A stretch of 64,000 bases of DNA. Source: Prevotellaceae bacterium UBA1391 (lineage in GTDB: Bacteria; Bacteroidota; Bacteroidia; Bacteroidales; Bacteroidaceae). Positions 1 through 64,000 of this stretch are shown here, piece after piece (position 1 is the first letter of the stretch; each line of letters starts with the position of its first letter). The notes beneath the pieces were generated by a model. That model had not been told where the DNA came from, made no database searches, and was given only the letters and a program-made list of their open reading frames with translations. The position numbers were made by a program, and so were the translations under genes. The stretch lies in the NCBI GenBank assembly GCA_002305265.1, contig DBQP01000007.1:29429-93428 (forward strand), read 5' to 3'.

Positions 1-92
1 ACGTCGACGCATGTCACGTGGCTGCCCATCTCGGCAAAGCATGTTCCGCTCACGAGCCCGACGTAGCCGGTGCCTACGATTGCAATATTCAT
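1..92 (-). CDS. UDP-glucose/GDP-mannose dehydrogenase family protein, N-terminal 31 codons only (gene runs off the left edge)
   Basis: My translation of the reverse complement of 1-92 is [31 protein letters not shown]. This is the GxGxxG Rossmann N-terminus typical of UDP-glucose 6-dehydrogenases. ATG at 92-90. Too short to appear in the ORF track. Confidence 0.55.
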
Positions 93-152
93 CGTGTTTT
101 CTGTGCTTTTAGGTTGTTGGAATCCGATGCGGGGTTTTTGCATCCCGTCATG

Positions 153-160
153 CAAAGTTA
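153..160 (-). promoter_or_regulatory. Bacteroidota -7 promoter box (TAACTTTG on minus strand) for the dehydrogenase gene
   Basis: Plus strand reads CAAAGTTA, which matches the established TAnnTTTG -7 consensus on the minus strand. About 60 nt upstream of the ATG at 92. Confidence 0.4.
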
Positions 161-331
161 GAACATTTGGCCCGCTTTTTCAAATAATCGCTGATAAATA
201 TTCGCGCGTGCTGGTTTTCTGCGGCGCAGCGCTGTCGTGTGGAGTCGGCGCCTGCGGGGCTTCTGGCCAGCGCTTCTGTTGCCGTTGTGCGCCCTGTCGG
301 CGGGGATGCTGCTTCTGCGGCAGTTGATTGG

Positions 332-385
332 GGAGGCCTTCGTGTCGTCTCGCGAAGGCCTTCTTGTCGCGTTGCGAAGGCCTTC
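332..385. repeat. Triple-palindrome element, locus A: GGAGGCCTTC-N12-GAAGGCCTTC-N12-GAAGGCCTTC
   Basis: 10-mers start at 332, 354 and 376, exactly 22 bp apart. GAAGGCCTTC is its own reverse complement. The same architecture recurs at 19082, 31100, 41225 and 60704. Confidence 0.9.
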
Positions 386-607
386 TCAATCGTCGCCTAT
401 CGAGTGGCGGCTTGGGCGGAGCGGGCGGTTGGTGCCATTTTGCGCGACGTGCTCCGGTGCGGGGCACACCGCGACTTTTCGTTGCCGGAGGCGAGGCGGC
501 GGCGTGATGGGGCGAAGGGCGGGATGTTTTCAGCCTGCGCGGGCATTGCATGGGTTGGCTTTTGGAAAAAGGGGAAGGGAAACGCGGGAAACGCTGTCGG
601 CGATGCG

Positions 608-615
608 TAATTTTG
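608..615 (+). promoter_or_regulatory. Bacteroidota -7 promoter box (TAATTTTG) for the HU-like gene
   Basis: Match to TAnnTTTG, about 100 nt upstream of the ATG at 715. Confidence 0.4.
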
Positions 616-714
616 CAGGCGTAAAGGCTGGTCGCGCCGCAGCCAGACACATTCCCGCAGGGAGAGTGAGGGGAGGCGGGGCCGGTGATTGTCGAACCTG
701 AAAAACACAAGCAA

Positions 715-1107
715 ATGATGAAAAAGATTCATGCCAAGGTGCGGTATAAGTACGTCGCACCCATCCGCAAGCACCTGTATGTGGCCCGTCCCGTGCGCTA
801 TTCCCTCATTCCCCATGCCGACATCGTGCAGTTCATTGCCGAGGTGGGCTGCATGACGCGGGCGCAGGCTGCGGCGGCTGCCGAGGCCTATGAGGAGGCA
901 GTGCGCGCATACCTTTGCCAGGGCCACAGCGTCGACCTGGGTGCGCTGGGCATCTTGCGCTTCTCGTGCCACATCGACGCCACGGAGGAGCGCAGCCAGT
1001 TGGGGAAGGAGTGCGTCGGGGTGCGGCGCGTGCTCTACCGTCCGTCGGATTCTCTCCGGCGCGCGTTGCAGGAGGTCGAGGTGGAGTTCGACGACGCTGA
1101 TGCGTGA
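715..1107 (+). CDS. HU-family (Bacteroidota histone-like, HU_rel type) DNA-binding protein
   Basis: ORF 685..1107. I prefer the ATG at 715 (MMKKIHAKV...). The pattern ...ADIVQFIAE...AEAYEEAVRAYLCQGHSVDLGALGILRF...VLYRPSDSLRRAL resembles the Bacteroides putative histone-like protein family. Confidence 0.7.
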   Translation: MMKKIHAKVRYKYVAPIRKHLYVARPVRYSLIPHADIVQFIAEVGCMTRAQAAAAAEAYEEAVRAYLCQGHSVDLGALGILRFSCHIDATEERSQLGKECVGVRRVLYRPSDSLRRALQEVEVEFDDADA

Positions 1108-1156
1108 TGAGCGCGGGCCGTGCGGCAGGTGGGTCTGCTGCACGGCCCGCTGTGTG

Positions 1157-2212
1157 TCAGGCCTCAGGCTGCGGCGCTTCGGCCGTGAGCTGTGGGCGGT
1201 AGGCTTCCAGTGCCTCCTGAGCGATGCGGATGGCCTCGTCGAGCGAGCAGGAGAGGCGCCCGCCGGCGGCGTTGAAGTGGCCTCCGCCGTTGAAGTAGCG
1301 CCGGGCCATCTCGTTGGCGGGAATGTCGTCGAGGCTGCGGATGGAGACGTTGATCTGCGGTTTCTCCGTGTCTTCCCTGAGCGAGATGCTGACCTTCACG
1401 CCCTTGATCGTGAGGGGGATGTTGACCCACCCCTCGGCGTCGCCCTTGAGGTAGTTGTACTGGGCCAGTTCTTCCTTCGTGAGGGCGAAATAGGCGGCGT
1501 GCAGCGTGTCGTCGACGACGAGCTTGTGGGCCAGCACGTAGCCTTGCAGGCGGTAGCGGTCGAGCGTGTTCTGGCTGTAGATGTTGCGGATGATGCGGTC
1601 TTTGTCGATGCCCTTGCGCATGAGCGCGGCAACGATCTCGAAAATTTCGGGGTCGTTGGAGTTGTAGGTGAACTGCCCGGTGTCGGTGCACATGCCGGTG
1701 TAGAGGTCCTCGGCGGCGTGGCGGTTGATGTCGGAATCGCGTCCGATGAGCATGAAGATGCGGTAGAGCAGTTCGCAGGTGCTGCTCATGGCGGGCACGG
1801 AGATGCTGATGTCGGCGAAGCGGGTGGGGTGCTCGTGGTGGTCGATCATCACCTTCTTGGCCCGCGAGAGGCTGATGGGCAGCTGCAGCTCGTTGAGTCG
1901 GGAGAGGTCGTTGAAGTCGAGGACGACGATGAGGTCGGCGTGCTGGATGAGGGTCTTGCTGTGGGCAAAGGCGCGGTCGTACTGGATGATGTCGTCGACG
2001 CCGTGCATCCAGCGCAGGAAGTCGGGGAAGTAGTTGGGCACGATGACGTACACGCTTTTGCCTTTTTTCGTCAGAAACTCCTTGAGGGCCAGGCAGCTGC
2101 CGATGGCGTCGCCGTCGGGCGAGGTGTGGCAGGTGATGACGACGTTGCGGGCATGGTCGAACGTGGACTTGAGCGCACTGATGAGTGCGGGGTCGAAAAT
2201 GTTGCGAAGCAT
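1157..2212 (-). CDS. DHH/DHHA1 phosphoesterase (NrnA-like oligoribonuclease / pAp phosphatase)
   Basis: ORF 1157..2284, trimmed to the internal ATG at 2212 (MLRNIFDP...). Contains DHH-type motifs HTSPDGDAIGS and IDHHEH, and the DHHA1 motif GGGHFNAAGG. Confidence 0.85.
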   Translation of the reverse strand: MLRNIFDPALISALKSTFDHARNVVITCHTSPDGDAIGSCLALKEFLTKKGKSVYVIVPNYFPDFLRWMHGVDDIIQYDRAFAHSKTLIQHADLIVVLDFNDLSRLNELQLPISLSRAKKVMIDHHEHPTRFADISISVPAMSSTCELLYRIFMLIGRDSDINRHAAEDLYTGMCTDTGQFTYNSNDPEIFEIVAALMRKGIDKDRIIRNIYSQNTLDRYRLQGYVLAHKLVVDDTLHAAYFALTKEELAQYNYLKGDAEGWVNIPLTIKGVKVSISLREDTEKPQINVSIRSLDDIPANEMARRYFNGGGHFNAAGGRLSCSLDEAIRIAQEALEAYRPQLTAEAPQPEA

Positions 2213-2459
2213 ATCGTTGTGTGGCGAATGGCAGGGTGAGTGATGCGGCGCTGGCACATGGTCGGAAAGGAGCGGCCGAGGCACCGAAGTAATGGATTGT
2301 CAGCAAAGATACTGCTTTTTCTTGGGATTTACGGGATTTTTCGGGGTGCACGTGCAAGAAATTCATGGAAAAGGGTTAAATTTGCATTCGAAAGCGTGCG
2401 TCGACGCCTGCTGCCAGAGGCGGTGGGGCGGGAGATGCGCATCATTGTGCAGAAATATC

Positions 2460-3401
2460 ATGACGACAGAAAATCAGAATAGCAGCGGGCCGGCTCCGGT
2501 GTCGGCTCCGGTTTCGCGTCTCCGCTCGGGCGGCAGATGGCCTTGGGTGATTGCCGCGCTGGTGATCGCCGCACTGGGCGTGACCAGCGCCTACTTCATC
2601 TTCAAGTCGGCGGGCCAGCAATCGGAGATTGAGGACCTGAAGAACCTGGCCGAGCTCGACAAGCAGGAGATGGCTGACCAATATCGTGAGTTCGACATCC
2701 AGTACGGCGAGCTGCAGAAGCAGATTCGCAACGACTCGCTGCTGCTGCGCATCGACGAAGAGCGCGAGCGGGCACGCCGCCTGCTGAAGGAGCTGGAGCA
2801 GACGAAGGCGACGGACGCGCGGGAGATAGCCCGGCTGAAGAAGGAAATCGCCAGTCTGCGCGCCGTGCTCAAGTCGTATATCGTGCAGGTGGACTCGCTC
2901 AACCGCGCCAATGCCGACTTGCGGGAGGAGAATGCCAACGTGAAGGCGCAGGTGGTGGAGGCCACGACGCAAATCTCGCAGATTTCGAGCGAGCGCAACG
3001 TGCTGCGCGACAAGGTGGACAAGGCCGCTCAGTTGGACGCAACGGGATTCTGGGTGACGCCCCGCAACAAGCGCGGACGCGAGGAGCGGAAAGTGGCCAA
3101 GGTCACGAGCTTTGCCTTTGGCTTCACGATTGTGAAGAACGTGACGGCGCAGAACGGGCAGCGTACGGTGTATGCCCGCATTCTCAAGCCCGACAACAGC
3201 GTGTTCAAGCCGATGGGCACCTTCGCCTACGAGAACACGAGCGTGGAATATACAGAAAAGAAATACATAGAATACACGGGTGAGGAGCAGAAGATCACGA
3301 TGTACAGCGATGTGACGGAGTATCTTGAGGCCGGCACCTACCGCCTCTTCATCTTTGCCGACGGGCAGATGGTGGGACAGACCAGCTTCACGCTGAACTA
3401 A
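2460..3401 (+). CDS. Hypothetical membrane-anchored coiled-coil protein
   Basis: ORF 2292..3401, trimmed to the ATG at 2460 (MTTENQNS...). It has one N-terminal TM helix (WPWVIAALVIAALGVTSAYFIF), about 150 aa of heptad-like E/K/R/L-rich sequence, then a beta-rich C-terminal domain. Confidence 0.6.
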   Translation: MTTENQNSSGPAPVSAPVSRLRSGGRWPWVIAALVIAALGVTSAYFIFKSAGQQSEIEDLKNLAELDKQEMADQYREFDIQYGELQKQIRNDSLLLRIDEERERARRLLKELEQTKATDAREIARLKKEIASLRAVLKSYIVQVDSLNRANADLREENANVKAQVVEATTQISQISSERNVLRDKVDKAAQLDATGFWVTPRNKRGREERKVAKVTSFAFGFTIVKNVTAQNGQRTVYARILKPDNSVFKPMGTFAYENTSVEYTEKKYIEYTGEEQKITMYSDVTEYLEAGTYRLFIFADGQMVGQTSFTLN

Positions 3402-3525
3402 GCGGGCTGCGGTCCGGCGCCCGTCGGATGGAGCGTCGGACTGCGGACGGAAGCCCCAAGGGCGATTCTATGAAGGAGCCGCAGGCTTGGGTTTGTGGCG
3501 ATTGAGTGAAAATAATCCAGACGAT

Positions 3526-4176
3526 ATGCAAATAGTTTCTCCCTCTCTCCTGGCTGCCGACTTCGGCAATCTTGAGCGAGAAATGGCCATGATCAACCGC
3601 AGCGAGGCCGACTGGCTGCATCTTGATGTGATGGACGGCGTGTTTGTGCCGAACATCAGTTTTGGTTTCCCTGTGATGGAGGCGGTGGCGCGGCTCTGCC
3701 AGAAACCGCTCGACGTGCACCTGATGATTGAGCGGCCTGAAAAATTCATCCCGCAGGTGAAGGCGCTCGGTGCGATGATGCTGAACGTGCACTATGAGGC
3801 CTGTGTGCACTTGCACCGCACGATTCAGGAAATTCATGATGCGGGGATGAAGGCGGCCGTGACGCTCAACCCATCTTCGCCTGTCAGCCTGCTGGAGGAC
3901 ATGGTGCGGGATGTGGACATGGTGCTGCTGATGACGGTGAATCCGGGCTTCGGCGGCCAGCAGTTCATCGAGCACTCCATCGACCGGGTGCGCCAGTTGC
4001 GCGCGCTCATCGATCGCACGGGCAGCAAGGCCCTGATCGAGGTGGACGGCGGTGTGAATGAGGAGACCGCCCCCCGACTGGTGGCAGCGGGCACGGACGT
4101 GCTCGTGGCAGGCAGTTTCGTGTTCGGGGCTGAGCATCCGGAAGAACGGATACGCATGCTTCGCCATCTGGAGTGA
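3526..4176 (+). CDS. rpe: Ribulose-phosphate 3-epimerase
   Basis: MQIVSPSLLAADFGNLE...DWLHLDVMDGVFVPNISFG...MTVNPGFGGQQF...EVDGGV matches canonical Rpe motifs. Start trimmed to the ATG at 3526. Confidence 0.9.
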   Translation: MQIVSPSLLAADFGNLEREMAMINRSEADWLHLDVMDGVFVPNISFGFPVMEAVARLCQKPLDVHLMIERPEKFIPQVKALGAMMLNVHYEACVHLHRTIQEIHDAGMKAAVTLNPSSPVSLLEDMVRDVDMVLLMTVNPGFGGQQFIEHSIDRVRQLRALIDRTGSKALIEVDGGVNEETAPRLVAAGTDVLVAGSFVFGAEHPEERIRMLRHLE

Positions 4177-4214
4177 GCCTGCGACGGCTCTTGCTGCCTA
4201 AGAAAGCTTGGTCT

Positions 4215-5813
4215 ATGTTCGCGCAGAATAGTCCTATGGTCCGCCTTGGCATTCCTTTTCTGACTGGAATGCTGACGGCGGACTTCTGTTTGCGGCGATG
4301 GGCATGCCTGTCGTTGGGACTGTCGGTGCTGATGATGGTGATGTCGGCTGCGGTGATGCTTGCCGCCCATCGGGCGATACGGCCGGAGGCGCCGCGCCAG
4401 TTGCGCACGACGTTTGGCGTGAGCGTGATGCTTTTCTGCCTGTTGGCGGGCTGGACGGTGTATGGTCTGACGTATGAGCAGCGGGAGCAGGCTGCGCTGG
4501 CTGCGGGGCAGGGCGTGTGGCGAGGCCGCGTGATGCGGGTGGAAGAGAAGGAGAAGACCCTGGGCGTCGAGCTGAAACTGACGGACGGAAACCGCGTGCA
4601 GGCGTATGTGGCCAAGGATCGGAACGGACGGGTGCCGGCGCTGCATGTGGACGACGTGGTGGAGCTGAATCCATTGCACCGGACGACGCTGTCGCCACGC
4701 CAGCGCCGGATGTGGCCGAGCGAGGAGGAAGAACGATGGGGCGGCTATCGCGACCATTTGTTCTATGGCGGGACGGTGGCCTCGGGCTATGTTGCGTCGG
4801 GAGGCTGGCGCTTGGTGGGGAAGGGGACGGCGGACCGTTGGGCTATTTGGCGTTCGCACCTGCTGCAGGCTTACGAAAACGAGGGGCTGAACGAGGCTAC
4901 GGCCGGCATTTTGCCTGCGATGACTTTGGGAGATAAGACAGGTGTCGGCCCGGAGACGCGCGCCCACTTTGCTGCTTCCGGACTGTCGCATCTGCTGGCT
5001 TTGTCGGGCTTTCACCTCATGATCATACTCGGCGTGGTGGACGTGGTGCTGGCGCGCCGGATAATGAGCCGGCGGTGGCGGCATCTGACGGTGGCTGTGG
5101 TGATTCTCTGCATGTGGGCTTATGCGGCGTTGACAGGATTCAGCGCGAGCTTGACTCGTGCCGTCTTGATGGGAACGCTCTTCCAGTTGGCTTGGACCAT
5201 CGGGCGCAGCCGCTCGTTTCCCAATACGTGTGCTGCGGCTCTGGTGCTCATGCTCTGCTGGCATCCGCTGTGGATCAGAGACGTGGGATTCCAACTGTCG
5301 TTCCTGTCGGTGTGTGGCATCTATGTGGTGGGGCGCCCATTGTCGGAACGCTGGGTGGCGGCTTCGCGATGGAAGCGATGGGTTGTGAGCCCGGTGCTCA
5401 TCACTTTTTCGGCCACTTTGTTCACCTTTCCGCTGGTGGCTTTCTACTTTGGGCAGGTGCCACTGATGTCAATCGTGAGCAATTTGCTGGTGGCCTGGCT
5501 GGCGTCGGCGCTGATGTGGCTGGCCGTGGGATGGTGGGTGCTGCATCCGCTGGCCGCGGTAGGGAGCGTTCTCGCTGCAGGGCTGGTGCTGGTGTCGCGC
5601 GGCATGGAAAGAGTGGCGGCGCTGGTGGCCTCGCTGCGATGGGCGGTGCTGGATTATCGGCCGACGGCGGCGGAGGTGGTGCTGCTGTATGTGCTGCTGG
5701 CTGCCGGTGTATGGTTCGTCAGGAAGCGTGAGGCTCGTGCGCTGCAGGTGGGGCTGGCCGCAACGGCGGCAGTGTTCATTCTCCGCATTGTGCGTGCCTG
5801 TTGGCCTGGCTGA
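4215..5813 (+). CDS. comEC: ComEC/Rec2 family competence (DNA internalisation) membrane protein
   Basis: Polytopic membrane protein with the ComEC core motif FAASGLSHLLALSGFHLMIILG. Start uncertain: GTG 4173 overlaps the rpe stop, and I prefer the ATG at 4215. No C-terminal metallo-beta-lactamase domain. Confidence 0.75.
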   Translation: MFAQNSPMVRLGIPFLTGMLTADFCLRRWACLSLGLSVLMMVMSAAVMLAAHRAIRPEAPRQLRTTFGVSVMLFCLLAGWTVYGLTYEQREQAALAAGQGVWRGRVMRVEEKEKTLGVELKLTDGNRVQAYVAKDRNGRVPALHVDDVVELNPLHRTTLSPRQRRMWPSEEEERWGGYRDHLFYGGTVASGYVASGGWRLVGKGTADRWAIWRSHLLQAYENEGLNEATAGILPAMTLGDKTGVGPETRAHFAASGLSHLLALSGFHLMIILGVVDVVLARRIMSRRWRHLTVAVVILCMWAYAALTGFSASLTRAVLMGTLFQLAWTIGRSRSFPNTCAAALVLMLCWHPLWIRDVGFQLSFLSVCGIYVVGRPLSERWVAASRWKRWVVSPVLITFSATLFTFPLVAFYFGQVPLMSIVSNLLVAWLASALMWLAVGWWVLHPLAAVGSVLAAGLVLVSRGMERVAALVASLRWAVLDYRPTAAEVVLLYVLLAAGVWFVRKREARALQVGLAATAAVFILRIVRACWPG

Positions 5814-5903
5814 CGTGCCTGTTGGCCAGTCTGAAGAGGGGGAAAACCAGTTTGCACGCGCGTTAAACAATGTAAATGTGTTTCAAGTATCGACGAAAGG
5901 TAC

Positions 5904-5922
5904 TACCTTTGCATTATATTTG
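5904..5922 (+). promoter_or_regulatory. Two overlapping candidate -7 boxes (TACCTTTG 5904-5911, TATATTTG 5915-5922)
   Basis: Matches to TAnnTTTG about 190 nt upstream of the ATG at 6112. Confidence 0.35.
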
Positions 5923-6111
5923 GCGTACGTGTATGCGTGCGTGAAAATATGGTCGGGCGGTCGGCTCTATGCCAAGATGGCTTCACGATGTGGCTTGTCG
6001 ACACTGACCATGATGGGAAATCCGCATGCCCATGGCTACGAAAGACAGCGCGTCTGTGCTGCTGACGAAGGCCTTGGGTGAATATCAACAACGAAAACTA
6101 ACAAATTTGAT

Positions 6112-6603
6112 ATGAAGAAGTTTTTAGCCATTTTGGGTCTGGCTGCGCTGGCCATCGCTCCTGTGCAGGCACAATCGCTTTTCGAAACTGTGCACAAAAG
6201 TGCCACAGCCAAGGTGAACGACCCGAAATCATCGAACGAAACCATCGAAATCAATCAGTTTGAGGTGACGGCACTGAACTACATCTCCACGCAGGTGCAG
6301 AAGCGTGCGCTCAAGAAGGACACCTATTTCTTCGACAGCCAGGCCGTCAATCTCAAGTCGTTTGTAGACGATTTCCTGTTCTATCTCAACAAAGCCCGCA
6401 CGGTGGGTGCGCAGAAGCGCAACGAGGTGATTGACTGCTACCGCAGCGCATCGCTCTCTAATCCGCTGTTCAACGACTCGAACAAGGAGCGCGTTCAGTG
6501 CTATGTGAACGACACAAAGACGTTTACGCCGTTCTCGCTTGATACGGACTGGGAAAAAGCCTACGACCAAGCGACTGCGAAGATTAAGACAATCTTGCGC
6601 TGA
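6112..6603 (+). CDS. Hypothetical secreted protein (163 aa)
   Basis: Clear signal peptide MKKFLAILGLAALAIAPVQAQ. No recognisable family. Isolated gene with its own upstream -7 boxes. Confidence 0.6.
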   Translation: MKKFLAILGLAALAIAPVQAQSLFETVHKSATAKVNDPKSSNETIEINQFEVTALNYISTQVQKRALKKDTYFFDSQAVNLKSFVDDFLFYLNKARTVGAQKRNEVIDCYRSASLSNPLFNDSNKERVQCYVNDTKTFTPFSLDTDWEKAYDQATAKIKTILR

Positions 6604-6766
6604 AAATGGAAAAACCCATGTTGACTGAAAGGCTTGATGCTCTCGCCCGACAGTCAACATGTTGGTTTAGGAGTGCGCTGTCGCCGTATGATGTCTGCCT
6701 ACGTGATGTCTTGCGGCTGCTTTCCTGTTTGCGTAGGATCATCGTTTCATTATAAAATAATATGCC

Positions 6767-7930
6767 ATGAAGAAAATAATGCTTCTCGGTTCCGGCGAAC
6801 TGGGCAAGGAATTTACAATTGCATGCAAGCGCAAAGGCCAGTATGTGATTGCTTGCGACAAGTATCCCGGTGCACCAGCCATGCAAGTGGCTGACGAATG
6901 TGAGGTTTTCTCAATGCTGGATGGCGACGCGCTGGAAGCAGCCGTATGTCGTCATCAGCCCGACATCATTGTTCCGGAGATTGAAGCCATCCGTACGGAA
7001 AGACTGTATGATTTCGAGAAGCAAGGCATTCAGGTGGTGCCGTCTGCGCGTGCGGTCAACTTTACGATGAATCGAAAGGCAATCCGTGAACTGGCCCACA
7101 CGGAGCTGGGGCTGAAGACGGCAGACTACCGCTACGCCAAGACGTTCGAGGAGTTTCAGCAAGCGGCCGCAGAGATTGGCTATCCGTTCATCGTGAAGCC
7201 GCTGATGTCTTCTTCTGGTCATGGGCAGAGCAAGGTTGATTCGCCTGACGAGCTGCAGGAAGCATGGCGCATTGCCGCTGAGGGCGCGCGGGGCGATATT
7301 CATGAGGTCATTGTGGAGCAGTTTATCCGGTTCGACTCGGAAATCACGCTGCTGACGGTGACGCAGAAGAATGGGCCTACGCTTTTCTGTCCGCCTATCG
7401 GCCATGTACAGAAGGGCGGCGACTATCGGGAAAGTTTTCAGCCTGCATTTGTCTCGCCAGAACAACTGAAAGAGGCACAAAGAATGGCCGATGTCGTTAC
7501 GAAGGCGCTGACGGGCGCTGGTATTTGGGGCGTGGAGTTCTTCCTTAGCAAGGAGGATGGCGTCTATTTCTCAGAGCTTTCGCCGCGTCCGCACGACACA
7601 GGTATGGTGACTTTGGCAGGCACGCAGAATCTGTCGGAGTTTGAGTTGCATTGTCGCGCCGTGCTGGGCCTTCCTATTCCGGAAGTGCAGCAGGAACGCA
7701 TCGGAGCTTCTGCCGTGATACTGAGTGACGTCGAGTCGAAATCGCCAGAATACGAAGGACTTGAAGTTCCAACCGCTGCCACGCAAACGCGCCTCTTCGT
7801 GTTTGGAAAACCGGAGGCTCACGTCGGTCGTCGCATGGGCGTCGTCGTTTGCTATGATGCGCTTGGCTCGGATTTGCAAGCCCTGCGTGAGAAGTGCAAG
7901 TCGCTTGCAGCGTCTGTGAAGTTGAAATGA
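6767..7930 (+). CDS. purT: Formate-dependent phosphoribosylglycinamide formyltransferase (GAR transformylase 2)
   Basis: [16 protein letters not shown]...ATP-grasp core...GVEFF...[13 protein letters not shown], typical of PurT. 387 aa. Confidence 0.9.
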
Positions 7931-8168
7931 ACTGAGTCTGGCTAACGACTGGTCGTGTATAGTAGATCTGCTGCCTTCCCGTGTATCTCAAGACGTCTTC
8001 GTGAAACATTCCATCAGCGCTCTTATGGGCGTTTGAACGCTGATGGGAAAGCTGAAAGTTGCATTGCTACCTGACGACCGTCTCTCTTCCAATCATCTCT
8101 TCTGTATGCGGCGTAGTCCGTACGTGCAGAAGAGTTTTTTTGGCGCAGCACTCTGTTTTCAGTCTTCA

Positions 8169-8300
8169 TGCACCCTTTTCTTGGCTTTATTGCACTCCGC
8201 TCGTAGCTTTTCTGCACTCCGCTCATTGCTTTCCTGCACTCCGCTCATTGCTTTCCTGCACTCCGCTCATAGCTTTCCTGCACTCCGCTCATTGCTATAC
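8169..8300. repeat. 22-bp tandem direct repeat, 5 good copies plus 1 degenerate (consensus TGCACTCCGCTCATTGCTTTCC)
   Basis: Unit starts at 8191, 8213, 8235, 8257 and 8279, each exactly 22 bp apart, with 0-3 mismatches per copy. A degenerate copy (14/22) lies at 8169-8190. The array sits between purT and dnaB. Confidence 0.9.
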
Positions 8301-8473
8301 TGTGCTCAGTCCATGTTCTAATTGTATCCGATTCAATATCTCAGTTCATTTCTCAGGTGCTATTTCTGCAGCATTCCTTCATCATCACGCCGTCTTTCTG
8401 GTGACAAGAATGCCTCTCTCCTGAATGTTGATACTCTTCTGTTCTTATCCAACTTCCCTTTTTTCTCGCACTT

Positions 8474-10054
8474 ATGCCTGATTCAACATCTTCTTCCCGT
8501 CGTCGTCCTACCACCCGAAAGAAAGAGCAAGACACCGTCATTGCAGACATGGGACGTTTGCAGCCGCAAGCCACCGAACTGGAGCAAGCGGTGATTGGCG
8601 CGTGCCTTGTGGAGACGGAGGCGTTTGGACGCATCTCTGATCTCCTGCGTCCGGAGGCTTTCTACGAGAAGCGCAACCGTGAGATATTTACGGCCATACA
8701 GTCGCTGGCGGCCGAAGACCAGCCGATCGATGTTTATACCGTTGTCGAGCAACTTCGCAAGACGGCGCGCCTTGATGATGCCGGGGGCATGGGCTATGTG
8801 GCCGAGCTCAGCGAGAAGATGCTGTCTTCGGCTCACATTGAGTATCATGCCCGTATCATCGCGCAAAAATCTCTCGCCCGGAAACTTATCACGTATACGA
8901 GTGAGATTCAGGAAGGCGCATTCGACGAAGGGACAGACGTTGCGGAACTGATGCAGAAAGCCGAAGGCGAGTTGTTCGAGCTTTCAAAGAACAGCATACG
9001 GAAGGACTTTACGCAGATCAACCCCGTTCTCAAGGACGCTTTTGCACAGCTGCGTGAGGCCAGTGAGCGCAAAGACGGACTGAGCGGACTCAGCAGCGGT
9101 TTTGGTGCTTTGGACAAGATGACGAACGGTTGGCAGAAGAGCGATCTGGTCATCATTGCCGCCCGTCCCGCCATGGGAAAGACGGCGTTTGTCTTGTCGA
9201 TGGCTCGCAACATCGCCGTCACGAACCGTGTGCCGGTTGCAATCTTCTCACTTGAAATGGCGAATGTTCAGCTCGTCAATCGTCTGATTGTGAATGTCTG
9301 CGAGATCAAAGGCGAGAAAATCAAGAGCGGACAGCTGGCGCCGCATGAATGGGCGCAGCTGGATTTGAAGTCGAAGGAGCTGCTCGACGCCCCGCTCTAT
9401 GTGGACGACACGGCTCAGCTCTCCGTCTTCGAGTTGCGTACGAAGGCGCGCCGATTGAAAAAAGAACACGACATTCAGCTGATCATCATCGACTACTTGC
9501 AGTTGATGAACGCCAGCGGTATGAATTATAACTCTCGTCAGGAGGAGGTCAGCATCATTTCGCGTTCTCTGAAGGGCTTGGCCAAGGAGTTGAACATCCC
9601 CATCATTGCTCTGTCGCAGCTGAACCGAAGTGTGGAGAACCGCGTGGGTATTGACCCTGAGAATCCCGACAGCAAGCGCCCGCAGCTGAGCGACTTGCGT
9701 GAGTCAGGCTCCATCGAGCAGGATGCCGACATGGTCTGCTTCATCCATCGCCCTGAATACTATAAGATCTACAAGGACCAATATGGCAACGATCTGCGTG
9801 GAAAGGGTTTCATCATCATCGCCAAACATCGAAACGGCGAAGTGGGCGACGTCACGTTGAAGTTCGAAGGAGAATACATCCGCTTCTCCGATGTGAACGA
9901 CACGGACGATGCGCCACTTCCGCTTCCGCCTGGCGAGTCGTCGGGCAGCGGCGTGGTCTATCCTTCGCGTGCCAATCAGCCGATGCTGGATCCGAATGAT
10001 CCTTTCAACAGTTTCACGGCGGATATGGCTCCGGGAGACGACGTGCCCTATTGA
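8474..10054 (+). CDS. dnaB: Replicative DNA helicase DnaB
   Basis: N-terminal DnaB domain (LQPQATELEQAVIGACL), Walker A (ARPAMGKT) and SLEM...QLNR...RESGSIEQDAD motifs. 526 aa, with a short acidic/proline-rich C-terminal tail. Confidence 0.9.
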   Translation: MPDSTSSSRRRPTTRKKEQDTVIADMGRLQPQATELEQAVIGACLVETEAFGRISDLLRPEAFYEKRNREIFTAIQSLAAEDQPIDVYTVVEQLRKTARLDDAGGMGYVAELSEKMLSSAHIEYHARIIAQKSLARKLITYTSEIQEGAFDEGTDVAELMQKAEGELFELSKNSIRKDFTQINPVLKDAFAQLREASERKDGLSGLSSGFGALDKMTNGWQKSDLVIIAARPAMGKTAFVLSMARNIAVTNRVPVAIFSLEMANVQLVNRLIVNVCEIKGEKIKSGQLAPHEWAQLDLKSKELLDAPLYVDDTAQLSVFELRTKARRLKKEHDIQLIIIDYLQLMNASGMNYNSRQEEVSIISRSLKGLAKELNIPIIALSQLNRSVENRVGIDPENPDSKRPQLSDLRESGSIEQDADMVCFIHRPEYYKIYKDQYGNDLRGKGFIIIAKHRNGEVGDVTLKFEGEYIRFSDVNDTDDAPLPLPPGESSGSGVVYPSRANQPMLDPNDPFNSFTADMAPGDDVPY

Positions 10055-10083
10055 CATGCTCGCCTCCAGCGCATTCTCGCTAC

Positions 10084-10123
10084 AAAAAAATCCTGCTACG
10101 GCTGTCGTAGCAGGATTTTTTTG
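10084..10123. terminator. Bidirectional rho-independent terminator between convergent dnaB and queF
   Basis: 11-bp stem ATCCTGCTACG / CGTAGCAGGAT (10090-10100 / 10106-10116) with a 5-nt loop. An A7 run lies on the left and a T-run on the right. Confidence 0.7.
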
Positions 10124-10286
10124 TATGATTTTGTGGTGAGACGTTGGCGTTGTTGAAACGAGGGGGCGCGCTTCAATGCATGATTCTACCGCGCTGTCAT
10201 ACCATTTCTTGTGTTGACAGTGTTTAGTCGCGCGGCAATGAAGGTGGCCAACATGGCTTCCATCAGCCCTCCCATGTGTCCTCCGC

Positions 10287-10748
10287 TCAATTCATGTCGT
10301 GGTGTTGCAGGCGGAAGTCGGCCATGTCCGCATACTTGGTTCCCGCACGCCCATAGTTGGCATACGGATAGATGGATATGCCGCCGCGTGGCGTGAAGAT
10401 GCCGGTTACCTCAATGTATTTCGGATCCATCAACCGGATGAGATCTTTCATGATGATGTTGACGCAGTCTTCGTGAAAGTCTCCGTGGTTGCGGAAGGAG
10501 AACAGATAGAGCTTCAGGCTCTTGCTCTCCACCATGCGCACGTCCGGAATGTAGGAAATCCGAATCTCGGCAAAGTCGGGTTGCCCCGTGATGGGGCAAA
10601 GCGAGGTGAATTCAGGGCAGTTGAAGCGCACCCAATAGTCGTTGTCCTGGTGCTTGTTCTCAAAGGTCTCCAGCACTTCCGGCGCATAGTCCTGCCGATA
10701 TTCCGTTTTTCGGCCCAAGAGTTGCAGGCCTTCTTTTTCTCGTTTCAT
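10287..10748 (-). CDS. queF: NADPH-dependent 7-cyano-7-deazaguanine (preQ0) reductase
   Basis: ORF 10287..10790, trimmed to MKREKEG... at 10748. Carries the unimodular QueF signature ...[26 protein letters not shown].... Confidence 0.9.
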
Positions 10749-10780
10749 ATAGAAGGTTTGTCGTTTGCGGCATGCCTGGC

Positions 10781-11461
10781 TCAATGGCATGCCTTGAGGT
10801 TCTCACGTTCGTTCAGGTACGTCTCCAGCCCGTGCCTCCGCAGCTTGCATGCCGGACAGTGTCCGCAGCCGTCGCCGGGTATGCCGTTGTAGCATGTGAG
10901 CGTGCGTTCCCTCACGAGCGAAAATACGCCGAGGCGGTCTGCCATGGCCCAGGTTGCTGTCTTGTCGAGCCACATGAGCGGCGTGTGGATGACGAACTGC
11001 TCGTCCATGCCGAGGTTGAGGCTGACGTTGAGACTCCGGATGAAGGAGTCGCGGCAGTCGGGATAGCCCGAGAAGTCGGTTTGCGACACGCCCGTCACGA
11101 GGTGCATGGCGTCAATCTCGCGGGCATGCACGGCAGCCATGCTCAGAAAGAACAGGTTGCGCCCGGGCACGAACGTGTTGGGCGGTGCCTCTGCCGGCTT
11201 TTCCCGATCCATCTCGATGGCCGAGTCGGTCAGACTGCATCCGCTGCAGAGCTGCGGGATGAAGCCCGCGTCCACCTCGCGGATGGGCACGTTGGCTATG
11301 GCAGCCATTTCGTGTGCGATGTCTACCTCCTGTGCGTGTTTCTGTCCGTAGCGGAAAGTGATGGCACTCACGCGTTCGAATCGCTGCTTGGCCCAAAACA
11401 AGCAGGTCGTGCTGTCCTGGCCGCCCGAGAGCACCACCAGTGCATGATTCTTGTCCAACAT
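10781..11461 (-). CDS. queC: 7-cyano-7-deazaguanine synthase
   Basis: [21 protein letters not shown] (PP-loop SGGxDS) plus the C-terminal Zn cluster [19 protein letters not shown]. Confidence 0.9.
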
Positions 11462-11474
11462 GTCGTCTGCCGTC

Positions 11475-12227
11475 TTATGCCAGTTCGCGGATGCGGAGAA
11501 TGTTGTACGAGATTCCTTCGTCGTAGACGCTCGTTTTCTCGTGGCGTTTCACGTAGCGGACGACGCGCGACGTCAGCGGCAGTGCAACAATCTCGTAGAG
11601 CGTCTTGGCCGTCACCTGCAAGGCCATGAGCTTGAGGAGTTCGCCCAGCGGCATGAGGCCGCCGAAAGCCAGGGGAAAGAAGATGATGCTGTCGGCCGTC
11701 TCACCTACGAGCGTGGAGAGCACGGCGCGCCAGGCAAAGTGCCGCTCCTTGTCGCGCAGTTTCATGCGGCTCATCACCCAGGCATTGAGAAAGGAGCCGA
11801 CGAGGAAGGCGCTCAGGCTGGCGAACGCGATGCGTGGCGCCAGACCGAAGACGAAGGAGAAGTGTTCAGCTCCCTGCCAGAACGGTGCCGCCGGCAGTGC
11901 CACGGCAATTCCGCCCATGGCTACGACGAAAAAGTTCATGAAGAACCCCGTCCAGATGATGAGGCGGGCCTTTCGGAATCCCCACACCTCGGCAATGCAG
12001 TCGTTGAGGATATAGCTGATGGGGAAGACGATGAAGCCTGCCGTCATCGAGATGGGGCCGAATTGCACGACTTTGGTCTCCAACAGATTGGAGGCGACGA
12101 GGCAGATGCAGAAGAGGATGCCCATCAGCATAAAGGATACACTGACCATAAATCCCTTTCCGGACTGTGGTCTACTGGCAGGTGTTGCCGCGCTTGTCGC
12201 AGCAACAGACGATTGATTTTGAAGCAT
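11475..12227 (-). CDS. yhhQ: Queuosine-precursor transporter (YhhQ / COG1738 / DUF165 family)
   Basis: Polytopic membrane protein with ...[17 protein letters not shown]...[13 protein letters not shown]..., typical of the YhhQ family. First gene of the yhhQ-queC-queF operon. Confidence 0.85.
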
Positions 12228-12262
12228 TTGTTCTTGTTTTTTACGTGGTGTTCAAGCACACG
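12228..12262 (-). promoter_or_regulatory. Candidate preQ1-I riboswitch aptamer in the yhhQ leader
   Basis: Minus-strand RNA is CGUGUGCUUGAACACCACGUAAAAAACAAGAACAA, followed directly by the AUG. P1 is CGUG/CACG with an 11-nt loop ending in C, followed by an A6 tract. CAAG then pairs with loop CUUG to give an H-type pseudoknot. The genomic context fits, since this riboswitch class classically precedes que and COG1738 genes. Not verified with a covariance model. Confidence 0.4.
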
Positions 12263-12312
12263 GCAGCCCTCATATCCTCGGGCTGCGAGGCAATAAATAC
12301 TGTTTCGGGCGG

Positions 12313-12320
12313 CAAAGTTA
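12313..12320 (-). promoter_or_regulatory. Bacteroidota -7 box (TAACTTTG on minus strand) for the yhhQ-queC-queF operon
   Basis: Plus strand reads CAAAGTTA. About 86 nt upstream of the ATG at 12227. Confidence 0.4.
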
Positions 12321-12443
12321 CGCATTTTATTCAGATAAATTCGCTTTCTGACAAAAAAATCTCATGCGCACCCATTTTTCCCGCTCTTCGCCTCGCGCAA
12401 AAAACGGAAGAACGTAATTTAAAAATCAGAGAAGCGAAAATAT

Positions 12444-12485
12444 AAAATCGGAGAAGCGCTTTTTCATTTTCACTTCTCCGATTTT
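12444..12485 (-). terminator. Rho-independent terminator downstream of rhaD
   Basis: 13-bp stem AAAATCGGAGAAG / CTTCTCCGATTTT (12444-12456 / 12473-12485) with a 16-nt loop. On the minus-strand RNA the stem is followed by a U-rich tract. The left arm is also the second copy of a 22-bp-spaced direct repeat (12422 and 12444). Confidence 0.6.
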
Positions 12486-12598
12486 CACAGTTGTTCGTCA
12501 GCCGATATGTTTGCGTCGGGCCAGTCCTGTGCCTCAGTCCGCACCGTGACCGCTTTGGCCTTGCGCTTGGCGGGTTTTCGGAATGCCGTCCGGCCGGG

Positions 12599-13420
12599 TC
12601 AGCAGGGGCGTTGCTTGGGCAACTGGAAGACCTCCTGCACCTCTCGCATGGCCTCTTCAGTCATGCCTTCGGGGGTGAAGCCCATGTTCTTGGCACACAT
12701 GTAGATTTCTGCCGATTTGTTAAGCACATCCACTTGGTCGAAGGCATCCATGAGGTCGCGGCCGACGGCGCACACGCCATGCTTCTCCCACAGCACGACG
12801 TCGTATTCGCGAATCTGCTCGAGCGTAGCCTCAGCCAGCCTCACGCTGCCTGGCAAGGTGTAGGGCACGATGCCCAGGCCGAGCGGAGCGAATGCGAGTG
12901 TCTCGGGAATCATCGACCACAGCAGGTGCGTCATGGCGTCCTTCTTCAGCAGTTCCTTGTTGTGGCTCATGGCCACAAGCTGTATGGGATGTGTGTGGAG
13001 CGACGCCTTATAGGTGGAGCCTGTGGCGAGGAGGTAGTTGTGCATCGAGAGATGCGAGGGCAGCTCGCTCGTCGGCAGCACCGGCTCGTCGGCTATGATG
13101 ACATAGGAGGCGCAGTCGTCGAGGATACGGATGATGCTGCCGTTCTGCATGGGCTGGCGCGCGAGGTCGCGCATGCGCTTGCCCGTGCCCTTGCAATAGA
13201 AGTAGCAGCCGCGCAGGTGGGGCAGTATGGTGCCGATGGCCATGGGGCCGGAGAGCGCAGGCAAGGCGCGGATGGCTTCGTCGACGTGTTCCGTGACGTT
13301 GACCGTGATGTTGCCTCCGTTGCGTTCAGCCCAGCCTTTCTGCCAGAGATAGCCGGCCACTTCGGCCACTTGCTCTACTGCGGCGCGGAGGCCGGGGCGA
13401 TTGTCTAATATGCTGTTCAT
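12599..13420 (-). CDS. rhaD: Rhamnulose-1-phosphate aldolase (class II aldolase)
   Basis: ORF 12599..13675, trimmed to MNSILDN... at 13420 (273 aa). Shows ...WQKGWAERNGGNITV...PTSELPSHL...HTHP...WEKHGV..., closely paralleling E. coli RhaD. Confidence 0.85.
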   Translation of the reverse strand: MNSILDNRPGLRAAVEQVAEVAGYLWQKGWAERNGGNITVNVTEHVDEAIRALPALSGPMAIGTILPHLRGCYFYCKGTGKRMRDLARQPMQNGSIIRILDDCASYVIIADEPVLPTSELPSHLSMHNYLLATGSTYKASLHTHPIQLVAMSHNKELLKKDAMTHLLWSMIPETLAFAPLGLGIVPYTLPGSVRLAEATLEQIREYDVVLWEKHGVCAVGRDLMDAFDQVDVLNKSAEIYMCAKNMGFTPEGMTEEAMREVQEVFQLPKQRPC

Positions 13421-13500
13421 AGGATGAATGGTTCTAATGCGTTTGTTGGTTGGATGATGTCTCTTGCGCCCCGTGCTGCAGGCAAGCGGGGCTGCAGGGT

Positions 13501-14847
13501 TTATGCTTCGCCGTAGCGCTCGCGGGTGATTTGCTCGAGCGACTTGCCACGCGTGTCCGGACATCCCGCCACGCCCACGATGAGCGAGATGAGCAGCAGG
13601 GCAATCATGCAGTAGGCCGCGATGGTGAATCCCTCGCCGTGCTCGCCGTAGATGAAGGTGAACACGAGACCCCAAACGGCCGACAGGCTGCGCACCACGA
13701 AGAACATCAGGCCTTGTGCGCCGGCGCGGAACTTGGCCGGGAAGAGCTCCGAGCCCCAGAGCGCGTAGAAGATCTGGACGGAGATGCCGCCCTCAATGCC
13801 CCACAGGATGGCGAAGGCCCAAAGGCCGGCCGGGCCGTTCACGCCGATGCCGACGATGATGACCCATGCGCTGATGGCGAACAGCAGGCCGAGGATGTAC
13901 AGCCACTTGTGGCGGATGCGGTCGATGACGAACGAGAGCACGAAGGTGGTGAGCACGATGATGGCCCACTGGATGCAGTTCATCCAGTTGGCTTGCTCGT
14001 TGTCGACGCCGCCGGCTGTCTCGTAGATGTGCGGTTGGAAGAATCCCATGACGGAGGCCACGAGATTCCACGTGAGGTAGATGGTGACGAGGTAGAGCAC
14101 CGTACGGATGGCCGTTCGGTTGTCGAAGAGCACGCGGAAGGCGTGCAGCAGTCCGCGGTCTTCGCCTTTTGCTGCAGCCGCCTGCTGCGTGGCGGTCCAT
14201 TCGTGGCTCTCCTCCAGTTTGCGCTGCATGTTCCATGCGATGAGCGCCACGAGGAAGAGGGAGAAGAATACGACGCGCGAGCTGAACACATTCAGGGCAT
14301 CGCCGCTGAGGGCGGGCCCGCCGACGGCATGCGCCAGCGCCTCCACCCAGCCGAACAAATAGCCGCCGGGGGCGAAGAACATGCCGAGCAGCAGGATGAT
14401 CATCGGCCCGACGCCCCACGACATCTGCGAGATGCAGATGTTGCGTCCGCGCTTGTCTATCTCCGAGCTTTCCGATATGTAGGTCCACGAGGCAGGCACG
14501 CCGATGCCCACCGAGATGCCTGTGACGAGGAATCCGCACAGCAGCATCGGATAATTCACGGAGCACACCACCAGCAGCACGCCCAGCATGTAGACCAGCA
14601 GGTTGTACGTGTAGATGAACTTCCGCCCGTATTTGTCGGCGAGGAAGCCGCCGACGATGGCGCCCAGTGCGGCGCCCAGACAGTTGGCGCTGATGAAGTT
14701 GAGCCATCCGAGGTGCACTTCCGTCAGGCCGAGATAGTTCTGCCAGAGGGTGAGACCGCTTGCGCCGGCCACGATGGCGCCGGCATCCAGATAGTTGGTG
14801 AGCGAGACGGCAATGGTCTGCTTCAGACTTCCAGTTTCGTTTGTCAT
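13501..14847 (-). CDS. MFS sugar-porter family transporter (putative rhamnose importer)
   Basis: ORF trimmed to MTNETGS... at 14847. 12-TM MFS protein with the GGFLADKYGRKF motif. Embedded between rhaA and rhaD. Confidence 0.8.
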   Translation of the reverse strand: MTNETGSLKQTIAVSLTNYLDAGAIVAGASGLTLWQNYLGLTEVHLGWLNFISANCLGAALGAIVGGFLADKYGRKFIYTYNLLVYMLGVLLVVCSVNYPMLLCGFLVTGISVGIGVPASWTYISESSEIDKRGRNICISQMSWGVGPMIILLLGMFFAPGGYLFGWVEALAHAVGGPALSGDALNVFSSRVVFFSLFLVALIAWNMQRKLEESHEWTATQQAAAAKGEDRGLLHAFRVLFDNRTAIRTVLYLVTIYLTWNLVASVMGFFQPHIYETAGGVDNEQANWMNCIQWAIIVLTTFVLSFVIDRIRHKWLYILGLLFAISAWVIIVGIGVNGPAGLWAFAILWGIEGGISVQIFYALWGSELFPAKFRAGAQGLMFFVVRSLSAVWGLVFTFIYGEHGEGFTIAAYCMIALLLISLIVGVAGCPDTRGKSLEQITRERYGEA

Positions 14848-14922
14848 AGTCGTTCCTTGTTGATGATGCGGCCGCCGGTGTTTCCGTCCGTCCGCCATTA
14901 CTGTTCAAAAGGCAGGCCGGCG

Positions 14923-16173
14923 TCAGCGCTTGCTCGTTACGTCGTGCTCGTATTGCTGGATCAGGCGGATGTAGTCTTCGCCCACGGGCACGTGGTTCTT
15001 CAGGTTGAAGTAGTCGAACACGGCGCCGAAAGGCAGGCTCTTGGCCTCTTCCATGAGGGCCAGTCGCTCGAATCCCATGTTCTTGTCCTCATAGTCGCGC
15101 AACAGCCCGACGGGTTCCAGCAGCGCCTGCAGCAGACATTTCTGTGTCGCGCGCGTACCGATGATGTATGCACCGATGCGGTTGATGGAGGCATCGAAGT
15201 AGTCGAGCCCCACGTGGGCGCGGTGGAGCGCATCTGCCCGCACGATTTCCTTGAACAGGTCCAGCGTCTGGTCATTCATGATGGTGACGTGGTCGGAGTC
15301 CCAGCGCACGGGCCGGCTCACATGGAGCATCAGTTCCGGCACGAAGAGGAGGAGCGATGCCACCATGTCGCTCACGTTCTCCGTCTGCTCGTAGTGTCCC
15401 GTGTCGAGCGTATAGATGACCTTGCGGGTGGCGCAATAGCCTGCGTAGAAGTCGTGCGAGCCCACGGTGTAGCTTTCCAGGCCGATGCCGAAGAGCTTGG
15501 CCTCTACGCAGCTCTTCATGTGGGGCAGCGGCTCCGCCAGGATTTGGTCGAGCGAGTCTGCCAGAATCTCACGGTAGTATTTGCGTCTGACGGGCATGTC
15601 CTTGCTGCCGTCGTGCACCCAGATGTTCATGATGCAGGGGTCTCCCTGCCGCTGGCCCATCACGTCGGCAATGCGCCGGCAGCGCTTCGTGTGCTCAATC
15701 CAGAACGCGCGGATGGCTGGGTCTGGGTTGGCCAGCGTGAGGTTCCCGCTCTTGGGATGGGAGAAGCTGGTGGAGTTGAAGTCCAGCTTGAGCTTCTGTT
15801 GCTCGGCCCATTGCATCCAGCTTTCGAAGTGGGCGGGCTCCACTTGGTCTCGGTCGACGAATTTGCCGCCAAAGTCGCCGTAAGTCTCGTGCAGGTTGAG
15901 GCGGTGGTTGCCTGCCAGCAACGTCTGCACGAAGGCGATGTCTTGGCGCACCTCGTCGATGTTGCGCGCGCGTCCGGGGTAGTTGCCGGTCGCCTGGATG
16001 CCGCCGGAGAGCGCCTCGCTCCGCTCGAAGCCGACGACGTCGTCGGTTTGCCAGCAGTGGAGCGAGATGGGAATTTGCTCAAGTGTCTCGATCACCTTGT
16101 CGGTGTCGATGCCGAGTGCTGCGTATCGCTCCTTGGCGAGGGCGTATGCACTGATGATGGATGATTCGTTCAT
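14923..16173 (-). CDS. rhaA: L-rhamnose isomerase
   Basis: MNESSIISAYALAKERYAALGIDTDKVIETLEQIPISLHCWQTDDVVGFE..., 416 aa, typical of RhaA. Confidence 0.9.
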   Translation of the reverse strand: MNESSIISAYALAKERYAALGIDTDKVIETLEQIPISLHCWQTDDVVGFERSEALSGGIQATGNYPGRARNIDEVRQDIAFVQTLLAGNHRLNLHETYGDFGGKFVDRDQVEPAHFESWMQWAEQQKLKLDFNSTSFSHPKSGNLTLANPDPAIRAFWIEHTKRCRRIADVMGQRQGDPCIMNIWVHDGSKDMPVRRKYYREILADSLDQILAEPLPHMKSCVEAKLFGIGLESYTVGSHDFYAGYCATRKVIYTLDTGHYEQTENVSDMVASLLLFVPELMLHVSRPVRWDSDHVTIMNDQTLDLFKEIVRADALHRAHVGLDYFDASINRIGAYIIGTRATQKCLLQALLEPVGLLRDYEDKNMGFERLALMEEAKSLPFGAVFDYFNLKNHVPVGEDYIRLIQQYEHDVTSKR

Positions 16174-16270
16174 GGTGGTAAGATGTTGTGGTTATGTCTG
16201 TTTCAATGCGTGTCCTTGCTGCATAGCTGCGGGCTGACAGGCGTTGTCCCGCTTCGCTCTGGTGGGGTGT

Positions 16271-17773
16271 TCAGTGTGCCTCCGCCGCGTTTGGGTCGGA
16301 GGTCGCTTGCAGGAAGCGTGCGTAGGCGGCATCCCACAGGGCGGCATCAGTCGGTTCGTAGCGGCGCATCTCGATGCTGTCGGCGATAATGCGCCGCATG
16401 GATGCGAGGCCGTCGACGAGGCCGGCGGCTCTTGCCTGCATCATGATGTTGCCGATGGCGGTGCCTTCCACAGGCCCGGCAACGACCGGACGGCCGATGG
16501 CGTTGGCCGTCATCTGCATCAGGTGGTGGTTGTGGGTTCCTCCGCCGATGGCGTGGAGCGTGCGGATGGGCATCGGTGCCAGGCTGTCCAGCCAGGAGAG
16601 CACTTGCCGGTAGCGCATGGCCAGGCTGTCGAAGATGACCCGAACGACCTCCGCGTAGCTCTGCGGAACGGGCTGCGAGGTCGTGGCGCAGTAGCGTCGG
16701 ATGGCTTCCTGCATGGATTGGGGATGGGCAAAGGCTTCGTCGTCGGGGTTGATGAAGCTGCGGAAGAAGGGGACGGAGGCGGCGTCGGCAACGAGCCGGC
16801 CGACGTCGGAGGGGATGCTGGCGTCGCCGCTCCACTCCTTTCGGCACTGCTCCAGCAGCCACATGCCGCAGATGTTCTTGAGGAAGCGGGTGGTTCCGTC
16901 CACGCCGCCTTCGTTCGTGAAGTTGTAGCGTTGGCTTTCCGCATGGATGATGGGCTGTGGCGACTCGATGCCGAGGAGCGACCAAGTGCCGCAGCTCAGG
17001 TAGGCGAAGTCGGTGCCGGCGGCAGGTACGGCAGCCACGGCGGAGGCTGTGTCGTGTCCGGCTACGGCAATGACGGGCACGGGGCCGAGCCCTGTGGCTT
17101 TCTGTACGTCGTCGGTGAGCGTTCCTACCCGTGTTCCGGGTCTGACCATTGGCCCGAACTGGCTGCGGTCGAGCCCGAGTGGACGCAGCAGGTCGGCGTC
17201 GATCTCACCGGTCCGCGGGTTGAGCAACTGCGCCGTGGAGAGCACGGAATACTCGCACACGGCCTGCCCCGTGAGCATATAGCTGAGCGCATCGGGGATG
17301 AACAGCACCTTGTCGGCAGCCGCGAGTGCCGAGTCGGCGTTGCGGCGCATGGTGTGCAACTGGAACAGCGAGTTGAAGTTCATGAACTGGATGCCCGTCT
17401 TGGCATAGACGGTGTCGCGGTCTACCAGTTTGAAATATTCCTCCTGCGCGCCGTCGGTGTGCGGGTCGCGGTAGCAGAGCGGGTTGCGCAGGATGCCTCC
17501 GTCGCGGCCCACGCACACGAAGTCGCAGCCCCAGGCGTCGATGCCGATGGAGGTGAGCTGGATGCCTTCGGCGGCCACGAGCCGCAGTCCGTGCAGGATT
17601 TCCCGGTAGAGGGCGAAGATGTCCCAGTAGAGATGGCCTCCCTGTGGGATGATGTCGTTCGGGAATCGTGTGATCTCGCGTTGCTGGAGCCTTCCGTCGG
17701 CCATGCTGCCGAGGATGGTCCGTCCGCTTGTAGCGCCGAGATCGACGGCCAGAAAGTGATGCGTGTCTGTCAT
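16271..17773 (-). CDS. rhaB: Rhamnulokinase (FGGY carbohydrate kinase)
   Basis: N-terminal FLAVDLGATSGR motif and FGGY architecture. Adjacent to rhaA. Confidence 0.85.
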   Translation of the reverse strand: MTDTHHFLAVDLGATSGRTILGSMADGRLQQREITRFPNDIIPQGGHLYWDIFALYREILHGLRLVAAEGIQLTSIGIDAWGCDFVCVGRDGGILRNPLCYRDPHTDGAQEEYFKLVDRDTVYAKTGIQFMNFNSLFQLHTMRRNADSALAAADKVLFIPDALSYMLTGQAVCEYSVLSTAQLLNPRTGEIDADLLRPLGLDRSQFGPMVRPGTRVGTLTDDVQKATGLGPVPVIAVAGHDTASAVAAVPAAGTDFAYLSCGTWSLLGIESPQPIIHAESQRYNFTNEGGVDGTTRFLKNICGMWLLEQCRKEWSGDASIPSDVGRLVADAASVPFFRSFINPDDEAFAHPQSMQEAIRRYCATTSQPVPQSYAEVVRVIFDSLAMRYRQVLSWLDSLAPMPIRTLHAIGGGTHNHHLMQMTANAIGRPVVAGPVEGTAIGNIMMQARAAGLVDGLASMRRIIADSIEMRRYEPTDAALWDAAYARFLQATSDPNAAEAH

Positions 17774-17816
17774 GATGGTGGGGATGAGGGGCGGTGCCCG
17801 ATTGCTTGCTGGCCGC

Positions 17817-18867
17817 CTAACGTGGCGTTTGGCTGGCGTTCAGCCGCTCCAGCCGTTTGTATTCCTTTTTGGTCAGCCGCATGAAAGAGCCGTGCTGGGG
17901 ATGCCGCACGCCCTGGATGTCGACGGGGTCGGAGAAGTTTCTCAGGTATTTGTCGGCCTTGCAGATGCGGTAGTGCTTGGGGTTGCTGCTGTATTCGATG
18001 TAGGCCACGCGCCATGTGTCGTCGCCGATGAGCTGGAAGGCGCTGCTTCCCTCGCACTTCTTCTTTCCCTCGAAGTCGACGTAGTCGTCGGCGAGGGGCT
18101 CGCTCCATGGGCCGGTCAGGTGCTTGGCCGTGGCGGTGAAGATGCCGGGCTGTCCGCCTTCTTTCTTGATGAGCATGTGGTAGAGGCCGTCGGAAGGCAG
18201 GTAGTTGATGTCGGCGTCAATCGTGGCATAGCCCCAGTCGAACAGCAGTTGCGGCTTGGTGAGCTGGGTGAAGGTCTCGTCGGCATAGGAATAGTACATG
18301 CGGTCGTAGGCCTCCTCGGAGCTGTTCAGCATGGAGTAGTAGATGAGATAGCCGCCACGCCGTCCGTCGGGCCACGTGTATTGGGGGTCCCAGAAGATTT
18401 GCGGGGCCCACACGCGGTGCACCTTCGACCAGTCGCGATAGACGTCGGGGGCGTCGGGATTGCAGAAGATGGCGGGGCCCTGCCGGAAGTCGAAGGTCTT
18501 GGACTCCCAGTGGAGGAGGTCGTCGGAGCGCAGGAGGTCGATGCCGTAGTTGTCCCACACGCGTGAGCGTCCGACGCACATGTCGGTCGTCACCATCAGA
18601 TAGCCGCGCCCCTTGGCCCGGCGGCAGATGTAGGCATCGCGCTGTCCGCCCTCGATGCGTGCGTGTTGCTGCGGATCCATGATGGGCGCGCCGCCGAGAA
18701 TGTCCGTGTAGTTGTAGCCGTCGCGGCTGATGGCGTATGCCGTGTATTCGCCCGAGCCGCTCATGTGGCAGTAGAGGTAGCCGTAGGTGCCTTTCTGAGG
18801 GTTCTGTGCCGACAGGAAGGAGGCGTTCAGCATGAATACAAGGAGGGCCTGCAAGATGTGTTTCATG
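17817..18867 (-). CDS. Secreted GH43-like five-bladed beta-propeller glycoside hydrolase, first gene of the rhamnose operon
   Basis: ORF 17817..19400, trimmed to MKHILQALLVFMLNASFLSAQ (signal peptide) at 18867. GH43-like motifs GGQRDAYI, VWAPQIFWD and GPWSEP. Only 43 nt separate its stop from the rhaB start. Confidence 0.65.
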
Positions 18868-18902
18868 TATAGGATTGGTAGTAATGGTGTGGAAAGATAG
18901 TG

Positions 18903-18910
18903 CAAAGATA
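18903..18910 (-). promoter_or_regulatory. Bacteroidota -7 box (TATCTTTG on minus strand) for the GH43-rhaBA-MFS-rhaD operon
   Basis: Plus strand reads CAAAGATA, 36 nt upstream of the ATG at 18867. Confidence 0.4.
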
Positions 18911-19081
18911 AAGATTTTCTGCAGAAATCGCGCGGATGTGTTGCGAAAAGTTGGAACTGCGGCTCACTTTGCCGTGCGCCGGAATTGTATTTGTTCCGTT
19001 GTTTCCGCGTGTATAGGCTTTGCCGTGGCGACGTCGCTTCGCCCTGCACGTTCGGTTCGTGGGAAGGGGAGACGACAACGG

Positions 19082-19135
19082 GAAGGCCTTCGTCTCGTGT
19101 CGGGAAGGCCTTCCCGTCGTGCCAAGAAGGCCTCC
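19082..19135. repeat. Triple-palindrome element, locus B: GAAGGCCTTC-N12-GAAGGCCTTC-N12-GAAGGCCTCC
   Basis: 10-mers start at 19082, 19104 and 19126, spaced 22 bp. Confidence 0.9.
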
Positions 19136-19245
19136 CGTCGTATGGAAAATGTTGCCTGCCGTGCGCGCTGGCGAAGCGGCCTGACAGTGTTGCGGGGGCT
19201 GTCAGGGGCTGCCGGTGGGGTGCTGCTGCCGGGCGGCTGGCTGTG

Positions 19246-20073
19246 TCAGAGCGTGATGTCGCGCAGGCTGTGTCGTCCGACGAAGCGGCTGCGGTCGACG
19301 TCGCCGCGGACGCCGTCGATGCGTCCGGAGGCGGTGTACTGCCAGATGACGTAGTCGTCGCCGCCGCTGAGCTGGGGCTGTTCGAAGATGTAGGCGGCAA
19401 TCATGAACGGGTATTCTCCGTAGCCTTTGCCATAGAAGTGCTTGTTGTAGAAGTTGCGGCCGGTGTAGATCATCGGGCGCTTGCCGAAGGTTTGCGTGAC
19501 GAGCCGCAGGAGCTCCTTGAGGCGGGCATGAAAGACGTCGTCGCTGACGCGGTTGGTGGCCTCGACGTCGATGATGGGGATGAGATCCTGCTGGCGCAGG
19601 TCGACCATGCTCATGAAGTTGCTCAGTTGTTTCTGCGCCGTCACGTTGGCCCGGAAGAAGTGGTAGCTCCCCACCTTGAGACCGGCGCGCCTGGCTTCGC
19701 GCACATTGGTCTGATAGTAGCTGTCCTGATTGCTCTCGCCTTCCGACGCCTTGATGTAGACATAGCTCACTTCGGGGTGTCGGGCCACGCGGTCCCAGTC
19801 GATGCGGCCTTGATAGTGGCTCACGTCGATGCCGTGGAGGGTGGCTGTCTGGTGGGTGAAGCCGAAGAAGGCAGGCTGTTCCAGCGTCCGTGGATGGCTG
19901 TCGGGACGGGCGCGGCGGGTGAGCGGATCGGGCTCCGGCGGAGCCATCTCGCTGTTGGCTGGCTTCGGCTTGCGCTTGCTGGCAAGCGCAGCGGAGGGCA
20001 GTGCGAAGGCCAAGGCAAGCAGACAGAGGCAGATCCACTGGGCGCGTATGTCGGTCTTGGGATGTGATGGCAT
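19246..20073 (-). CDS. GH25 muramidase (lysozyme), secreted
   Basis: ORF trimmed to MPSHPKTDIRAQWICLCLLALAFALPSAA at 20073. Carries the GH25 signature HGIDVSHYQGRIDWDRV...YIKASEG...GSYHF. Confidence 0.8.
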   Translation of the reverse strand: MPSHPKTDIRAQWICLCLLALAFALPSAALASKRKPKPANSEMAPPEPDPLTRRARPDSHPRTLEQPAFFGFTHQTATLHGIDVSHYQGRIDWDRVARHPEVSYVYIKASEGESNQDSYYQTNVREARRAGLKVGSYHFFRANVTAQKQLSNFMSMVDLRQQDLIPIIDVEATNRVSDDVFHARLKELLRLVTQTFGKRPMIYTGRNFYNKHFYGKGYGEYPFMIAAYIFEQPQLSGGDDYVIWQYTASGRIDGVRGDVDRSRFVGRHSLRDITL

Positions 20074-20212
20074 GAGGACGTGGAAAAGTGGGAGGTGGGA
20101 GAGGGCTGGCGGGCAGTCGTGCCAACAGGGGACCGGGCCGGGCATGCGGCGGCCGCGCGGGCGACGCACCATTGGGGCGAGGCCGCAAGGGCGGACTGCT
20201 GAAAAATTGTCA

Positions 20213-20220
20213 CAAAAGTA
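20213..20220 (-). promoter_or_regulatory. Candidate -7 box (TACTTTTG on minus strand) upstream of the GH25 gene
   Basis: Plus strand reads CAAAAGTA, about 140 nt upstream of the ATG at 20073. Confidence 0.3.
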
Positions 20221-20319
20221 GAGAAATTACCCCACTTTAGCAATTTTGCTCCTGCGGCCGCGTGTTTTTTTAAAGAATATTAGGGATTTCAATGGGCAGA
20301 AGGAGCGGTGGGCAGTGCC

Positions 20320-21744
20320 TCAGCGGATGCGGACCTGCAGCGGTGTGTCGATTTCTTTTTTCCAGTCGGGCAAGGAGTGGAACCAGCTTTCGGCCGTGGG
20401 ATAGCCAAAGGTCTCCTTGGCGGCGGTGAAGGAAACATGGTAGTGCGTGGTGAGCAGGATGGGGGCGCGGCTGGAGGTGGTGCGGTTGCGCTGTCCGTCC
20501 GCTGGACGGAGCGCGCTGCGGCGCGTGGTCGTGCTGCGCCGGGCGGAGAGGGCGGGACGCTGGGCGGCGGTGCGGTTGCGTCGCGCGTCGCGGGCCTTGG
20601 CGTCGTCGCTGGGACGGGTGCGCAGGCCAACGACTTGGTGGAGCGGCAGGTCGTGGGTCGTCGCGCGGGCTTCGGCGGGCACATAGAGCGCCATGCCAAC
20701 GCTCTCGGGTGCGTAGAGAGCCTTGTTGGCTTCGCTCGACTGTTCGGGATAGTCTGTGCCCCAGGTAGCGTAGAGGCCCTGTGGGAGCCCTTCGGCCACG
20801 ACGGCTGTCGTGCCGATTTTCTGCAGTCCAGTGCAGAGCTGGGGATCCGCGGAGGTGGCGGACGAGGTCATCAGCAGGGTGGCGCGCACCTCGAGGTCGC
20901 GATGTCCGGCGTAGAGCGTGTAGGTGGTGCTCACGTCGGCCGTGCCTCCGCTCAAGCGGGCGCCGAGGTCGTCCATGCGGATGATGGTGCGCACGGGGCC
21001 GCTGCAGAGGATGCGCTGGCGGCGGATGGCGACGTCGCGCCAGTCGCCCACGCTGCTCGTGGCGGCGTTCCAGGGACGGAGCGTGCCGCACCCGATGCTC
21101 TGTCCGGCCCAGAGTACGTCGCAGCCATAGGACTCGTCGTTGAGCTGAGGGGCGGAGGTATAGAAGTGGGTGGTGGGAATCTCGAGGCGCGGCAGGCGCT
21201 TGGCGTAGAGGTCGATGTTCTGCCGGTGGTCGAAGTAGATGCGGTAGGCCACGAGTTCCGACTCGATGGCGGGTCCGTGGTGGTAGAGGGCGGGGTAGAG
21301 ATTGCTGGCGCCGGGTGCCTCGATGGCGGTGATGGCGGGGTGGGCGCCGCCGCGGTCGTCGAGCATGAGTTCGGCATGGAGACGCGGAGCAGGCGAACCC
21401 TCAGTGGTGGGAGGGGCCTGCGGGAGGAGCGTGACGGCATAGGAGAGGGTGGCTTTGGGACCGATGGTGCTCAGAAAGACCAGCTCGTCGGGTTGCCCGT
21501 CTTGGTCGAGGTCGTCGATTTGGGCGGGAACGGGCTGTCCGTTCAAGCGGACGACGGCGGCGGCTGGTTGGAAACCAAGCCCCTTGACGTCGGCCAGCCG
21601 GATGACGACGGGGGCGTCGGTGCGTGGCAGGTCGAGCGGGTTGCGGACGGTGAGGGTGAGCTCGTGTGGCCTGACGGTGGCGGCCAGTGAGGTGCAGGGG
21701 TGCGCTGTGGCCAGGAGCAGGAGGGCAAGGAGGGTGTGTTTCAT
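20320..21744 (-). CDS. DUF4861-like secreted protein
   Basis: ORF 20320..21972, trimmed to MKHTLLALLLLATAHP... at 21744. The pattern LTVRNPLDLPRTDAPVVIRL...LVAYRIYFDHRQNIDLYAKR resembles the DUF4861 family as recalled from memory. The start overlaps the upstream stop by 4 nt (ATGA). Confidence 0.6.
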   Translation of the reverse strand: MKHTLLALLLLATAHPCTSLAATVRPHELTLTVRNPLDLPRTDAPVVIRLADVKGLGFQPAAAVVRLNGQPVPAQIDDLDQDGQPDELVFLSTIGPKATLSYAVTLLPQAPPTTEGSPAPRLHAELMLDDRGGAHPAITAIEAPGASNLYPALYHHGPAIESELVAYRIYFDHRQNIDLYAKRLPRLEIPTTHFYTSAPQLNDESYGCDVLWAGQSIGCGTLRPWNAATSSVGDWRDVAIRRQRILCSGPVRTIIRMDDLGARLSGGTADVSTTYTLYAGHRDLEVRATLLMTSSATSADPQLCTGLQKIGTTAVVAEGLPQGLYATWGTDYPEQSSEANKALYAPESVGMALYVPAEARATTHDLPLHQVVGLRTRPSDDAKARDARRNRTAAQRPALSARRSTTTRRSALRPADGQRNRTTSSRAPILLTTHYHVSFTAAKETFGYPTAESWFHSLPDWKKEIDTPLQVRIR

Positions 21745-22670
21745 CGGATGAGCAGGATTTGGAGCCAGTCGTGTAGGAAGCCGGCGTAGCGGTTCTGGGA
21801 ATCGGTGAGGAGGAGGAGCGTGCGGCTGCCGTCGGCCAGAGTGGGGCCCCAGCAGAGCGCCTCGTAGTTGGCAAAGGAGCGCGAGGTGAGTGACATGCGG
21901 GTGCGCACGTGCCAGAGAAGGGTCTTGTGAAGTGTGGCCGTGTCGAAGATGTATAGGCTGCAGCGCGTCCAAGCCCCGATCTTCCGCTTTGGCACGTAGA
22001 CCTCACGTTCCAACACGAGCAGGCGCGAGTCGGCATAGTGGAGTACGGCGCTCACGCCGTGTGCGTGGTTGCGACCGGCCTTGCTGGCTTTGGGTGCGTC
22101 GAGTGGATAGTGGAGCGTGCGCAGGGGCTGGAGCTCGGTGTCGAGCTGGATGAGCCGCGCAACACCTGCTCCATTGTTTTCTTCCATCGCCCAGACGGTG
22201 TGGGAGGTGGGGTCGTAGCAGAGTCCCTCGAGGCCATGGTTGGAGATGGGATGGGGAAGGAGTGCGGCGCTGCTGCGTCCGGTGAGTTGTCCGTCGCGCG
22301 TGTACTCGATGAGCCGGCTGTCGGCCTCTCCGGCCACGAGCAGCGTGTGGGTGTGGGGCAGCAGGCAAATGTCCTCGGCATCGCGGTTGGGCAGAGAGGA
22401 GAAGTGGGAGGCGCGGAGGGCGACTTGCTGGAGGTGGAGCTGGCCGCTGATGCTGTCGATGGGCATGGAAAGAATGCAGAAACCGTCGTGTGCCGACTGG
22501 TCGTCGACGACTGCGTAGTCGTCTCGGCTGATGCGGGTGAGGCCGCTGTAGTTGGCGGCCGGCAGCTGCTTGTCGAGCTTGACGGGACGCAAGGCCTGCT
22601 GCAGGCGCTGGGCCGACAGCGGAAGGCTCAGACAGAGCAAAAGCGTGAGGCAGAGGGAAATGGGTTTCAT
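21741..22670 (-). CDS. Secreted beta-propeller protein, esterase-like-activity-of-phytase family (tentative)
   Basis: ORF trimmed to MKPISLCLTLLLCLSLPLSAQ at 22670. Contains ...NHGLEGLCYDP...WAMEE.... The family assignment is by recollection of pfam13449-like motifs only. Confidence 0.5.
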   Translation of the reverse strand: MKPISLCLTLLLCLSLPLSAQRLQQALRPVKLDKQLPAANYSGLTRISRDDYAVVDDQSAHDGFCILSMPIDSISGQLHLQQVALRASHFSSLPNRDAEDICLLPHTHTLLVAGEADSRLIEYTRDGQLTGRSSAALLPHPISNHGLEGLCYDPTSHTVWAMEENNGAGVARLIQLDTELQPLRTLHYPLDAPKASKAGRNHAHGVSAVLHYADSRLLVLEREVYVPKRKIGAWTRCSLYIFDTATLHKTLLWHVRTRMSLTSRSFANYEALCWGPTLADGSRTLLLLTDSQNRYAGFLHDWLQILLIR

Positions 22671-22727
22671 GCGCGCAAAGATACAATATATCGACGAGGG
22701 CACAAATCAAAAATGGAAATAAATTCG

Positions 22728-22735
22728 TAACTTTG
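22728..22735 (+). promoter_or_regulatory. Bacteroidota -7 box (TAACTTTG) immediately upstream of mtaB
   Basis: TAACTTTGCAGGCATG: only 5 nt separate the box from the ATG at 22741. Confidence 0.45.
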
Positions 22736-22740
22736 CAGGC

Positions 22741-24084
22741 ATGATAGATTACAGCGTTTTGCAAGGTAAAAAGGCGGCTTACTTCACGTTGGGCTGCAAA
22801 CTGAACTTTGCCGAGACTTCGACCATCGGCGAGCAGCTCAAGGGCTTCGGCGTGAGCACTGCGACGGACGGTGAGTCGGCAGATTTGTGCCTCATCAATA
22901 CGTGTTCCGTGACGGAGACGGCGGACCACAAATGCCGTCAGGCCATTCACAAACTGGTCAAGGAGAATCCGGAAGCCTACGTCGTCGTCTTCGGATGCTA
23001 CGCGCAGTTGCAGCCTCAGTTGCTGGCAGACATCCCGGGCGTTGACCTGGTGGTCGGTGCGGAGCATAAGGGACAGCTCATCGAACTGATACAGGAAGGC
23101 ATGTCGGGCAGCGGCGAACTGGAGGCGCATCGCCTGACAGTGGCGACGGCAGACATCCGGACGTTTGTGCCAAGTTGCAGCCGTGGCGACCGAACGCGCT
23201 ATTTCCTGAAGGTGCAGGACGGCTGCAATTACTATTGTACGTACTGCACGATTCCCAAAGCCCGCGGGCGAAGCCGCAACGGCAGCATCGAATCGCTGGT
23301 GGAGCAGGCGCGGGGTGTGGCGGCGGAAGGCGGCCGGGAGATTGTCATTACGGGTGTGAACATCGGAGACTTCGGGCACTCGACGGGCGAGACTTTCTTT
23401 GATCTCGTGCGGGCGCTAGACGAGGTGGAGGGCATCGAGCGCTACCGCATCTCGTCGATTGAGCCCAACCTGCTGACCGACGACATCATTGAATATGTGG
23501 CGCGCTCGCGTGCCTTCATGCCGCACTTCCACATCCCGCTACAGAGTGGAAGCGATGAAGTGCTGCAGCTGATGCGCCGTCGGTATGACACGTCGCTGTT
23601 CCGTCGCAAGATAGAGCGCATCAAGGAACTCCTGCCGGAGGCTTTCATCGGTGTCGACGTGATGACAGGATGCAGGGGTGAGCGCCCGGAGTTTTTTGAG
23701 GCGGCCTATCGTTTCATCGAGTCGCTGCCGGTGACACAGTTGCACGTGTTCCCCTACTCGGAGCGCCCAGGCACGAAGGCGCTGGACATCGATTACGTGG
23801 TGCCGAACGAAGAGAAAAAGGAGCGGAGCAAGAGGCTGCTGGAACTGAGTGCGCAAAAGACGCACGACTTCTATGCGTCGTTCATCGGCCAGGAACGTCC
23901 GGTGCTGTTCGAGCATGCGCCGAAAGGCCGCCGCATGCACGGGTTTACGGACAATTACATCCGTGTGGAGGTAGACAATCACCCTCTGCTCGACGGTCGG
24001 ATTCTGCCCGTGATGCTGGGGGACTTCAACCGCAAGGGGGATGCCCTGGTGGGGCAGTTGCCACCGGATGCGATGGACGTGTAG
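22741..24084 (+). CDS. mtaB: tRNA t6A37 methylthiotransferase MtaB (radical SAM)
   Basis: N-terminal UPF0004 domain (YFTLGCKLNFAE), radical-SAM motif CNYYCTYCTIP and a TRAM-like C-terminus. Confidence 0.9.
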   Translation: MIDYSVLQGKKAAYFTLGCKLNFAETSTIGEQLKGFGVSTATDGESADLCLINTCSVTETADHKCRQAIHKLVKENPEAYVVVFGCYAQLQPQLLADIPGVDLVVGAEHKGQLIELIQEGMSGSGELEAHRLTVATADIRTFVPSCSRGDRTRYFLKVQDGCNYYCTYCTIPKARGRSRNGSIESLVEQARGVAAEGGREIVITGVNIGDFGHSTGETFFDLVRALDEVEGIERYRISSIEPNLLTDDIIEYVARSRAFMPHFHIPLQSGSDEVLQLMRRRYDTSLFRRKIERIKELLPEAFIGVDVMTGCRGERPEFFEAAYRFIESLPVTQLHVFPYSERPGTKALDIDYVVPNEEKKERSKRLLELSAQKTHDFYASFIGQERPVLFEHAPKGRRMHGFTDNYIRVEVDNHPLLDGRILPVMLGDFNRKGDALVGQLPPDAMDV

Positions 24085-24265
24085 GTGGAAACAAACGGAG
24101 GCAGTAAGTGGCGACGCCGATGGTGAGGAGGTGCAGACTGGCGGCGCGTTTGGTTTTCTTGCCCGGTGCACGGTTTTACACCCCAATGCATCGAATTGGT
24201 GTGCGCAAGGCACAGCCCAGAGAGATTCAATGATACCATTTTCAACGAAAAAGTAAGAATAAAGA

Positions 24266-25291
24266 GTGCTTTCAGTAGTCATACTCAACTGGAACGGTGC
24301 GGAGATGATGCGCCGCTATTTGCCTTCGGTGTTGCGGTGCAGCACGATGGAAGGTGTGGAGGTGGTCGTGGCGGACAATGCCTCGACGGATGATTCCGTG
24401 GAGATGCTTCGGCGCGACTTCCCGCAGGTGCGTCTGATACAGCTTGACCAGAACTATGGTTTTGCGGAGGGATACAACCGTGCGTTGGCGCAATTGCCTG
24501 ACTCGGCATACTATCTGTTGCTCAACAGCGATGTGGAGGTGCGCCAGGAGGGTTGGTTGAGACCGATGCTGCAATATATGGATGCGCATCCGGAATGTGC
24601 GGCATGTCAGCCCAAGTTGCTCAGTCTGCGCAATCCGCAGAACTTTGAATACGCGGGGGCAGCTGGAGGTTACCTCGACTGTTTTGGCTATCCCTATTGC
24701 CGAGGACGCGTGATGCAGACGGTGGAGAAGGATGAGGGGCAGTATGACGAGGTGCGTCCGCTGCTTTGGGCAACGGGCGCTGCGCTGCTGGTGCGCGCAG
24801 AAGACTTTCGGGAAGCTGGCGGACTGGATGGCCGCTTCTTTGCACACATGGAGGAAATCGACCTGTGTTGGCGACTGCGGCTGATGGGGCGCTCAATCGT
24901 GTGCGTTTCTGCTTCGACGGCCTACCATCTCGGAGGCGCCACACTGGAGCAGGGCAACCCGCGGAAAACTTTTTTCAATTTCCGTAACTCTTTGATGATG
25001 CTTTACAAGAATTTGTCGGATGAGCGCCTCTCCGCTGTGATGGGTTGGCGCAAGGTGCTCGACTATGTGGCCGCGCTGCAATTCCTGCTCAAGCGGGACT
25101 GGGCGAATGCGAAGGCTGTGTTTCGTGCACGGCGTGAATTTCTGCGGATTCGACCGCAATTGGAAGCGGATCGTCGGCGCATTCAGCAGCGTGCCGGTAA
25201 ACATGATGGTCGATTGCTCGCGCCATACAGTATTCTGTGGCAGTACTATGTTCGTGGACGCAAGACGTTTTCGTCTTTGCCGCAAGGCTGA
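24266..25291 (+). CDS. Family 2 glycosyltransferase
   Basis: LSVVILNWNG...VVVADNASTDDS...NYGFAEGYN...NSDVEV, the GT2 (rhamnosyltransferase-like) pattern. GTG start at 24266. Confidence 0.85.
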   Translation: MLSVVILNWNGAEMMRRYLPSVLRCSTMEGVEVVVADNASTDDSVEMLRRDFPQVRLIQLDQNYGFAEGYNRALAQLPDSAYYLLLNSDVEVRQEGWLRPMLQYMDAHPECAACQPKLLSLRNPQNFEYAGAAGGYLDCFGYPYCRGRVMQTVEKDEGQYDEVRPLLWATGAALLVRAEDFREAGGLDGRFFAHMEEIDLCWRLRLMGRSIVCVSASTAYHLGGATLEQGNPRKTFFNFRNSLMMLYKNLSDERLSAVMGWRKVLDYVAALQFLLKRDWANAKAVFRARREFLRIRPQLEADRRRIQQRAGKHDGRLLAPYSILWQYYVRGRKTFSSLPQG

Positions 25292-25400
25292 CCGCAGTTT
25301 CTGCGGATGCGCTTCCGTCGTTTTCAGTCTGCGGAGATTCTTACCCAGCAAAAAAGCGATTTCTTTGTTGCAACGCGATAGAAAATTCGTGTTTTTGTCG

Positions 25401-25408
25401 TATCTTTG
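25401..25408 (+). promoter_or_regulatory. Bacteroidota -7 box (TATCTTTG) for phoH
   Basis: Match to TAnnTTTG, 62 nt upstream of the ATG at 25471. Confidence 0.4.
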
Positions 25409-25470
25409 CAGCAAGAATTCATCTAAAATAGTTTCAAATTCCCAACATTCACACCTCTAATTGCAAGTAC

Positions 25471-26484
25471 ATGATAGAAAAGCATCTCGTGCTGGACGAC
25501 GTTGACCTACGTACCTTCTATGGTGTAAACAATATCCACCTGCAAATGCTGAAATCGCTCTATCCCAAATTGCGGATTATGGCGCGTGGAAACATCATCA
25601 AAGTATTGGGCGACGAACTGGAAATGTGTGCGTTTGAGGAGAATATCGGGAAGATGAAAGCGCACTGCGCCAAATACAACTCGCTGGACGAGGAGGTGAT
25701 TCTTAGCATCGTGAAAGGGCAGAAGACGAAGCAAGACGCCAGCGAGGACGGCAACGTCATCTGCTACAGCGTCAGCGGCAAGCCCATTCAACCGCGCAGT
25801 GAGAACCAGTTGAAACTTGTCGACTCGTATCGAACGAACGACATGCTCTTTGCGATTGGGCCGGCGGGAAGTGGCAAAACCTACATCAGCATCGCACTGG
25901 CGGTGCGCGCATTGAAAAATAAGGAGATTCGCAAGATTATCTTGTCGCGCCCCGCTGTTGAGGCAGGAGAGAAGCTCGGCTTCCTTCCGGGCGACATGAA
26001 AGAAAAAATCGACCCCTATCTGCAGCCGCTCTACGACGCCCTGCAGGATATGATTCCTGCGCAGAAACTGAATGAATATATGGAAACGAATGTCATTCAG
26101 ATAGCGCCGCTGGCTTTTATGCGCGGCAGGACGCTGAATGATGCGGTCGTCATCCTGGATGAGGCGCAGAACACGACAACCCAGCAGATCAAGATGTTTC
26201 TGACCCGCATGGGGCAGAACACGAAGATGATCGTGACGGGCGACCTCACCCAGATCGACCTTCCGCATTCCGTTCGCTCCGGTCTGCTGCAAGCCACTCA
26301 GGTGCTGTCCGAAGTCGACGGAATCTCCTTTGTGCAAATGAGCGAGAAAGACATTGTGCGTCATCGCCTCGTCACGCGAATTGTGAATGCGTACGACGCA
26401 TTCGACAAGGCGGAGGCAGAACGCAAACAACGCGAAAAAGAACTGAAGAAGCAGGCAACGGATCAGCTTCAGTCTGCACTCTGA
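25471..26484 (+). CDS. phoH: PhoH family ATPase
   Basis: Walker A motif GPAGSGKTY plus ...RPAVEAGEKLGFLPGD...DEAQN...GDLTQIDLP, typical of PhoH. Confidence 0.9.
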   Translation: MIEKHLVLDDVDLRTFYGVNNIHLQMLKSLYPKLRIMARGNIIKVLGDELEMCAFEENIGKMKAHCAKYNSLDEEVILSIVKGQKTKQDASEDGNVICYSVSGKPIQPRSENQLKLVDSYRTNDMLFAIGPAGSGKTYISIALAVRALKNKEIRKIILSRPAVEAGEKLGFLPGDMKEKIDPYLQPLYDALQDMIPAQKLNEYMETNVIQIAPLAFMRGRTLNDAVVILDEAQNTTTQQIKMFLTRMGQNTKMIVTGDLTQIDLPHSVRSGLLQATQVLSEVDGISFVQMSEKDIVRHRLVTRIVNAYDAFDKAEAERKQREKELKKQATDQLQSAL

Positions 26485-26556
26485 CAGAAATGTGAGAGGT
26501 TCGCTCATCCAATTCCGTTTCCCCTTCGTCCTTTTGTATTCACACGTTGTACGTTT

Positions 26557-26752
26557 TTCCGCTGCGTACCCGCTGATACAACCACAGCCCGCCGGAGCAT
26601 CGCCTTTGCTTGGCTGTTGATACAACCGCAGCTCACAGAAACTATTCCGCTGCGTACCCGCTGATACAACCACAGCCCGCCGGAGCATCGCCTCTGCTTG
26701 GCTGTTGATACAACCGCAGCTCACAGAAACTATTCCGCTGCGTGGCCGCTGT
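26557..26752. repeat. 88-bp tandem repeat, 2.2 copies, with an internal 44-bp sub-period
   Basis: Unit starts at 26557, 26645 and 26733 (the last partial). Copies 1 and 2 differ at one position. The core box TGATACAACC occurs at 26574, 26618, 26662 and 26706, exactly 44 bp apart. Confidence 0.9.
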
Positions 26753-26825
26753 GGAATCGCTGCTGACTGGTTGTTTTGTATTTTCATGGAGAATATTGTG
26801 CATACCCGTTAAATCAATAATAAGA

Positions 26826-27773
26826 ATGAAAGCCCTTACTCGTACCGACTTCAACTTCCCAGGTCAAGTTGACGTCTATCACGGCAAAGTCCGCGACGTT
26901 TACAACATCAACAACGACATCATGGTCATGGTGGCCACGGACCGCATTTCAGCCTTCGACGTTGTTCTTCCAAAGGGAATCCCCTTCAAGGGACAGGTGC
27001 TCAACCAAATCGCCGCGTCGTTTCTGGACGCTTCGAAAGACATCGTGCCTAACTGGAAACTTGCGACGCCAGACCCAATGGTTACGGTCGGTCTCAAATG
27101 TGAGGGATTTCGCGTGGAAATGATCATTCGCGGCTACCTCACGGGCAGCGCATGGCGCGAGTATCAGGTTGGATGCCGCGAGATTTGTGGCGTGGCGCTG
27201 CCTGATGGAATGCGCGAGAACGAGAAGTTCCCACACCCGATCATCACACCGACGACCAAGGCTGACGCCGGACACGACGAGAACATTTCGAAGGAAGAAA
27301 TCATCGAGCAAGGACTTGTCAGCCGTGAGGACTATGAGAAAATGGAGGAATACACGTATGCGCTCTTTGATCTCGGCACTCAGATGGCGGCGGAGAAAGG
27401 GTTGATTCTCGTCGACACGAAGTATGAGTTCGGCAAGCGCGACGGAAAAGTTTACCTCATCGACGAAGTTCACACCCCCGATTCCTCTCGCTATTTCTAT
27501 GCCGAGGGCTATGAAGAGAAGTTCGTCAAAGGTGAGCCGCAGCGTCAGCTCTCCAAGGAGTTTGTGCGTCAGTGGCTCATCGAGCACGATTTCATGAATC
27601 AGCCTGGCCAGACGATGCCTGAGATGACCGACGAGTTCGTCGACAGCATTTCCGATCGCTACATCGAACTCTACGAGCACATCGTCGGTCAGTCCTTCGT
27701 CAAGGCCTCCGAGGCCGATGATCTGGCTGAGCGCATCGAGCGCAATGTCGTTGACTGCCTTGCGCACCTCTGA
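26826..27773 (+). CDS. purC: Phosphoribosylaminoimidazole-succinocarboxamide synthase
   Basis: ORF trimmed to [26 protein letters not shown] at 26826. Long-form SAICAR synthetase motifs (...DRISAFD...LVDTKYEFG...). Confidence 0.9.
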
Positions 27774-27813
27774 TCAGCGTTTTGTCCCCGCACTGCAAAT
27801 GTAGAAAGATTGC

Positions 27814-27866
27814 AAGGGGTCCACTATGACGTCCGCTGTTGCGGGCGCCAGGTGGACCCCTTTTTG
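27814..27866 (+). terminator. Terminator-like hairpin downstream of purC
   Basis: 11-bp stem AAGGGGTCCAC / GTGGACCCCTT (27814-27824 / 27852-27862) followed by TTT. The 27-nt loop is long for a terminator. Confidence 0.5.
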
Positions 27867-28164
27867 CATTCCGTTCTTCTCCTCCGGTGTCCTTTCTCCG
27901 TGCTTGCAGTAATCAATCGTTGCACTCCCTGCATGAATGTCTTTCGTCCAGCGCAGCCTGTTTCTTCGCGTTGAGCACGTTGGATTCTCCTCAGGACCCT
28001 CCTTGGATACCTCTGGAAACCATCATGGATGCGCATGGAGCATCATCGATTCTTTCCCCCATCATTTCTAACTCATCTTCTCAATCATATTGGAACGCAC
28101 GACCGATGGACGTCCGGATGACTTCCGGATGGTTGTCCTCCTCCGTTCCATCCTTCCTTTTCCC

Positions 28165-28920
28165 ATGTCCGACTACGCGCAAGAAGCCATCAAGCCCTAT
28201 GGTGACGCCCAGGGCAGCAAGCGAAGTCAGGTGGAGACCATGTTCAACCGCATTGCGCACTCCTACGACCTGCTCAACCATACGCTTTCGCTCGGCATCG
28301 ACCGCATCTGGCGGCGCAATGCCATCCGTCACCTCAAGACGCTCACGTCAGCCCAACCGCCCCGGCGCATTCTCGACGTTGCCACTGGAACGGGCGATCT
28401 GACCCTGCTGGCCTATCGTGAGCTTCGCCCTCAGCACATCGACGGCGTCGACATCTCTTCCGAGATGATGGCCGTCGGACGTGAGAAAGTGGCGAAAGCC
28501 CGTCTTTCCGAGGTCGTCGACTTCCATTTGCAGGACTGCTCGGCCATGACGTTTCCGTCGCAAACTTTCGATGCCGTCATCTCGGCCTTTGCCTTGCGCA
28601 ACTTTCAGTATCTCGACGAATGCCTGGTTGAAATCAGACGGGTGATGAAGCCAGGAAGTCCGCTTGTCGCCATCGACCTCTGCACGCCCGTCGCGTTTCC
28701 CATGCGTCAGCTCTTCTGGATCTATCAGCGCTGCGTCATGCCCCTCATCGGACGCTTCATCTCGCATGACAACCACGCCTACGTCTATCTGCCGCAGACG
28801 ATGGCTGCCATCCCTCAAGCCGCCGACATGACGGCCATTTTCCGTCGCGCCGGCTTCACCCACACGGCCTATCGTCGTTTGCTCTTCGGCATGTGCATCC
28901 GCTATTCCGCACAGGCCTGA
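28165..28920 (+). CDS. ubiE: Demethylmenaquinone / ubiquinone-type C-methyltransferase (UbiE/MenG)
   Basis: ORF trimmed to MSDYAQEAIKPY... at 28165. Shows ...VETMFNRIAHSYDLLNHTLSLGIDRIWR... and the SAM motif ILDVATGTGDL. Confidence 0.85.
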   Translation: MSDYAQEAIKPYGDAQGSKRSQVETMFNRIAHSYDLLNHTLSLGIDRIWRRNAIRHLKTLTSAQPPRRILDVATGTGDLTLLAYRELRPQHIDGVDISSEMMAVGREKVAKARLSEVVDFHLQDCSAMTFPSQTFDAVISAFALRNFQYLDECLVEIRRVMKPGSPLVAIDLCTPVAFPMRQLFWIYQRCVMPLIGRFISHDNHAYVYLPQTMAAIPQAADMTAIFRRAGFTHTAYRRLLFGMCIRYSAQA

Positions 28921-28979
28921 CCCATTTTTCCCTCTCAACGGGGCGGCACCGCCACCCGACTTCATTCCTCTATTCTCTC

Positions 28980-29723
28980 ATGGAACAATACGGACTCATC
29001 GGCTATCCGCTCGGCCACTCCTTCTCCCGCTCTTTCTTTCAAGACAAATTCCAGAGCGAGGGCATCGAAGCGGAATACATCAACTTCGAGATTCCCGACA
29101 TCGACCGCATCTTGGAAGTGCTCGACGCTCACCCCGACCTGCGCGGCTTCAACGTGACCATCCCCTACAAGCAGAAAATCATTCCCTATCTTGACGAGGT
29201 GAGCCGCGAAGCCCGCGAGATAGGTGCCGTCAATGTGGTGAAGGTGGTCAACCGGGGCGGCTCACGCCAGCTCATCGGCTACAATTCCGATGTCATTGGT
29301 TTCCGCAACTCCATCGAGCCCTTGCTGCGTCCACACCATCGCCGTGCCCTCATTCTCGGCACGGGTGGTGCGAGCCGCGCCGTCCACTATGCGCTTCAGC
29401 GTCAGCTGGGCATCGAGACCGTGTTTGTATCCCGCTACGAGCGTCCCGGAACGGTCACCTATGACCACATCACGGCAGAGACGATGAGCGACTATCCCCT
29501 CATCGTCAACACCACGCCGCTGGGCATGTATCCCCATGTCGACGAATGTCCGCCATTGCCCTACGAGGCCATGACGTCCGACCATCTGCTCTTCGACCTC
29601 ATCTACAATCCTGAGCGCACGCGCTTCATGAACCGTGGGGCTGCGCAGGGCGCGGCAGTCAAAAACGGGCTCGAGATGCTGCTGCTGCAGGCCATCGCCT
29701 CTTGGACATACTGGAATGAGTAA
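28980..29723 (+). CDS. aroE: Shikimate dehydrogenase
   Basis: ORF trimmed to MEQYGLIGYPLGHSFS... at 28980. Contains ...GFNVTIPYKQ... and ...LGTGGASRAV.... Confidence 0.85.
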   Translation: MEQYGLIGYPLGHSFSRSFFQDKFQSEGIEAEYINFEIPDIDRILEVLDAHPDLRGFNVTIPYKQKIIPYLDEVSREAREIGAVNVVKVVNRGGSRQLIGYNSDVIGFRNSIEPLLRPHHRRALILGTGGASRAVHYALQRQLGIETVFVSRYERPGTVTYDHITAETMSDYPLIVNTTPLGMYPHVDECPPLPYEAMTSDHLLFDLIYNPERTRFMNRGAAQGAAVKNGLEMLLLQAIASWTYWNE

Positions 29724-30882
29724 GGCCGCATCCACCCGTCGCCCCCAGCGCCCCGCAGCTGCCAGCTCCGCGTCGTCCCGCGGGCGAGCGTCGTCGCGTC
29801 CGGCAGCGGCGTCCGACGCACCGTCCGGTCGCCAGCCGGCGCATGCCCGACGCGCCTCGCGCCTCCTCCGCAAGTTCCTCATCCATCTCTGCACCATGAT
29901 GTTCTTCCTGCTCCTCTTCCTGCTCCTGTCCATCAGTGGCTTCATCTATTACAAGGCGGTCGGCCCCAATCTCAGTCGGCGCGCCGCCCACAACGTGAGC
30001 ACGCTCACCGAGCCGGAAGCACTCGACGAGATGTATTCGCTCTATCCCCACCTGCGCCGTTGGCTCGTGGAGCGGAAGTCGCACGGACAGTGGCGCTCCA
30101 CCACGCTCACGACCCCCGACAACGTCCGCCTGCATGCATACGTCGTCCCGGCCGACCGCCCCACGCGGCGCACCGTCATCCTCATCCACGGCTATCGCAG
30201 CCAGGCCGTGGAGATGCTTCATCTCGCCTACCTCTATCACCATCAGCTCCACTTCAATGTCGTCATGCCCGACCTGCGCGCCCATGGCCACAGCCAAGGC
30301 AGCGCCATCGGCTTCGGCTATACCGATGCAGCCGACGTGCGCCTGTGGATGCACCATGCCGACTCGCTTTTCCGCCCGGAGCACGGCGAACACACGCAGA
30401 TGGTCATCCACGGCCTGTCGATGGGTGCAGCCACAGCCATGTTCGTGGCCGGCCAGCCGCAGCCGCCCTACGTGAAGGCCTATGTCGAGGACTGTGGCTA
30501 CAGCTCCGTCGACGCTGAGCTCACCTACATGCTGCGCCGCGACTATTTCCTCCCACGCTTCCCCTTCATCCCACTGGCCAGCCTCATCTGCCGCTGGCAG
30601 CAAGGCTGGAGCTTTCAGGAGGCCTCCTGCGTGGAGAGCCTGCGCCGCGCGCGTGCCCCCATGCTCTTCATCCACGGTACGGCCGACCGCTACGTGCCAT
30701 CGCACATGGTACACGAACTCTATGCAGCCAAACCGCATCAGAAGGAGATTTGGGAAGTGCCCGAAGTCACGCACGGACGTGCCTACCACGACTATCCCGC
30801 CGACTACGAGCGCCGCGTCAGCCGTTTCCTCGACCAATATCTTTATATGGAAGAAACTGCCGGCAGCGTGTCATTTCAATAA
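29716..30882 (+). CDS. Membrane-anchored alpha/beta hydrolase (S9/BAAT-like)
   Basis: ORF trimmed to MSKAASTRR... at 29716, overlapping aroE by 8 nt. It has an R/S/A-rich N-terminal tail, one TM helix and the nucleophile elbow HGLSMGA. Confidence 0.7.
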   Translation: MSKAASTRRPQRPAAASSASSRGRASSRPAAASDAPSGRQPAHARRASRLLRKFLIHLCTMMFFLLLFLLLSISGFIYYKAVGPNLSRRAAHNVSTLTEPEALDEMYSLYPHLRRWLVERKSHGQWRSTTLTTPDNVRLHAYVVPADRPTRRTVILIHGYRSQAVEMLHLAYLYHHQLHFNVVMPDLRAHGHSQGSAIGFGYTDAADVRLWMHHADSLFRPEHGEHTQMVIHGLSMGAATAMFVAGQPQPPYVKAYVEDCGYSSVDAELTYMLRRDYFLPRFPFIPLASLICRWQQGWSFQEASCVESLRRARAPMLFIHGTADRYVPSHMVHELYAAKPHQKEIWEVPEVTHGRAYHDYPADYERRVSRFLDQYLYMEETAGSVSFQ

Positions 30883-30889
30883 TTTTATT

Positions 30890-30897
30890 TATCTTTG
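30890..30897 (+). promoter_or_regulatory. Bacteroidota -7 box (TATCTTTG) reading into the GC-rich island upstream of the TPM gene
   Basis: Match to TAnnTTTG beginning 8 nt after the hydrolase stop. The next start codon (31373) is about 475 nt downstream. Confidence 0.4.
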
Positions 30898-31099
30898 CAT
30901 CAGACGCCGTTCGCATCAGCGCATCGCCCCACAGCGGGCCGTTGCGGCGGTGCATGCCCACTGTGGGATGATTGCTTCGCCCTGTGCCGACGTAGCACCG
31001 GTGCTGCCCAATCGATGCGCATCCGCCTCATCTGCCCTCCGCGCGAATCGCAGGCGACGACCTGCGCCGCGTCAGCCGCTCTTTTTCATCTTCCATCGC

Positions 31100-31153
31100 G
31101 AAGGCCTTCTACATGCATCACGAAGGCCTTCCCGACGCCGCGGAAAGGCCTTC
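31100..31153. repeat. Triple-palindrome element, locus C: GAAGGCCTTC-N12-GAAGGCCTTC-N12-AAAGGCCTTC
   Basis: 10-mers start at 31100, 31122 and 31144, spaced 22 bp. The spacers read best as the reverse complement of those at locus D. Confidence 0.9.
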
Positions 31154-31372
31154 CCATTTTCCAAAGCTTGTCGGACGGCTTTTCGGTTCACGCGCATGCC
31201 GGGCGGCGAGAGTGAGGCAGCAGCGGAGCATGGACACACGCATAGGCCGACGGGCTGGGCCAGCGGGCGATGTTTGGACGCCATTTCGGGCTGGCCAACG
31301 AAAAAAAATCGTCGTGCAGGTGATAGAATCCGGCCAACGGCTGCTCTATATTAATAAAAACGAGAACGTGTT

Positions 31373-32296
31373 ATGACAAAACATCCGATGAAGCGCCTTC
31401 TTGCAAGCATGCTGCTCCTGCTGGTCGTCACGATGGCCATGGCCGCGAAGCCGTGGACGGTGGAGGCCATGCCGACGTTGGACAATACCACGCGTGTGAT
31501 GAACCCCGACGGGGTGCTGGCGACGGCAACGGTCGACTCCATCAACGCCATGCTGCTCACGCTCGACCGCCATGGCGTGCAGCCGCTGGTCGTCTGCATC
31601 CAGCGGATTGAGGGCGACGACCCCTACGAGTTTGCCATCGGACTGGGCCGACGTTTCGGCGTGGGCGGGCGGAAAAGCCTGGGCGTCGTGATGGTGGTGG
31701 CGACGGAAGACCGCTCCTATCAAATCGTCACAGGGTCGGGCATGGACAAATATCTGCCCGACGCCATCTGCTCGCGCATCGAGCATGTCGCCATGGTGCC
31801 TCATCTGAAAGCGGGAGAATGGGACGCAGCCATGCTGTCGGGCGTGCGGATGATGAAGCAATACCTCGACAAGGACGAGGAGCTGATGGCGCAGTTGCGC
31901 GCCGAAGAGGCGGCGGAAGACTGGGAAGCCATGGTGGTTGGCCTCGTGTTTGCACTCATACCCGTCGTGATCATCGCACTGATTGCCTGGCAACGCTACA
32001 AGGACACGAAATGTCCGCAGTGCGGCAAGCATCGTCTCCGTGTCGTCAGACGCGAGAGCTACAAAGACGCCCGCCGCAGAAGCCATCTGCTTGAGACGGT
32101 GATTTGCCAGAACTGCGGCCACACGTTCAAGCGCGACAGAATCCTTCACGATGGCACTTCAGCCGGTGTCGGAGGCGCCATCTTCTTGGGTGGCGGACGC
32201 CGTGGCGGCGGATTCGGTGGCGGATTCGGCGGTGGCGGTTTCGGCAGCTTCGGCGGCGGCAGTTTCGGTGGAGGCGGCGCAGGCGGCAGGTTCTGA
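31373..32296 (+). CDS. TPM-domain (YgcG-like) membrane protein with zinc-ribbon insert and glycine-rich tail
   Basis: Signal/anchor sequence, then a TPM phosphatase-like domain (...VVCIQRIEGDDPYEFAIGLGRRFGVGG...VVMVVATEDRSYQIVTG...) and a TM helix. These are followed by CPQCG...CQNCG and the tail GGGRRGGGFGGGFGGGGFGSFGGGSFGGGGAGG. Confidence 0.7.
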   Translation: MTKHPMKRLLASMLLLLVVTMAMAAKPWTVEAMPTLDNTTRVMNPDGVLATATVDSINAMLLTLDRHGVQPLVVCIQRIEGDDPYEFAIGLGRRFGVGGRKSLGVVMVVATEDRSYQIVTGSGMDKYLPDAICSRIEHVAMVPHLKAGEWDAAMLSGVRMMKQYLDKDEELMAQLRAEEAAEDWEAMVVGLVFALIPVVIIALIAWQRYKDTKCPQCGKHRLRVVRRESYKDARRRSHLLETVICQNCGHTFKRDRILHDGTSAGVGGAIFLGGGRRGGGFGGGFGGGGFGSFGGGSFGGGGAGGRF

Positions 32297-32410
32297 CCTG
32301 TCGTCCCGCGGCAGAGCCGAACCGGCATCCCGCATCTTCCTCTCGGGCAAGGCGTTGCGCCTGTCCGTTCCATCCATACGACTCAACCCTCACAAAAATT
32401 ATAGAAAACA

Positions 32411-32995
32411 ATGAAAAAGTCAACACTTATTCTTCTGGCCATTGCTGCCGTTGTTGTCATCTGGGGCATCAGTGCCTACAATTCGTTGGTCAACAAAGAC
32501 GAGACCGTGCAGACGGCATGGTCGCAGGTGGAAAGCGACTATCAGCGACGCGCCGACCTCATCCCCAATCTTGTCAACACCGTGAAGGGCTATGCCAAGC
32601 ACGAGTCGCAGACGCTGAAGGAAGTTGTGGATGCTCGTGCACGGGCCACGCAGGTGACGGTCGACCCGTCGAACATCACGCCCGAGCAGCTGGCCGCCTT
32701 CCAGAAGGCGCAAGGCGAGGTGGGCTCGGCGCTCTCCCGCTTGCTGGCGGTGACGGAGAACTACCCCGACCTCAAGGCCAACCAGAACTTCCTGGAGCTT
32801 CAGGCACAGCTGGAGGGAACGGAGAACCGCATCAATGAGTCGCGCAAGGCGTTCAACGAGGCCACCAAGACCTACAACGTCAGCATCCGCCGTTTCCCCT
32901 CCAACATCATCGCCGGCGTGTTCGGATTCAGCACCCGCACGCTGTTCCAGGCAGAGCCCGGAAGCGAGAAAGCCCCAACCGTAAGTTTCGAGTAA
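32411..32995 (+). CDS. lemA: LemA family protein
   Basis: N-terminal TM helix plus ...YNSLVNKDETVQTAWSQVESDYQRRADLIPNLV...ENYPDLKAN...RRFPSNI, typical of LemA. Confidence 0.85.
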   Translation: MKKSTLILLAIAAVVVIWGISAYNSLVNKDETVQTAWSQVESDYQRRADLIPNLVNTVKGYAKHESQTLKEVVDARARATQVTVDPSNITPEQLAAFQKAQGEVGSALSRLLAVTENYPDLKANQNFLELQAQLEGTENRINESRKAFNEATKTYNVSIRRFPSNIIAGVFGFSTRTLFQAEPGSEKAPTVSFE

Positions 32996-33045
32996 TCCTG
33001 AAAGAAGGGACACGGGGTGCAGCCTCGTGTCCCTCATGATGAAAT

Positions 33046-33504
33046 ATGGAAGCACTCAATGCACACAACAAGGAGGAGTATCCTCCGATGCATACAGCCG
33101 AACATTTGCTCAACCAGACGATGGTGCGCATGTTCGGCTGCGAGCGTTCGCGCAATTCACACATCGAACGCAAGAAAAGCAAGATCAACTATGTGCTCGA
33201 CGCACCACCGACGGAGGAACAGATTGCCGAGGTGGAGCGCCGGATGAACGAACTGATTGCGCAGGACCTGCCCGTGAGCTACGAGTTGGTCACCCGCGAG
33301 CAGGTACCCGCCGGCGTCACGCTCAGCAAACTGCCGGAGGACGCCAGCGAACTGCTGCGCATCGTGCGCATCGGCGACTACGACGTCTGCGCGTGCATCG
33401 GCAGTCACGTGGCCTCCACACGCGAGATCGGTCAGTTCCGCATTACGTCCACATCGTGGAATGCTCCGCAATTTCGCATCGTCTTCAAGTTGCAGGAAAG
33501 TTGA
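33046..33504 (+). CDS. AlaX-S-like alanyl/threonyl-tRNA editing domain protein
   Basis: 152 aa with the HTAEH ... CIGSH zinc motifs (HxxxH / CxxxH) of the tRNA_SAD editing domain. Confidence 0.65.
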   Translation: MEALNAHNKEEYPPMHTAEHLLNQTMVRMFGCERSRNSHIERKKSKINYVLDAPPTEEQIAEVERRMNELIAQDLPVSYELVTREQVPAGVTLSKLPEDASELLRIVRIGDYDVCACIGSHVASTREIGQFRITSTSWNAPQFRIVFKLQES

Positions 33505-33596
33505 ATTTGAATCGCAACCGGTGCCGTCTGCTCCTCGCCGGACAGCGCGTCTGAAGGAGGGCAGAGGCCTGGGTCGTATGATTCCAGCTACAGACT

Positions 33597-34190
33597 ATGG
33601 ATTCCTATCGCACGATTGCCGGCCCTGCCGAGGGCCTCGTAACGGAAAAGCGCAGCAAGTTCCTGGCCTTTGCCCTGCCTGTCCGCAGCGCCGAGGAGGT
33701 GAAGCAGCATGTGTCAGCGTTTCAGAAGAAATACTACGACGCGCGCCACGTGTGCTATGCCTATATGCTGGGTGCGGAACGGACGGAGTACCGTGTCAAT
33801 GACAATGGCGAGCCTTCGGGAACGGCCGGGCGGCCCATTCTGGGGCAGATCAATGCTGCCGGCCTCACCGACGTGCTGGTCATCGTCGTGAGATACTTCG
33901 GTGGCATCCTGCTGGGGACGGGCGGCCTCGTCGTGGCCTATAAGCAGGCGGCGGCTGAGGCCATCGCGGCGGCCGAGGTGGTGGAGCGTACGGTGGACGC
34001 GGAAATCGCCATCCATTTCGAATATCCCTTCATGAATGATGTCATGCGGGTGGTCAAGGAGATGTCGCCCGAGGTCCTCTCGACGGCTTACGACAACGAC
34101 TGCATGATGCGGCTGCGCATCCGGGCCGGACTGATGGAGCAGTTGCGGGGCAGGTTGGAGAAAGTGGAGTCGCTGCGGGTGGACGACTGA
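33597..34190 (+). CDS. yigZ: YigZ / IMPACT family protein
   Basis: ...EKRSKFLAFALPV...ARHVCYAY...DNGEPSGTAGRPIL...VVRYFGGILLGTGGL, canonical for YigZ. Confidence 0.85.
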   Translation: MDSYRTIAGPAEGLVTEKRSKFLAFALPVRSAEEVKQHVSAFQKKYYDARHVCYAYMLGAERTEYRVNDNGEPSGTAGRPILGQINAAGLTDVLVIVVRYFGGILLGTGGLVVAYKQAAAEAIAAAEVVERTVDAEIAIHFEYPFMNDVMRVVKEMSPEVLSTAYDNDCMMRLRIRAGLMEQLRGRLEKVESLRVDD

Positions 34191-34223
34191 CCGCTGGTAT
34201 CGCTGAGCGATTTATAAGTAGCA

Positions 34224-34277
34224 AAGGCACGCCAGACCAAACCGACAGAGAGATGTCGGAATGGTCTGGCGTGCCTT
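34224..34277. terminator. Long hairpin between convergent yigZ and addB
   Basis: 16-bp stem AAGGCACGCCAGACCA / TGGTCTGGCGTGCCTT with a 22-nt loop that contains an inner CCGAC/GTCGG stem. The flanking T-runs are weak. Confidence 0.5.
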
Positions 34278-34332
34278 CTTGTATTTCCACGTGCGGCGCT
34301 GTCTGTCCGGTGGTGGCGGGCAGGGTGCTCGG

Positions 34333-37300
34333 TCAAGTGAAGTCGTCTTCTTTCACCATCTTTCCGCAGATGTCCACATAGTCGCAGTAGCGGCAAGTAT
34401 GGGCATTCAGTGTTTGCTCAAAGGGCGTTCCGGGACTGAATATTTCCCAAACGTGGGCTTGTAGCATCGAATTGAATGCGCCGGCATGCGGTGATGCGGT
34501 AAAATCTGTCAGGGATTCATTGCCAATCTTGACGCAGACAGAGCTTTGTTTATTTCCCTCTTTGGTGAGCTTGACATACATGAGTGCCGGTGCGACGCTT
34601 TTGCCCGTCTGTTCCGAGTAGATGGAGGCATAGTAGAGCGTCTGCAAGATGTGGTAAGGACGGTTGTCACCATTGGGGTCGAACACTGTGCTGATTTTGG
34701 ACGCCTTATGCTGATTGCTGCTGGTCTTGTAGTCGACGATGCGGTGCAATTTCCCCTCGGGAGTCGTGACAGTGTCGATGCGGTCGATGATGCCGCCGAA
34801 CTTCACATGGACAGTACGTGCGTCTGTCTCAATGGCGACTACCTTGGAGTGGCTTCCATCTTCGACGGCATGGATGGTGAGGGGCGCCAGCTGGGCATCA
34901 TATCCGAGCTGATTGATGACGTAGGTGATGAGCACCTCGCGATTCAGTTGCTGCTCGCCATTGTACACTGGACGCTGTAGGACGGCGTCACCCGTTTTCC
35001 GGAAGAAATGGATGTTGAAGCCTTCGTCCACCAGATTCTCAATCCGCGTCCTGTCTGCTGCCAGACGATTTAGGTCGACGGCCTGGAGTTCCTGCTCGAG
35101 TGGGAAGATGACGCTGTAGATTTGCTCCATGCAGTAGTGGAAGATATTGCCGAAAATGCTGGAGTCGACTTCCTCATCGAGTACTTCCGTCGGCTTCACG
35201 CCCGCCACATAGTTGAGATAGAACTTGAACGGGCAGCTGATGAAAGTGTTGATGGATGAAGGCGAAAGAAAGCTTTTCTTGCGTGGCGTCTGTTTTGCGA
35301 CGCCTCCATCTGGCTTTTCGTCTGCGCGCTCCGTGCCGTCAATTGCTGTCGGACTCGTTTTCTCGACGTCGATGGGTACGGTTTTGGCTGCATCCTCGCT
35401 GCCCTCATCTCCCCAATCGTAACGTTCGTACAGGCGGGCCAGCACTTCGGGCGTTTTCTCAGCTTGCAGCACGTGTGCGCTCATCGGATCGTTCTCCGCC
35501 TGCAAGGTCAACATGCGGATGGCTTGTGATTGTTCCGGCGGCAAGTCGATGAGCAACTGGCGCATGAAGCGAGACATCTCTCCCTTCGACAGTCCGTCGG
35601 TGGAGTTGTTGTAAAGCAGCACGACACGTTCGGCCCGCTGGATGAGACGATAGAAATAATAGGCGTAGAGACTGTTGCGTTTCTCGATGGTGGTCATGCC
35701 GTAAGCCTCGCGCAGGTTGTATGGGATGAAAGAACTTTTTCGGTCCGACTTCGGCAAGTTGTCGTCGCTCGTGGAAAGCAGCAGCAGATTGCGGAAGTCG
35801 AGGTTGCGCGTCTCCAGGATTCCCATGACCTGCAGCCCGATGGCTGGCTCTCCATGGAAAGGGACGGACTTGCCTGCGAGCAGCTGTTTGATAAGCTTGT
35901 AGAGGGTTTGAGGCTGCACCTCCAGCATCTGGCTGTCGTGGAGGGAAATCAATCGGTTGAGCAATGTGTAGGCGTTGAACACCGCTTCGGAATAAAACTG
36001 CGTGTCTGCATCCGGTTTTTGGGCGGCTTCCTGGTTCGATTTGTTGCCGCTCTCAGCGTCCTTGTCGTGGCTTTCTGCGTCTTTTCTGTGGCTTTCTGCG
36101 CCCTTGCCGCGGCTCTCCGCATCTTCGTCGCTGCCTGTTCCCTGATACGTGCGGCCTATGGCTTGAAGAATTTGGTGCAGGTAGCGCAGCAAGGCGGCGT
36201 TGTCTGGTTGCGGAGACAAGATGGACTGAAGCATTTCGTCCTGCGCCAAAATTGGCTCGGTCTGCGTCAGCAGGGTCATGTCGACGTAGAGCATGTTCCT
36301 CTGCAGAATGATAGAGTAGAGTTTGGCTGCGCTGTCAGGACAAAGCTGGTGCATGTAGGGATGGCGCAGGAGGGTGTTCAGATAATTGCGGCGAAGGATC
36401 GAATGGACGGGAGATGCGCCGGCAGGATGGTCGGACGCCGCCGCTGGATTGATATAAGCTATGGAATGTTTGGTGAAGCCGTGCATCTGCAGTTCGAGAA
36501 GCGCAATCAGAAAGCTGCTGACCGGCGTCTGCTGGATGGGAAAGCCCATCGTGATGTTCAACTGGTAGTTGCTCGGAATCGCGTGCAGCATGCTTTGCAA
36601 CAGTTTTTCGTTGCAAAGGACGACGCCGGTTTCGTTGAGTTGTTCTGTTGGATCGACGTTCTTCTCAATCCAGCGGCCCACGTAGCTGGCTTGGGCGTGC
36701 TCTGTGGCGGCCGACACGAAGGTGATTTCCTTGTTTGGGTTCTGCATGCCGCGGAAGCATTCGTGCGTGTCGGGCAGGGCGGATCCGAACAACTGTCGGT
36801 TGTGGCGGATGAATCGGCCGGCCTCGCCGTTCTCCATGCTCAGATAGAAGGTGTCGTAGTCCCAGTAGAAGTAGACGTTCTCAGCTTTTTCCTGCAGCAG
36901 TTTGAACAGTCTTTCCTCGGTCTTGTTCAGAACGTTGAAGCCCACGACGGCATAGATGCGGCCGCTGCAATCGTTGGCAATGTCGTCGCTGTGTCGCTCG
37001 ATGATGTCGCGTTTGATCATGCCGGCGTACGCCTCGCCCGCGTTCTCAAGCTCTTTGCGGAAGTCGAGATAGATGTCGTGAAGTTTGTTCCAGATGCTAA
37101 GAAACTTCTCTTTCAGCTCCGTTTTTGTCTGGATGTCGAAGTGGTGGAAGAATTCCTCGATGGCCTTGCGCTGATTCTCCGACAAGTAGTCGGTGCGGGT
37201 GAGCGCATCCAGATCCTCCAGATTGCTGAAGAGTATCTCGGCAGGCACCAGATTGTTGTCTACGTCGTCGAAGTCTTGCAGCATGATCTCGCCCCAGGAG

Positions 37301-37587
37301 TAGAAGTTGTCGAGCGTCTCCTCCCTTCCCGTGATGCGTATGTACGACTGGTAGAGCCTGCAAATGAGACTGATGGGGTCTGCCAGGACGAATCTGGAGT
37401 TTTGCTCGAAAATCTCACTGATGGTCGTGAATTGTGGTTCCCAAGTCGGTTTCGTGCTGACGGATTCGAGCGCTTGGATGAAGAACAGGCGCGCACGCTT
37501 GTTGGGAAATACCAGTGTGAGTTTGGAGAAGTCGCCTTGGAGTTTCTCGTATAGGTCGCTGGCGACGGTATGCAGAAATGTATTCAT
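34333..37587 (-). CDS. addB: AddB-type PD-(D/E)XK nuclease subunit of an AddAB helicase-nuclease
   Basis: 1084 aa. The C-terminal nuclease domain carries the iron-staple cysteines (...FISCPFKFY... and CRYCDYVDIC, which is CxxCx5C). Immediately downstream of the UvrD-type partner. Confidence 0.75.
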   Translation of the reverse strand: MNTFLHTVASDLYEKLQGDFSKLTLVFPNKRARLFFIQALESVSTKPTWEPQFTTISEIFEQNSRFVLADPISLICRLYQSYIRITGREETLDNFYSWGEIMLQDFDDVDNNLVPAEILFSNLEDLDALTRTDYLSENQRKAIEEFFHHFDIQTKTELKEKFLSIWNKLHDIYLDFRKELENAGEAYAGMIKRDIIERHSDDIANDCSGRIYAVVGFNVLNKTEERLFKLLQEKAENVYFYWDYDTFYLSMENGEAGRFIRHNRQLFGSALPDTHECFRGMQNPNKEITFVSAATEHAQASYVGRWIEKNVDPTEQLNETGVVLCNEKLLQSMLHAIPSNYQLNITMGFPIQQTPVSSFLIALLELQMHGFTKHSIAYINPAAASDHPAGASPVHSILRRNYLNTLLRHPYMHQLCPDSAAKLYSIILQRNMLYVDMTLLTQTEPILAQDEMLQSILSPQPDNAALLRYLHQILQAIGRTYQGTGSDEDAESRGKGAESHRKDAESHDKDAESGNKSNQEAAQKPDADTQFYSEAVFNAYTLLNRLISLHDSQMLEVQPQTLYKLIKQLLAGKSVPFHGEPAIGLQVMGILETRNLDFRNLLLLSTSDDNLPKSDRKSSFIPYNLREAYGMTTIEKRNSLYAYYFYRLIQRAERVVLLYNNSTDGLSKGEMSRFMRQLLIDLPPEQSQAIRMLTLQAENDPMSAHVLQAEKTPEVLARLYERYDWGDEGSEDAAKTVPIDVEKTSPTAIDGTERADEKPDGGVAKQTPRKKSFLSPSSINTFISCPFKFYLNYVAGVKPTEVLDEEVDSSIFGNIFHYCMEQIYSVIFPLEQELQAVDLNRLAADRTRIENLVDEGFNIHFFRKTGDAVLQRPVYNGEQQLNREVLITYVINQLGYDAQLAPLTIHAVEDGSHSKVVAIETDARTVHVKFGGIIDRIDTVTTPEGKLHRIVDYKTSSNQHKASKISTVFDPNGDNRPYHILQTLYYASIYSEQTGKSVAPALMYVKLTKEGNKQSSVCVKIGNESLTDFTASPHAGAFNSMLQAHVWEIFSPGTPFEQTLNAHTCRYCDYVDICGKMVKEDDFT

Positions 37588-37636
37588 GTTGTCGGTGCTG
37601 GGAATGGAAAGAGACTGCGTGGTGCTTTGCGCGGAA

Positions 37637-40600
37637 TCATGCCGTGTGTTGGATCTCGATGATGCGTTCGTGGTTGATGTACCAGACGAATCCGCGGATG
37701 TCGGTATAGCCTAATCCGTGCAGATGCTGCATATACTGTCTCACCTGCTCGGCGTGCTGAGGACGTTCCTTGCCTGTCTTATAGTCGATGACGATGGCTT
37801 GCTGGGCTTGTGTGATGACGCGGTCGGGACGCACGGTTGCGAGCTTGCCCGTTTGCTCGTCGCGAAAGAGGATGCAGCGCTCGTTCACCACCGTCCATTC
37901 GTGGCTGAACCATGGCTGCACCTCGGGCTTCGCCAAAGCCTGCTCTATCTGCGCCTTGATCTCGCTGCGAGTGCTGCTGTCGGGGAAGAGTCCCTTGAGG
38001 TCGAACTGCCGGATGGCGCGCTCCAAATCCTCCGGGTAGCGGATGGCGGAGAGCAGGCGGTGCACCAGCAGTCCACGGTTGATGTACTCTTGCCGGCTGC
38101 GGTCGCTTTCGTCGTCTGACTCTCCTTGAATGAAGGCGGCTGATGCGTTCGACTGCAGGAACTCAATGCTGGCGGGATGGAGGGTGAAGGCGATGTCTTC
38201 GCTTTGCTCGGTGCGTTGCAGCGCATTGGCAGTGGGGCCCTCTTCTTTCCTCACTGCGGGCATGAAAGTTCCCAGTTTGCAGGATCTGACCACAGGTCCT
38301 TGCTCCTTGCCGCTGCCTTCAGACTCGTCTTTCCCGGATTCCCCACCGCCATCTTCCGCTTCCGCAGCCTCTTCCGCATCCACTTCCACCACCTCCCAGG
38401 TCTCTTTCGACAGCGTCTGCAGCAACAGATCGGCGATGCTTCCTTTGGATTCTGAACCTCCCGCGCCGTCCTTTGCTTTGGTATTCGACTTTTCTGAACC
38501 CCTCTTGGTCGAGAACGTGACGTACAGATTGTTTTCGGCACGTGTGAATGCCACGTAAAGCAGGTTGAGGTTGTCCACGTAGGTCTTGCGTATTTCCTCC
38601 TTGACGTCGGCGGCGAAGATGGATTCCACAGCGCTCTTCGTACAGTCGACGGGGGCGAGCGGCAGTTCGTCGTAGGGGGCAACCTTGGGCTCGCACCATA
38701 TCTGATGGCTGCTCTTGACGGTCATTGGCCATTCGCAGAAGGGCACGATCACATGCTTGTACTCCAGTCCCTTGGCCTTGTGGATGGTGAGAATGCGGAT
38801 TCCCTCCAGGCTGCCGTTGGCGATGGTCACCTCCGAGAGCGCTTCGTCCCAGTACTGAAGCAACGCGTGGATGTCTGATGGACGATCGGCAAGATAGGCG
38901 GTGAGCCTGTCGAGGAAGAGGAACATGTAGGCATCCTGATGCGGGATGCGATCGACCTGGAAGAGGCTGTGCAGTTCCTCGACGAGCAACAGGAGGGGCT
39001 TGAGCGCCAGCTGCTCCATGCCCGACGAGAAGGCTTCGGGCAACAGTTTCCTCAAGGTGTCGGCATCGCTCAGGAACAGGGACTCTGCCGCCTCCACCTC
39101 CGTTTCGCCTTCTCCGCGCGTTTGCTTGAGGTAGTGGAACACGAGGTTGGCCAGCGCCATGTGGTCGTCCGGCGCATCCAGCACGCGCAGGGCGTGGATG
39201 ATGAGCGTGACGGCAGGCGAATAGTCGAGCCGGAAGGCCTCGTCGCTCACGATGCGGATGAACGGTTGGTTTGCCTCGCTGAACTTCAGCCTGCGCACCT
39301 CGTTGAAGTGGTTGATGATGTCGGGAATATTTTTCTTGTAGCGCAAGAGGATGGCGATGTCGCTCACACGTTCTCCCTTCACTTCGACAAGGTCGTGGAT
39401 GATGTCACTGATTCGCTCCAGCTGCTCGAAGATGGCGTCATCCTTTCCGTTGCTGTCCACCTCGATGTGTGTGAGGCTGACCAGGCCCTTGCCCTGCATG
39501 CTCTCTTTCGTGTCCTGCTGGAGCACGCGCGGCTCGTAGGCGCGCAGGATATCATCGGATTCCACGCCCGTTTCCTGCTTGCAGATCTCGGCCAGCCGAA
39601 CGGATGCCTGCTTGAAGCAGGCGTTGTTGAAGTCGACGATTGTCTGCGCGCTGCGGTAGTTGGTGTGACTTTCAATGAGCCCGATGTAGGGCTCGAAGTC
39701 GCCTTTCTCGATGTTGTTGAGAATGGTCCAGTCGCCGTTGCGCCAGCGGTAGATGCTCTGCTTCACGTCGCCCACAAGCAAACATTCATGATTTTGCGAG
39801 AGGCTGTTCATCAGCATCGGCTCGAAGTTGTTCCATTGCAGCTGCGAGGTGTCCTGAAACTCGTCGATCATGATGTGGTGGAAGCGTGTGCCCGTACGCT
39901 CGTAGATGAACGGCACGTCGCCCTTCACTATCATCTCGGCGAGGAAATGCGCCGTGTCGGCCAGCAGAAAGCGGTTGGCGTCGGCATTGAGCGTGCGCAC
40001 CTTGCTGTTGATCCAGTTCAGAATCACCAGGTGGTTGAGGTGTTTCCGGATGATCATCACCGAGTGGTCGGCGATATGAAACTGCTCCACGACTTTGGCC
40101 GCCTCTCGCAGGATGGGAAGCAGCACCTCGTTGGCCGTGTCGTTGTATTCCGCATACTCTTTCTTGAACCATGCACCGCCATTTTCTATCATGTTGATGG
40201 TGGTCGAAGAAGTGATGTTTGGCACTTCCCCGTTTCCCAGCTTCTCGAAGAACTTCCGTGGCATGCCTGCTTGACCGTTCAGCCCCTCCATCGGCAGGCC
40301 GGCTCGCTCGCCTGCCTCCATGAAACGCTCGTACCAGCCGTCGAGCTGCCGTTTCTTCTCCTCCAGCAGGTCGTCCAGCGCCTTCTTGTAAGGCACGAGC
40401 GAACGGCTGTCGCTGATTTTCTCTCTCACGTCCTGGTTGCGCGCCAGATATTCCTCCTTGAAGATGGCTCCGCCAAAATTGATGATTTCCTTCAGCGGGT
40501 TCCAGTTCTTGTTCTCGTCGATTTTCTCATTGATGTAGGATAGGAAGGTCTTGAGCCGCTCCGTGTCCTGCGGCAGTTCGTCGATGATTTCGGCCACGGC

Positions 40601-41041
40601 CTCTGCCAGCACTTCCTTGCTGTTGAGGTCGACGCGCAGGTTGGCCGTGAGGTTCAGCTCGCGGGCCAGCTCGCGGATGATGCTCTGGAAGAAGGAGTCG
40701 ATGGTCTCGATGCGGAAGCGGGTGTAGTCGTGTGCGATCTTCGAGAGCGCCATTCTGCAACGCTCGCGCACGGCGGCCTCGTCGAGCCCTTTCTCGCGGA
40801 TGTAGGGGGCTTCCATCACCTGCTGCAGGTAGCCGTCCGACTCCTTCAGTCCGTGGCCCACACCATAGAGCTGGCTGAGGATGCGTTGCTTCATCTCAGC
40901 CGTGGCCTTGTTGGTGAACGTCACGGCCAGGATGTGGCGGTAGTTGTCCGGATTCCGCACCAGCAGCTTGATGTATTCCACAGCCAGCCGGAATGTCTTT
41001 CCGCTGCCAGCCGACGCTTTGTAGATGTTGAGAGGTTTCAT
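37637..41041 (-). CDS. addA: AddA/RecB-type UvrD helicase-nuclease subunit
   Basis: MKPLNIYKASAGSGKTF (helicase motif I), UvrD/REP motifs throughout, and a C-terminal PD-(D/E)XK module (...RPDRVI...IVIDYKTGK...). Start at 41041, or at 41047 (MTMKPL). Confidence 0.8.
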   Translation of the reverse strand: MKPLNIYKASAGSGKTFRLAVEYIKLLVRNPDNYRHILAVTFTNKATAEMKQRILSQLYGVGHGLKESDGYLQQVMEAPYIREKGLDEAAVRERCRMALSKIAHDYTRFRIETIDSFFQSIIRELARELNLTANLRVDLNSKEVLAEAVAEIIDELPQDTERLKTFLSYINEKIDENKNWNPLKEIINFGGAIFKEEYLARNQDVREKISDSRSLVPYKKALDDLLEEKKRQLDGWYERFMEAGERAGLPMEGLNGQAGMPRKFFEKLGNGEVPNITSSTTINMIENGGAWFKKEYAEYNDTANEVLLPILREAAKVVEQFHIADHSVMIIRKHLNHLVILNWINSKVRTLNADANRFLLADTAHFLAEMIVKGDVPFIYERTGTRFHHIMIDEFQDTSQLQWNNFEPMLMNSLSQNHECLLVGDVKQSIYRWRNGDWTILNNIEKGDFEPYIGLIESHTNYRSAQTIVDFNNACFKQASVRLAEICKQETGVESDDILRAYEPRVLQQDTKESMQGKGLVSLTHIEVDSNGKDDAIFEQLERISDIIHDLVEVKGERVSDIAILLRYKKNIPDIINHFNEVRRLKFSEANQPFIRIVSDEAFRLDYSPAVTLIIHALRVLDAPDDHMALANLVFHYLKQTRGEGETEVEAAESLFLSDADTLRKLLPEAFSSGMEQLALKPLLLLVEELHSLFQVDRIPHQDAYMFLFLDRLTAYLADRPSDIHALLQYWDEALSEVTIANGSLEGIRILTIHKAKGLEYKHVIVPFCEWPMTVKSSHQIWCEPKVAPYDELPLAPVDCTKSAVESIFAADVKEEIRKTYVDNLNLLYVAFTRAENNLYVTFSTKRGSEKSNTKAKDGAGGSESKGSIADLLLQTLSKETWEVVEVDAEEAAEAEDGGGESGKDESEGSGKEQGPVVRSCKLGTFMPAVRKEEGPTANALQRTEQSEDIAFTLHPASIEFLQSNASAAFIQGESDDESDRSRQEYINRGLLVHRLLSAIRYPEDLERAIRQFDLKGLFPDSSTRSEIKAQIEQALAKPEVQPWFSHEWTVVNERCILFRDEQTGKLATVRPDRVITQAQQAIVIDYKTGKERPQHAEQVRQYMQHLHGLGYTDIRGFVWYINHERIIEIQHTA

Positions 41042-41069
41042 GGTCATGGTTTGTGCACTTCGTTCCACA

Positions 41070-41077
41070 CAAAGTTA
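41070..41077 (-). promoter_or_regulatory. Bacteroidota -7 box (TAACTTTG on minus strand) for addA-addB
   Basis: Plus strand reads CAAAGTTA, 29 nt upstream of the ATG at 41041. Confidence 0.4.
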
Positions 41078-41224
41078 CGTTTTTTTTCCGACAGTTCGCC
41101 TTCTGTCGCCGAATATTTTCATCATTGCCGTGCGTCGCTCACACCGCAGTCGGGAGTGTCCGCCGCATGCAGTGGGGCGCAGCGGGCTTCGGAGCATCTT
41201 CCGCTGCGCGCGGTCGTGCGTCGG

Positions 41225-41278
41225 GGAGGCCTTCGTGGCGTGTCGGGAAGGCCTTCGTGATGCTGCAAGAAGGCCTTC
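41225..41278. repeat. Triple-palindrome element, locus D: GGAGGCCTTC-N12-GAAGGCCTTC-N12-GAAGGCCTTC
   Basis: 10-mers start at 41225, 41247 and 41269, spaced 22 bp. Confidence 0.9.
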
Positions 41279-41404
41279 TTGTCTTTTCCGTGCCCAGCTG
41301 CAGCCATGTGGACGGCGCCTATGGCGCGAAGCGGAGCTGTAGTGTGGCGGTAGTGGCGTGCAAAGTAGCGGGTGCTTTGTTCGGCGCATATCAGAAAAAA
41401 ATGA

Positions 41405-41412
41405 TATATTTG
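41405..41412 (+). promoter_or_regulatory. Bacteroidota -7 box (TATATTTG) for rarA
   Basis: Match to TAnnTTTG, 21 nt upstream of the ATG at 41434. Confidence 0.45.
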
Positions 41413-41433
41413 CAAGAAAGTAAACGGCAAGCT

Positions 41434-42732
41434 ATGAAACCACTGGCAGAGCGTCTGCGGCCGCAGACATTGGAGGACTATATCGGACAGGAGCATCTCG
41501 TGGGCCCCGACGGGGTGATTCGTCGCATGATTGAGCAGAAACGGGTGGCCTCGTTCATTCTGTGGGGCCCTCCGGGGGTGGGCAAGACGACGCTGGCGAA
41601 CATCATTGCCAAGCGGCTGGAGGTGCCGTTCCACACGCTGTCGGCTGTGACGAGCGGCGTGAAGGACGTGCGCGACGTGATTCTGAAGGCGCGGTCGAAC
41701 ACGGGACTTTTTGCCCAGCACGGCACGCCGATTCTCTTCATCGACGAGATCCACCGCTTCTCCAAGTCGCAGCAGGACTCGCTGCTGGGCGCCGTGGAGC
41801 AGGGCATCGTGACGCTGATTGGCGCCACGACGGAGAATCCCTCGTTCGAGGTCATCCGTCCCCTGCTGAGCCGCTGCCAGGTGTATGTGCTGAAGTCGCT
41901 GGGCAAGGACGACCTGCTGCGCCTGCTCGACCGCGCTCTCACGAAGGACCTTTGGCTGAGGGAACAGGATGTGGAGCTGCGGGAGACGGGGGCCATGCTG
42001 CGCCAAAGCGGGGGCGACGCGCGCAAGTTGCTGAACATTCTCGAACTGACGGTGGAGGCGGCGCTGTCGGCGCGGACATCGGAGACGGAGAAAATCGTCG
42101 TGACCGACGCGCTGGTGCTGAAAAGCATTCAGCAGAATCCGCTGGCCTACGACAAGGACGGGGAGATGCACTACGACATCATCTCGGCCTTCATCAAGAG
42201 CATCCGCGGCAGCGACCCCGACGCCGCGCTCTACTATCTGGCCCGTATGATCGAGGGCGGGGAAGACCCGCTCTTCATCGCGCGCCGGCTCGTGATCAGC
42301 GCCTCGGAGGACGTGGGCCTGGCCAACCCCAATGCCCTCCTGATGGCGAACGCCTGTTTTGATGCCGTGCAGAAGATTGGCATGCCGGAGGGGCGGATTC
42401 CGCTGGCCGAGGCTACGGTCTATCTGGCCACGAGCCCGAAGAGCAATTCCGCGTATCAGGCCATCGACGAGGCGCTGGCCTTCGTGCGCCGTACGGGCAA
42501 TCTGGAGGTTCCGCTTCCGATTCGCAATGCGCCGACGGAGCTGATGAAGGAACTGGGCTACAGCGACGGCTATCTCTACTCGCACGACTTTCCCGACCAT
42601 TTCGTCGAGCAGCAGTTTCTGCCCGACGAGGCGCTGGGCCAGCGCTTCTGGCATGCGCAGCCACACACGGCGGCAGAGGCGCGGCTGTGGGAACAGATGA
42701 AGCGCTGCTGGGGCACGCGCTACGAGCAGTAG
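41434..42732 (+). CDS. rarA: Replication-associated recombination protein A (MgsA/RarA AAA+ ATPase)
   Basis: ORF 41053..42732, trimmed to MKPLAERLRPQTLEDYIGQEHL... at 41434. Walker A motif GPPGVGKTT and a C-terminal MgsA domain. Confidence 0.9.
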   Translation: MKPLAERLRPQTLEDYIGQEHLVGPDGVIRRMIEQKRVASFILWGPPGVGKTTLANIIAKRLEVPFHTLSAVTSGVKDVRDVILKARSNTGLFAQHGTPILFIDEIHRFSKSQQDSLLGAVEQGIVTLIGATTENPSFEVIRPLLSRCQVYVLKSLGKDDLLRLLDRALTKDLWLREQDVELRETGAMLRQSGGDARKLLNILELTVEAALSARTSETEKIVVTDALVLKSIQQNPLAYDKDGEMHYDIISAFIKSIRGSDPDAALYYLARMIEGGEDPLFIARRLVISASEDVGLANPNALLMANACFDAVQKIGMPEGRIPLAEATVYLATSPKSNSAYQAIDEALAFVRRTGNLEVPLPIRNAPTELMKELGYSDGYLYSHDFPDHFVEQQFLPDEALGQRFWHAQPHTAAEARLWEQMKRCWGTRYEQ

Positions 42733-42767
42733 GGTCGCACGCACCAACCGGTTTGAAACGCAACGGG

Positions 42768-42874
42768 CCGCGAAGGGCTCGCATGCGCAGGAGTCTGATG
42801 ATTTCCGACCTGCTTTCCGTACGATAGAAGCGGAGATGCAGGGGAAGACTCTTGCGCATGCGAGCCCTTCGCGG
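42768..42874. repeat. Large inverted repeat (28-bp arms, 51-nt spacer) between convergent rarA and the ROK kinase gene
   Basis: Left arm CCGCGAAGGGCTCGCATGCGCAGGAGTC (42768-42795). Right arm GACTCTTGCGCATGCGAGCCCTTCGCGG (42847-42874). There is one G/A difference, which is a G-U pair in RNA. Each arm contains the 12-bp palindrome CTCGCATGCGAG. Confidence 0.85.
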
Positions 42875-43007
42875 CTCGTTGTGGGATGGAGGGAGAGGCT
42901 GCGGCCGTTGTGGCATTCAGCCGTTTGATGGCAATATTCAGCAAACGTCCGGTCGGGAAGACGCAACGGCTGTTGTGATGTTCAGCCTGTCTGCGCGGCC
43001 CGAGGCT

Positions 43008-43982
43008 TCATTCAGAGGCCGTCAGCGCCGCTGCTCCGAGGATGGCTGCGTTGGTGTTCATGAGGGATGAGACGAGAATCTTTGTCTTTCCGCGGAAAAC
43101 CGGCATGACATTGCGGTCGTAGGCCTCCTGGATGGGGCGGAGGATGAGGTCGCCGGCGTGCATGAGTCCGCCGAAGAGGATGTAGGCCTCGGGTGAGGAG
43201 AAGGTGGTGAAGTCGGACAGTGCCTCGCCCAGAATCTCACCTGTGCGCTGGAAGATCTGGAGTGCTATGGCGTCGCCCTGGTTGGCGGCAATGCTCACAT
43301 CCTTGCTCTCGAGCTTGTCGGGGTCGATGTCGCGCAGGAGGCTGGGTGTGTCGGAGGCCTGCAGCAGCTCGCGGGCTGTGCGAACGACGCCTGTGGCGGA
43401 GCAGTAGGTCTCGAGACATCCGCAGCGTCCACATCCGCAGCGTCGCGCTGTGGCGGTGCGGTTGATGACGAAATGGCCCAGTTCGCCTGCAAATCCGTCA
43501 CTTCCGTAGACGAGTTTTCCGTCGATGACGATGCCGGATCCGACGCCCGTGCCGAGCGTGATCATGATGAAGTTCTTCATGCCGCGGGCTGTGCCGTAGA
43601 CCATCTCGCCCATGGCTGCCGCATTGGCGTCGTTGGTAATGTAGGTGGGGATGCCCAGCGCGAGGTGGAACATCTCGGCGAGCGGCACAATGCCTTTCCA
43701 CGGGAGGTTGGGCGCCAGTTCGATACAGCCGGTGTAGAAGTTGCCGTTGGGTGCGCCGATGCCCATGCCCTTGATGCGCTCGATGCCGCCGACATTGGCG
43801 ATGAGCGGACGGATGCAGGCTACGCTGGCCTCGACGAAGGTGTCGGCCGTGGGATATTCCTGTGTGCGGATGGAGGCCTCCTGAAGGATGCGCCCGTCTT
43901 CATTGACGATGCCGAAGACGGCGTTGGTGCCACCGATGTCGACACCAATGGAGAGGGTGGGTATGCTGTTGAGGGTGTTCAT
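43008..43982 (-). CDS. ROK family sugar kinase (glucokinase-like)
   Basis: LSIGVDIGGTNAVFGIV (ATP-binding motif) and the ROK zinc motif ...GELGH...CGCGRCGCLE.... Confidence 0.85.
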   Translation of the reverse strand: MNTLNSIPTLSIGVDIGGTNAVFGIVNEDGRILQEASIRTQEYPTADTFVEASVACIRPLIANVGGIERIKGMGIGAPNGNFYTGCIELAPNLPWKGIVPLAEMFHLALGIPTYITNDANAAAMGEMVYGTARGMKNFIMITLGTGVGSGIVIDGKLVYGSDGFAGELGHFVINRTATARRCGCGRCGCLETYCSATGVVRTARELLQASDTPSLLRDIDPDKLESKDVSIAANQGDAIALQIFQRTGEILGEALSDFTTFSSPEAYILFGGLMHAGDLILRPIQEAYDRNVMPVFRGKTKILVSSLMNTNAAILGAAALTASE

Positions 43983-44039
43983 GACTTGAGCGTTGGTTGA
44001 ATGGATGGTTTGGAAAGCGGTTGGTTCGGAGGCGAAGGC

Positions 44040-47000
44040 CTATTCGAGCAGTTTGTGGAGGGCCTGCTCGTTCTCGTTCTCGCCGTAGTAGGCCACGAAC
44101 TCTTTCGGGGTCATGCCGAAGAAGTCGTGGAAGTTGCTGGAGAAGTAGCTGTGGGAGGAGAATCCCACGCGGTAGGCAGCCTCGCTGATGTTCACCTGCT
44201 TGTTGGCCAGCATCCAGGCTGCTTGCTTGAGCCGCACGGAGCGGATGTAGGCATTGGGCGAAATGCCGCAAAGTTTTTTGAGCTTGCGGTTGAGGTGGAC
44301 GCGGCTGATGCCGACTTCGGCGGCCAGACTGTCGACGGAGAAGTCGCTGTCGTCGAGGTGGTTGATGATGGTCTGGCGAATGTTCTGCATGAGTCGGTCG
44401 TCGGCAGAGTCAGAAACGGTGGAGGCGTATTCGGCGGTCATCTGCGTGCGGCGTACCTTCAGGAGAATCTGGTCGCGCAGACGGGTGACTTGCGCGATGG
44501 CGCTGAGCAGCATCTTGCTGTTGAACGGTTTGGGGAGGAAGTGCTCGGCCTGGAGTTCGACGGCCTGCAGATGGTTCTTGGCATCCGACTCGGACGTGAG
44601 GACAATGACGGCAATCTGGTCGGTCTCTGGGTTGGACTTGATGCGTCGGAGCAGCTCGAATCCATTGCCGTCGGGCATGTTGATGTCTGTCACGACGATG
44701 TCGGGACGTTCCTTCAGCAGCTGCTTCCAGGCGGTATTGCCGCTCTTGGCTGTCGACACATCGTAGTCGCCGTCGAGATGCTGGCGCATGTATTGCAGCA
44801 GTTCGCCGTCGTCGTCGACCAGCAACACTTTGTAGGGACTGTTCTCAGCCTTCGGCCTCTCGGACTGAGGGGGGGCTTTTTCTGCTCCAGTTTCGGGCTG
44901 GGTGGTGACGTCGTCCGCATCCTCCGCTGCGTCGTTCGCATCGTCGGCGGCGTCGTCCGTGTCATCGGTGGTGTCATCCGTCGTGGACGAAACTTCGTCT
45001 GGCTGGGGTTCCAACAGCTTGTCGTCGGGAATGACGTATGGCGGAATAGAGGCGTCGACTGCCAGTTCTTCTTCGGAGAGGAAGGCGAAACCGAGCGGAA
45101 TGCGCACGATGAATTCGACGCCGTCGGGCTCAAGGTTGCGTGCAGAGACGGTGCCGTGGTGCAGACGGGTGATTTCCATGGCCAGGTTGAGTCCGATGCC
45201 CGAGCCGCTGCGCTCTTGCTGAGGAGGCGCCTGGTAGAAGCGTTCGAAGATTCGGGTCAGGTCTTTCTCGTTGATGTGGGAACCGCTGTTGTAGACGGTG
45301 AGCTCCGCATATTCGGCAATCAGACTGTTGGGCAGCACGAGCGAGCCATCCGCTGCGATGTTGGAATGGCGCCGGATGCGCAATATAATGCGTCCGTTGG
45401 CCGGTGTGAACTTGATGGCGTTGGAGAGCAGGTTGTTGATGATTTTCTCGAAATGGATGGGATCGATCCATGCTGTCGGTGACTTCTGCTCGCTCTCGAT
45501 GGTCAGGTCGATGTTGCGGACCATGGCCATGCCCTTGAAGGAAGTGAGGAGGGCGCGGACATAGCGCAGCAGGTCTATCTCCTGGAAGTGGAGCGTGAAC
45601 TGCCCGTTGTCGATCTTGCGCACGTCGGTAATCTGATTGACCACGTTGAGCATGCGGTTGCAGTTGCGTTCCATGATCTGATAGTTGTCCTGCGTCTCTG
45701 AGTCGGACGCACGGCTCATGAGTTCTTTCAGCGGCGAAATGATCATGGTGAGCGGTGAGCGGAGCTCGTGGGCGATGGACGTGAAGAGACGGAGCTGCGC
45801 CTCCTTCACTTCTGCCGTGTGTATCGAATGGCGCAAACGTGCCTTCGCACGTCGACGCTCCTTCACGTTGCGATAGATGGTGTAGACGATGAACAGTGCG
45901 ATGAGCGCATAGATGATGAAGGCCCACCACGTGGCATAGAAGGGTGCGGGGATGTAGATTTGCAGAATGGCTTCGCTCATTTGGGCCTGGTCGGGCTGTT
46001 CGAGGTCGATGTTGTTGTCTTCGAAGAAGGCAACGACGCGGAGCTTGTATGTTCCGGGTGTGAGATTGGCGTAATAGGCCTGCGGATTTTTGGCGGAGGC
46101 GGTGTGCCAGATTTTCTCATAGCCTTCCAGTCGGTAGGTGTAGCTGACGCGGCTGGGCTCGCTGAATTCGGGTACGGAGAAGGACACAAGTATGGCGTGA
46201 TCTCCGACTCGCAGGCGCGCCGATGTGGCGTGGAGGATGGAGGAGTTCAGCGTATTCTCGGCGCTATCGACATAGATGACGTTGTGGTTGTTGACACGGA
46301 GGCCTGTGAAGCGCACTTGCTTGATGCGCTGTGAGCGTTGCAACACCTCTTTCGGGTTGAAGAGGAGGACGCCATTGTCTGCTCCGAACATCATCCGATT
46401 GTCCTGAAGGTGAATGGAGGCACAGCGGTGGAACGCTCCCATGTTGTTTCCGGAGAACGAAGTGTAGGTCCGCATCTCACCGGTCTTGAGGCTGATGCAG
46501 TACAAAGCCCGGCGTGTCGTGAACCAGATGTGTGTCGGGGTGGGCTGGATGGCGATGATCGACAGGCCGCGGGTCTTCTCCGTCCATGCGGCTTCTTCTA
46601 TTTGGAATGACTGCTTGTCGGCGACATAGATGCCGTCATTTGTTCCCAGAAAGACTTGGTTGCGGTCTTCTGCGATGTCTTCGACGTTGATGACTTTTTT
46701 GTCGGGGAATGTAACGGTAGTCGCCTGGTTGCTGATGGGGTTATAACAGCATAGGTTGTTGATGTCTGCAATCCATAAGATGCTGTTGCTGTCGATGTGG
46801 AACATGTTCGCCCAAGCAAACGGATAGTTGTTGGGCATGATCCGGTTGATGGTCTGCTTGTTGATGTTGACGGCATAGAGTCCGTCGCCATTGGTGAGCG
46901 CATAGAGGATGTCGGTGCGCTTGTCGTAGGTGAGGGACATCACGTTCATATCAGCCAGTGGACCGACAAACGGTGGTGTGGAGACAACGCCGTTGCTCAA

Positions 47001-48284
47001 TCGCTTCAAGCCGCCTCTCCAGGCGCCGAGCCAGGTGTCTCCGTGTTTGTCTGTAGCCAGGGCCTGGACCAACGTCGACGTGGCATCGTTGACGACTTGC
47101 TGGGGCATGCTCCGGGGCGCGACAGAGAAGACGCCGCTTCCGTCCGTGCCAATGAGGACGCGGTTGGGGGCTGTCTGCGTAAAGGAAGTGACGCAGGAGG
47201 CATTCAGGTCCTTGTTGTCGGGGGAGAGCGGGAGGTAGTGGAAGCCGGTGGAACGGTGGGGTAGGATGAGCAGGCCATGCTGATAGATGGCGGCAATCAG
47301 GTTTCCGTCGGCATCTTCCTTCAAGTCGTGCACCTTAGCATGGCGCATGTTGATGCGGCTGACTTGGGCTTCCAACACGTTGAGTTCCTCGGTTAGGGGA
47401 TTCATGGTCCATATACCACTGTTGTCTGTTCCTATGAGAATCTGGCCTGTGTGGCTGAGCAGCAGGGTCTGAATGAAGAGGTCCCGGTGGTTGTGTCTCA
47501 CCTCGCGCAGAATTTTGCTGGTGCGGTCGTAGACGAGCAGACCGCCGCGAGAGAGGCCAATGAAGACTTTGTCGCCGCGCTTCGACTCATGAAAGGCCAT
47601 GATAGAGCTTTTGTCCAGCAGCTGCTTGGCTTCGGGGGAAATGCGCAGCTCGATGGACTTGTTGTGCTCCATGTCGGCCACGATCAGGTGCACCGTGCGT
47701 CCGCTGGCCCAAAGCCAGCCCTTGCTGTCGAGCATGGCGCGCTCGATGTGCACGTCCGACATCAGTCGATTGAGCGCCAGCGTGCGTTGTGTGTCGGGGG
47801 TTTGGTTCTTGATGTTCAGCACGTAAGAACCGTAGCCTTGCGTCATGATATAGCGGACGCCATGCTTTTTGTTTTCAACGATGCGGGAGACGGAGTAGCT
47901 GCCAAGCGGCTCGTCTTCGGCCAGTTTGATGCGGGTGAAGGAGTTCTTGCGCTTGTCGAAGCTGAAAAGGCCCATGTTGGTTCCCAGCCAGAAGTGGTTG
48001 GAATCGGTGGGGTAGATGCTTCGGATTTCGGCAAAGCGCGGCTGACCGGTCTTGGGATCGGTGCAATCGACTTGATGGAAGCTGATTCCGTCGAAAATCT
48101 CGAAGGTCTCGCTGGTGGCGAGCCAAACAAGGTTTTGCTCGTCTACGCAAATGTAGTTGACATAGGAATTCTGCATTCCACTCTCCAGTGAGTGGAATGC
48201 CGGGACTTGTGCCTTAAGGACAAGGGCACACAGTCCCAGCCATATGGTTGTGCGGATGCGCAAATAGAGGCTGCGGTAGTTCAT
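44040..48284 (-). CDS. Hybrid two-component system sensor kinase / response regulator with AraC-type HTH (HTCS)
   Basis: 1414 aa. It has a signal/anchor sequence, a periplasmic beta-propeller plus Y_Y_Y region and a TM helix. These are followed by the H-box FTSIAHELRSPL, HATPase (GSGIGLNL), REC (LLVDDD...TDINMPDG) and a C-terminal AraC HTH (...GFSSHSYFSSNFHDFFGMTPKEF). Confidence 0.9.
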   Translation of the reverse strand: MNYRSLYLRIRTTIWLGLCALVLKAQVPAFHSLESGMQNSYVNYICVDEQNLVWLATSETFEIFDGISFHQVDCTDPKTGQPRFAEIRSIYPTDSNHFWLGTNMGLFSFDKRKNSFTRIKLAEDEPLGSYSVSRIVENKKHGVRYIMTQGYGSYVLNIKNQTPDTQRTLALNRLMSDVHIERAMLDSKGWLWASGRTVHLIVADMEHNKSIELRISPEAKQLLDKSSIMAFHESKRGDKVFIGLSRGGLLVYDRTSKILREVRHNHRDLFIQTLLLSHTGQILIGTDNSGIWTMNPLTEELNVLEAQVSRINMRHAKVHDLKEDADGNLIAAIYQHGLLILPHRSTGFHYLPLSPDNKDLNASCVTSFTQTAPNRVLIGTDGSGVFSVAPRSMPQQVVNDATSTLVQALATDKHGDTWLGAWRGGLKRLSNGVVSTPPFVGPLADMNVMSLTYDKRTDILYALTNGDGLYAVNINKQTINRIMPNNYPFAWANMFHIDSNSILWIADINNLCCYNPISNQATTVTFPDKKVINVEDIAEDRNQVFLGTNDGIYVADKQSFQIEEAAWTEKTRGLSIIAIQPTPTHIWFTTRRALYCISLKTGEMRTYTSFSGNNMGAFHRCASIHLQDNRMMFGADNGVLLFNPKEVLQRSQRIKQVRFTGLRVNNHNVIYVDSAENTLNSSILHATSARLRVGDHAILVSFSVPEFSEPSRVSYTYRLEGYEKIWHTASAKNPQAYYANLTPGTYKLRVVAFFEDNNIDLEQPDQAQMSEAILQIYIPAPFYATWWAFIIYALIALFIVYTIYRNVKERRRAKARLRHSIHTAEVKEAQLRLFTSIAHELRSPLTMIISPLKELMSRASDSETQDNYQIMERNCNRMLNVVNQITDVRKIDNGQFTLHFQEIDLLRYVRALLTSFKGMAMVRNIDLTIESEQKSPTAWIDPIHFEKIINNLLSNAIKFTPANGRIILRIRRHSNIAADGSLVLPNSLIAEYAELTVYNSGSHINEKDLTRIFERFYQAPPQQERSGSGIGLNLAMEITRLHHGTVSARNLEPDGVEFIVRIPLGFAFLSEEELAVDASIPPYVIPDDKLLEPQPDEVSSTTDDTTDDTDDAADDANDAAEDADDVTTQPETGAEKAPPQSERPKAENSPYKVLLVDDDGELLQYMRQHLDGDYDVSTAKSGNTAWKQLLKERPDIVVTDINMPDGNGFELLRRIKSNPETDQIAVIVLTSESDAKNHLQAVELQAEHFLPKPFNSKMLLSAIAQVTRLRDQILLKVRRTQMTAEYASTVSDSADDRLMQNIRQTIINHLDDSDFSVDSLAAEVGISRVHLNRKLKKLCGISPNAYIRSVRLKQAAWMLANKQVNISEAAYRVGFSSHSYFSSNFHDFFGMTPKEFVAYYGENENEQALHKLLE

Positions 48285-48307
48285 GGTAGCTTTCTGAATC
48301 TGTCTTG

Positions 48308-48315
48308 CAAAATTA
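48308..48315 (-). promoter_or_regulatory. Bacteroidota -7 box (TAATTTTG on minus strand) for the HTCS gene
   Basis: Plus strand reads CAAAATTA, 24 nt upstream of the ATG at 48284. Confidence 0.4.
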
Positions 48316-48398
48316 AGCTCTTTTTGTCATGTTGCAAAATATTGCACCTCCTAATTATGCCTGAATTGCGCGTTTCGATGTTTTTTTTGTCAGTAAGA

Positions 48399-50423
48399 TT
48401 ATGGGATGGGCATCTCGAATGGAGTGGCTGGCAGCGATGTGCGTCCGTAGAGGTTGGCACGAAGTGGGTTGTTTTTCCATGCGTAGCGCAGGAAGGCGGC
48501 CTTCTCCATGCCTTCGGGAAGGCGGACAATGAGGTTCTGACCTTCGGCGCGCGCGTCGGCATTGCGGAAGCGGCGGTCTGCCGAGGCGAGCTCCACCTCA
48601 TGGATGCGGGTGGAGGGGCTGAGCGGTGCGTCGAATGTGATAACCACCTCGTTTCCCTTTCGCAGGGCGCTGACGGGTGCTGGCGACAGCTCGTTCTTCT
48701 TTTGGAAGACCAGGCGGTCGAAGCAGTTGGCTGCGCGCTCTGCAATGAGATGCTTGCGCAGGGGGTGGATGTCGACGTTCTCACCGCAGTCGATGGCTAC
48801 GACGAGGCCGGAGTGGGCGTCGAACTGGGCCACTGTGCGCTGCGCCTCGCGCAGTTGTGCCCATCCTGTTTCCTGCGGTTGGAGCGAGGGGGCCATGTGA
48901 TTGGCGAGCTGGACGATGGCAAAGGCCAGTTCCGGTTGCTCGAACGCCTTGCGCCAGTCGGCCTCCAACGCAGCCAGCTGGTCGGCATAGAGTTGAGCAC
49001 GTCCCGTGTTGGATTCTCCCTGATACCACACCACGCCGCTGATGGCATAGGGCGCGAGAGGCGCCAGCATGGCGTTGTAGAGCGTGGACGGCAAATTCTG
49101 CAGGGCGGCGCCTCCGCCTCTCTGCGTGGGCATGGTGCAGCCCACGCGCTTGAGCCATGTGGTGGCAAGACGGACTGTGTCTTTTGTGTCTTCAAAGACG
49201 AGCATGTAGGGCTTTTCCGGGATGAAGTGCGGAATGCCGCTCTTGTTCACGAATCGGATGGTAAGGACGTTGTCGCCTTCCTTGAGCAGGCCGGCAGGAA
49301 TACTGTAGCGGCGCGGCGGATACTGGTAGTAGGTGCGGCCTACTTCCTTTCCGTTGAGATACGTATAGTCTTGATCGTAAAGTGTGCCCAGCAACAGTAG
49401 GGCGGGGCGTCCTGCATGCGCGGCGTCGATGTGGATGTGCTGGCGCAGATACAGGGTGCCGCAGAAGCTGCGCCCACTCACGAGCTGCGTGCTCTGCAAG
49501 CCGTAGGATGCGAGGTCCTGACATTCTGCCAGGCGTCGCTTCAGGCCTTGATTGGTGGCATCGTCGGCCTGTGGCTGCGCCCAGTCGGCCAGATTCGGCT
49601 GAAACTGCTCGACGGCTTGCCACTCCGGCCCTTCTCGATAGGAAGATGAGGTCCAGTCCTCCTTCAGTCCGAGGTCGCGTTCGGCGAGCATCTTTTCCCA
49701 GCGGTTGCTGCTGGCGGCGGATGCCCGGCTCCAAGCTTCCACCATGTTTGCGTCGTCCCACACCTGGGTTTCCTCATATTGTTCGGGCCAGCGCGAGCGC
49801 ATGGTCTCGCTGCTGAGCCAGGCCTCGATGGGCGTGCCGCCCCAGCTGGTCTGGATGATGCCTTGCGGCACACCATGGCGCCGCTTCATTTCTTTTCCGA
49901 GGAAGTAGCCGACGGCGGAAAACTGCCAGGCGTCCTGCTTCGAGAGCGGCTGCCAGGCGGTGGTCCGTGTGTGTGTCTGTGTCTCGTGGGTGTTGGTTTG
50001 ATTGATGACCCGGATGAGTCGGATGTGGTTGTCGTTCGCCGCATCAACCTCAGCGGAGTAGATGGGGTAGACCCGCTCGATGTTGACATCGATGTTGCTC
50101 TGTCCGGAGCAGATCCACACGTCGCCGATGAGCACATCCGTCAGCTCCGTTCCGGCGATGTTGAGCGTATAGGGGCCGCCGGCTTTCTGCTTGGGCAGCT
50201 GGATGCGCCATTTGCCATCCGCTCCTGCAGTGGTGGTGTAGGTGTGTCCGCGGAATACAACGTCAACGCGCTCGCCGCTGTCGGCTGTTCCCCAGACGGG
50301 GATTTCGCGTCCGCGCTGGAGCACCATGCCGTTTTGAAACAGGGATGCTGGCTTGACAGTTGCCATGGCGGAGAGGCAAGAGGCAAGTGCAAGAATGAAA
50401 GTGAGGTTTCGCTGTGATTTCAT
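48399..50423 (-). CDS. Sialate O-acetylesterase-like (SASA/SGNH) carbohydrate esterase, probable acetyl-xylan esterase
   Basis: ORF trimmed to MKSQRNLTFILALASCLSAMA at 50423. SASA-type GDVWICSGQSN motif. Sits in a xylan cluster. Confidence 0.75.
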   Translation of the reverse strand: MKSQRNLTFILALASCLSAMATVKPASLFQNGMVLQRGREIPVWGTADSGERVDVVFRGHTYTTTAGADGKWRIQLPKQKAGGPYTLNIAGTELTDVLIGDVWICSGQSNIDVNIERVYPIYSAEVDAANDNHIRLIRVINQTNTHETQTHTRTTAWQPLSKQDAWQFSAVGYFLGKEMKRRHGVPQGIIQTSWGGTPIEAWLSSETMRSRWPEQYEETQVWDDANMVEAWSRASAASSNRWEKMLAERDLGLKEDWTSSSYREGPEWQAVEQFQPNLADWAQPQADDATNQGLKRRLAECQDLASYGLQSTQLVSGRSFCGTLYLRQHIHIDAAHAGRPALLLLGTLYDQDYTYLNGKEVGRTYYQYPPRRYSIPAGLLKEGDNVLTIRFVNKSGIPHFIPEKPYMLVFEDTKDTVRLATTWLKRVGCTMPTQRGGGAALQNLPSTLYNAMLAPLAPYAISGVVWYQGESNTGRAQLYADQLAALEADWRKAFEQPELAFAIVQLANHMAPSLQPQETGWAQLREAQRTVAQFDAHSGLVVAIDCGENVDIHPLRKHLIAERAANCFDRLVFQKKNELSPAPVSALRKGNEVVITFDAPLSPSTRIHEVELASADRRFRNADARAEGQNLIVRLPEGMEKAAFLRYAWKNNPLRANLYGRTSLPATPFEMPIP

Positions 50424-50531
50424 AGTGGATGCGTTTGAAGGGTTTTCGATGGTCGGTTCGGATGTGCTGCCGGCGCGGCAGCGCTTTGGGGCGGCTTGCC
50501 CGCTGGATGTGGAAGCCGGTGCCGACTGCTC

Positions 50532-50598
50532 AAAATCGGAACTCCGGTTTGCTAAAATCGGAGTAGCGAAAATTGAAAATCGGAACTCCAAAAATCGG
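50532..50598. repeat. Four direct copies of AAAATCGG(A) between the GH43 and esterase genes
   Basis: Copies start at 50532, 50554, 50576 and 50591, giving spacings of 22, 22 and 15 bp. The copy AAAATCGGAGTAGCG (50554) matches AAAATCGGAGAAGCG at 12444 at 14 of 15 positions. Confidence 0.8.
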
Positions 50599-50696
50599 TG
50601 GATGGCGCAGATGGCTGTACGCAGGGGAACGGAAGCTGCGTCGGCGCGACGCTCACGGTTCGTGGCCGACGCTGCATTTTGTTGATTTTCTGAAGC

Positions 50697-52448
50697 TTAT
50701 TGGTGCTGGTTTGTGGCGTACATTCCGACGGTGGCTCCGGTGAATCCTCCTGCCCACTCGGTGGAGAGGATGCGGCCATTGAAGGTCTCGCCCATCTGTG
50801 TCCAGCTGTTTCCGTTGTCAGTGCTGAAGAAGAAGCGGAGGTCGGTGCCGTCGGCCGCAATGCGGAACTGGATGTCCTTGTTCTTCCATTTGTCTTCCAA
50901 GGAGATGGTCTGGCTATGTGCGCCTCGGTCGGTGACGTTGAGCTGGATGACAGGTTTCCCCTCGGCCGATCGGGTGCGGCCGATGGTGAAGTTGTTTTTC
51001 TCGTCTTGGTAGATGGCCAGGCCGGCATATTCTTTGGGCGACTGGGCCTGGAAGTTCTTCGAGAGTGTCACCTGAACGTCGTAGCGGTGGTTCTTCACCC
51101 ATCGGCAGAGGTAGCTCGGATTGCTTTGGCTGTAGATGCTGACGGGGCGGAGGTCGATCTCAAGTGCGCCGTCGTGGCTCTTCCGATACCACTCTGCCTG
51201 CGGTGTGCGCACCTGAATCCAGAGCGGATCGAGGGGGGACGACGAGAGGGTAGCGGCAGTCTTCGCCTTGACCGGCGTTGTCTTGAAATCGGTGATGAGC
51301 ACATTGCCGGTGTTTTGGTCGCGCTGGCCCTGCGCTTCGATGTGCGTTTTGTCGACGACGTATGGAATTTCCTTCCCTGCGGGATAGAGAATGGGCTGGC
51401 GCAGCAGCTTTCCATCTGCGGTCTTACCGGTCACAATCCATTCGGCTGGGAGGAGGAAGGTGGAACGCCCCGTGTTGCAGTAGGTGTTGTTTCCGTATTC
51501 ATAGGGGAGGATGCCGAGGAAAATCGACCACCATTCGCCCGTCGGTGTTTGGAAGAGGTCGGCATGTCCGGCTGCAGTAATCGGATTCTTGCGGTCTTTG
51601 GAGAGATCGCGTTGTGTGAGTATCGGATTGATTTCGCAAGGCGTATAGGGCCCTTTCACGTTGTCTGACCGATAGATGACTTCGCTGTGGTTGTCGGCCG
51701 TTCCGCCCTCCGCGGTCATCAGATAGTAGGTTCCGCCAATGTGATAGAGGTGGGGCCCCTCGCACCAGATGGGCTTGTCTTCCGGATGCACGCCCTTCTC
51801 GATGAGCTGGATGGCCGAGCCCGGAACAATGCGGTCGGTCTTCAGGTCGTATTCTCGGAGGCCGATGGCGCGGTGTCCATCGTATTCGGCCGGTCCGTCG
51901 GGGTCTTGATTGTTGACGATATAGGCCTTTCCGTCGGGCTCGAAGAGAAAACCGGGGTCAATGCCTGGCACGTCGATGGGAATGGCTCTGCCCCATCCCT
52001 GATAGGGATCCTTTGTCTTGACGACTACGTTGCCTCCGCTCCCGATGGCTGTGACGACGAGATAGAAGGTGTCGTTGTAGGGATTGTATTTGATGTCGGG
52101 GGCATAAACGCCTGCCGAGAGGCCTACGCCGTCGCCGAGTTTCAGGTCGGTGGTGAGGGCATAACCTACGAAATCCCAGTTGACGAGGTCGTGGCTGTGC
52201 CAGATGGGCACACCGGGATAGTAGGAGAAACTGCTGTTGGCGAGGAAGTAGTCGTCGCCTTTCCGCGTGATGCTCGGGTCGGGGGCGCAACCGGAGATGA
52301 TGGGATTGAGATATTGGCTCTCCTTGTTGATGGCGGGCAAGGCGTCGCGGCCTTCATACCGGAAGTCGGTGAAGCGGGCTGTCCTCGTCTGGGCGATGCC
52401 GGCGAGCGCCAGGGTGGAGAGGCAGAGTGTGCTGAGGATTTTTTTCAT
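50697..52448 (-). CDS. Secreted GH43 beta-xylosidase / alpha-L-arabinofuranosidase with C-terminal beta-sandwich domain
   Basis: Signal peptide MKKILSTLCLSTLALAGIAQ. GH43 motifs NPIISGCAPDPSI, VYAPDIKY and EGPHLY. C-terminal concanavalin-like domain. Confidence 0.85.
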   Translation of the reverse strand: MKKILSTLCLSTLALAGIAQTRTARFTDFRYEGRDALPAINKESQYLNPIISGCAPDPSITRKGDDYFLANSSFSYYPGVPIWHSHDLVNWDFVGYALTTDLKLGDGVGLSAGVYAPDIKYNPYNDTFYLVVTAIGSGGNVVVKTKDPYQGWGRAIPIDVPGIDPGFLFEPDGKAYIVNNQDPDGPAEYDGHRAIGLREYDLKTDRIVPGSAIQLIEKGVHPEDKPIWCEGPHLYHIGGTYYLMTAEGGTADNHSEVIYRSDNVKGPYTPCEINPILTQRDLSKDRKNPITAAGHADLFQTPTGEWWSIFLGILPYEYGNNTYCNTGRSTFLLPAEWIVTGKTADGKLLRQPILYPAGKEIPYVVDKTHIEAQGQRDQNTGNVLITDFKTTPVKAKTAATLSSSPLDPLWIQVRTPQAEWYRKSHDGALEIDLRPVSIYSQSNPSYLCRWVKNHRYDVQVTLSKNFQAQSPKEYAGLAIYQDEKNNFTIGRTRSAEGKPVIQLNVTDRGAHSQTISLEDKWKNKDIQFRIAADGTDLRFFFSTDNGNSWTQMGETFNGRILSTEWAGGFTGATVGMYATNQHQ

Positions 52449-52464
52449 GTGTAGGTGAAAGAAT

Positions 52465-52530
52465 AAAGAGACGGTTCTTGGTGGTGGCGGATGTTTTCAT
52501 TTCCGCCACCATTTCAGAATCGTCTCTTTT
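52465..52530 (-). terminator. Nested hairpin (terminator or attenuator-like) between the GH5-GH43 gene and the next GH43 gene
   Basis: Outer stem AAAGAGACG / CGTCTCTTT (52465-52473 / 52521-52529) and inner stem GGTGGCGGA / TCCGCCACC. The minus-strand RNA is followed by AUUCUUUC. The hairpin ends only 17 nt before the downstream ATG, so it may be a partial terminator or a processing site. Confidence 0.4.
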
Positions 52531-52670
52531 TAGGTGAAAAGGATCATTTCAATTTAGAATGTGCTGTTTCCTGGCTCAGGTCGAAGCGCCGGTGTTGGCC
52601 CATCCTCTCGGGTGGATGAAATGGCTGTGGCGTTTCTTGCAGCCTTTGCTGCCTGTCGGGTAGGGGTTGC

Positions 52671-55600
52671 CTACTTGTTCAGCAGTTTCTCGCTGCTGAC
52701 AGTTCCGTCGGCGTGGGTCTTGCGCACGATGCTGATGCCGGGCTCAAGGCCGTTGGAGCGGCGTCCGTCGATCGTGAAGTATTCCTTGCCGACAACTTCA
52801 CTGTCGGAAGCAACGTTCAGGATGGCGGTCGGATTGACGCCGTCGTCTGAGAGGAAGACGCTGTCGATGTAGATGGCGGTGCCTCCATGGCTCCAGAATC
52901 CTGCGATGTAGATGTGCGAGGGGTCGCAGATGATACCGTCTTCCTTGGTCATGTTCTGCAGGTCGATGACGACGGAGACCTTTCCGGTCATGTCGACTGC
53001 ATACGGGGTCGACCAATAGCTGGCGGAGTCGAACAAGCGGAAGGAGGGCATGCTGGATGCCTGGCGGCGCAGCTTGACTACCAGATACTTGTGGGCTGAG
53101 AGGTCGACGCCCCCGCTGTATTCCCAGCCGCCGAAGCCATAGGTGCTTGTGGTGAGCGCCTTGAGCGACTGCTGAAACTTGCCCGTTCCATAAATGGAGG
53201 GGTTGAAGGCTTCTGCTGTGAGCGGGAAGGTCGTGACTTCCACGCTGAACGTGACGCTCTGCATGTTGCCCAGGACGTCGGTGTAGGTGGCTGTCACTTC
53301 AGCCGTGCCTTCCGCCATGGTGCGGATTCGGCCGCTGACGATGCTCACGACGTTGGGATTTGAAATTTGATAGCTGCACTGGTTGGCCACGCTACGCACG
53401 TCGCCCGAAGCAAAAGTGGCCTGCAAGTCGAGGGGCTGATAGCTGCCCGGGACGAGCGTGTAGCTGGTCTTGCTGAGCGTGAGCGTCTTGAGAGTGAGGT
53501 CTTCCTTCGTGTATGTGCTGAGGATGCCGGGACCGTAGAATCTCGATTCGCTGTAGGTGGGCTCAGTAGAGAACCAGTCGATGTCGACATAGCCGCCCAG
53601 CTGTTTGGTTGCGAAGTTGAAGATGCCGAAGCGATTTCCCACGAAAATCTTCAGCGTGTAGCGCATGGACATCTCGTTGCCGAAGGGAATCCATGTCTCG
53701 TTGTCGTAGCTGTAGTAGAATTTAGCCTTGCTGGTACCGAAATTGGCGATGGCGCGGAGGTAAATCTTGTCCTGCGTGATTTCGTCGCCGACCACTTCTT
53801 GCGCTGGCACCTCGTATACATTGTCACCCCAACCGTCCTCATACACGCTTCTGTACTGCACGAGGCGGCGTTTTCCGTCTATCATCTTGACTGCGATGTA
53901 GGCATAAGGATCCTGGAAGATGGTCAGTCCGGCGACGTCGCCTTCCTGCATGCCATAAGTGTCGAGTGCAATGGTGCCATACGTATCCATGTATTTGTCG
54001 GAGGCTGTGCCCTCGACGTTGTAGGCGAACATGCGCTGCGTGAGCGTATTGCGGGCGTCGATCAGTTCGGTGCTGACGCTGGCGGTGTGGAGGCGGAGCT
54101 GGCCCGGCTGCTCGTAGAGCGACCATGCGCTGTTGTCCGGATTGTGGTTCCACTGCCATTGCATGCCCAGTTTGGCCTCCGTGAAGGTGTCGTTGGTCGG
54201 GAGATAAGTGCGCGGATAGGTCTTTCCGACGTTGGGCTTGCTGTAGGCTACGCCGTTCTTGCTGACGTCGATGCCGCTGTTGCCGAGAACCGGCCAGCCG
54301 TCAACCCACTTCACCGGCTCCAGATAGGGAATGCGGCCGATGGCGCCGGCGTCCTTGAAGAGGATGGTCCACCATTCTCCGGTCTGCGTCTCCACGAGTC
54401 CGCCCTGATGAATGTGCTGGTTGGCGAAGATGCGTCCGTCGTGCTCCTCGTACGGGCCGAAAGGCGACTTGGCGCGGAAAATCGTCTGGCTGCCTTCTGT
54501 TCCGCCATACGTGCTGTAGATGTAGTAATAGTCGCCGATGTGGTAGAAGTGGCTGCCTTCGCAACCGTTGCCAACGCTGATGACCTTCTGGCTCTTGATT
54601 TCCTCGAAGTTGGCATTCAGCTGCGTGACGGTCAAGTCGCCGATGCCGGCAACGACGTAGATGTTTCCATCGCCGTTCAACTCTCCGTTCGGTCCCAGTC
54701 CGCTGAGGTGGTCGCGGTTGTCGTCAAACAGGAAACCTGAGTCGTAGTAGAAGCCTTTCAGCTTGGTCATCGTCCATTCGCCCTCTGGGTCTGTAGCCGT
54801 CAGCATGAAGTCGCCGCCGTCGTCGCCAAAAGCGATGAAGTTGATGTAGAACTTGCCGTTGTGGTAATTGAGCGATGGAGCCCACTGGCCCTTGCTATAC
54901 CAGTTCTTTCCGTTGAGCAGATTGTAGGCATCGGTGTCGTTGATTTTCGTCAGCGGATTCGCGCAGTATTCCCAGTTGACGAGGTCTTTCGACTTCAGCA
55001 GTGTGACGCCAGGGAAGTAGAACATCGTTGTCGATGCCAGATAGTAGGTGTCTTCGACGCGGATGATGTCGGGATCGGGGAAATCAGCGTTGATCAGCGG
55101 GTTGGTGAATTTGCCGAATCCGTTGTCCGAAGTAGAGAGTCGTGTCATTTCAGGGCGCGGCATGTCGACTTGGGCGTACTCTTTATACCACTTGAAGCAG
55201 GCTTCGCCACATGCCTCTTCTACGCCTTGGAAGGCTGGAACGACTTTCTTGTTGTTGATGTATTCGTCGATGTCTATGTAGCAGGCTGTGCCCGATAGCG
55301 TCATGGAGATGTTGCCGAAGTGGTCGAGCAGCGACTTGTAGACGCCGCCCCACTTCGAAGTGGAGCCTGTTGCCCATGTGCCATAGTTGCTTTCCACCCA
55401 TTCTCCGTGCTCGTTGTAGTGACCTGTGCCTTCTTTCTTCGGGCTCCAGTCGACCTCGGTGATGACAATGGGCTTGTCTTTCACGACTGGCACCTGCTTC
55501 AAGAACTGCTGGATGTAGGCCGTGGAGTCTTTTGCTGATTTCGTGTCGTCGCCGCCATACCATCCCACGTAGTTGTGGACAGCATAGCCGAAGTTGTCGT

Positions 55601-56399
55601 CTTCGATAGGATAGATGGCATAGTCAGTATAGTTGCTCTGCCATCCCGTACCGGGAATCCAGATGATTCCTGTGAAGCCATTGGCGCGGATTTTGTCGAC
55701 GATGGGCTGAAAGAAATCGTGCAGCGCCTTCGGATCACTCTGTCCGTTGGCGTTCTTCAGATTCACAGGCTCGTTGCCGAGTTCCAGCGAAATCTGACCG
55801 CTGTATTTCTTGACGGTGTCGTTTTGCGAGACAATGTCCCACACCTCCATCAGATATTGATGATAGGCATCTCCCACCTGCACAGTGCCGGGGAATACGC
55901 CGGGCGGACGCATGATGACGTAGAGGCCATGCCCGATGGCCCGACGCGCAATGGTCGTGTAGAGGGAACGCAGGTAGGTCCTGAGCCGAACAGGGGAGAA
56001 CTGGCTGATATTGGCCTCTCCACCGTCTTCGGTCGTTCCGTCGGCTTTTGTGATCGGCACTCGTGTCTTGGTCGGGTCGTTAGTCCAACAGGGGTCGAGG
56101 TGCAGACGGAACAGATTGCAATAGGCACCGCTGGCTGTATCGGTGATGGCTGTGAACAACTTGTTGAAGTAGTTGATGCACGGCGTCACGGTGGAACTGT
56201 TGCAGCTGTTGCCCCAGCGGTAGTTGTTGAAGTAAGGACTGGGCGTGTCCATCACTCCGTGAAGAACTACTTTGTTGCCATACGGGTCCTTCAACTGATT
56301 GCCCTCGACGTGCAGTGGTGGCGTGTTGCCATATTGCGCGAAGGCGATTGCAGGCAGAGCGAGGAGCACTGCGACAATTGTTTTTTTCAGACTTTTCAT
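52671..56399 (-). CDS. Multidomain T9SS-secreted xylan-active enzyme: GH5 - GH43 - beta-sandwich - Big_2 - unknown domain - T9SS CTD
   Basis: ORF trimmed to MKSLKKTIVAVLLALPAIAFAQ at 56399 (1242 aa). The GH5 clan-A motifs are ELGNEP (acid/base) and ITEVDWS (nucleophile). GH43 motifs are FPDPDIIRV, QWAPSL and EGSHFY. An Ig-like Big_2 segment follows. The C-terminus EYFTIDGRRSNGLEPGISIVRK...KLLNK resembles a T9SS sorting domain. Confidence 0.8.
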   Translation of the reverse strand: MKSLKKTIVAVLLALPAIAFAQYGNTPPLHVEGNQLKDPYGNKVVLHGVMDTPSPYFNNYRWGNSCNSSTVTPCINYFNKLFTAITDTASGAYCNLFRLHLDPCWTNDPTKTRVPITKADGTTEDGGEANISQFSPVRLRTYLRSLYTTIARRAIGHGLYVIMRPPGVFPGTVQVGDAYHQYLMEVWDIVSQNDTVKKYSGQISLELGNEPVNLKNANGQSDPKALHDFFQPIVDKIRANGFTGIIWIPGTGWQSNYTDYAIYPIEDDNFGYAVHNYVGWYGGDDTKSAKDSTAYIQQFLKQVPVVKDKPIVITEVDWSPKKEGTGHYNEHGEWVESNYGTWATGSTSKWGGVYKSLLDHFGNISMTLSGTACYIDIDEYINNKKVVPAFQGVEEACGEACFKWYKEYAQVDMPRPEMTRLSTSDNGFGKFTNPLINADFPDPDIIRVEDTYYLASTTMFYFPGVTLLKSKDLVNWEYCANPLTKINDTDAYNLLNGKNWYSKGQWAPSLNYHNGKFYINFIAFGDDGGDFMLTATDPEGEWTMTKLKGFYYDSGFLFDDNRDHLSGLGPNGELNGDGNIYVVAGIGDLTVTQLNANFEEIKSQKVISVGNGCEGSHFYHIGDYYYIYSTYGGTEGSQTIFRAKSPFGPYEEHDGRIFANQHIHQGGLVETQTGEWWTILFKDAGAIGRIPYLEPVKWVDGWPVLGNSGIDVSKNGVAYSKPNVGKTYPRTYLPTNDTFTEAKLGMQWQWNHNPDNSAWSLYEQPGQLRLHTASVSTELIDARNTLTQRMFAYNVEGTASDKYMDTYGTIALDTYGMQEGDVAGLTIFQDPYAYIAVKMIDGKRRLVQYRSVYEDGWGDNVYEVPAQEVVGDEITQDKIYLRAIANFGTSKAKFYYSYDNETWIPFGNEMSMRYTLKIFVGNRFGIFNFATKQLGGYVDIDWFSTEPTYSESRFYGPGILSTYTKEDLTLKTLTLSKTSYTLVPGSYQPLDLQATFASGDVRSVANQCSYQISNPNVVSIVSGRIRTMAEGTAEVTATYTDVLGNMQSVTFSVEVTTFPLTAEAFNPSIYGTGKFQQSLKALTTSTYGFGGWEYSGGVDLSAHKYLVVKLRRQASSMPSFRLFDSASYWSTPYAVDMTGKVSVVIDLQNMTKEDGIICDPSHIYIAGFWSHGGTAIYIDSVFLSDDGVNPTAILNVASDSEVVGKEYFTIDGRRSNGLEPGISIVRKTHADGTVSSEKLLNK

Positions 56400-56467
56400 G
56401 ATATGTGCTTTGATGGTGTACTGTTTGGTTGTACAGTTACTGTTCAAAAGACGTTCTTTCTACGTTG

Positions 56468-56475
56468 CAAAGATA
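56468..56475 (-). promoter_or_regulatory. Bacteroidota -7 box (TATCTTTG on minus strand) for the GH5-GH43 gene
   Basis: Plus strand reads CAAAGATA, 69 nt upstream of the ATG at 56399. Confidence 0.4.
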
Positions 56476-56696
56476 CGACGGTTCTTCTTGAAATGATATC
56501 ATTTTTGTTCCATTTAATTATCGATTCTGTTACATCCTTGGCCCTTGAGCTAGGATTAGGCGTATCGGGCTTCATGATGAGGGGCGCGACCAGTCTGTTG
56601 GACGCGCCCCTCGGGGAGTTAGTTGCTATAAGAGTATAGCTGGATTGGTGTTATTTAGTTGGTTTCTTACGTGTGCGATTTGGAATCAGCCTGCGC

Positions 56697-59600
56697 TTAC
56701 TTCACGAGCACCTTGCGCACCTTGCCGTCGCTCATCTTGATGATGTTGATGCCGCGCTGCATTTCATTCACCTGACGTCCGTCTACTGTGTAGATCTTGA
56801 CAGCCTGTGCATGGTCGGTTGCTACGGAATCAATGGAGGTTGGAACAGCTGTGCCAAGATAGAAGAGCTTGAAGTTGTCGAAGATGATCCAGTCGTCGGA
56901 GATGGTCTGGTCTTTCTTCAGACCGAGCGTGATGTTGCCACCTTCTTCTACCATCACCTGAACCTTGTTGATGTAGGCTCCGCCGTCGTTCTGGAAGCGT
57001 GCGTTGGCGCCGCGCATCGAGTTCGGGAAGAAGTAGCGGGTGTCGCCGTCCAGGCCCCATGCATCGTAGATCCAAGCTTCGTTGGCGTCTACCTCGTTGA
57101 GGTTGCCGTCGTTGTCATACTGCTGCTTCCAGGAAGTCACCGTATAGGTGGTCTCGCCGGTCTCAGCGTTGATGTCGGATGTTTCCTCAACCCAGGCACG
57201 TACCTCGACATTCTCCTGACCTTCTTCAGCGTTCGGATTCGTGGTCACGAAGTTGTATTCGGTGAAAGAACGCTCGGTGAAGTTGGCGTCGATGTTGGCG
57301 ATGCTGACGAGCGATGTCTCGCGGTCGTTGGCGAAGAGCTTGGCGTTGGGCACGAAGTCGTTCTCGGATACCTCTGGGAAGCGGGTGTGACGGAAGGCTG
57401 TCTGGATGTTGCCATCGCGGTAGAAAGCCTGAACCTGAATCTCGTATGCACCAGCCGGGAGGTTGCGCAGCGTCTGGCTCATGTAGAGGTTGGCGTTGTA
57501 GCGCTCGGCATTCTTGAGTGTGCCGTCTACTGCGAAGTCGCCGTCCCATCCAGTCTTGCCATTGTTGAACTGCGGGTTGATGAGGAGTACGGTTGCATCC
57601 ACAGGCTTGGTCTCAGATGCTGCGTCCATGTTGAGGTTTTTCAGGATGTTCTTGTTGTAGACACCTGCCAGAGCGGTCTCGTAGGCCTCGAGGGCTGCGG
57701 CGTCGGCGTATGTGCCTGCCATCTCAGCCACCTGCTGGTTGACGAGGGTTGCCAGTTCCTCACTGGTGTCGGCTACCTTGTAGTTGTCGACTGTCGAGAA
57801 GTAGTGCTTGTAAGCATTCAGGTCGCTGTTCAGGGTCTTGACGTCCTCATAAGTCGTTGCGGGCTCGTTGTAGATGTCGAACGTGTGGAGTGTGGCGGCG
57901 TCGATGGCTGCTTCCACAGCGGCGCGGAAGGTCTCGTCGGCTGCATAGCGCTCGTTCAGCTGGTTCTTCAGCGTCTCGAAGCCCTGGGTGGCGTCGTTGG
58001 CCGTGAGGTAGCTGTTGGCAGCGCTGATGTAGGCTTCAGCATCTGCGAGCAGAGCCTTCACATTGTCATACACTTCCTTGCCTTCAATGGTGGCAGGAAT
58101 CTGGTTGAGAATGCCCATGACGTATGTCTTGTCGCCCTGGAGCTGCAGCAGTTCTGCTGAGGCCTTTGCGGCTGCCACCTTGTCGGCCATGAGTGCTGTG
58201 AAGTCGGGAGTCTCACCGTAGTAGAGGAGCTGCATGCCGGTGAAGGATGCAAAGCCGTTGGCGAAGAATTCCACGGTGGCCTTTCCGTCCTTGACCTCAA
58301 TCATGTCGGTGGAGTAGTAGTTCCAGCCGCTGGTGTTGGTGTTGCCGATCCACCAGCCGGAGGTTGTCGTAGTTTCCTTGGACTTCATCTTCGTACCGCC
58401 GGATTCGATGGCTACACCCAGGTTGGCCGGGTTTGCAGCATTCCAGTCGTTGTTCCAGGTCATACCCATGCCCTTCACGCTGTAGAATCCGTTGGGCAGG
58501 TTGGAGAGGTTCTGCTTCACGCCGCAACCGTTGGTCTCAAGGCCAGACCAGTGTTTCACGCTGGTGAAGGCATGGTTGTAGTAGTAGGCGAAGGAAGTCC
58601 AATTGTTGGTGCCGTACTGATACCACGTGTATTCTGTGCCTTCACCCGAAGATGGCGGGTTGTGGATGTCGGTCGTGCGTACGTGGTCTGCGCTGTTGTA
58701 CACGGCATCAGACTCCATCGTGTCGCTCCAGCCTTTCAGGCCGTTTTCACCGTTCAGCACGATGTTGTTGGGAATCCATTTGTTGGTCGATGCGTCGTAG
58801 GTGGGATTGTATTTCGGGAAGCAGAAGAATGGGTCGGCCACAACGGTGAGGAAGTCCCACGCGCCGTTTACTTTCTCCTGCGACATGGCGTAGTCAGCAC
58901 GTGCCTTGGCCATGTCTGCGAGTGCCTGCGAATAGTCTGCGCCTGTGGTGGTCACGAAATCGCCGCCGTCCTTGCCCTCGTCAACAATGCTGCGGGCCTT
59001 GGCGATGGCTGCCTTGAATGCGTCGACGCCAGGATAAGCATATACTTCGCTGTTCTGCTCGGAGAGGGATACGAGACGGGTGAGAAGCTTGGCATCGCTG
59101 TAGTATTTCTTGTAGTTCTCTACGACGGCTTTCAGCTTGGCGATGCCTTCTTCGATTTCGGCTACGGTTTCAGCAAAGGCATACTCGTCGATGATGCCGT
59201 CCTTGTCTTCCAGGAAGTGGTCGCCGAGGCCGGGGAACTCTTCGTTGTAGATTTCCTCGTAGGTCTCAGCCTCGCGCTGTGCCTCCTCAAATTTCTGCAT
59301 GGCGATGAATACACGTGCACCTTCGCCTGCGTTGTCATTGTAGGTAGCGGTGAAGTTGCTAAAGATTAACCAGTCGCCTGAGATCGATGCCGTCTTACGT
59401 ACGCCGATGCGCACGAGGCCAGTCTTGTCGTTTACCACCGGAAGATAGTTGTGGTAGTAGTCGTTCATGAACCACGTCTCGGCGCCCACCATGGAGGCCG
59501 GCACGTAGTAGGTTGTTCCGTTTGCCGTGTAGCTGGCGTCGCTCATCCAGTCGGGGCGGTCGCCGTCCTTCATGTAGAGCTGCTGGTCGCATTCGCTGGA

Positions 59601-60122
59601 GGCAATGCTGACGAAGTCTTTCGTCCAGCTGTCGCCGCGGAGCTTGTAGGTGCCGTCTGGGTTCATGACGGGATTTCCGTTCTCGTCTGCCTCGAGCAGC
59701 TCGACGAAGAACACGGCCTCAATCTTCTCGGTCTTGTTCCAGTACTCGTTCTGCCAGGCGCCCTCGTGGCGATAGAAGCCTTGCACGCCGAAGGTGTAGA
59801 AGCCTTCGGGCAGCGTGAACACCTGATAGATTTCCGAATTGGCATAGTTGTAGTTGTTGGCGTAGTTGTACATTTCCACGAGCTTGTACGTACCGAAGCT
59901 GTCGCTATGGCCGGCATTGGCATTGCCGCCTCCCTGCCATGGTCTGGCTTTTTCTTCTTCCGTGGCTTCCTCCGTCGTGTTGCGTAGCCCCGAGAAGTCC
60001 TCCAATGTATACTCTTTCCAGTCGAGCAGGCTCGTGACGTCCTGACCCTTCGTCCAAGTCGTCTGTGCGCTCACACTCACTGCAAAGAACAACATTGCTG
60101 CAGATGTAAATAATGCTTTCAT
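56697..60122 (-). CDS. Large T9SS cargo protein of unknown function: three CBM-like beta-sandwich modules separated by long helical spacers
   Basis: Signal peptide MKALFTSAAMLFFAVSVSAQ. There are three modules with paired motifs: LPEGFYTFGVQGFYR...GDWLIFSNFTATY, LPNGFYSVKGMGMTW...FASFTGMQLLYYG and LPAGAYEIQVQAFYR...DDWIIFDNFKLFYLG. They are separated by A/E/K-rich linkers of about 150-190 aa. The C-terminus KIYTVDGRQVNEMQRGINIIKMSDGKVRKVLVK resembles a T9SS sorting domain. Confidence 0.7.
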   Translation of the reverse strand: MKALFTSAAMLFFAVSVSAQTTWTKGQDVTSLLDWKEYTLEDFSGLRNTTEEATEEEKARPWQGGGNANAGHSDSFGTYKLVEMYNYANNYNYANSEIYQVFTLPEGFYTFGVQGFYRHEGAWQNEYWNKTEKIEAVFFVELLEADENGNPVMNPDGTYKLRGDSWTKDFVSIASSECDQQLYMKDGDRPDWMSDASYTANGTTYYVPASMVGAETWFMNDYYHNYLPVVNDKTGLVRIGVRKTASISGDWLIFSNFTATYNDNAGEGARVFIAMQKFEEAQREAETYEEIYNEEFPGLGDHFLEDKDGIIDEYAFAETVAEIEEGIAKLKAVVENYKKYYSDAKLLTRLVSLSEQNSEVYAYPGVDAFKAAIAKARSIVDEGKDGGDFVTTTGADYSQALADMAKARADYAMSQEKVNGAWDFLTVVADPFFCFPKYNPTYDASTNKWIPNNIVLNGENGLKGWSDTMESDAVYNSADHVRTTDIHNPPSSGEGTEYTWYQYGTNNWTSFAYYYNHAFTSVKHWSGLETNGCGVKQNLSNLPNGFYSVKGMGMTWNNDWNAANPANLGVAIESGGTKMKSKETTTTSGWWIGNTNTSGWNYYSTDMIEVKDGKATVEFFANGFASFTGMQLLYYGETPDFTALMADKVAAAKASAELLQLQGDKTYVMGILNQIPATIEGKEVYDNVKALLADAEAYISAANSYLTANDATQGFETLKNQLNERYAADETFRAAVEAAIDAATLHTFDIYNEPATTYEDVKTLNSDLNAYKHYFSTVDNYKVADTSEELATLVNQQVAEMAGTYADAAALEAYETALAGVYNKNILKNLNMDAASETKPVDATVLLINPQFNNGKTGWDGDFAVDGTLKNAERYNANLYMSQTLRNLPAGAYEIQVQAFYRDGNIQTAFRHTRFPEVSENDFVPNAKLFANDRETSLVSIANIDANFTERSFTEYNFVTTNPNAEEGQENVEVRAWVEETSDINAETGETTYTVTSWKQQYDNDGNLNEVDANEAWIYDAWGLDGDTRYFFPNSMRGANARFQNDGGAYINKVQVMVEEGGNITLGLKKDQTISDDWIIFDNFKLFYLGTAVPTSIDSVATDHAQAVKIYTVDGRQVNEMQRGINIIKMSDGKVRKVLVK

Positions 60123-60382
60123 ACAGTAAGGATTGTTTTTGAGTTAGTAAATCAGTTGAATCTATTTTTATGTGTTTTGTCTATGGTGTCTGGTTCTCGG
60201 TTCTTTGCTGCGCTTAGGTGTTGCTTGGCGTCTCGCTCGGACCGGAGTACGTGGACGAGGGGAGGATGCAGGATGCAGTCGGATGGAGTTTGTGCTTTTT
60301 CATGTAATGTACACCGGTGTTTCGAATTTGATATACATATATTATAGTACGCCTCGGGGACTGTCTGTTTTTTTAGTTGTTG

Positions 60383-60390
60383 CAAAATTA
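60383..60390 (-). promoter_or_regulatory. Candidate -7 box (TAATTTTG on minus strand) upstream of the T9SS cargo gene
   Basis: Plus strand reads CAAAATTA, about 260 nt upstream of the ATG at 60122, which implies a long leader. Confidence 0.35.
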
Positions 60391-60703
60391 TCGGTTTTTG
60401 TTACCTGCGTCTGTAATTTTTGCGCGCAAAAGCTTTAGAATTTGATACAACTGCCGTTATTCTCGCTTTTCTTGCGTTTTTTTCGGCTTGTCTTATCTTA
60501 GAAAGGATGTAAAGTGTTTGGAGGCGGGGGACTGTTGCGGCTGTTCCCGTTGGACGGCGCTTTTGCATATGGATATAGAAGCGGAATAACAGAATTGACG
60601 TAGTAATCCATCCGCAGTCTTGCATCTCGGGCTGGATGCGTTGCCTCGGCGGCGGCGCCGAGTTGCGCTTGTCGCATGTGTGGGGAATCCACGCTGGTGG
60701 TAT

Positions 60704-60757
60704 GAAGGCCTTCATGGCGGTTTACGAAGGCCTTCGTATCGGTTTGCGAAGGCCTTC
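60704..60757. repeat. Triple-palindrome element, locus E: three perfect GAAGGCCTTC copies
   Basis: 10-mers start at 60704, 60726 and 60748, spaced 22 bp. Confidence 0.9.
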
Positions 60758-60889
60758 GTGCATTTATGCGGAGAACGCTGTGCTCCATCTCGTCTGCCTG
60801 GGTGCTGAAATGAGAAACAGCAGCGGCAGCCCGAGTAGGGGCCGCCGCTGTGGTGGGAGTGGGAATGCTGTGGAATGAGCGTACCATCA

Positions 60890-61861
60890 TTATTCTGCCA
60901 TGCCGTCGATGGTGACGATGGAACCGTCGGGGCGATACTCAAGGGGACATACCTTGAGACTGCGGAGCCAGGTGCGTCCCCCGGAGGGCACGGAGTCGTG
61001 ATGGAAGAGATAGCTTACGCCATCCTTCTCGAGGATGCAGTGGTGGGTGGTCCAGCCAACAACTTCCGTCAGGATCTTGCCCGCGTAGGTGAAGGGCCCG
61101 TAGGGATTGTCGCCAATGGCGTAGCAGAGATTGTGGGTGTCGCCTGTGGAGTAGCTGAAATAGTAGCGTCCGTTGTGCTTGTGCATCCAGGAGGCCTCGA
61201 AGAAGCGGCGCTCGTGGTCGCCGGTCTTGAGGGGCTCGCCGTTCTCGTCGAGGATGACGATGGGGCGGGGCTCCTCGGCAAACTGGAGCATGTCGTCGCT
61301 CAGGCGGGCCATGCGGGAGGGGATGGCGGGCTGGTCGTCGGCAGGGAATTCGGCCGCCTCGAGCGCGCGGTTGTCGCGGTAGCGCTGGAGCTGGCCTCCC
61401 ATGAGCCCGCCGAAGTACATGTAGTAGGTGCCGTCGTCGTCCTTGAACACGGCCTGGTCGATGGAGTAGGAGCCGCGGATGGGGTCGGGCAGCGGGGTGA
61501 AGGGGCCATAGGGATGGTCGCTGATGGCCACGCCGATGCGGAAGATGTCGGTCTTGTCCTTGGCGGGGAAGTAGAGATAGTACTTGCCGTCCTTCTCCTG
61601 GCAGTCGCAGTCCCAGAGCTGGCGTGTGGCCCAGGGCACGTCTTTCACGTCGAGCACGACGCCGTGGTCGATGACGGGGGCGGTCATGGGGTCGCCGTCG
61701 ATGGAGAAGACGTGGTAGTCCTTCATGTCGAAGTGGCTGCCCCAGTCGTCTTCGGGAATGCCCGACTCGTAGTCGTGGGAGGGATAGATGTAGATTTTGC
61801 CTTCGAAGATATGGGCGGCAGGGTCGGCGAAGTAGTCGGCCGGTACGAGATAGCGTTTCAT
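60890..61861 (-). CDS. Cytoplasmic GH43 beta-xylosidase / arabinofuranosidase
   Basis: No signal peptide. MKRYLVPADYFADPAAHIFEGKIYIYPSHD...LWDCDCQEKDGKYYLYF...SIDQAVFKDDDGTYYMYFGG, a GH43 pattern. Confidence 0.85.
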   Translation of the reverse strand: MKRYLVPADYFADPAAHIFEGKIYIYPSHDYESGIPEDDWGSHFDMKDYHVFSIDGDPMTAPVIDHGVVLDVKDVPWATRQLWDCDCQEKDGKYYLYFPAKDKTDIFRIGVAISDHPYGPFTPLPDPIRGSYSIDQAVFKDDDGTYYMYFGGLMGGQLQRYRDNRALEAAEFPADDQPAIPSRMARLSDDMLQFAEEPRPIVILDENGEPLKTGDHERRFFEASWMHKHNGRYYFSYSTGDTHNLCYAIGDNPYGPFTYAGKILTEVVGWTTHHCILEKDGVSYLFHHDSVPSGGRTWLRSLKVCPLEYRPDGSIVTIDGMAE

Positions 61862-61890
61862 AAGCGATGTATGTGTGTGATGATAGGTTG

Positions 61891-63000
61891 TTAATTCATT
61901 TTGGCTTTCTTGATGAGGGCCTTGACGAATGGTTTCGGCTGGAGCTTGCGGTCGAAGGCGAGCGGATAGTCGGTCCGTCCCGGCATCGGCCAGTCGTTTT
62001 TCCAGCTGTCGGCATCGCTCACGCCCCAGAAATTGACGCGGGTGATGGCGTCGGCATGCCGCAGATAGATGTCGAAGAGGCGTTCATAGAAGGCATCCTG
62101 CTTGCGCTGCATGTCTTTGCTGATGCCATTCTTGAACGGGTTGAGGCTTTCCTGATAGGCAAAGTTGGCGTCGATGTTTGCACCCTGATTGCCTTCTGGC
62201 CACGGGAGGACCGAGAGGTCGAGCTCGGTGATCATGACCTTGCAGCCGGCGTCGGCCAGCGCTTGGATGGTTTTCTCATATTCGACGAGGTCGGTGTCGA
62301 ACGACACGTGCGACTGCATGCCCACTCCGTCGACGCGACAGCCTTTGGCACGCAGCCTTTTCACAAGTTGGATGGCGGCATCGCGCTTGGCGGGAAGGTG
62401 CATGGAAAAGTCGTTGTAGAAGAGTTGTGCTTCAGGATCGGCGGCATGTGCGGCCTTGAAAGCAATCTCGAAGTAGTCTTCGCCGATGATTTCCAGCCAG
62501 GGAGTCAGGCGGAGCGTGCCGTTGTCGTTGAGCGCCTCGTTGACTACATCCCAAGCCTTGATACGGCCTTTGTAGCGGCCGACAACGTTCTGGATGTGAT
62601 TTCTCATATAGTGGATGGCTTCGTCGCGCGTCCATCGTGTGCCGTCGCTGTGGTGGAAGAACCAGGTGGGCGGCTGAGAATGCCAGACGAGGCAATGCCC
62701 GTAACAGTCCTGCTTGTTTTTCTGGCAGAGCTCGACGAGACGGTCGGCGTCGCGGAAGTTCCATTGTCCCTCAGCGGGCGATATGACTTCGCCCTTCATG
62801 CAGTTTTCGGCAACGAGACAGTCGAACTGCGTGCGGATGAGCTTTTCCATGGCTGGAGAGGGCGAGTGGACCTGCGTGACGTTGACAGCGGCTCCGATAG
62901 AGAACTTGCCAGCAAAGGCGCCGCGCAGCGTGTTGGTTTGCGCACTGAGCGAGAGCGTAGAGAGCGTGACGCAGCAGAGTGCGGATGTGAGTTTATTCAT
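61891..63000 (-). CDS. GH10 endo-1,4-beta-xylanase (lipoprotein or secreted)
   Basis: Signal peptide MNKLTSALCCVTLSTLSLSAQ. GH10 motifs ...AENCMK..., HCLVWHSQ, WDVVNEA (acid/base) and ITELDLS (nucleophile). Confidence 0.9.
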   Translation of the reverse strand: MNKLTSALCCVTLSTLSLSAQTNTLRGAFAGKFSIGAAVNVTQVHSPSPAMEKLIRTQFDCLVAENCMKGEVISPAEGQWNFRDADRLVELCQKNKQDCYGHCLVWHSQPPTWFFHHSDGTRWTRDEAIHYMRNHIQNVVGRYKGRIKAWDVVNEALNDNGTLRLTPWLEIIGEDYFEIAFKAAHAADPEAQLFYNDFSMHLPAKRDAAIQLVKRLRAKGCRVDGVGMQSHVSFDTDLVEYEKTIQALADAGCKVMITELDLSVLPWPEGNQGANIDANFAYQESLNPFKNGISKDMQRKQDAFYERLFDIYLRHADAITRVNFWGVSDADSWKNDWPMPGRTDYPLAFDRKLQPKPFVKALIKKAKMN

Positions 63001-63047
63001 GCGTTAACGAGTTTGTTCAGACGTTAAGTAGAGAGAATCGGGGGGAG

Positions 63048-64000
63048 TTATTGGGCGGCAGCTTCGCGCCGTTTGTCTTCGATTTCAAGATTGATGCGGT
63101 TGATGACCTCGTCGGAGAGCTCGTATTTCGAGATGATCCACATGGCGACTAAGAGGAGCAGGGCTGGGATAACGCAAACGAGCCAGCGAATGCCTTCCTG
63201 TGCCAATGGGGTCTGCAACTCCAGGTCATTCATAAAGTAGACGCCGGCGGCATTGCCTACGGACATCATGGCGAATGCAGTGATGAAGAAGAGCGCGATG
63301 ACGCGAAGCGGGCGGTTGTGAAGGAACTCGGTCCAGAGATCGCTGACTTTTACGTCTTTTGTGTCTTTCTCGTCCATGACGACGCGCTCCTTCGTCTGTG
63401 TGAAGCAGAAGACAAGCAGCATCAGGCCTACGAGCGCGAAGATCAGCATGGTGTAGAACCAGGCACCTGAGTCTTTGGGCAGATTGTTGGCCTCCTGGCG
63501 CACCTGATAGTCGGTGTAGGCGAGGATGAGGCCTGGCACGACGCCGCCCAATGCCATTCCGGCCTTGAAGAAGATACCGGTCAGTGCGTTGACAATACCC
63601 GAGATGCGGCGACCCGTCTTGTGCTCCGAGTAGGAAATGACTTCAGGAATGAGTGCCCACATGTATCCGGTAGCGACAATGACACCTGTTGACTTCACAA
63701 ACTGTGCGATGTAGACGAGCGTCATGTTCTCTTTCATGTCCATGAAACGGCTGATGAGGTAGAGCATGGCCATGCCGATGATGGCGACAGTGAGGAAGAT
63801 GTAGAACATCCCTTTCTTGCCGACCTTGCGCTTGATGGCCGGTACCAATGGCATGAAAATGAAGGACGGCAGCGAACCGAGTCCCATGAAGAAGGCCATC
63901 TCCAGCGGCAGGTCTGCGCCTGCCATCAGCGCGACGATGATGGGAACGCCAGCTGAAACGGCCAATCCGCCGACGTTTGCCATGAACATGCGGACGGACG
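63048..64000 (-). CDS. GPH-family (MelB/XynT-like) glycoside-pentoside:cation symporter, C-terminal part (5' end beyond the right edge)
   Basis: Polytopic membrane protein. The reading frame stays open to the window edge. It lies upstream of GH10 and GH43 in the same orientation, as in the Prevotella xylan clusters I recall. Confidence 0.75.
   Translation of the reverse strand, partial: SVRMFMANVGGLAVSAGVPIIVALMAGADLPLEMAFFMGLGSLPSFIFMPLVPAIKRKVGKKGMFYIFLTVAIIGMAMLYLISRFMDMKENMTLVYIAQFVKSTGVIVATGYMWALIPEVISYSEHKTGRRISGIVNALTGIFFKAGMALGGVVPGLILAYTDYQVRQEANNLPKDSGAWFYTMLIFALVGLMLLVFCFTQTKERVVMDEKDTKDVKVSDLWTEFLHNRPLRVIALFFITAFAMMSVGNAAGVYFMNDLELQTPLAQEGIRWLVCVIPALLLLVAMWIISKYELSDEVINRINLEIEDKRREAAAQ

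Follow-up and report, generated by a model that had tools for sequence, protein, structure and literature searches.

The question raised by this locus is what keeps three copies of one 10-bp palindrome, GAAGGCCTTC, at a fixed spacing between two genes, and why the same arrangement recurs nearby. We searched the window (the whole 64-kb stretch of DNA analyzed) for GAAGGCCTTC with at most one mismatch and obtained 19 matches, compared with 2.09 expected, and none of 100 shuffled sequences reached 19. Fifteen of the 19 matches form five triplets (Table 1), in which the interval between neighboring copies is exactly 22 bp in 10 of 10 cases. Eleven of the 15 copies are perfect, and the remaining 4 carry one edge mismatch each, at position 1, 2, or 9 (GGAGGCCTTC twice, GAAGGCCTCC, and AAAGGCCTTC). 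All four imperfect copies are outer ones; the middle copy is perfect at all five loci. The search thus confirmed the triple palindrome, its 22-bp phasing, the five loci, and the tally of perfect and one-mismatch copies given in an earlier note on this DNA, and it showed enrichment over a shuffled expectation. Tandem Repeats Finder (TRF) called the 22-bp period at three of the five loci. The five arrays are identical in independent JGI, Logan, and NCBI assemblies, indicating that they are real sequence and not an assembly artifact.

We also scored every window position for three 10-mers 22 bp apart, with mismatches summed over the 30 palindrome positions. The five arrays have 0 or 1 mismatch in 30 positions, and the other low scores were all shifted registers of those same arrays. 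This scoring of the whole window revealed no decayed arrays, doublets, or singletons beyond chance, and the four near-matches to GAAGGCCTTC outside the arrays are within the chance expectation (2.09). The copy number is exactly three at every window locus, and no phased palindromes of any other sequence occur elsewhere in the window. A further 7.4 kb past the window ends contained no additional array, and the density is therefore about 1 array per 14 kb (5 in 71.4 kb). The sample is five loci from one 64-kb window. Restriction-modification avoidance of AGGCCT was considered separately and rejected, as 30 further copies of AGGCCT are present outside the arrays, with no sign of avoidance.

Table 1. 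Arrays of the phased palindrome in the window, with their gaps, their neighboring genes, and one possible associated feature
Feature	Positions	Strand	Copy starts	Composition and gap	Neighboring genes
Array 1	332..385	+	332/354/376	GGAGGCCTTC-N12-GAAGGCCTTC-N12-GAAGGCCTTC; gap 612 bp, divergent	Left, UDP-glucose dehydrogenase (-, start about 102); right, HU-HIG DNA-binding protein gene (+, about 715)
Array 2	19082..19135	+	19082/19104/19126	Two perfect copies plus GAAGGCCTCC; gap 379 bp	Left, GH43-like gene start (-, 18866); right, GH25 lysozyme gene stop (-, 19246)
Array 3	31100..31153	-	31100/31122/31144	Inverted relative to the other four, judged from the spacers; gap 490 bp	Left, alpha/beta-hydrolase gene stop (+, 30882); right, TPM-domain gene start (+, 31373)
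Array 4	41225..41278	+	41225/41247/41269	Gap 386 bp, divergent	Left, AddA-like helicase-nuclease gene (-, start about 41047); right, rarA (+, 41434)
Array 5	60704..60757	+	60704/60726/60748	Three perfect copies; gap 767 bp	Left, gene for 1141-aa protein (-, start 60122); right, GH43 gene (-, stop 60890)
Possible extended left arm (weak evidence)	153..331	+		From -7 box TAACTTTG (minus strand, 153-160) to array 1	

Written in a common orientation, the repeated unit is GAAGGCCTTC-gTGnCGnnTnnn, and "GG" directly precedes copy 1 at four of the five loci. Comparison of the spacers showed that the units run head to tail with a common polarity and that array 3 aligns with the other four only as the reverse complement. 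Pairwise identity across loci was 95.3% for the palindromes, 47.5% for the 12-nt spacers, and 27% for the adjacent 12-nt flanks, which is the random level. The earlier description of a polar 22-bp unit with related spacers, inverted at 31100, was therefore borne out. The five-locus alignment shows no conservation outside the 54 bp.

Within the 54 bp, mismatches to the consensus affect 4 of 150 palindrome positions and 39 of 120 spacer positions (2.7% versus 32.5%; Fisher p = 7.6e-12). Together with the occurrence of the same 10-mer at five loci, this difference indicates that one exact sequence is under selection. The shared 10-mer also argues against selection for structure only and against correction within arrays, since either would allow locus-specific palindromes. 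The spacing is likewise constrained, as none of the 10 spacers has an indel despite about 54 substitutions inferred in the spacers across the five loci; the probability of finding no indel is about 0.004, a value that rests on an assumed indel-to-substitution ratio of 0.1. Other assemblies of the same species are nearly identical, and the proteins of the nearest relatives share only 77 to 81% identity. Only two positions vary among six assemblies of the locus 2 gap, one being a 1-nt indel at the outward-facing end of an outer palindrome. This indel makes the outer copy perfect in two assemblies, leaves the internal spacing unaffected, and is the sole array polymorphism between strains; the arrays in the locus 3 and locus 4 gaps are invariant. 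These patterns point to purifying selection on one specific sequence and its spacing, and they speak against both a recent burst and a selfish repeat in decay.

The gene map (GC3 based, plus Pfam) places all five arrays in long intergenic gaps (379 to 767 bp), in agreement with the earlier note, and these make up five of the nine window gaps longer than 340 bp. The GC content of the window is 50 to 66%. The gaps had also been described as unusually GC rich; their GC content is 0.57 to 0.60 in four cases and 0.49 in the fifth, compared with roughly 0.41 to 0.52 in most other long gaps. Every array gap includes a gene start. An array lies downstream of a gene end at three loci, and there is no upstream gene end at the other two. 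Where the flanking genes are in tandem (three gaps), the array always presents the same end to the gene downstream. The neighboring genes are functionally unrelated and comprise housekeeping and glycan degradation functions. Pfam detected no transposase among the window genes, and no Y1 transposase or RAYT was found there.

The Bacteroidetes-type -7 box TAnnTTTG occurs 24 times in the window, compared with 10.6 expected, and most occurrences are in gaps upstream of genes and in the correct orientation. At loci 1, 2, 4, and 5, a consensus -7 box is located between the array and the downstream gene, 148 to 314 bp from the array. Array 5 follows the strong intrinsic terminator of the GH43 gene (a 12-bp GC stem and a U-rich tail) by about 50 nt, and 314 bp separate it from the -7 box of the next gene downstream. 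Given the -7 boxes on the gene side of the arrays and the terminator before array 5, most arrays are probably untranscribed. Array 3 might be transcribed as an exception, as its only consensus -7 box (30890 to 30897, plus strand) precedes the array by 203 nt and is oriented so that transcription toward the TPM-domain gene would cross the array. We also considered the arrays as sigma-54 enhancers, that is, upstream activating sites for bacterial enhancer-binding proteins (bEBP). This was rejected because the -24/-12 motif TGGCAC-N5-TTGC is not enriched (65 versus 80.8 expected) and has no good match between array and gene.

The proteins encoded in the window are closest to those of metagenome-assembled genomes (MAGs) labeled Bacteroidaceae, Prevotellaceae, or Prevotella, with identities of 76 to 81%. 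Four relatives, whose RarA is about 80% identical, were represented by about 82 kb of sequence, in which there were no arrays or other phased palindromes. At the density of the window, 5.7 arrays would be expected in those 82 kb, and the probability of finding none is 0.003. Comparison of orthologous intergenic regions, as the earlier note had suggested, was possible for the AddA-RarA gap in two relatives that keep synteny. There the gap measures 110 and 214 bp, compared with 386 bp in the window organism, and is AT rich, with little more than promoters and no array. The shorter, array-free gap in the relatives indicates that the locus 4 array and the GC-rich DNA around it were added in this lineage.

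Among metagenome contigs, the three-copy pattern was found at 16 loci. Four contigs of the foregut metagenome ADGC01, which we take to be from the tammar wallaby, carry 3, 3, 7, and 12 copies, with spacers that differ between loci; these contigs are Prevotella-like, judged by their EttA protein. Upstream of sufB, a Bacteroidetes contig carries 2.5 copies, and on a contig encoding a dockerin-bearing protein (L029) three copies lie between convergent genes. These metagenome arrays have the same 10-mer and the same period as the arrays of the window, and their spacers are unrelated. Since the 22-bp spacing was imposed by the search pattern, only the additional copies within the metagenome arrays are independent evidence for the period. 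Homogeneous arrays (L025, L032, L034, L035, L038, L037, L026/L028/L033, and L036) were given no weight. A scan of the first five of these contigs found no open reading frame (ORF) of at least 120 aa near the array; L037 carries the same array. The homogeneous arrays could be chance 22-bp minisatellites, of which we estimate that a handful with this 10-mer could occur in such a collection.

The two-copy pattern gave only scattered single matches over many phyla in the genome collection, consistent with chance or ordinary hairpins. Viral contigs gave no match. Literature searches with the 10-mer or 8-mer retrieved only primers and unrelated motifs. Rfam returned no matches at the gathering score and none at the arrays at an E value of 1 or below, so that the arrays are not assigned to a known Rfam family. 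The earlier statement that this is not a described family therefore holds so far, and the arrays are apparently an undescribed, lineage-restricted, dispersed noncoding element.

Our preferred reading of these sequence patterns, which we hold tentatively, is that each array is a cooperative triple operator for a dimeric, sequence-specific protein on duplex DNA, placed in promoter-side spacers and having an architectural, boundary, or long-range regulatory role. The three dyad-symmetric GAAGGCCTTC sites are 22 bp apart from center to center, or about 2.1 helical turns, and would lie on nearly the same face of the helix; the two-turn phasing proposed earlier holds. Three dimers, or a hexamer or filament, of the putative protein would bind the array cooperatively. 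Binding would begin at the perfect middle site and extend, through cooperativity, to the outer sites, where edge mismatches are tolerated. Bound at promoter-upstream DNA, such a protein might act as a boundary or roadblock, in long-range repression or activation, or in nucleoid organization, and would not control one pathway.

Several observations argue for such an operator. The sites are conserved while the intervening DNA varies, and the spacing is fixed at a whole number of helical turns, both as in an operator array. The same 10-mer at all loci favors recognition by a trans-acting factor over selection for pairing alone. The invariant 12-nt spacer would serve helical phasing on the duplex and is not needed for a hairpin loop. 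The lack of structure beyond the palindromes and the recurrence of the 10-mer, with unrelated spacers, on the metagenome contigs also speak for this reading. The unrelated neighboring genes and the density of arrays fit a global or architectural factor, and the location of the arrays between a transcription unit and its neighbor's promoter makes an architectural or regulatory role likely. Of the three roles put forward in the earlier note, a binding array for a dimeric protein is thus the best supported, given the exact sequence, the spacing, the all-or-none copies, and the likely untranscribed spacers; a REP/BIME-like element fits only loosely, and an uptake signal does not stand.

Other observations count against an operator. 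A classical bacterial activator or repressor would be expected closer to the promoter than the 148 to 314 bp that separate the arrays from the nearest -7 box, and only loci 1 and 2 share the same distance (172 bp each). For a transcription factor, a density of one site per 14 kb is high. Array 3 is possibly transcribed, and the array on contig L029 is between convergent genes. In addition, a perfect 10-bp stem is possible, and edge mismatches would be equally tolerated in a hairpin, so that they do not discriminate between hairpin and protein models.

Among known systems, the closest in behavior appear to be tandem palindromic operators, for example ARG boxes, and dispersed nucleoid-protein sites; the arrays differ from both in position, density, and triplet architecture. 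The ARG boxes of ArgR are 18-bp palindromes about 21 bp apart from center to center, and the metboxes of MetJ and the three regularly spaced Ss-LrpB boxes are cooperatively bound tandem palindromic operators. The arrays share with these the dyad-symmetric sites at whole helical turns and the strong central site with weaker outer sites. However, those operators overlap or abut the promoters of a defined regulon, whereas the arrays are 148 to 314 bp from promoters of unrelated genes, occur about once per 14 kb, and have a 10-bp palindrome made of abutting 5-bp half-sites. Noc (NBS), SlmA (SBS), MatP (matS), and RacA (ram) recognize dispersed chromosomal sites that are single and often inside genes. 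Here too the site is a scattered palindrome of 10 to 16 bp, in their case recognized by a dimeric protein without the logic of a regulon, but those sites are several times sparser, and the arrays are phased triplets confined to intergenic gaps.

Centromere and iteron arrays are a further comparison. The sopC centromere of F consists of 43-bp repeats, each with a 16-bp inverted repeat, and R6K and pPS10 have 22-bp iterons. Shared features are the tandem repeats, a core bound by protein (presumed for the arrays), and a period held strictly at about two or four turns (22 bp in many iterons). Iteron and centromere arrays occur once or twice per replicon, near par or rep genes, AT-rich unwinding regions, and DnaA boxes. 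In contrast, the arrays described here occupy five chromosomal loci in 64 kb, in GC-rich gaps, with none of those neighbors.

The main alternative, possible but doubtful, is that the arrays are REP/BIME-like elements acting as hairpins in single-stranded DNA or RNA, with two copies pairing and the third available as an alternative partner. Such elements would be recognized and spread by an enzyme specific for both structure and sequence, for example a HUH transposase of the RAYT type, or they would affect supercoiling or the 3' ends of mRNAs. The hairpin potential noted earlier is real, as adjacent copies can pair in single-stranded DNA or RNA to form a perfect 10-bp stem with a 12-nt loop. 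The predicted DNA hairpins have energies of -17.7 to -21.1 kcal/mol, with z scores of -4.2 to -6.3 relative to shuffled sequences, and all four edge mismatches map to the stem ends, where imperfect pairing could be tolerated in a hairpin. When the spacers and flanks were shuffled and the palindromes kept, the element strand gave z scores of -0.5 to -1.5 and the opposite strand gave +1.1 to -1.5. There is thus no significant stability beyond that of the palindromes alone, extra complementarity of the flanks included, and the loop length, invariant in 10 of 10 cases, is not required by a hairpin.

Like REP/BIME elements, the arrays consist of palindromic short units in high copy number (five arrays per 71.4 kb) that are extragenic, dispersed, lineage specific, and capable of forming hairpins when single stranded. 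The AddA-RarA gap, 170 to 280 bp shorter in relatives without the array, fits an insertion. In addition, a k-mer assembly contig breaks inside array 4, and three arrays are downstream of a gene end. REP/BIME elements are, however, defined as imperfect palindromes of 20 to 40 nt that have an unpaired GTAG or CGTC tag at one end, are mostly arranged as inverted dimers, and flank an associated RAYT (IS200/IS605-type Y1 transposase) gene (PMC3733652). By these criteria the arrays differ, since they have no such tag at a fixed position (CGTC or TGTC stands 2 nt upstream of copy 2 at three loci only) and run head to tail at a fixed 22 bp instead of forming head-to-head or tail-to-tail dimers. The stem, moreover, arises here from two separate self-complementary 10-mers. 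The window encodes no RAYT, Y1, or other transposase, the copy number is always three, and the range of decayed or partial copies typical of REP or MITE populations is missing. No gene ends upstream of two of the five arrays, and a terminator precedes array 5.

A third explanation, which we consider unlikely, is that the arrays are functionless relics of an old minisatellite-bearing, MITE-like mobile element that is now decaying, with the palindromes kept by biased repair or template switching at quasi-palindromes. The residual similarity of the spacers relative to the flanks and the common polarity are consistent with descent from one 22-bp unit, and the wallaby gut contigs vary from 3 to 12 copies, as a minisatellite would. 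Terminal inverted repeats or target-site duplications, which the earlier note had proposed to look for, did not emerge: there is no inverted repeat common to the loci and no flank homology by local alignment. Local alignment, an inverted-repeat search, and shared k-mers across the flanks revealed no leader, tail, or terminal inverted repeats, and the flanks gave no consistent signal of coding periodicity or of a 22-bp periodicity. The left flanks of loci 1 and 2 (153 to 331 and 18903 to 19081) have 40.5% identity in an ungapped, in-register alignment, the best of 121 offsets, with a z score of about 4. The left flank of array 4 (41070 to 41224) fits these two best at an offset of 23 to 24 nt. 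At loci 1, 2, and 4, the -7 box of the leftward gene is 172, 172, and 148 bp away from the array, respectively, and the offset at locus 4 matches this difference. The ancestral unit may therefore have been longer, or the promoter geometry at these three loci may matter; we regard this faint similarity as a lead only.

The relic explanation has a Bacteroidales precedent in BrickBuilt of Porphyromonas gingivalis, a 23-nt minisatellite that is always intergenic and present in 19 copies per genome. The number of repeats in BrickBuilt ranges from 1 to 22.8, partial forms exist, and the leader and tail arms are conserved and have IS5-like terminal inverted repeats (PMC4596501). The arrays resemble BrickBuilt in being dispersed, intergenic, species-restricted tandem repeats of Bacteroidales with a unit of 22 rather than 23 nt, located tens to hundreds of nucleotides from the flanking genes. 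Unlike BrickBuilt or a MITE, they have three copies at each of the five loci, a palindromic core, and diverged spacers, with no detectable arms or inverted repeats and no partial or degenerate arrays. Neutral decay cannot produce divergences of 2.7% and 32.5% at adjacent positions. Quasi-palindrome correction would keep the symmetry but not the same 10-mer, and the symmetric variants that it predicts were not seen.

An extension of the triple-operator reading, which we consider quite unlikely, is that the arrays act as boundaries throughout the genome. There would then be a few hundred triple operators, with many of the gaps that separate transcription units having one each. An architectural protein, acquired horizontally and patchy in its distribution among lineages, would bind them and would insulate neighboring promoters or organize the nucleoid. 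As every site contains AGGCCT and hence GGCC, binding might compete with a DNA methyltransferase, and the array would then be an epigenetic switch. If this reading were true, bacteria would have an equivalent of insulator elements, written in a simple sequence code.

It is very unlikely that the arrays are cis-regulatory RNAs in long 5' leaders, in which mutually exclusive hairpins (1:2 or 2:3) form a switch or a platform for an RNA-binding protein. Such alternative hairpins are predicted, array 3 has the upstream -7 box pointing through it, and three of the four edge mismatches would be G-U wobbles on the element strand. However, at loci 1, 2, 4, and 5 the predicted transcription start lies between the array and the gene, the downstream genes have no functional relationship, and Rfam gave no match. 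The consensus fold has a covariation term of -0.4 kcal/mol; its 10 palindrome pairs do not covary, and only three flank pairs adjoining the palindromes keep pairing through changes on both sides, with no extra structure detected. Finally, a DNA uptake signal for natural transformation is effectively refuted by the copy distribution: the motif is short and overrepresented and a ComEC-type competence protein is encoded at 4215 to 5810, but ComEC is widespread and not diagnostic, and 15 of 15 copies are in phased intergenic triplets, with none solitary or inside a gene, whereas known uptake sequences are single copies, about one per kb, and largely inside genes.

Dispersed intergenic repeats are common in bacteria, and most are clearly selfish (REP/RAYT and MITEs) or unexplained. 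An exact triplet at two helical turns with drifting DNA in between would be the signature of a trans-acting factor that reads duplex DNA. If a protein that binds the arrays were found, it would represent a new global DNA-binding system in gut bacteria of the Prevotella/Bacteroides type, whose transcription and chromosome architecture are poorly understood, and would explain the long GC-rich gaps of this genome that are missing in relatives. If there is no such protein, the arrays would be a REP-like family of new architecture in a phylum with few described families. The 54-bp array is usable as a bait to fish for the protein and provides an immediate experimental handle. The sequence GAAGCGCTTC is a designed mutant form of GAAGGCCTTC.

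The palindrome arrays were compared with those in other assemblies. At the outer copy of array 2 (positions 19126 to 19135), four assemblies carry GGAGGCCTTC (reverse strand) and two carry the perfect GAAGGCCTTC. Comparison with the contigs L052 and L054 shows that this polymorphism is due to a 1-nt indel of A; across the 391 bp of the alignment, just one other position varies. At array 4, the k-mer assembly contig SRR5321225_5 (Logan; handles L041 and L046) stops within the array, at window position 41249. A contig break at this point would be expected if part of array 4 recurs elsewhere in the genome. Over a longer distance, the second strain L040 (JGI Ga0416721_001096) is 98.9% identical to the window across 20.9 kb, with 218 mismatches and one gap. 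Of these differences, 201 are located between 45.5 and 49 kb, mostly within the gene for a 1,414-amino-acid hybrid two-component-system protein. The cluster of differences at 45500 to 49000 looks like a recombination tract.

The GC skew of the plus strand is negative from approximately 26 to 31 kb and positive over nearly all of the remaining window. Array 3 (31100), the only inverted array, lies at the right edge of this negative-skew segment (approximately 26000 to 31000). This position could reflect a local inversion, or the orientation of the array could be linked to strand composition.

Additional repeats were found in and outside the window, several of them with a period related to 22 bp (see the table). 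The GCTTTCCTGCACTCCGCTCATA repeat falls within the gap of 543 bp that precedes dnaB (8474). Its period is equal to that of the palindrome arrays, but its unit is unrelated and nonpalindromic. The 88-bp repeat is located in the gap separating phoH from the SAICAR synthetase gene; its periods of 44 and 88 bp are 2 and 4 times 22, and GTTGATACAAC palindromes are present inside it. In L031, a contig of the foregut metagenome ADGC01, the GTTGAAATGTGAAATGAGCGCA repeat immediately adjoins a GAAGGCCTTC array downstream of ettA, and the two repeats are unrelated. At the GH43-like gene, the duplication of GTGCAAAGATA results in two overlapping candidate -7 boxes.

Positions of tandem and inverted repeats other than the palindrome arrays
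Feature	Sequence	Position	Copies or arms	Details
Tandem duplication of -7 promoter box region, GTGCAAAGATA	Window	18889-18910	2 copies	11-bp period
22-bp tandem repeat, unit GCTTTCCTGCACTCCGCTCATA	Window	8184-8296	5.1 copies	92% matches
88-bp tandem repeat	Window	26557-26751	2.2 copies	44-bp subperiod
Second 22-bp tandem repeat, unit GTTGAAATGTGAAATGAGCGCA	L031 (ADGC01)	150-253	~4 copies	
Inverted repeat	Window	42761-42881	36-nt arms	94% complementary, 49-nt spacer

The very long inverted repeat occurs once in the window and occupies the convergent gap between rarA and the ROK kinase gene. Its predicted RNA fold has a free energy of -106.5 kcal/mol (z = -11), and its Rfam match to mir-H11 was below the threshold (E = 3e-4). 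In comparison, the ordinary bidirectional terminators at 10081 to 10125 and 34224 to 34277 are far smaller. The tetranucleotide CTAG is nearly missing from the whole window, with 2 copies (23416 and 56550) compared to approximately 87 expected from trinucleotide frequencies.
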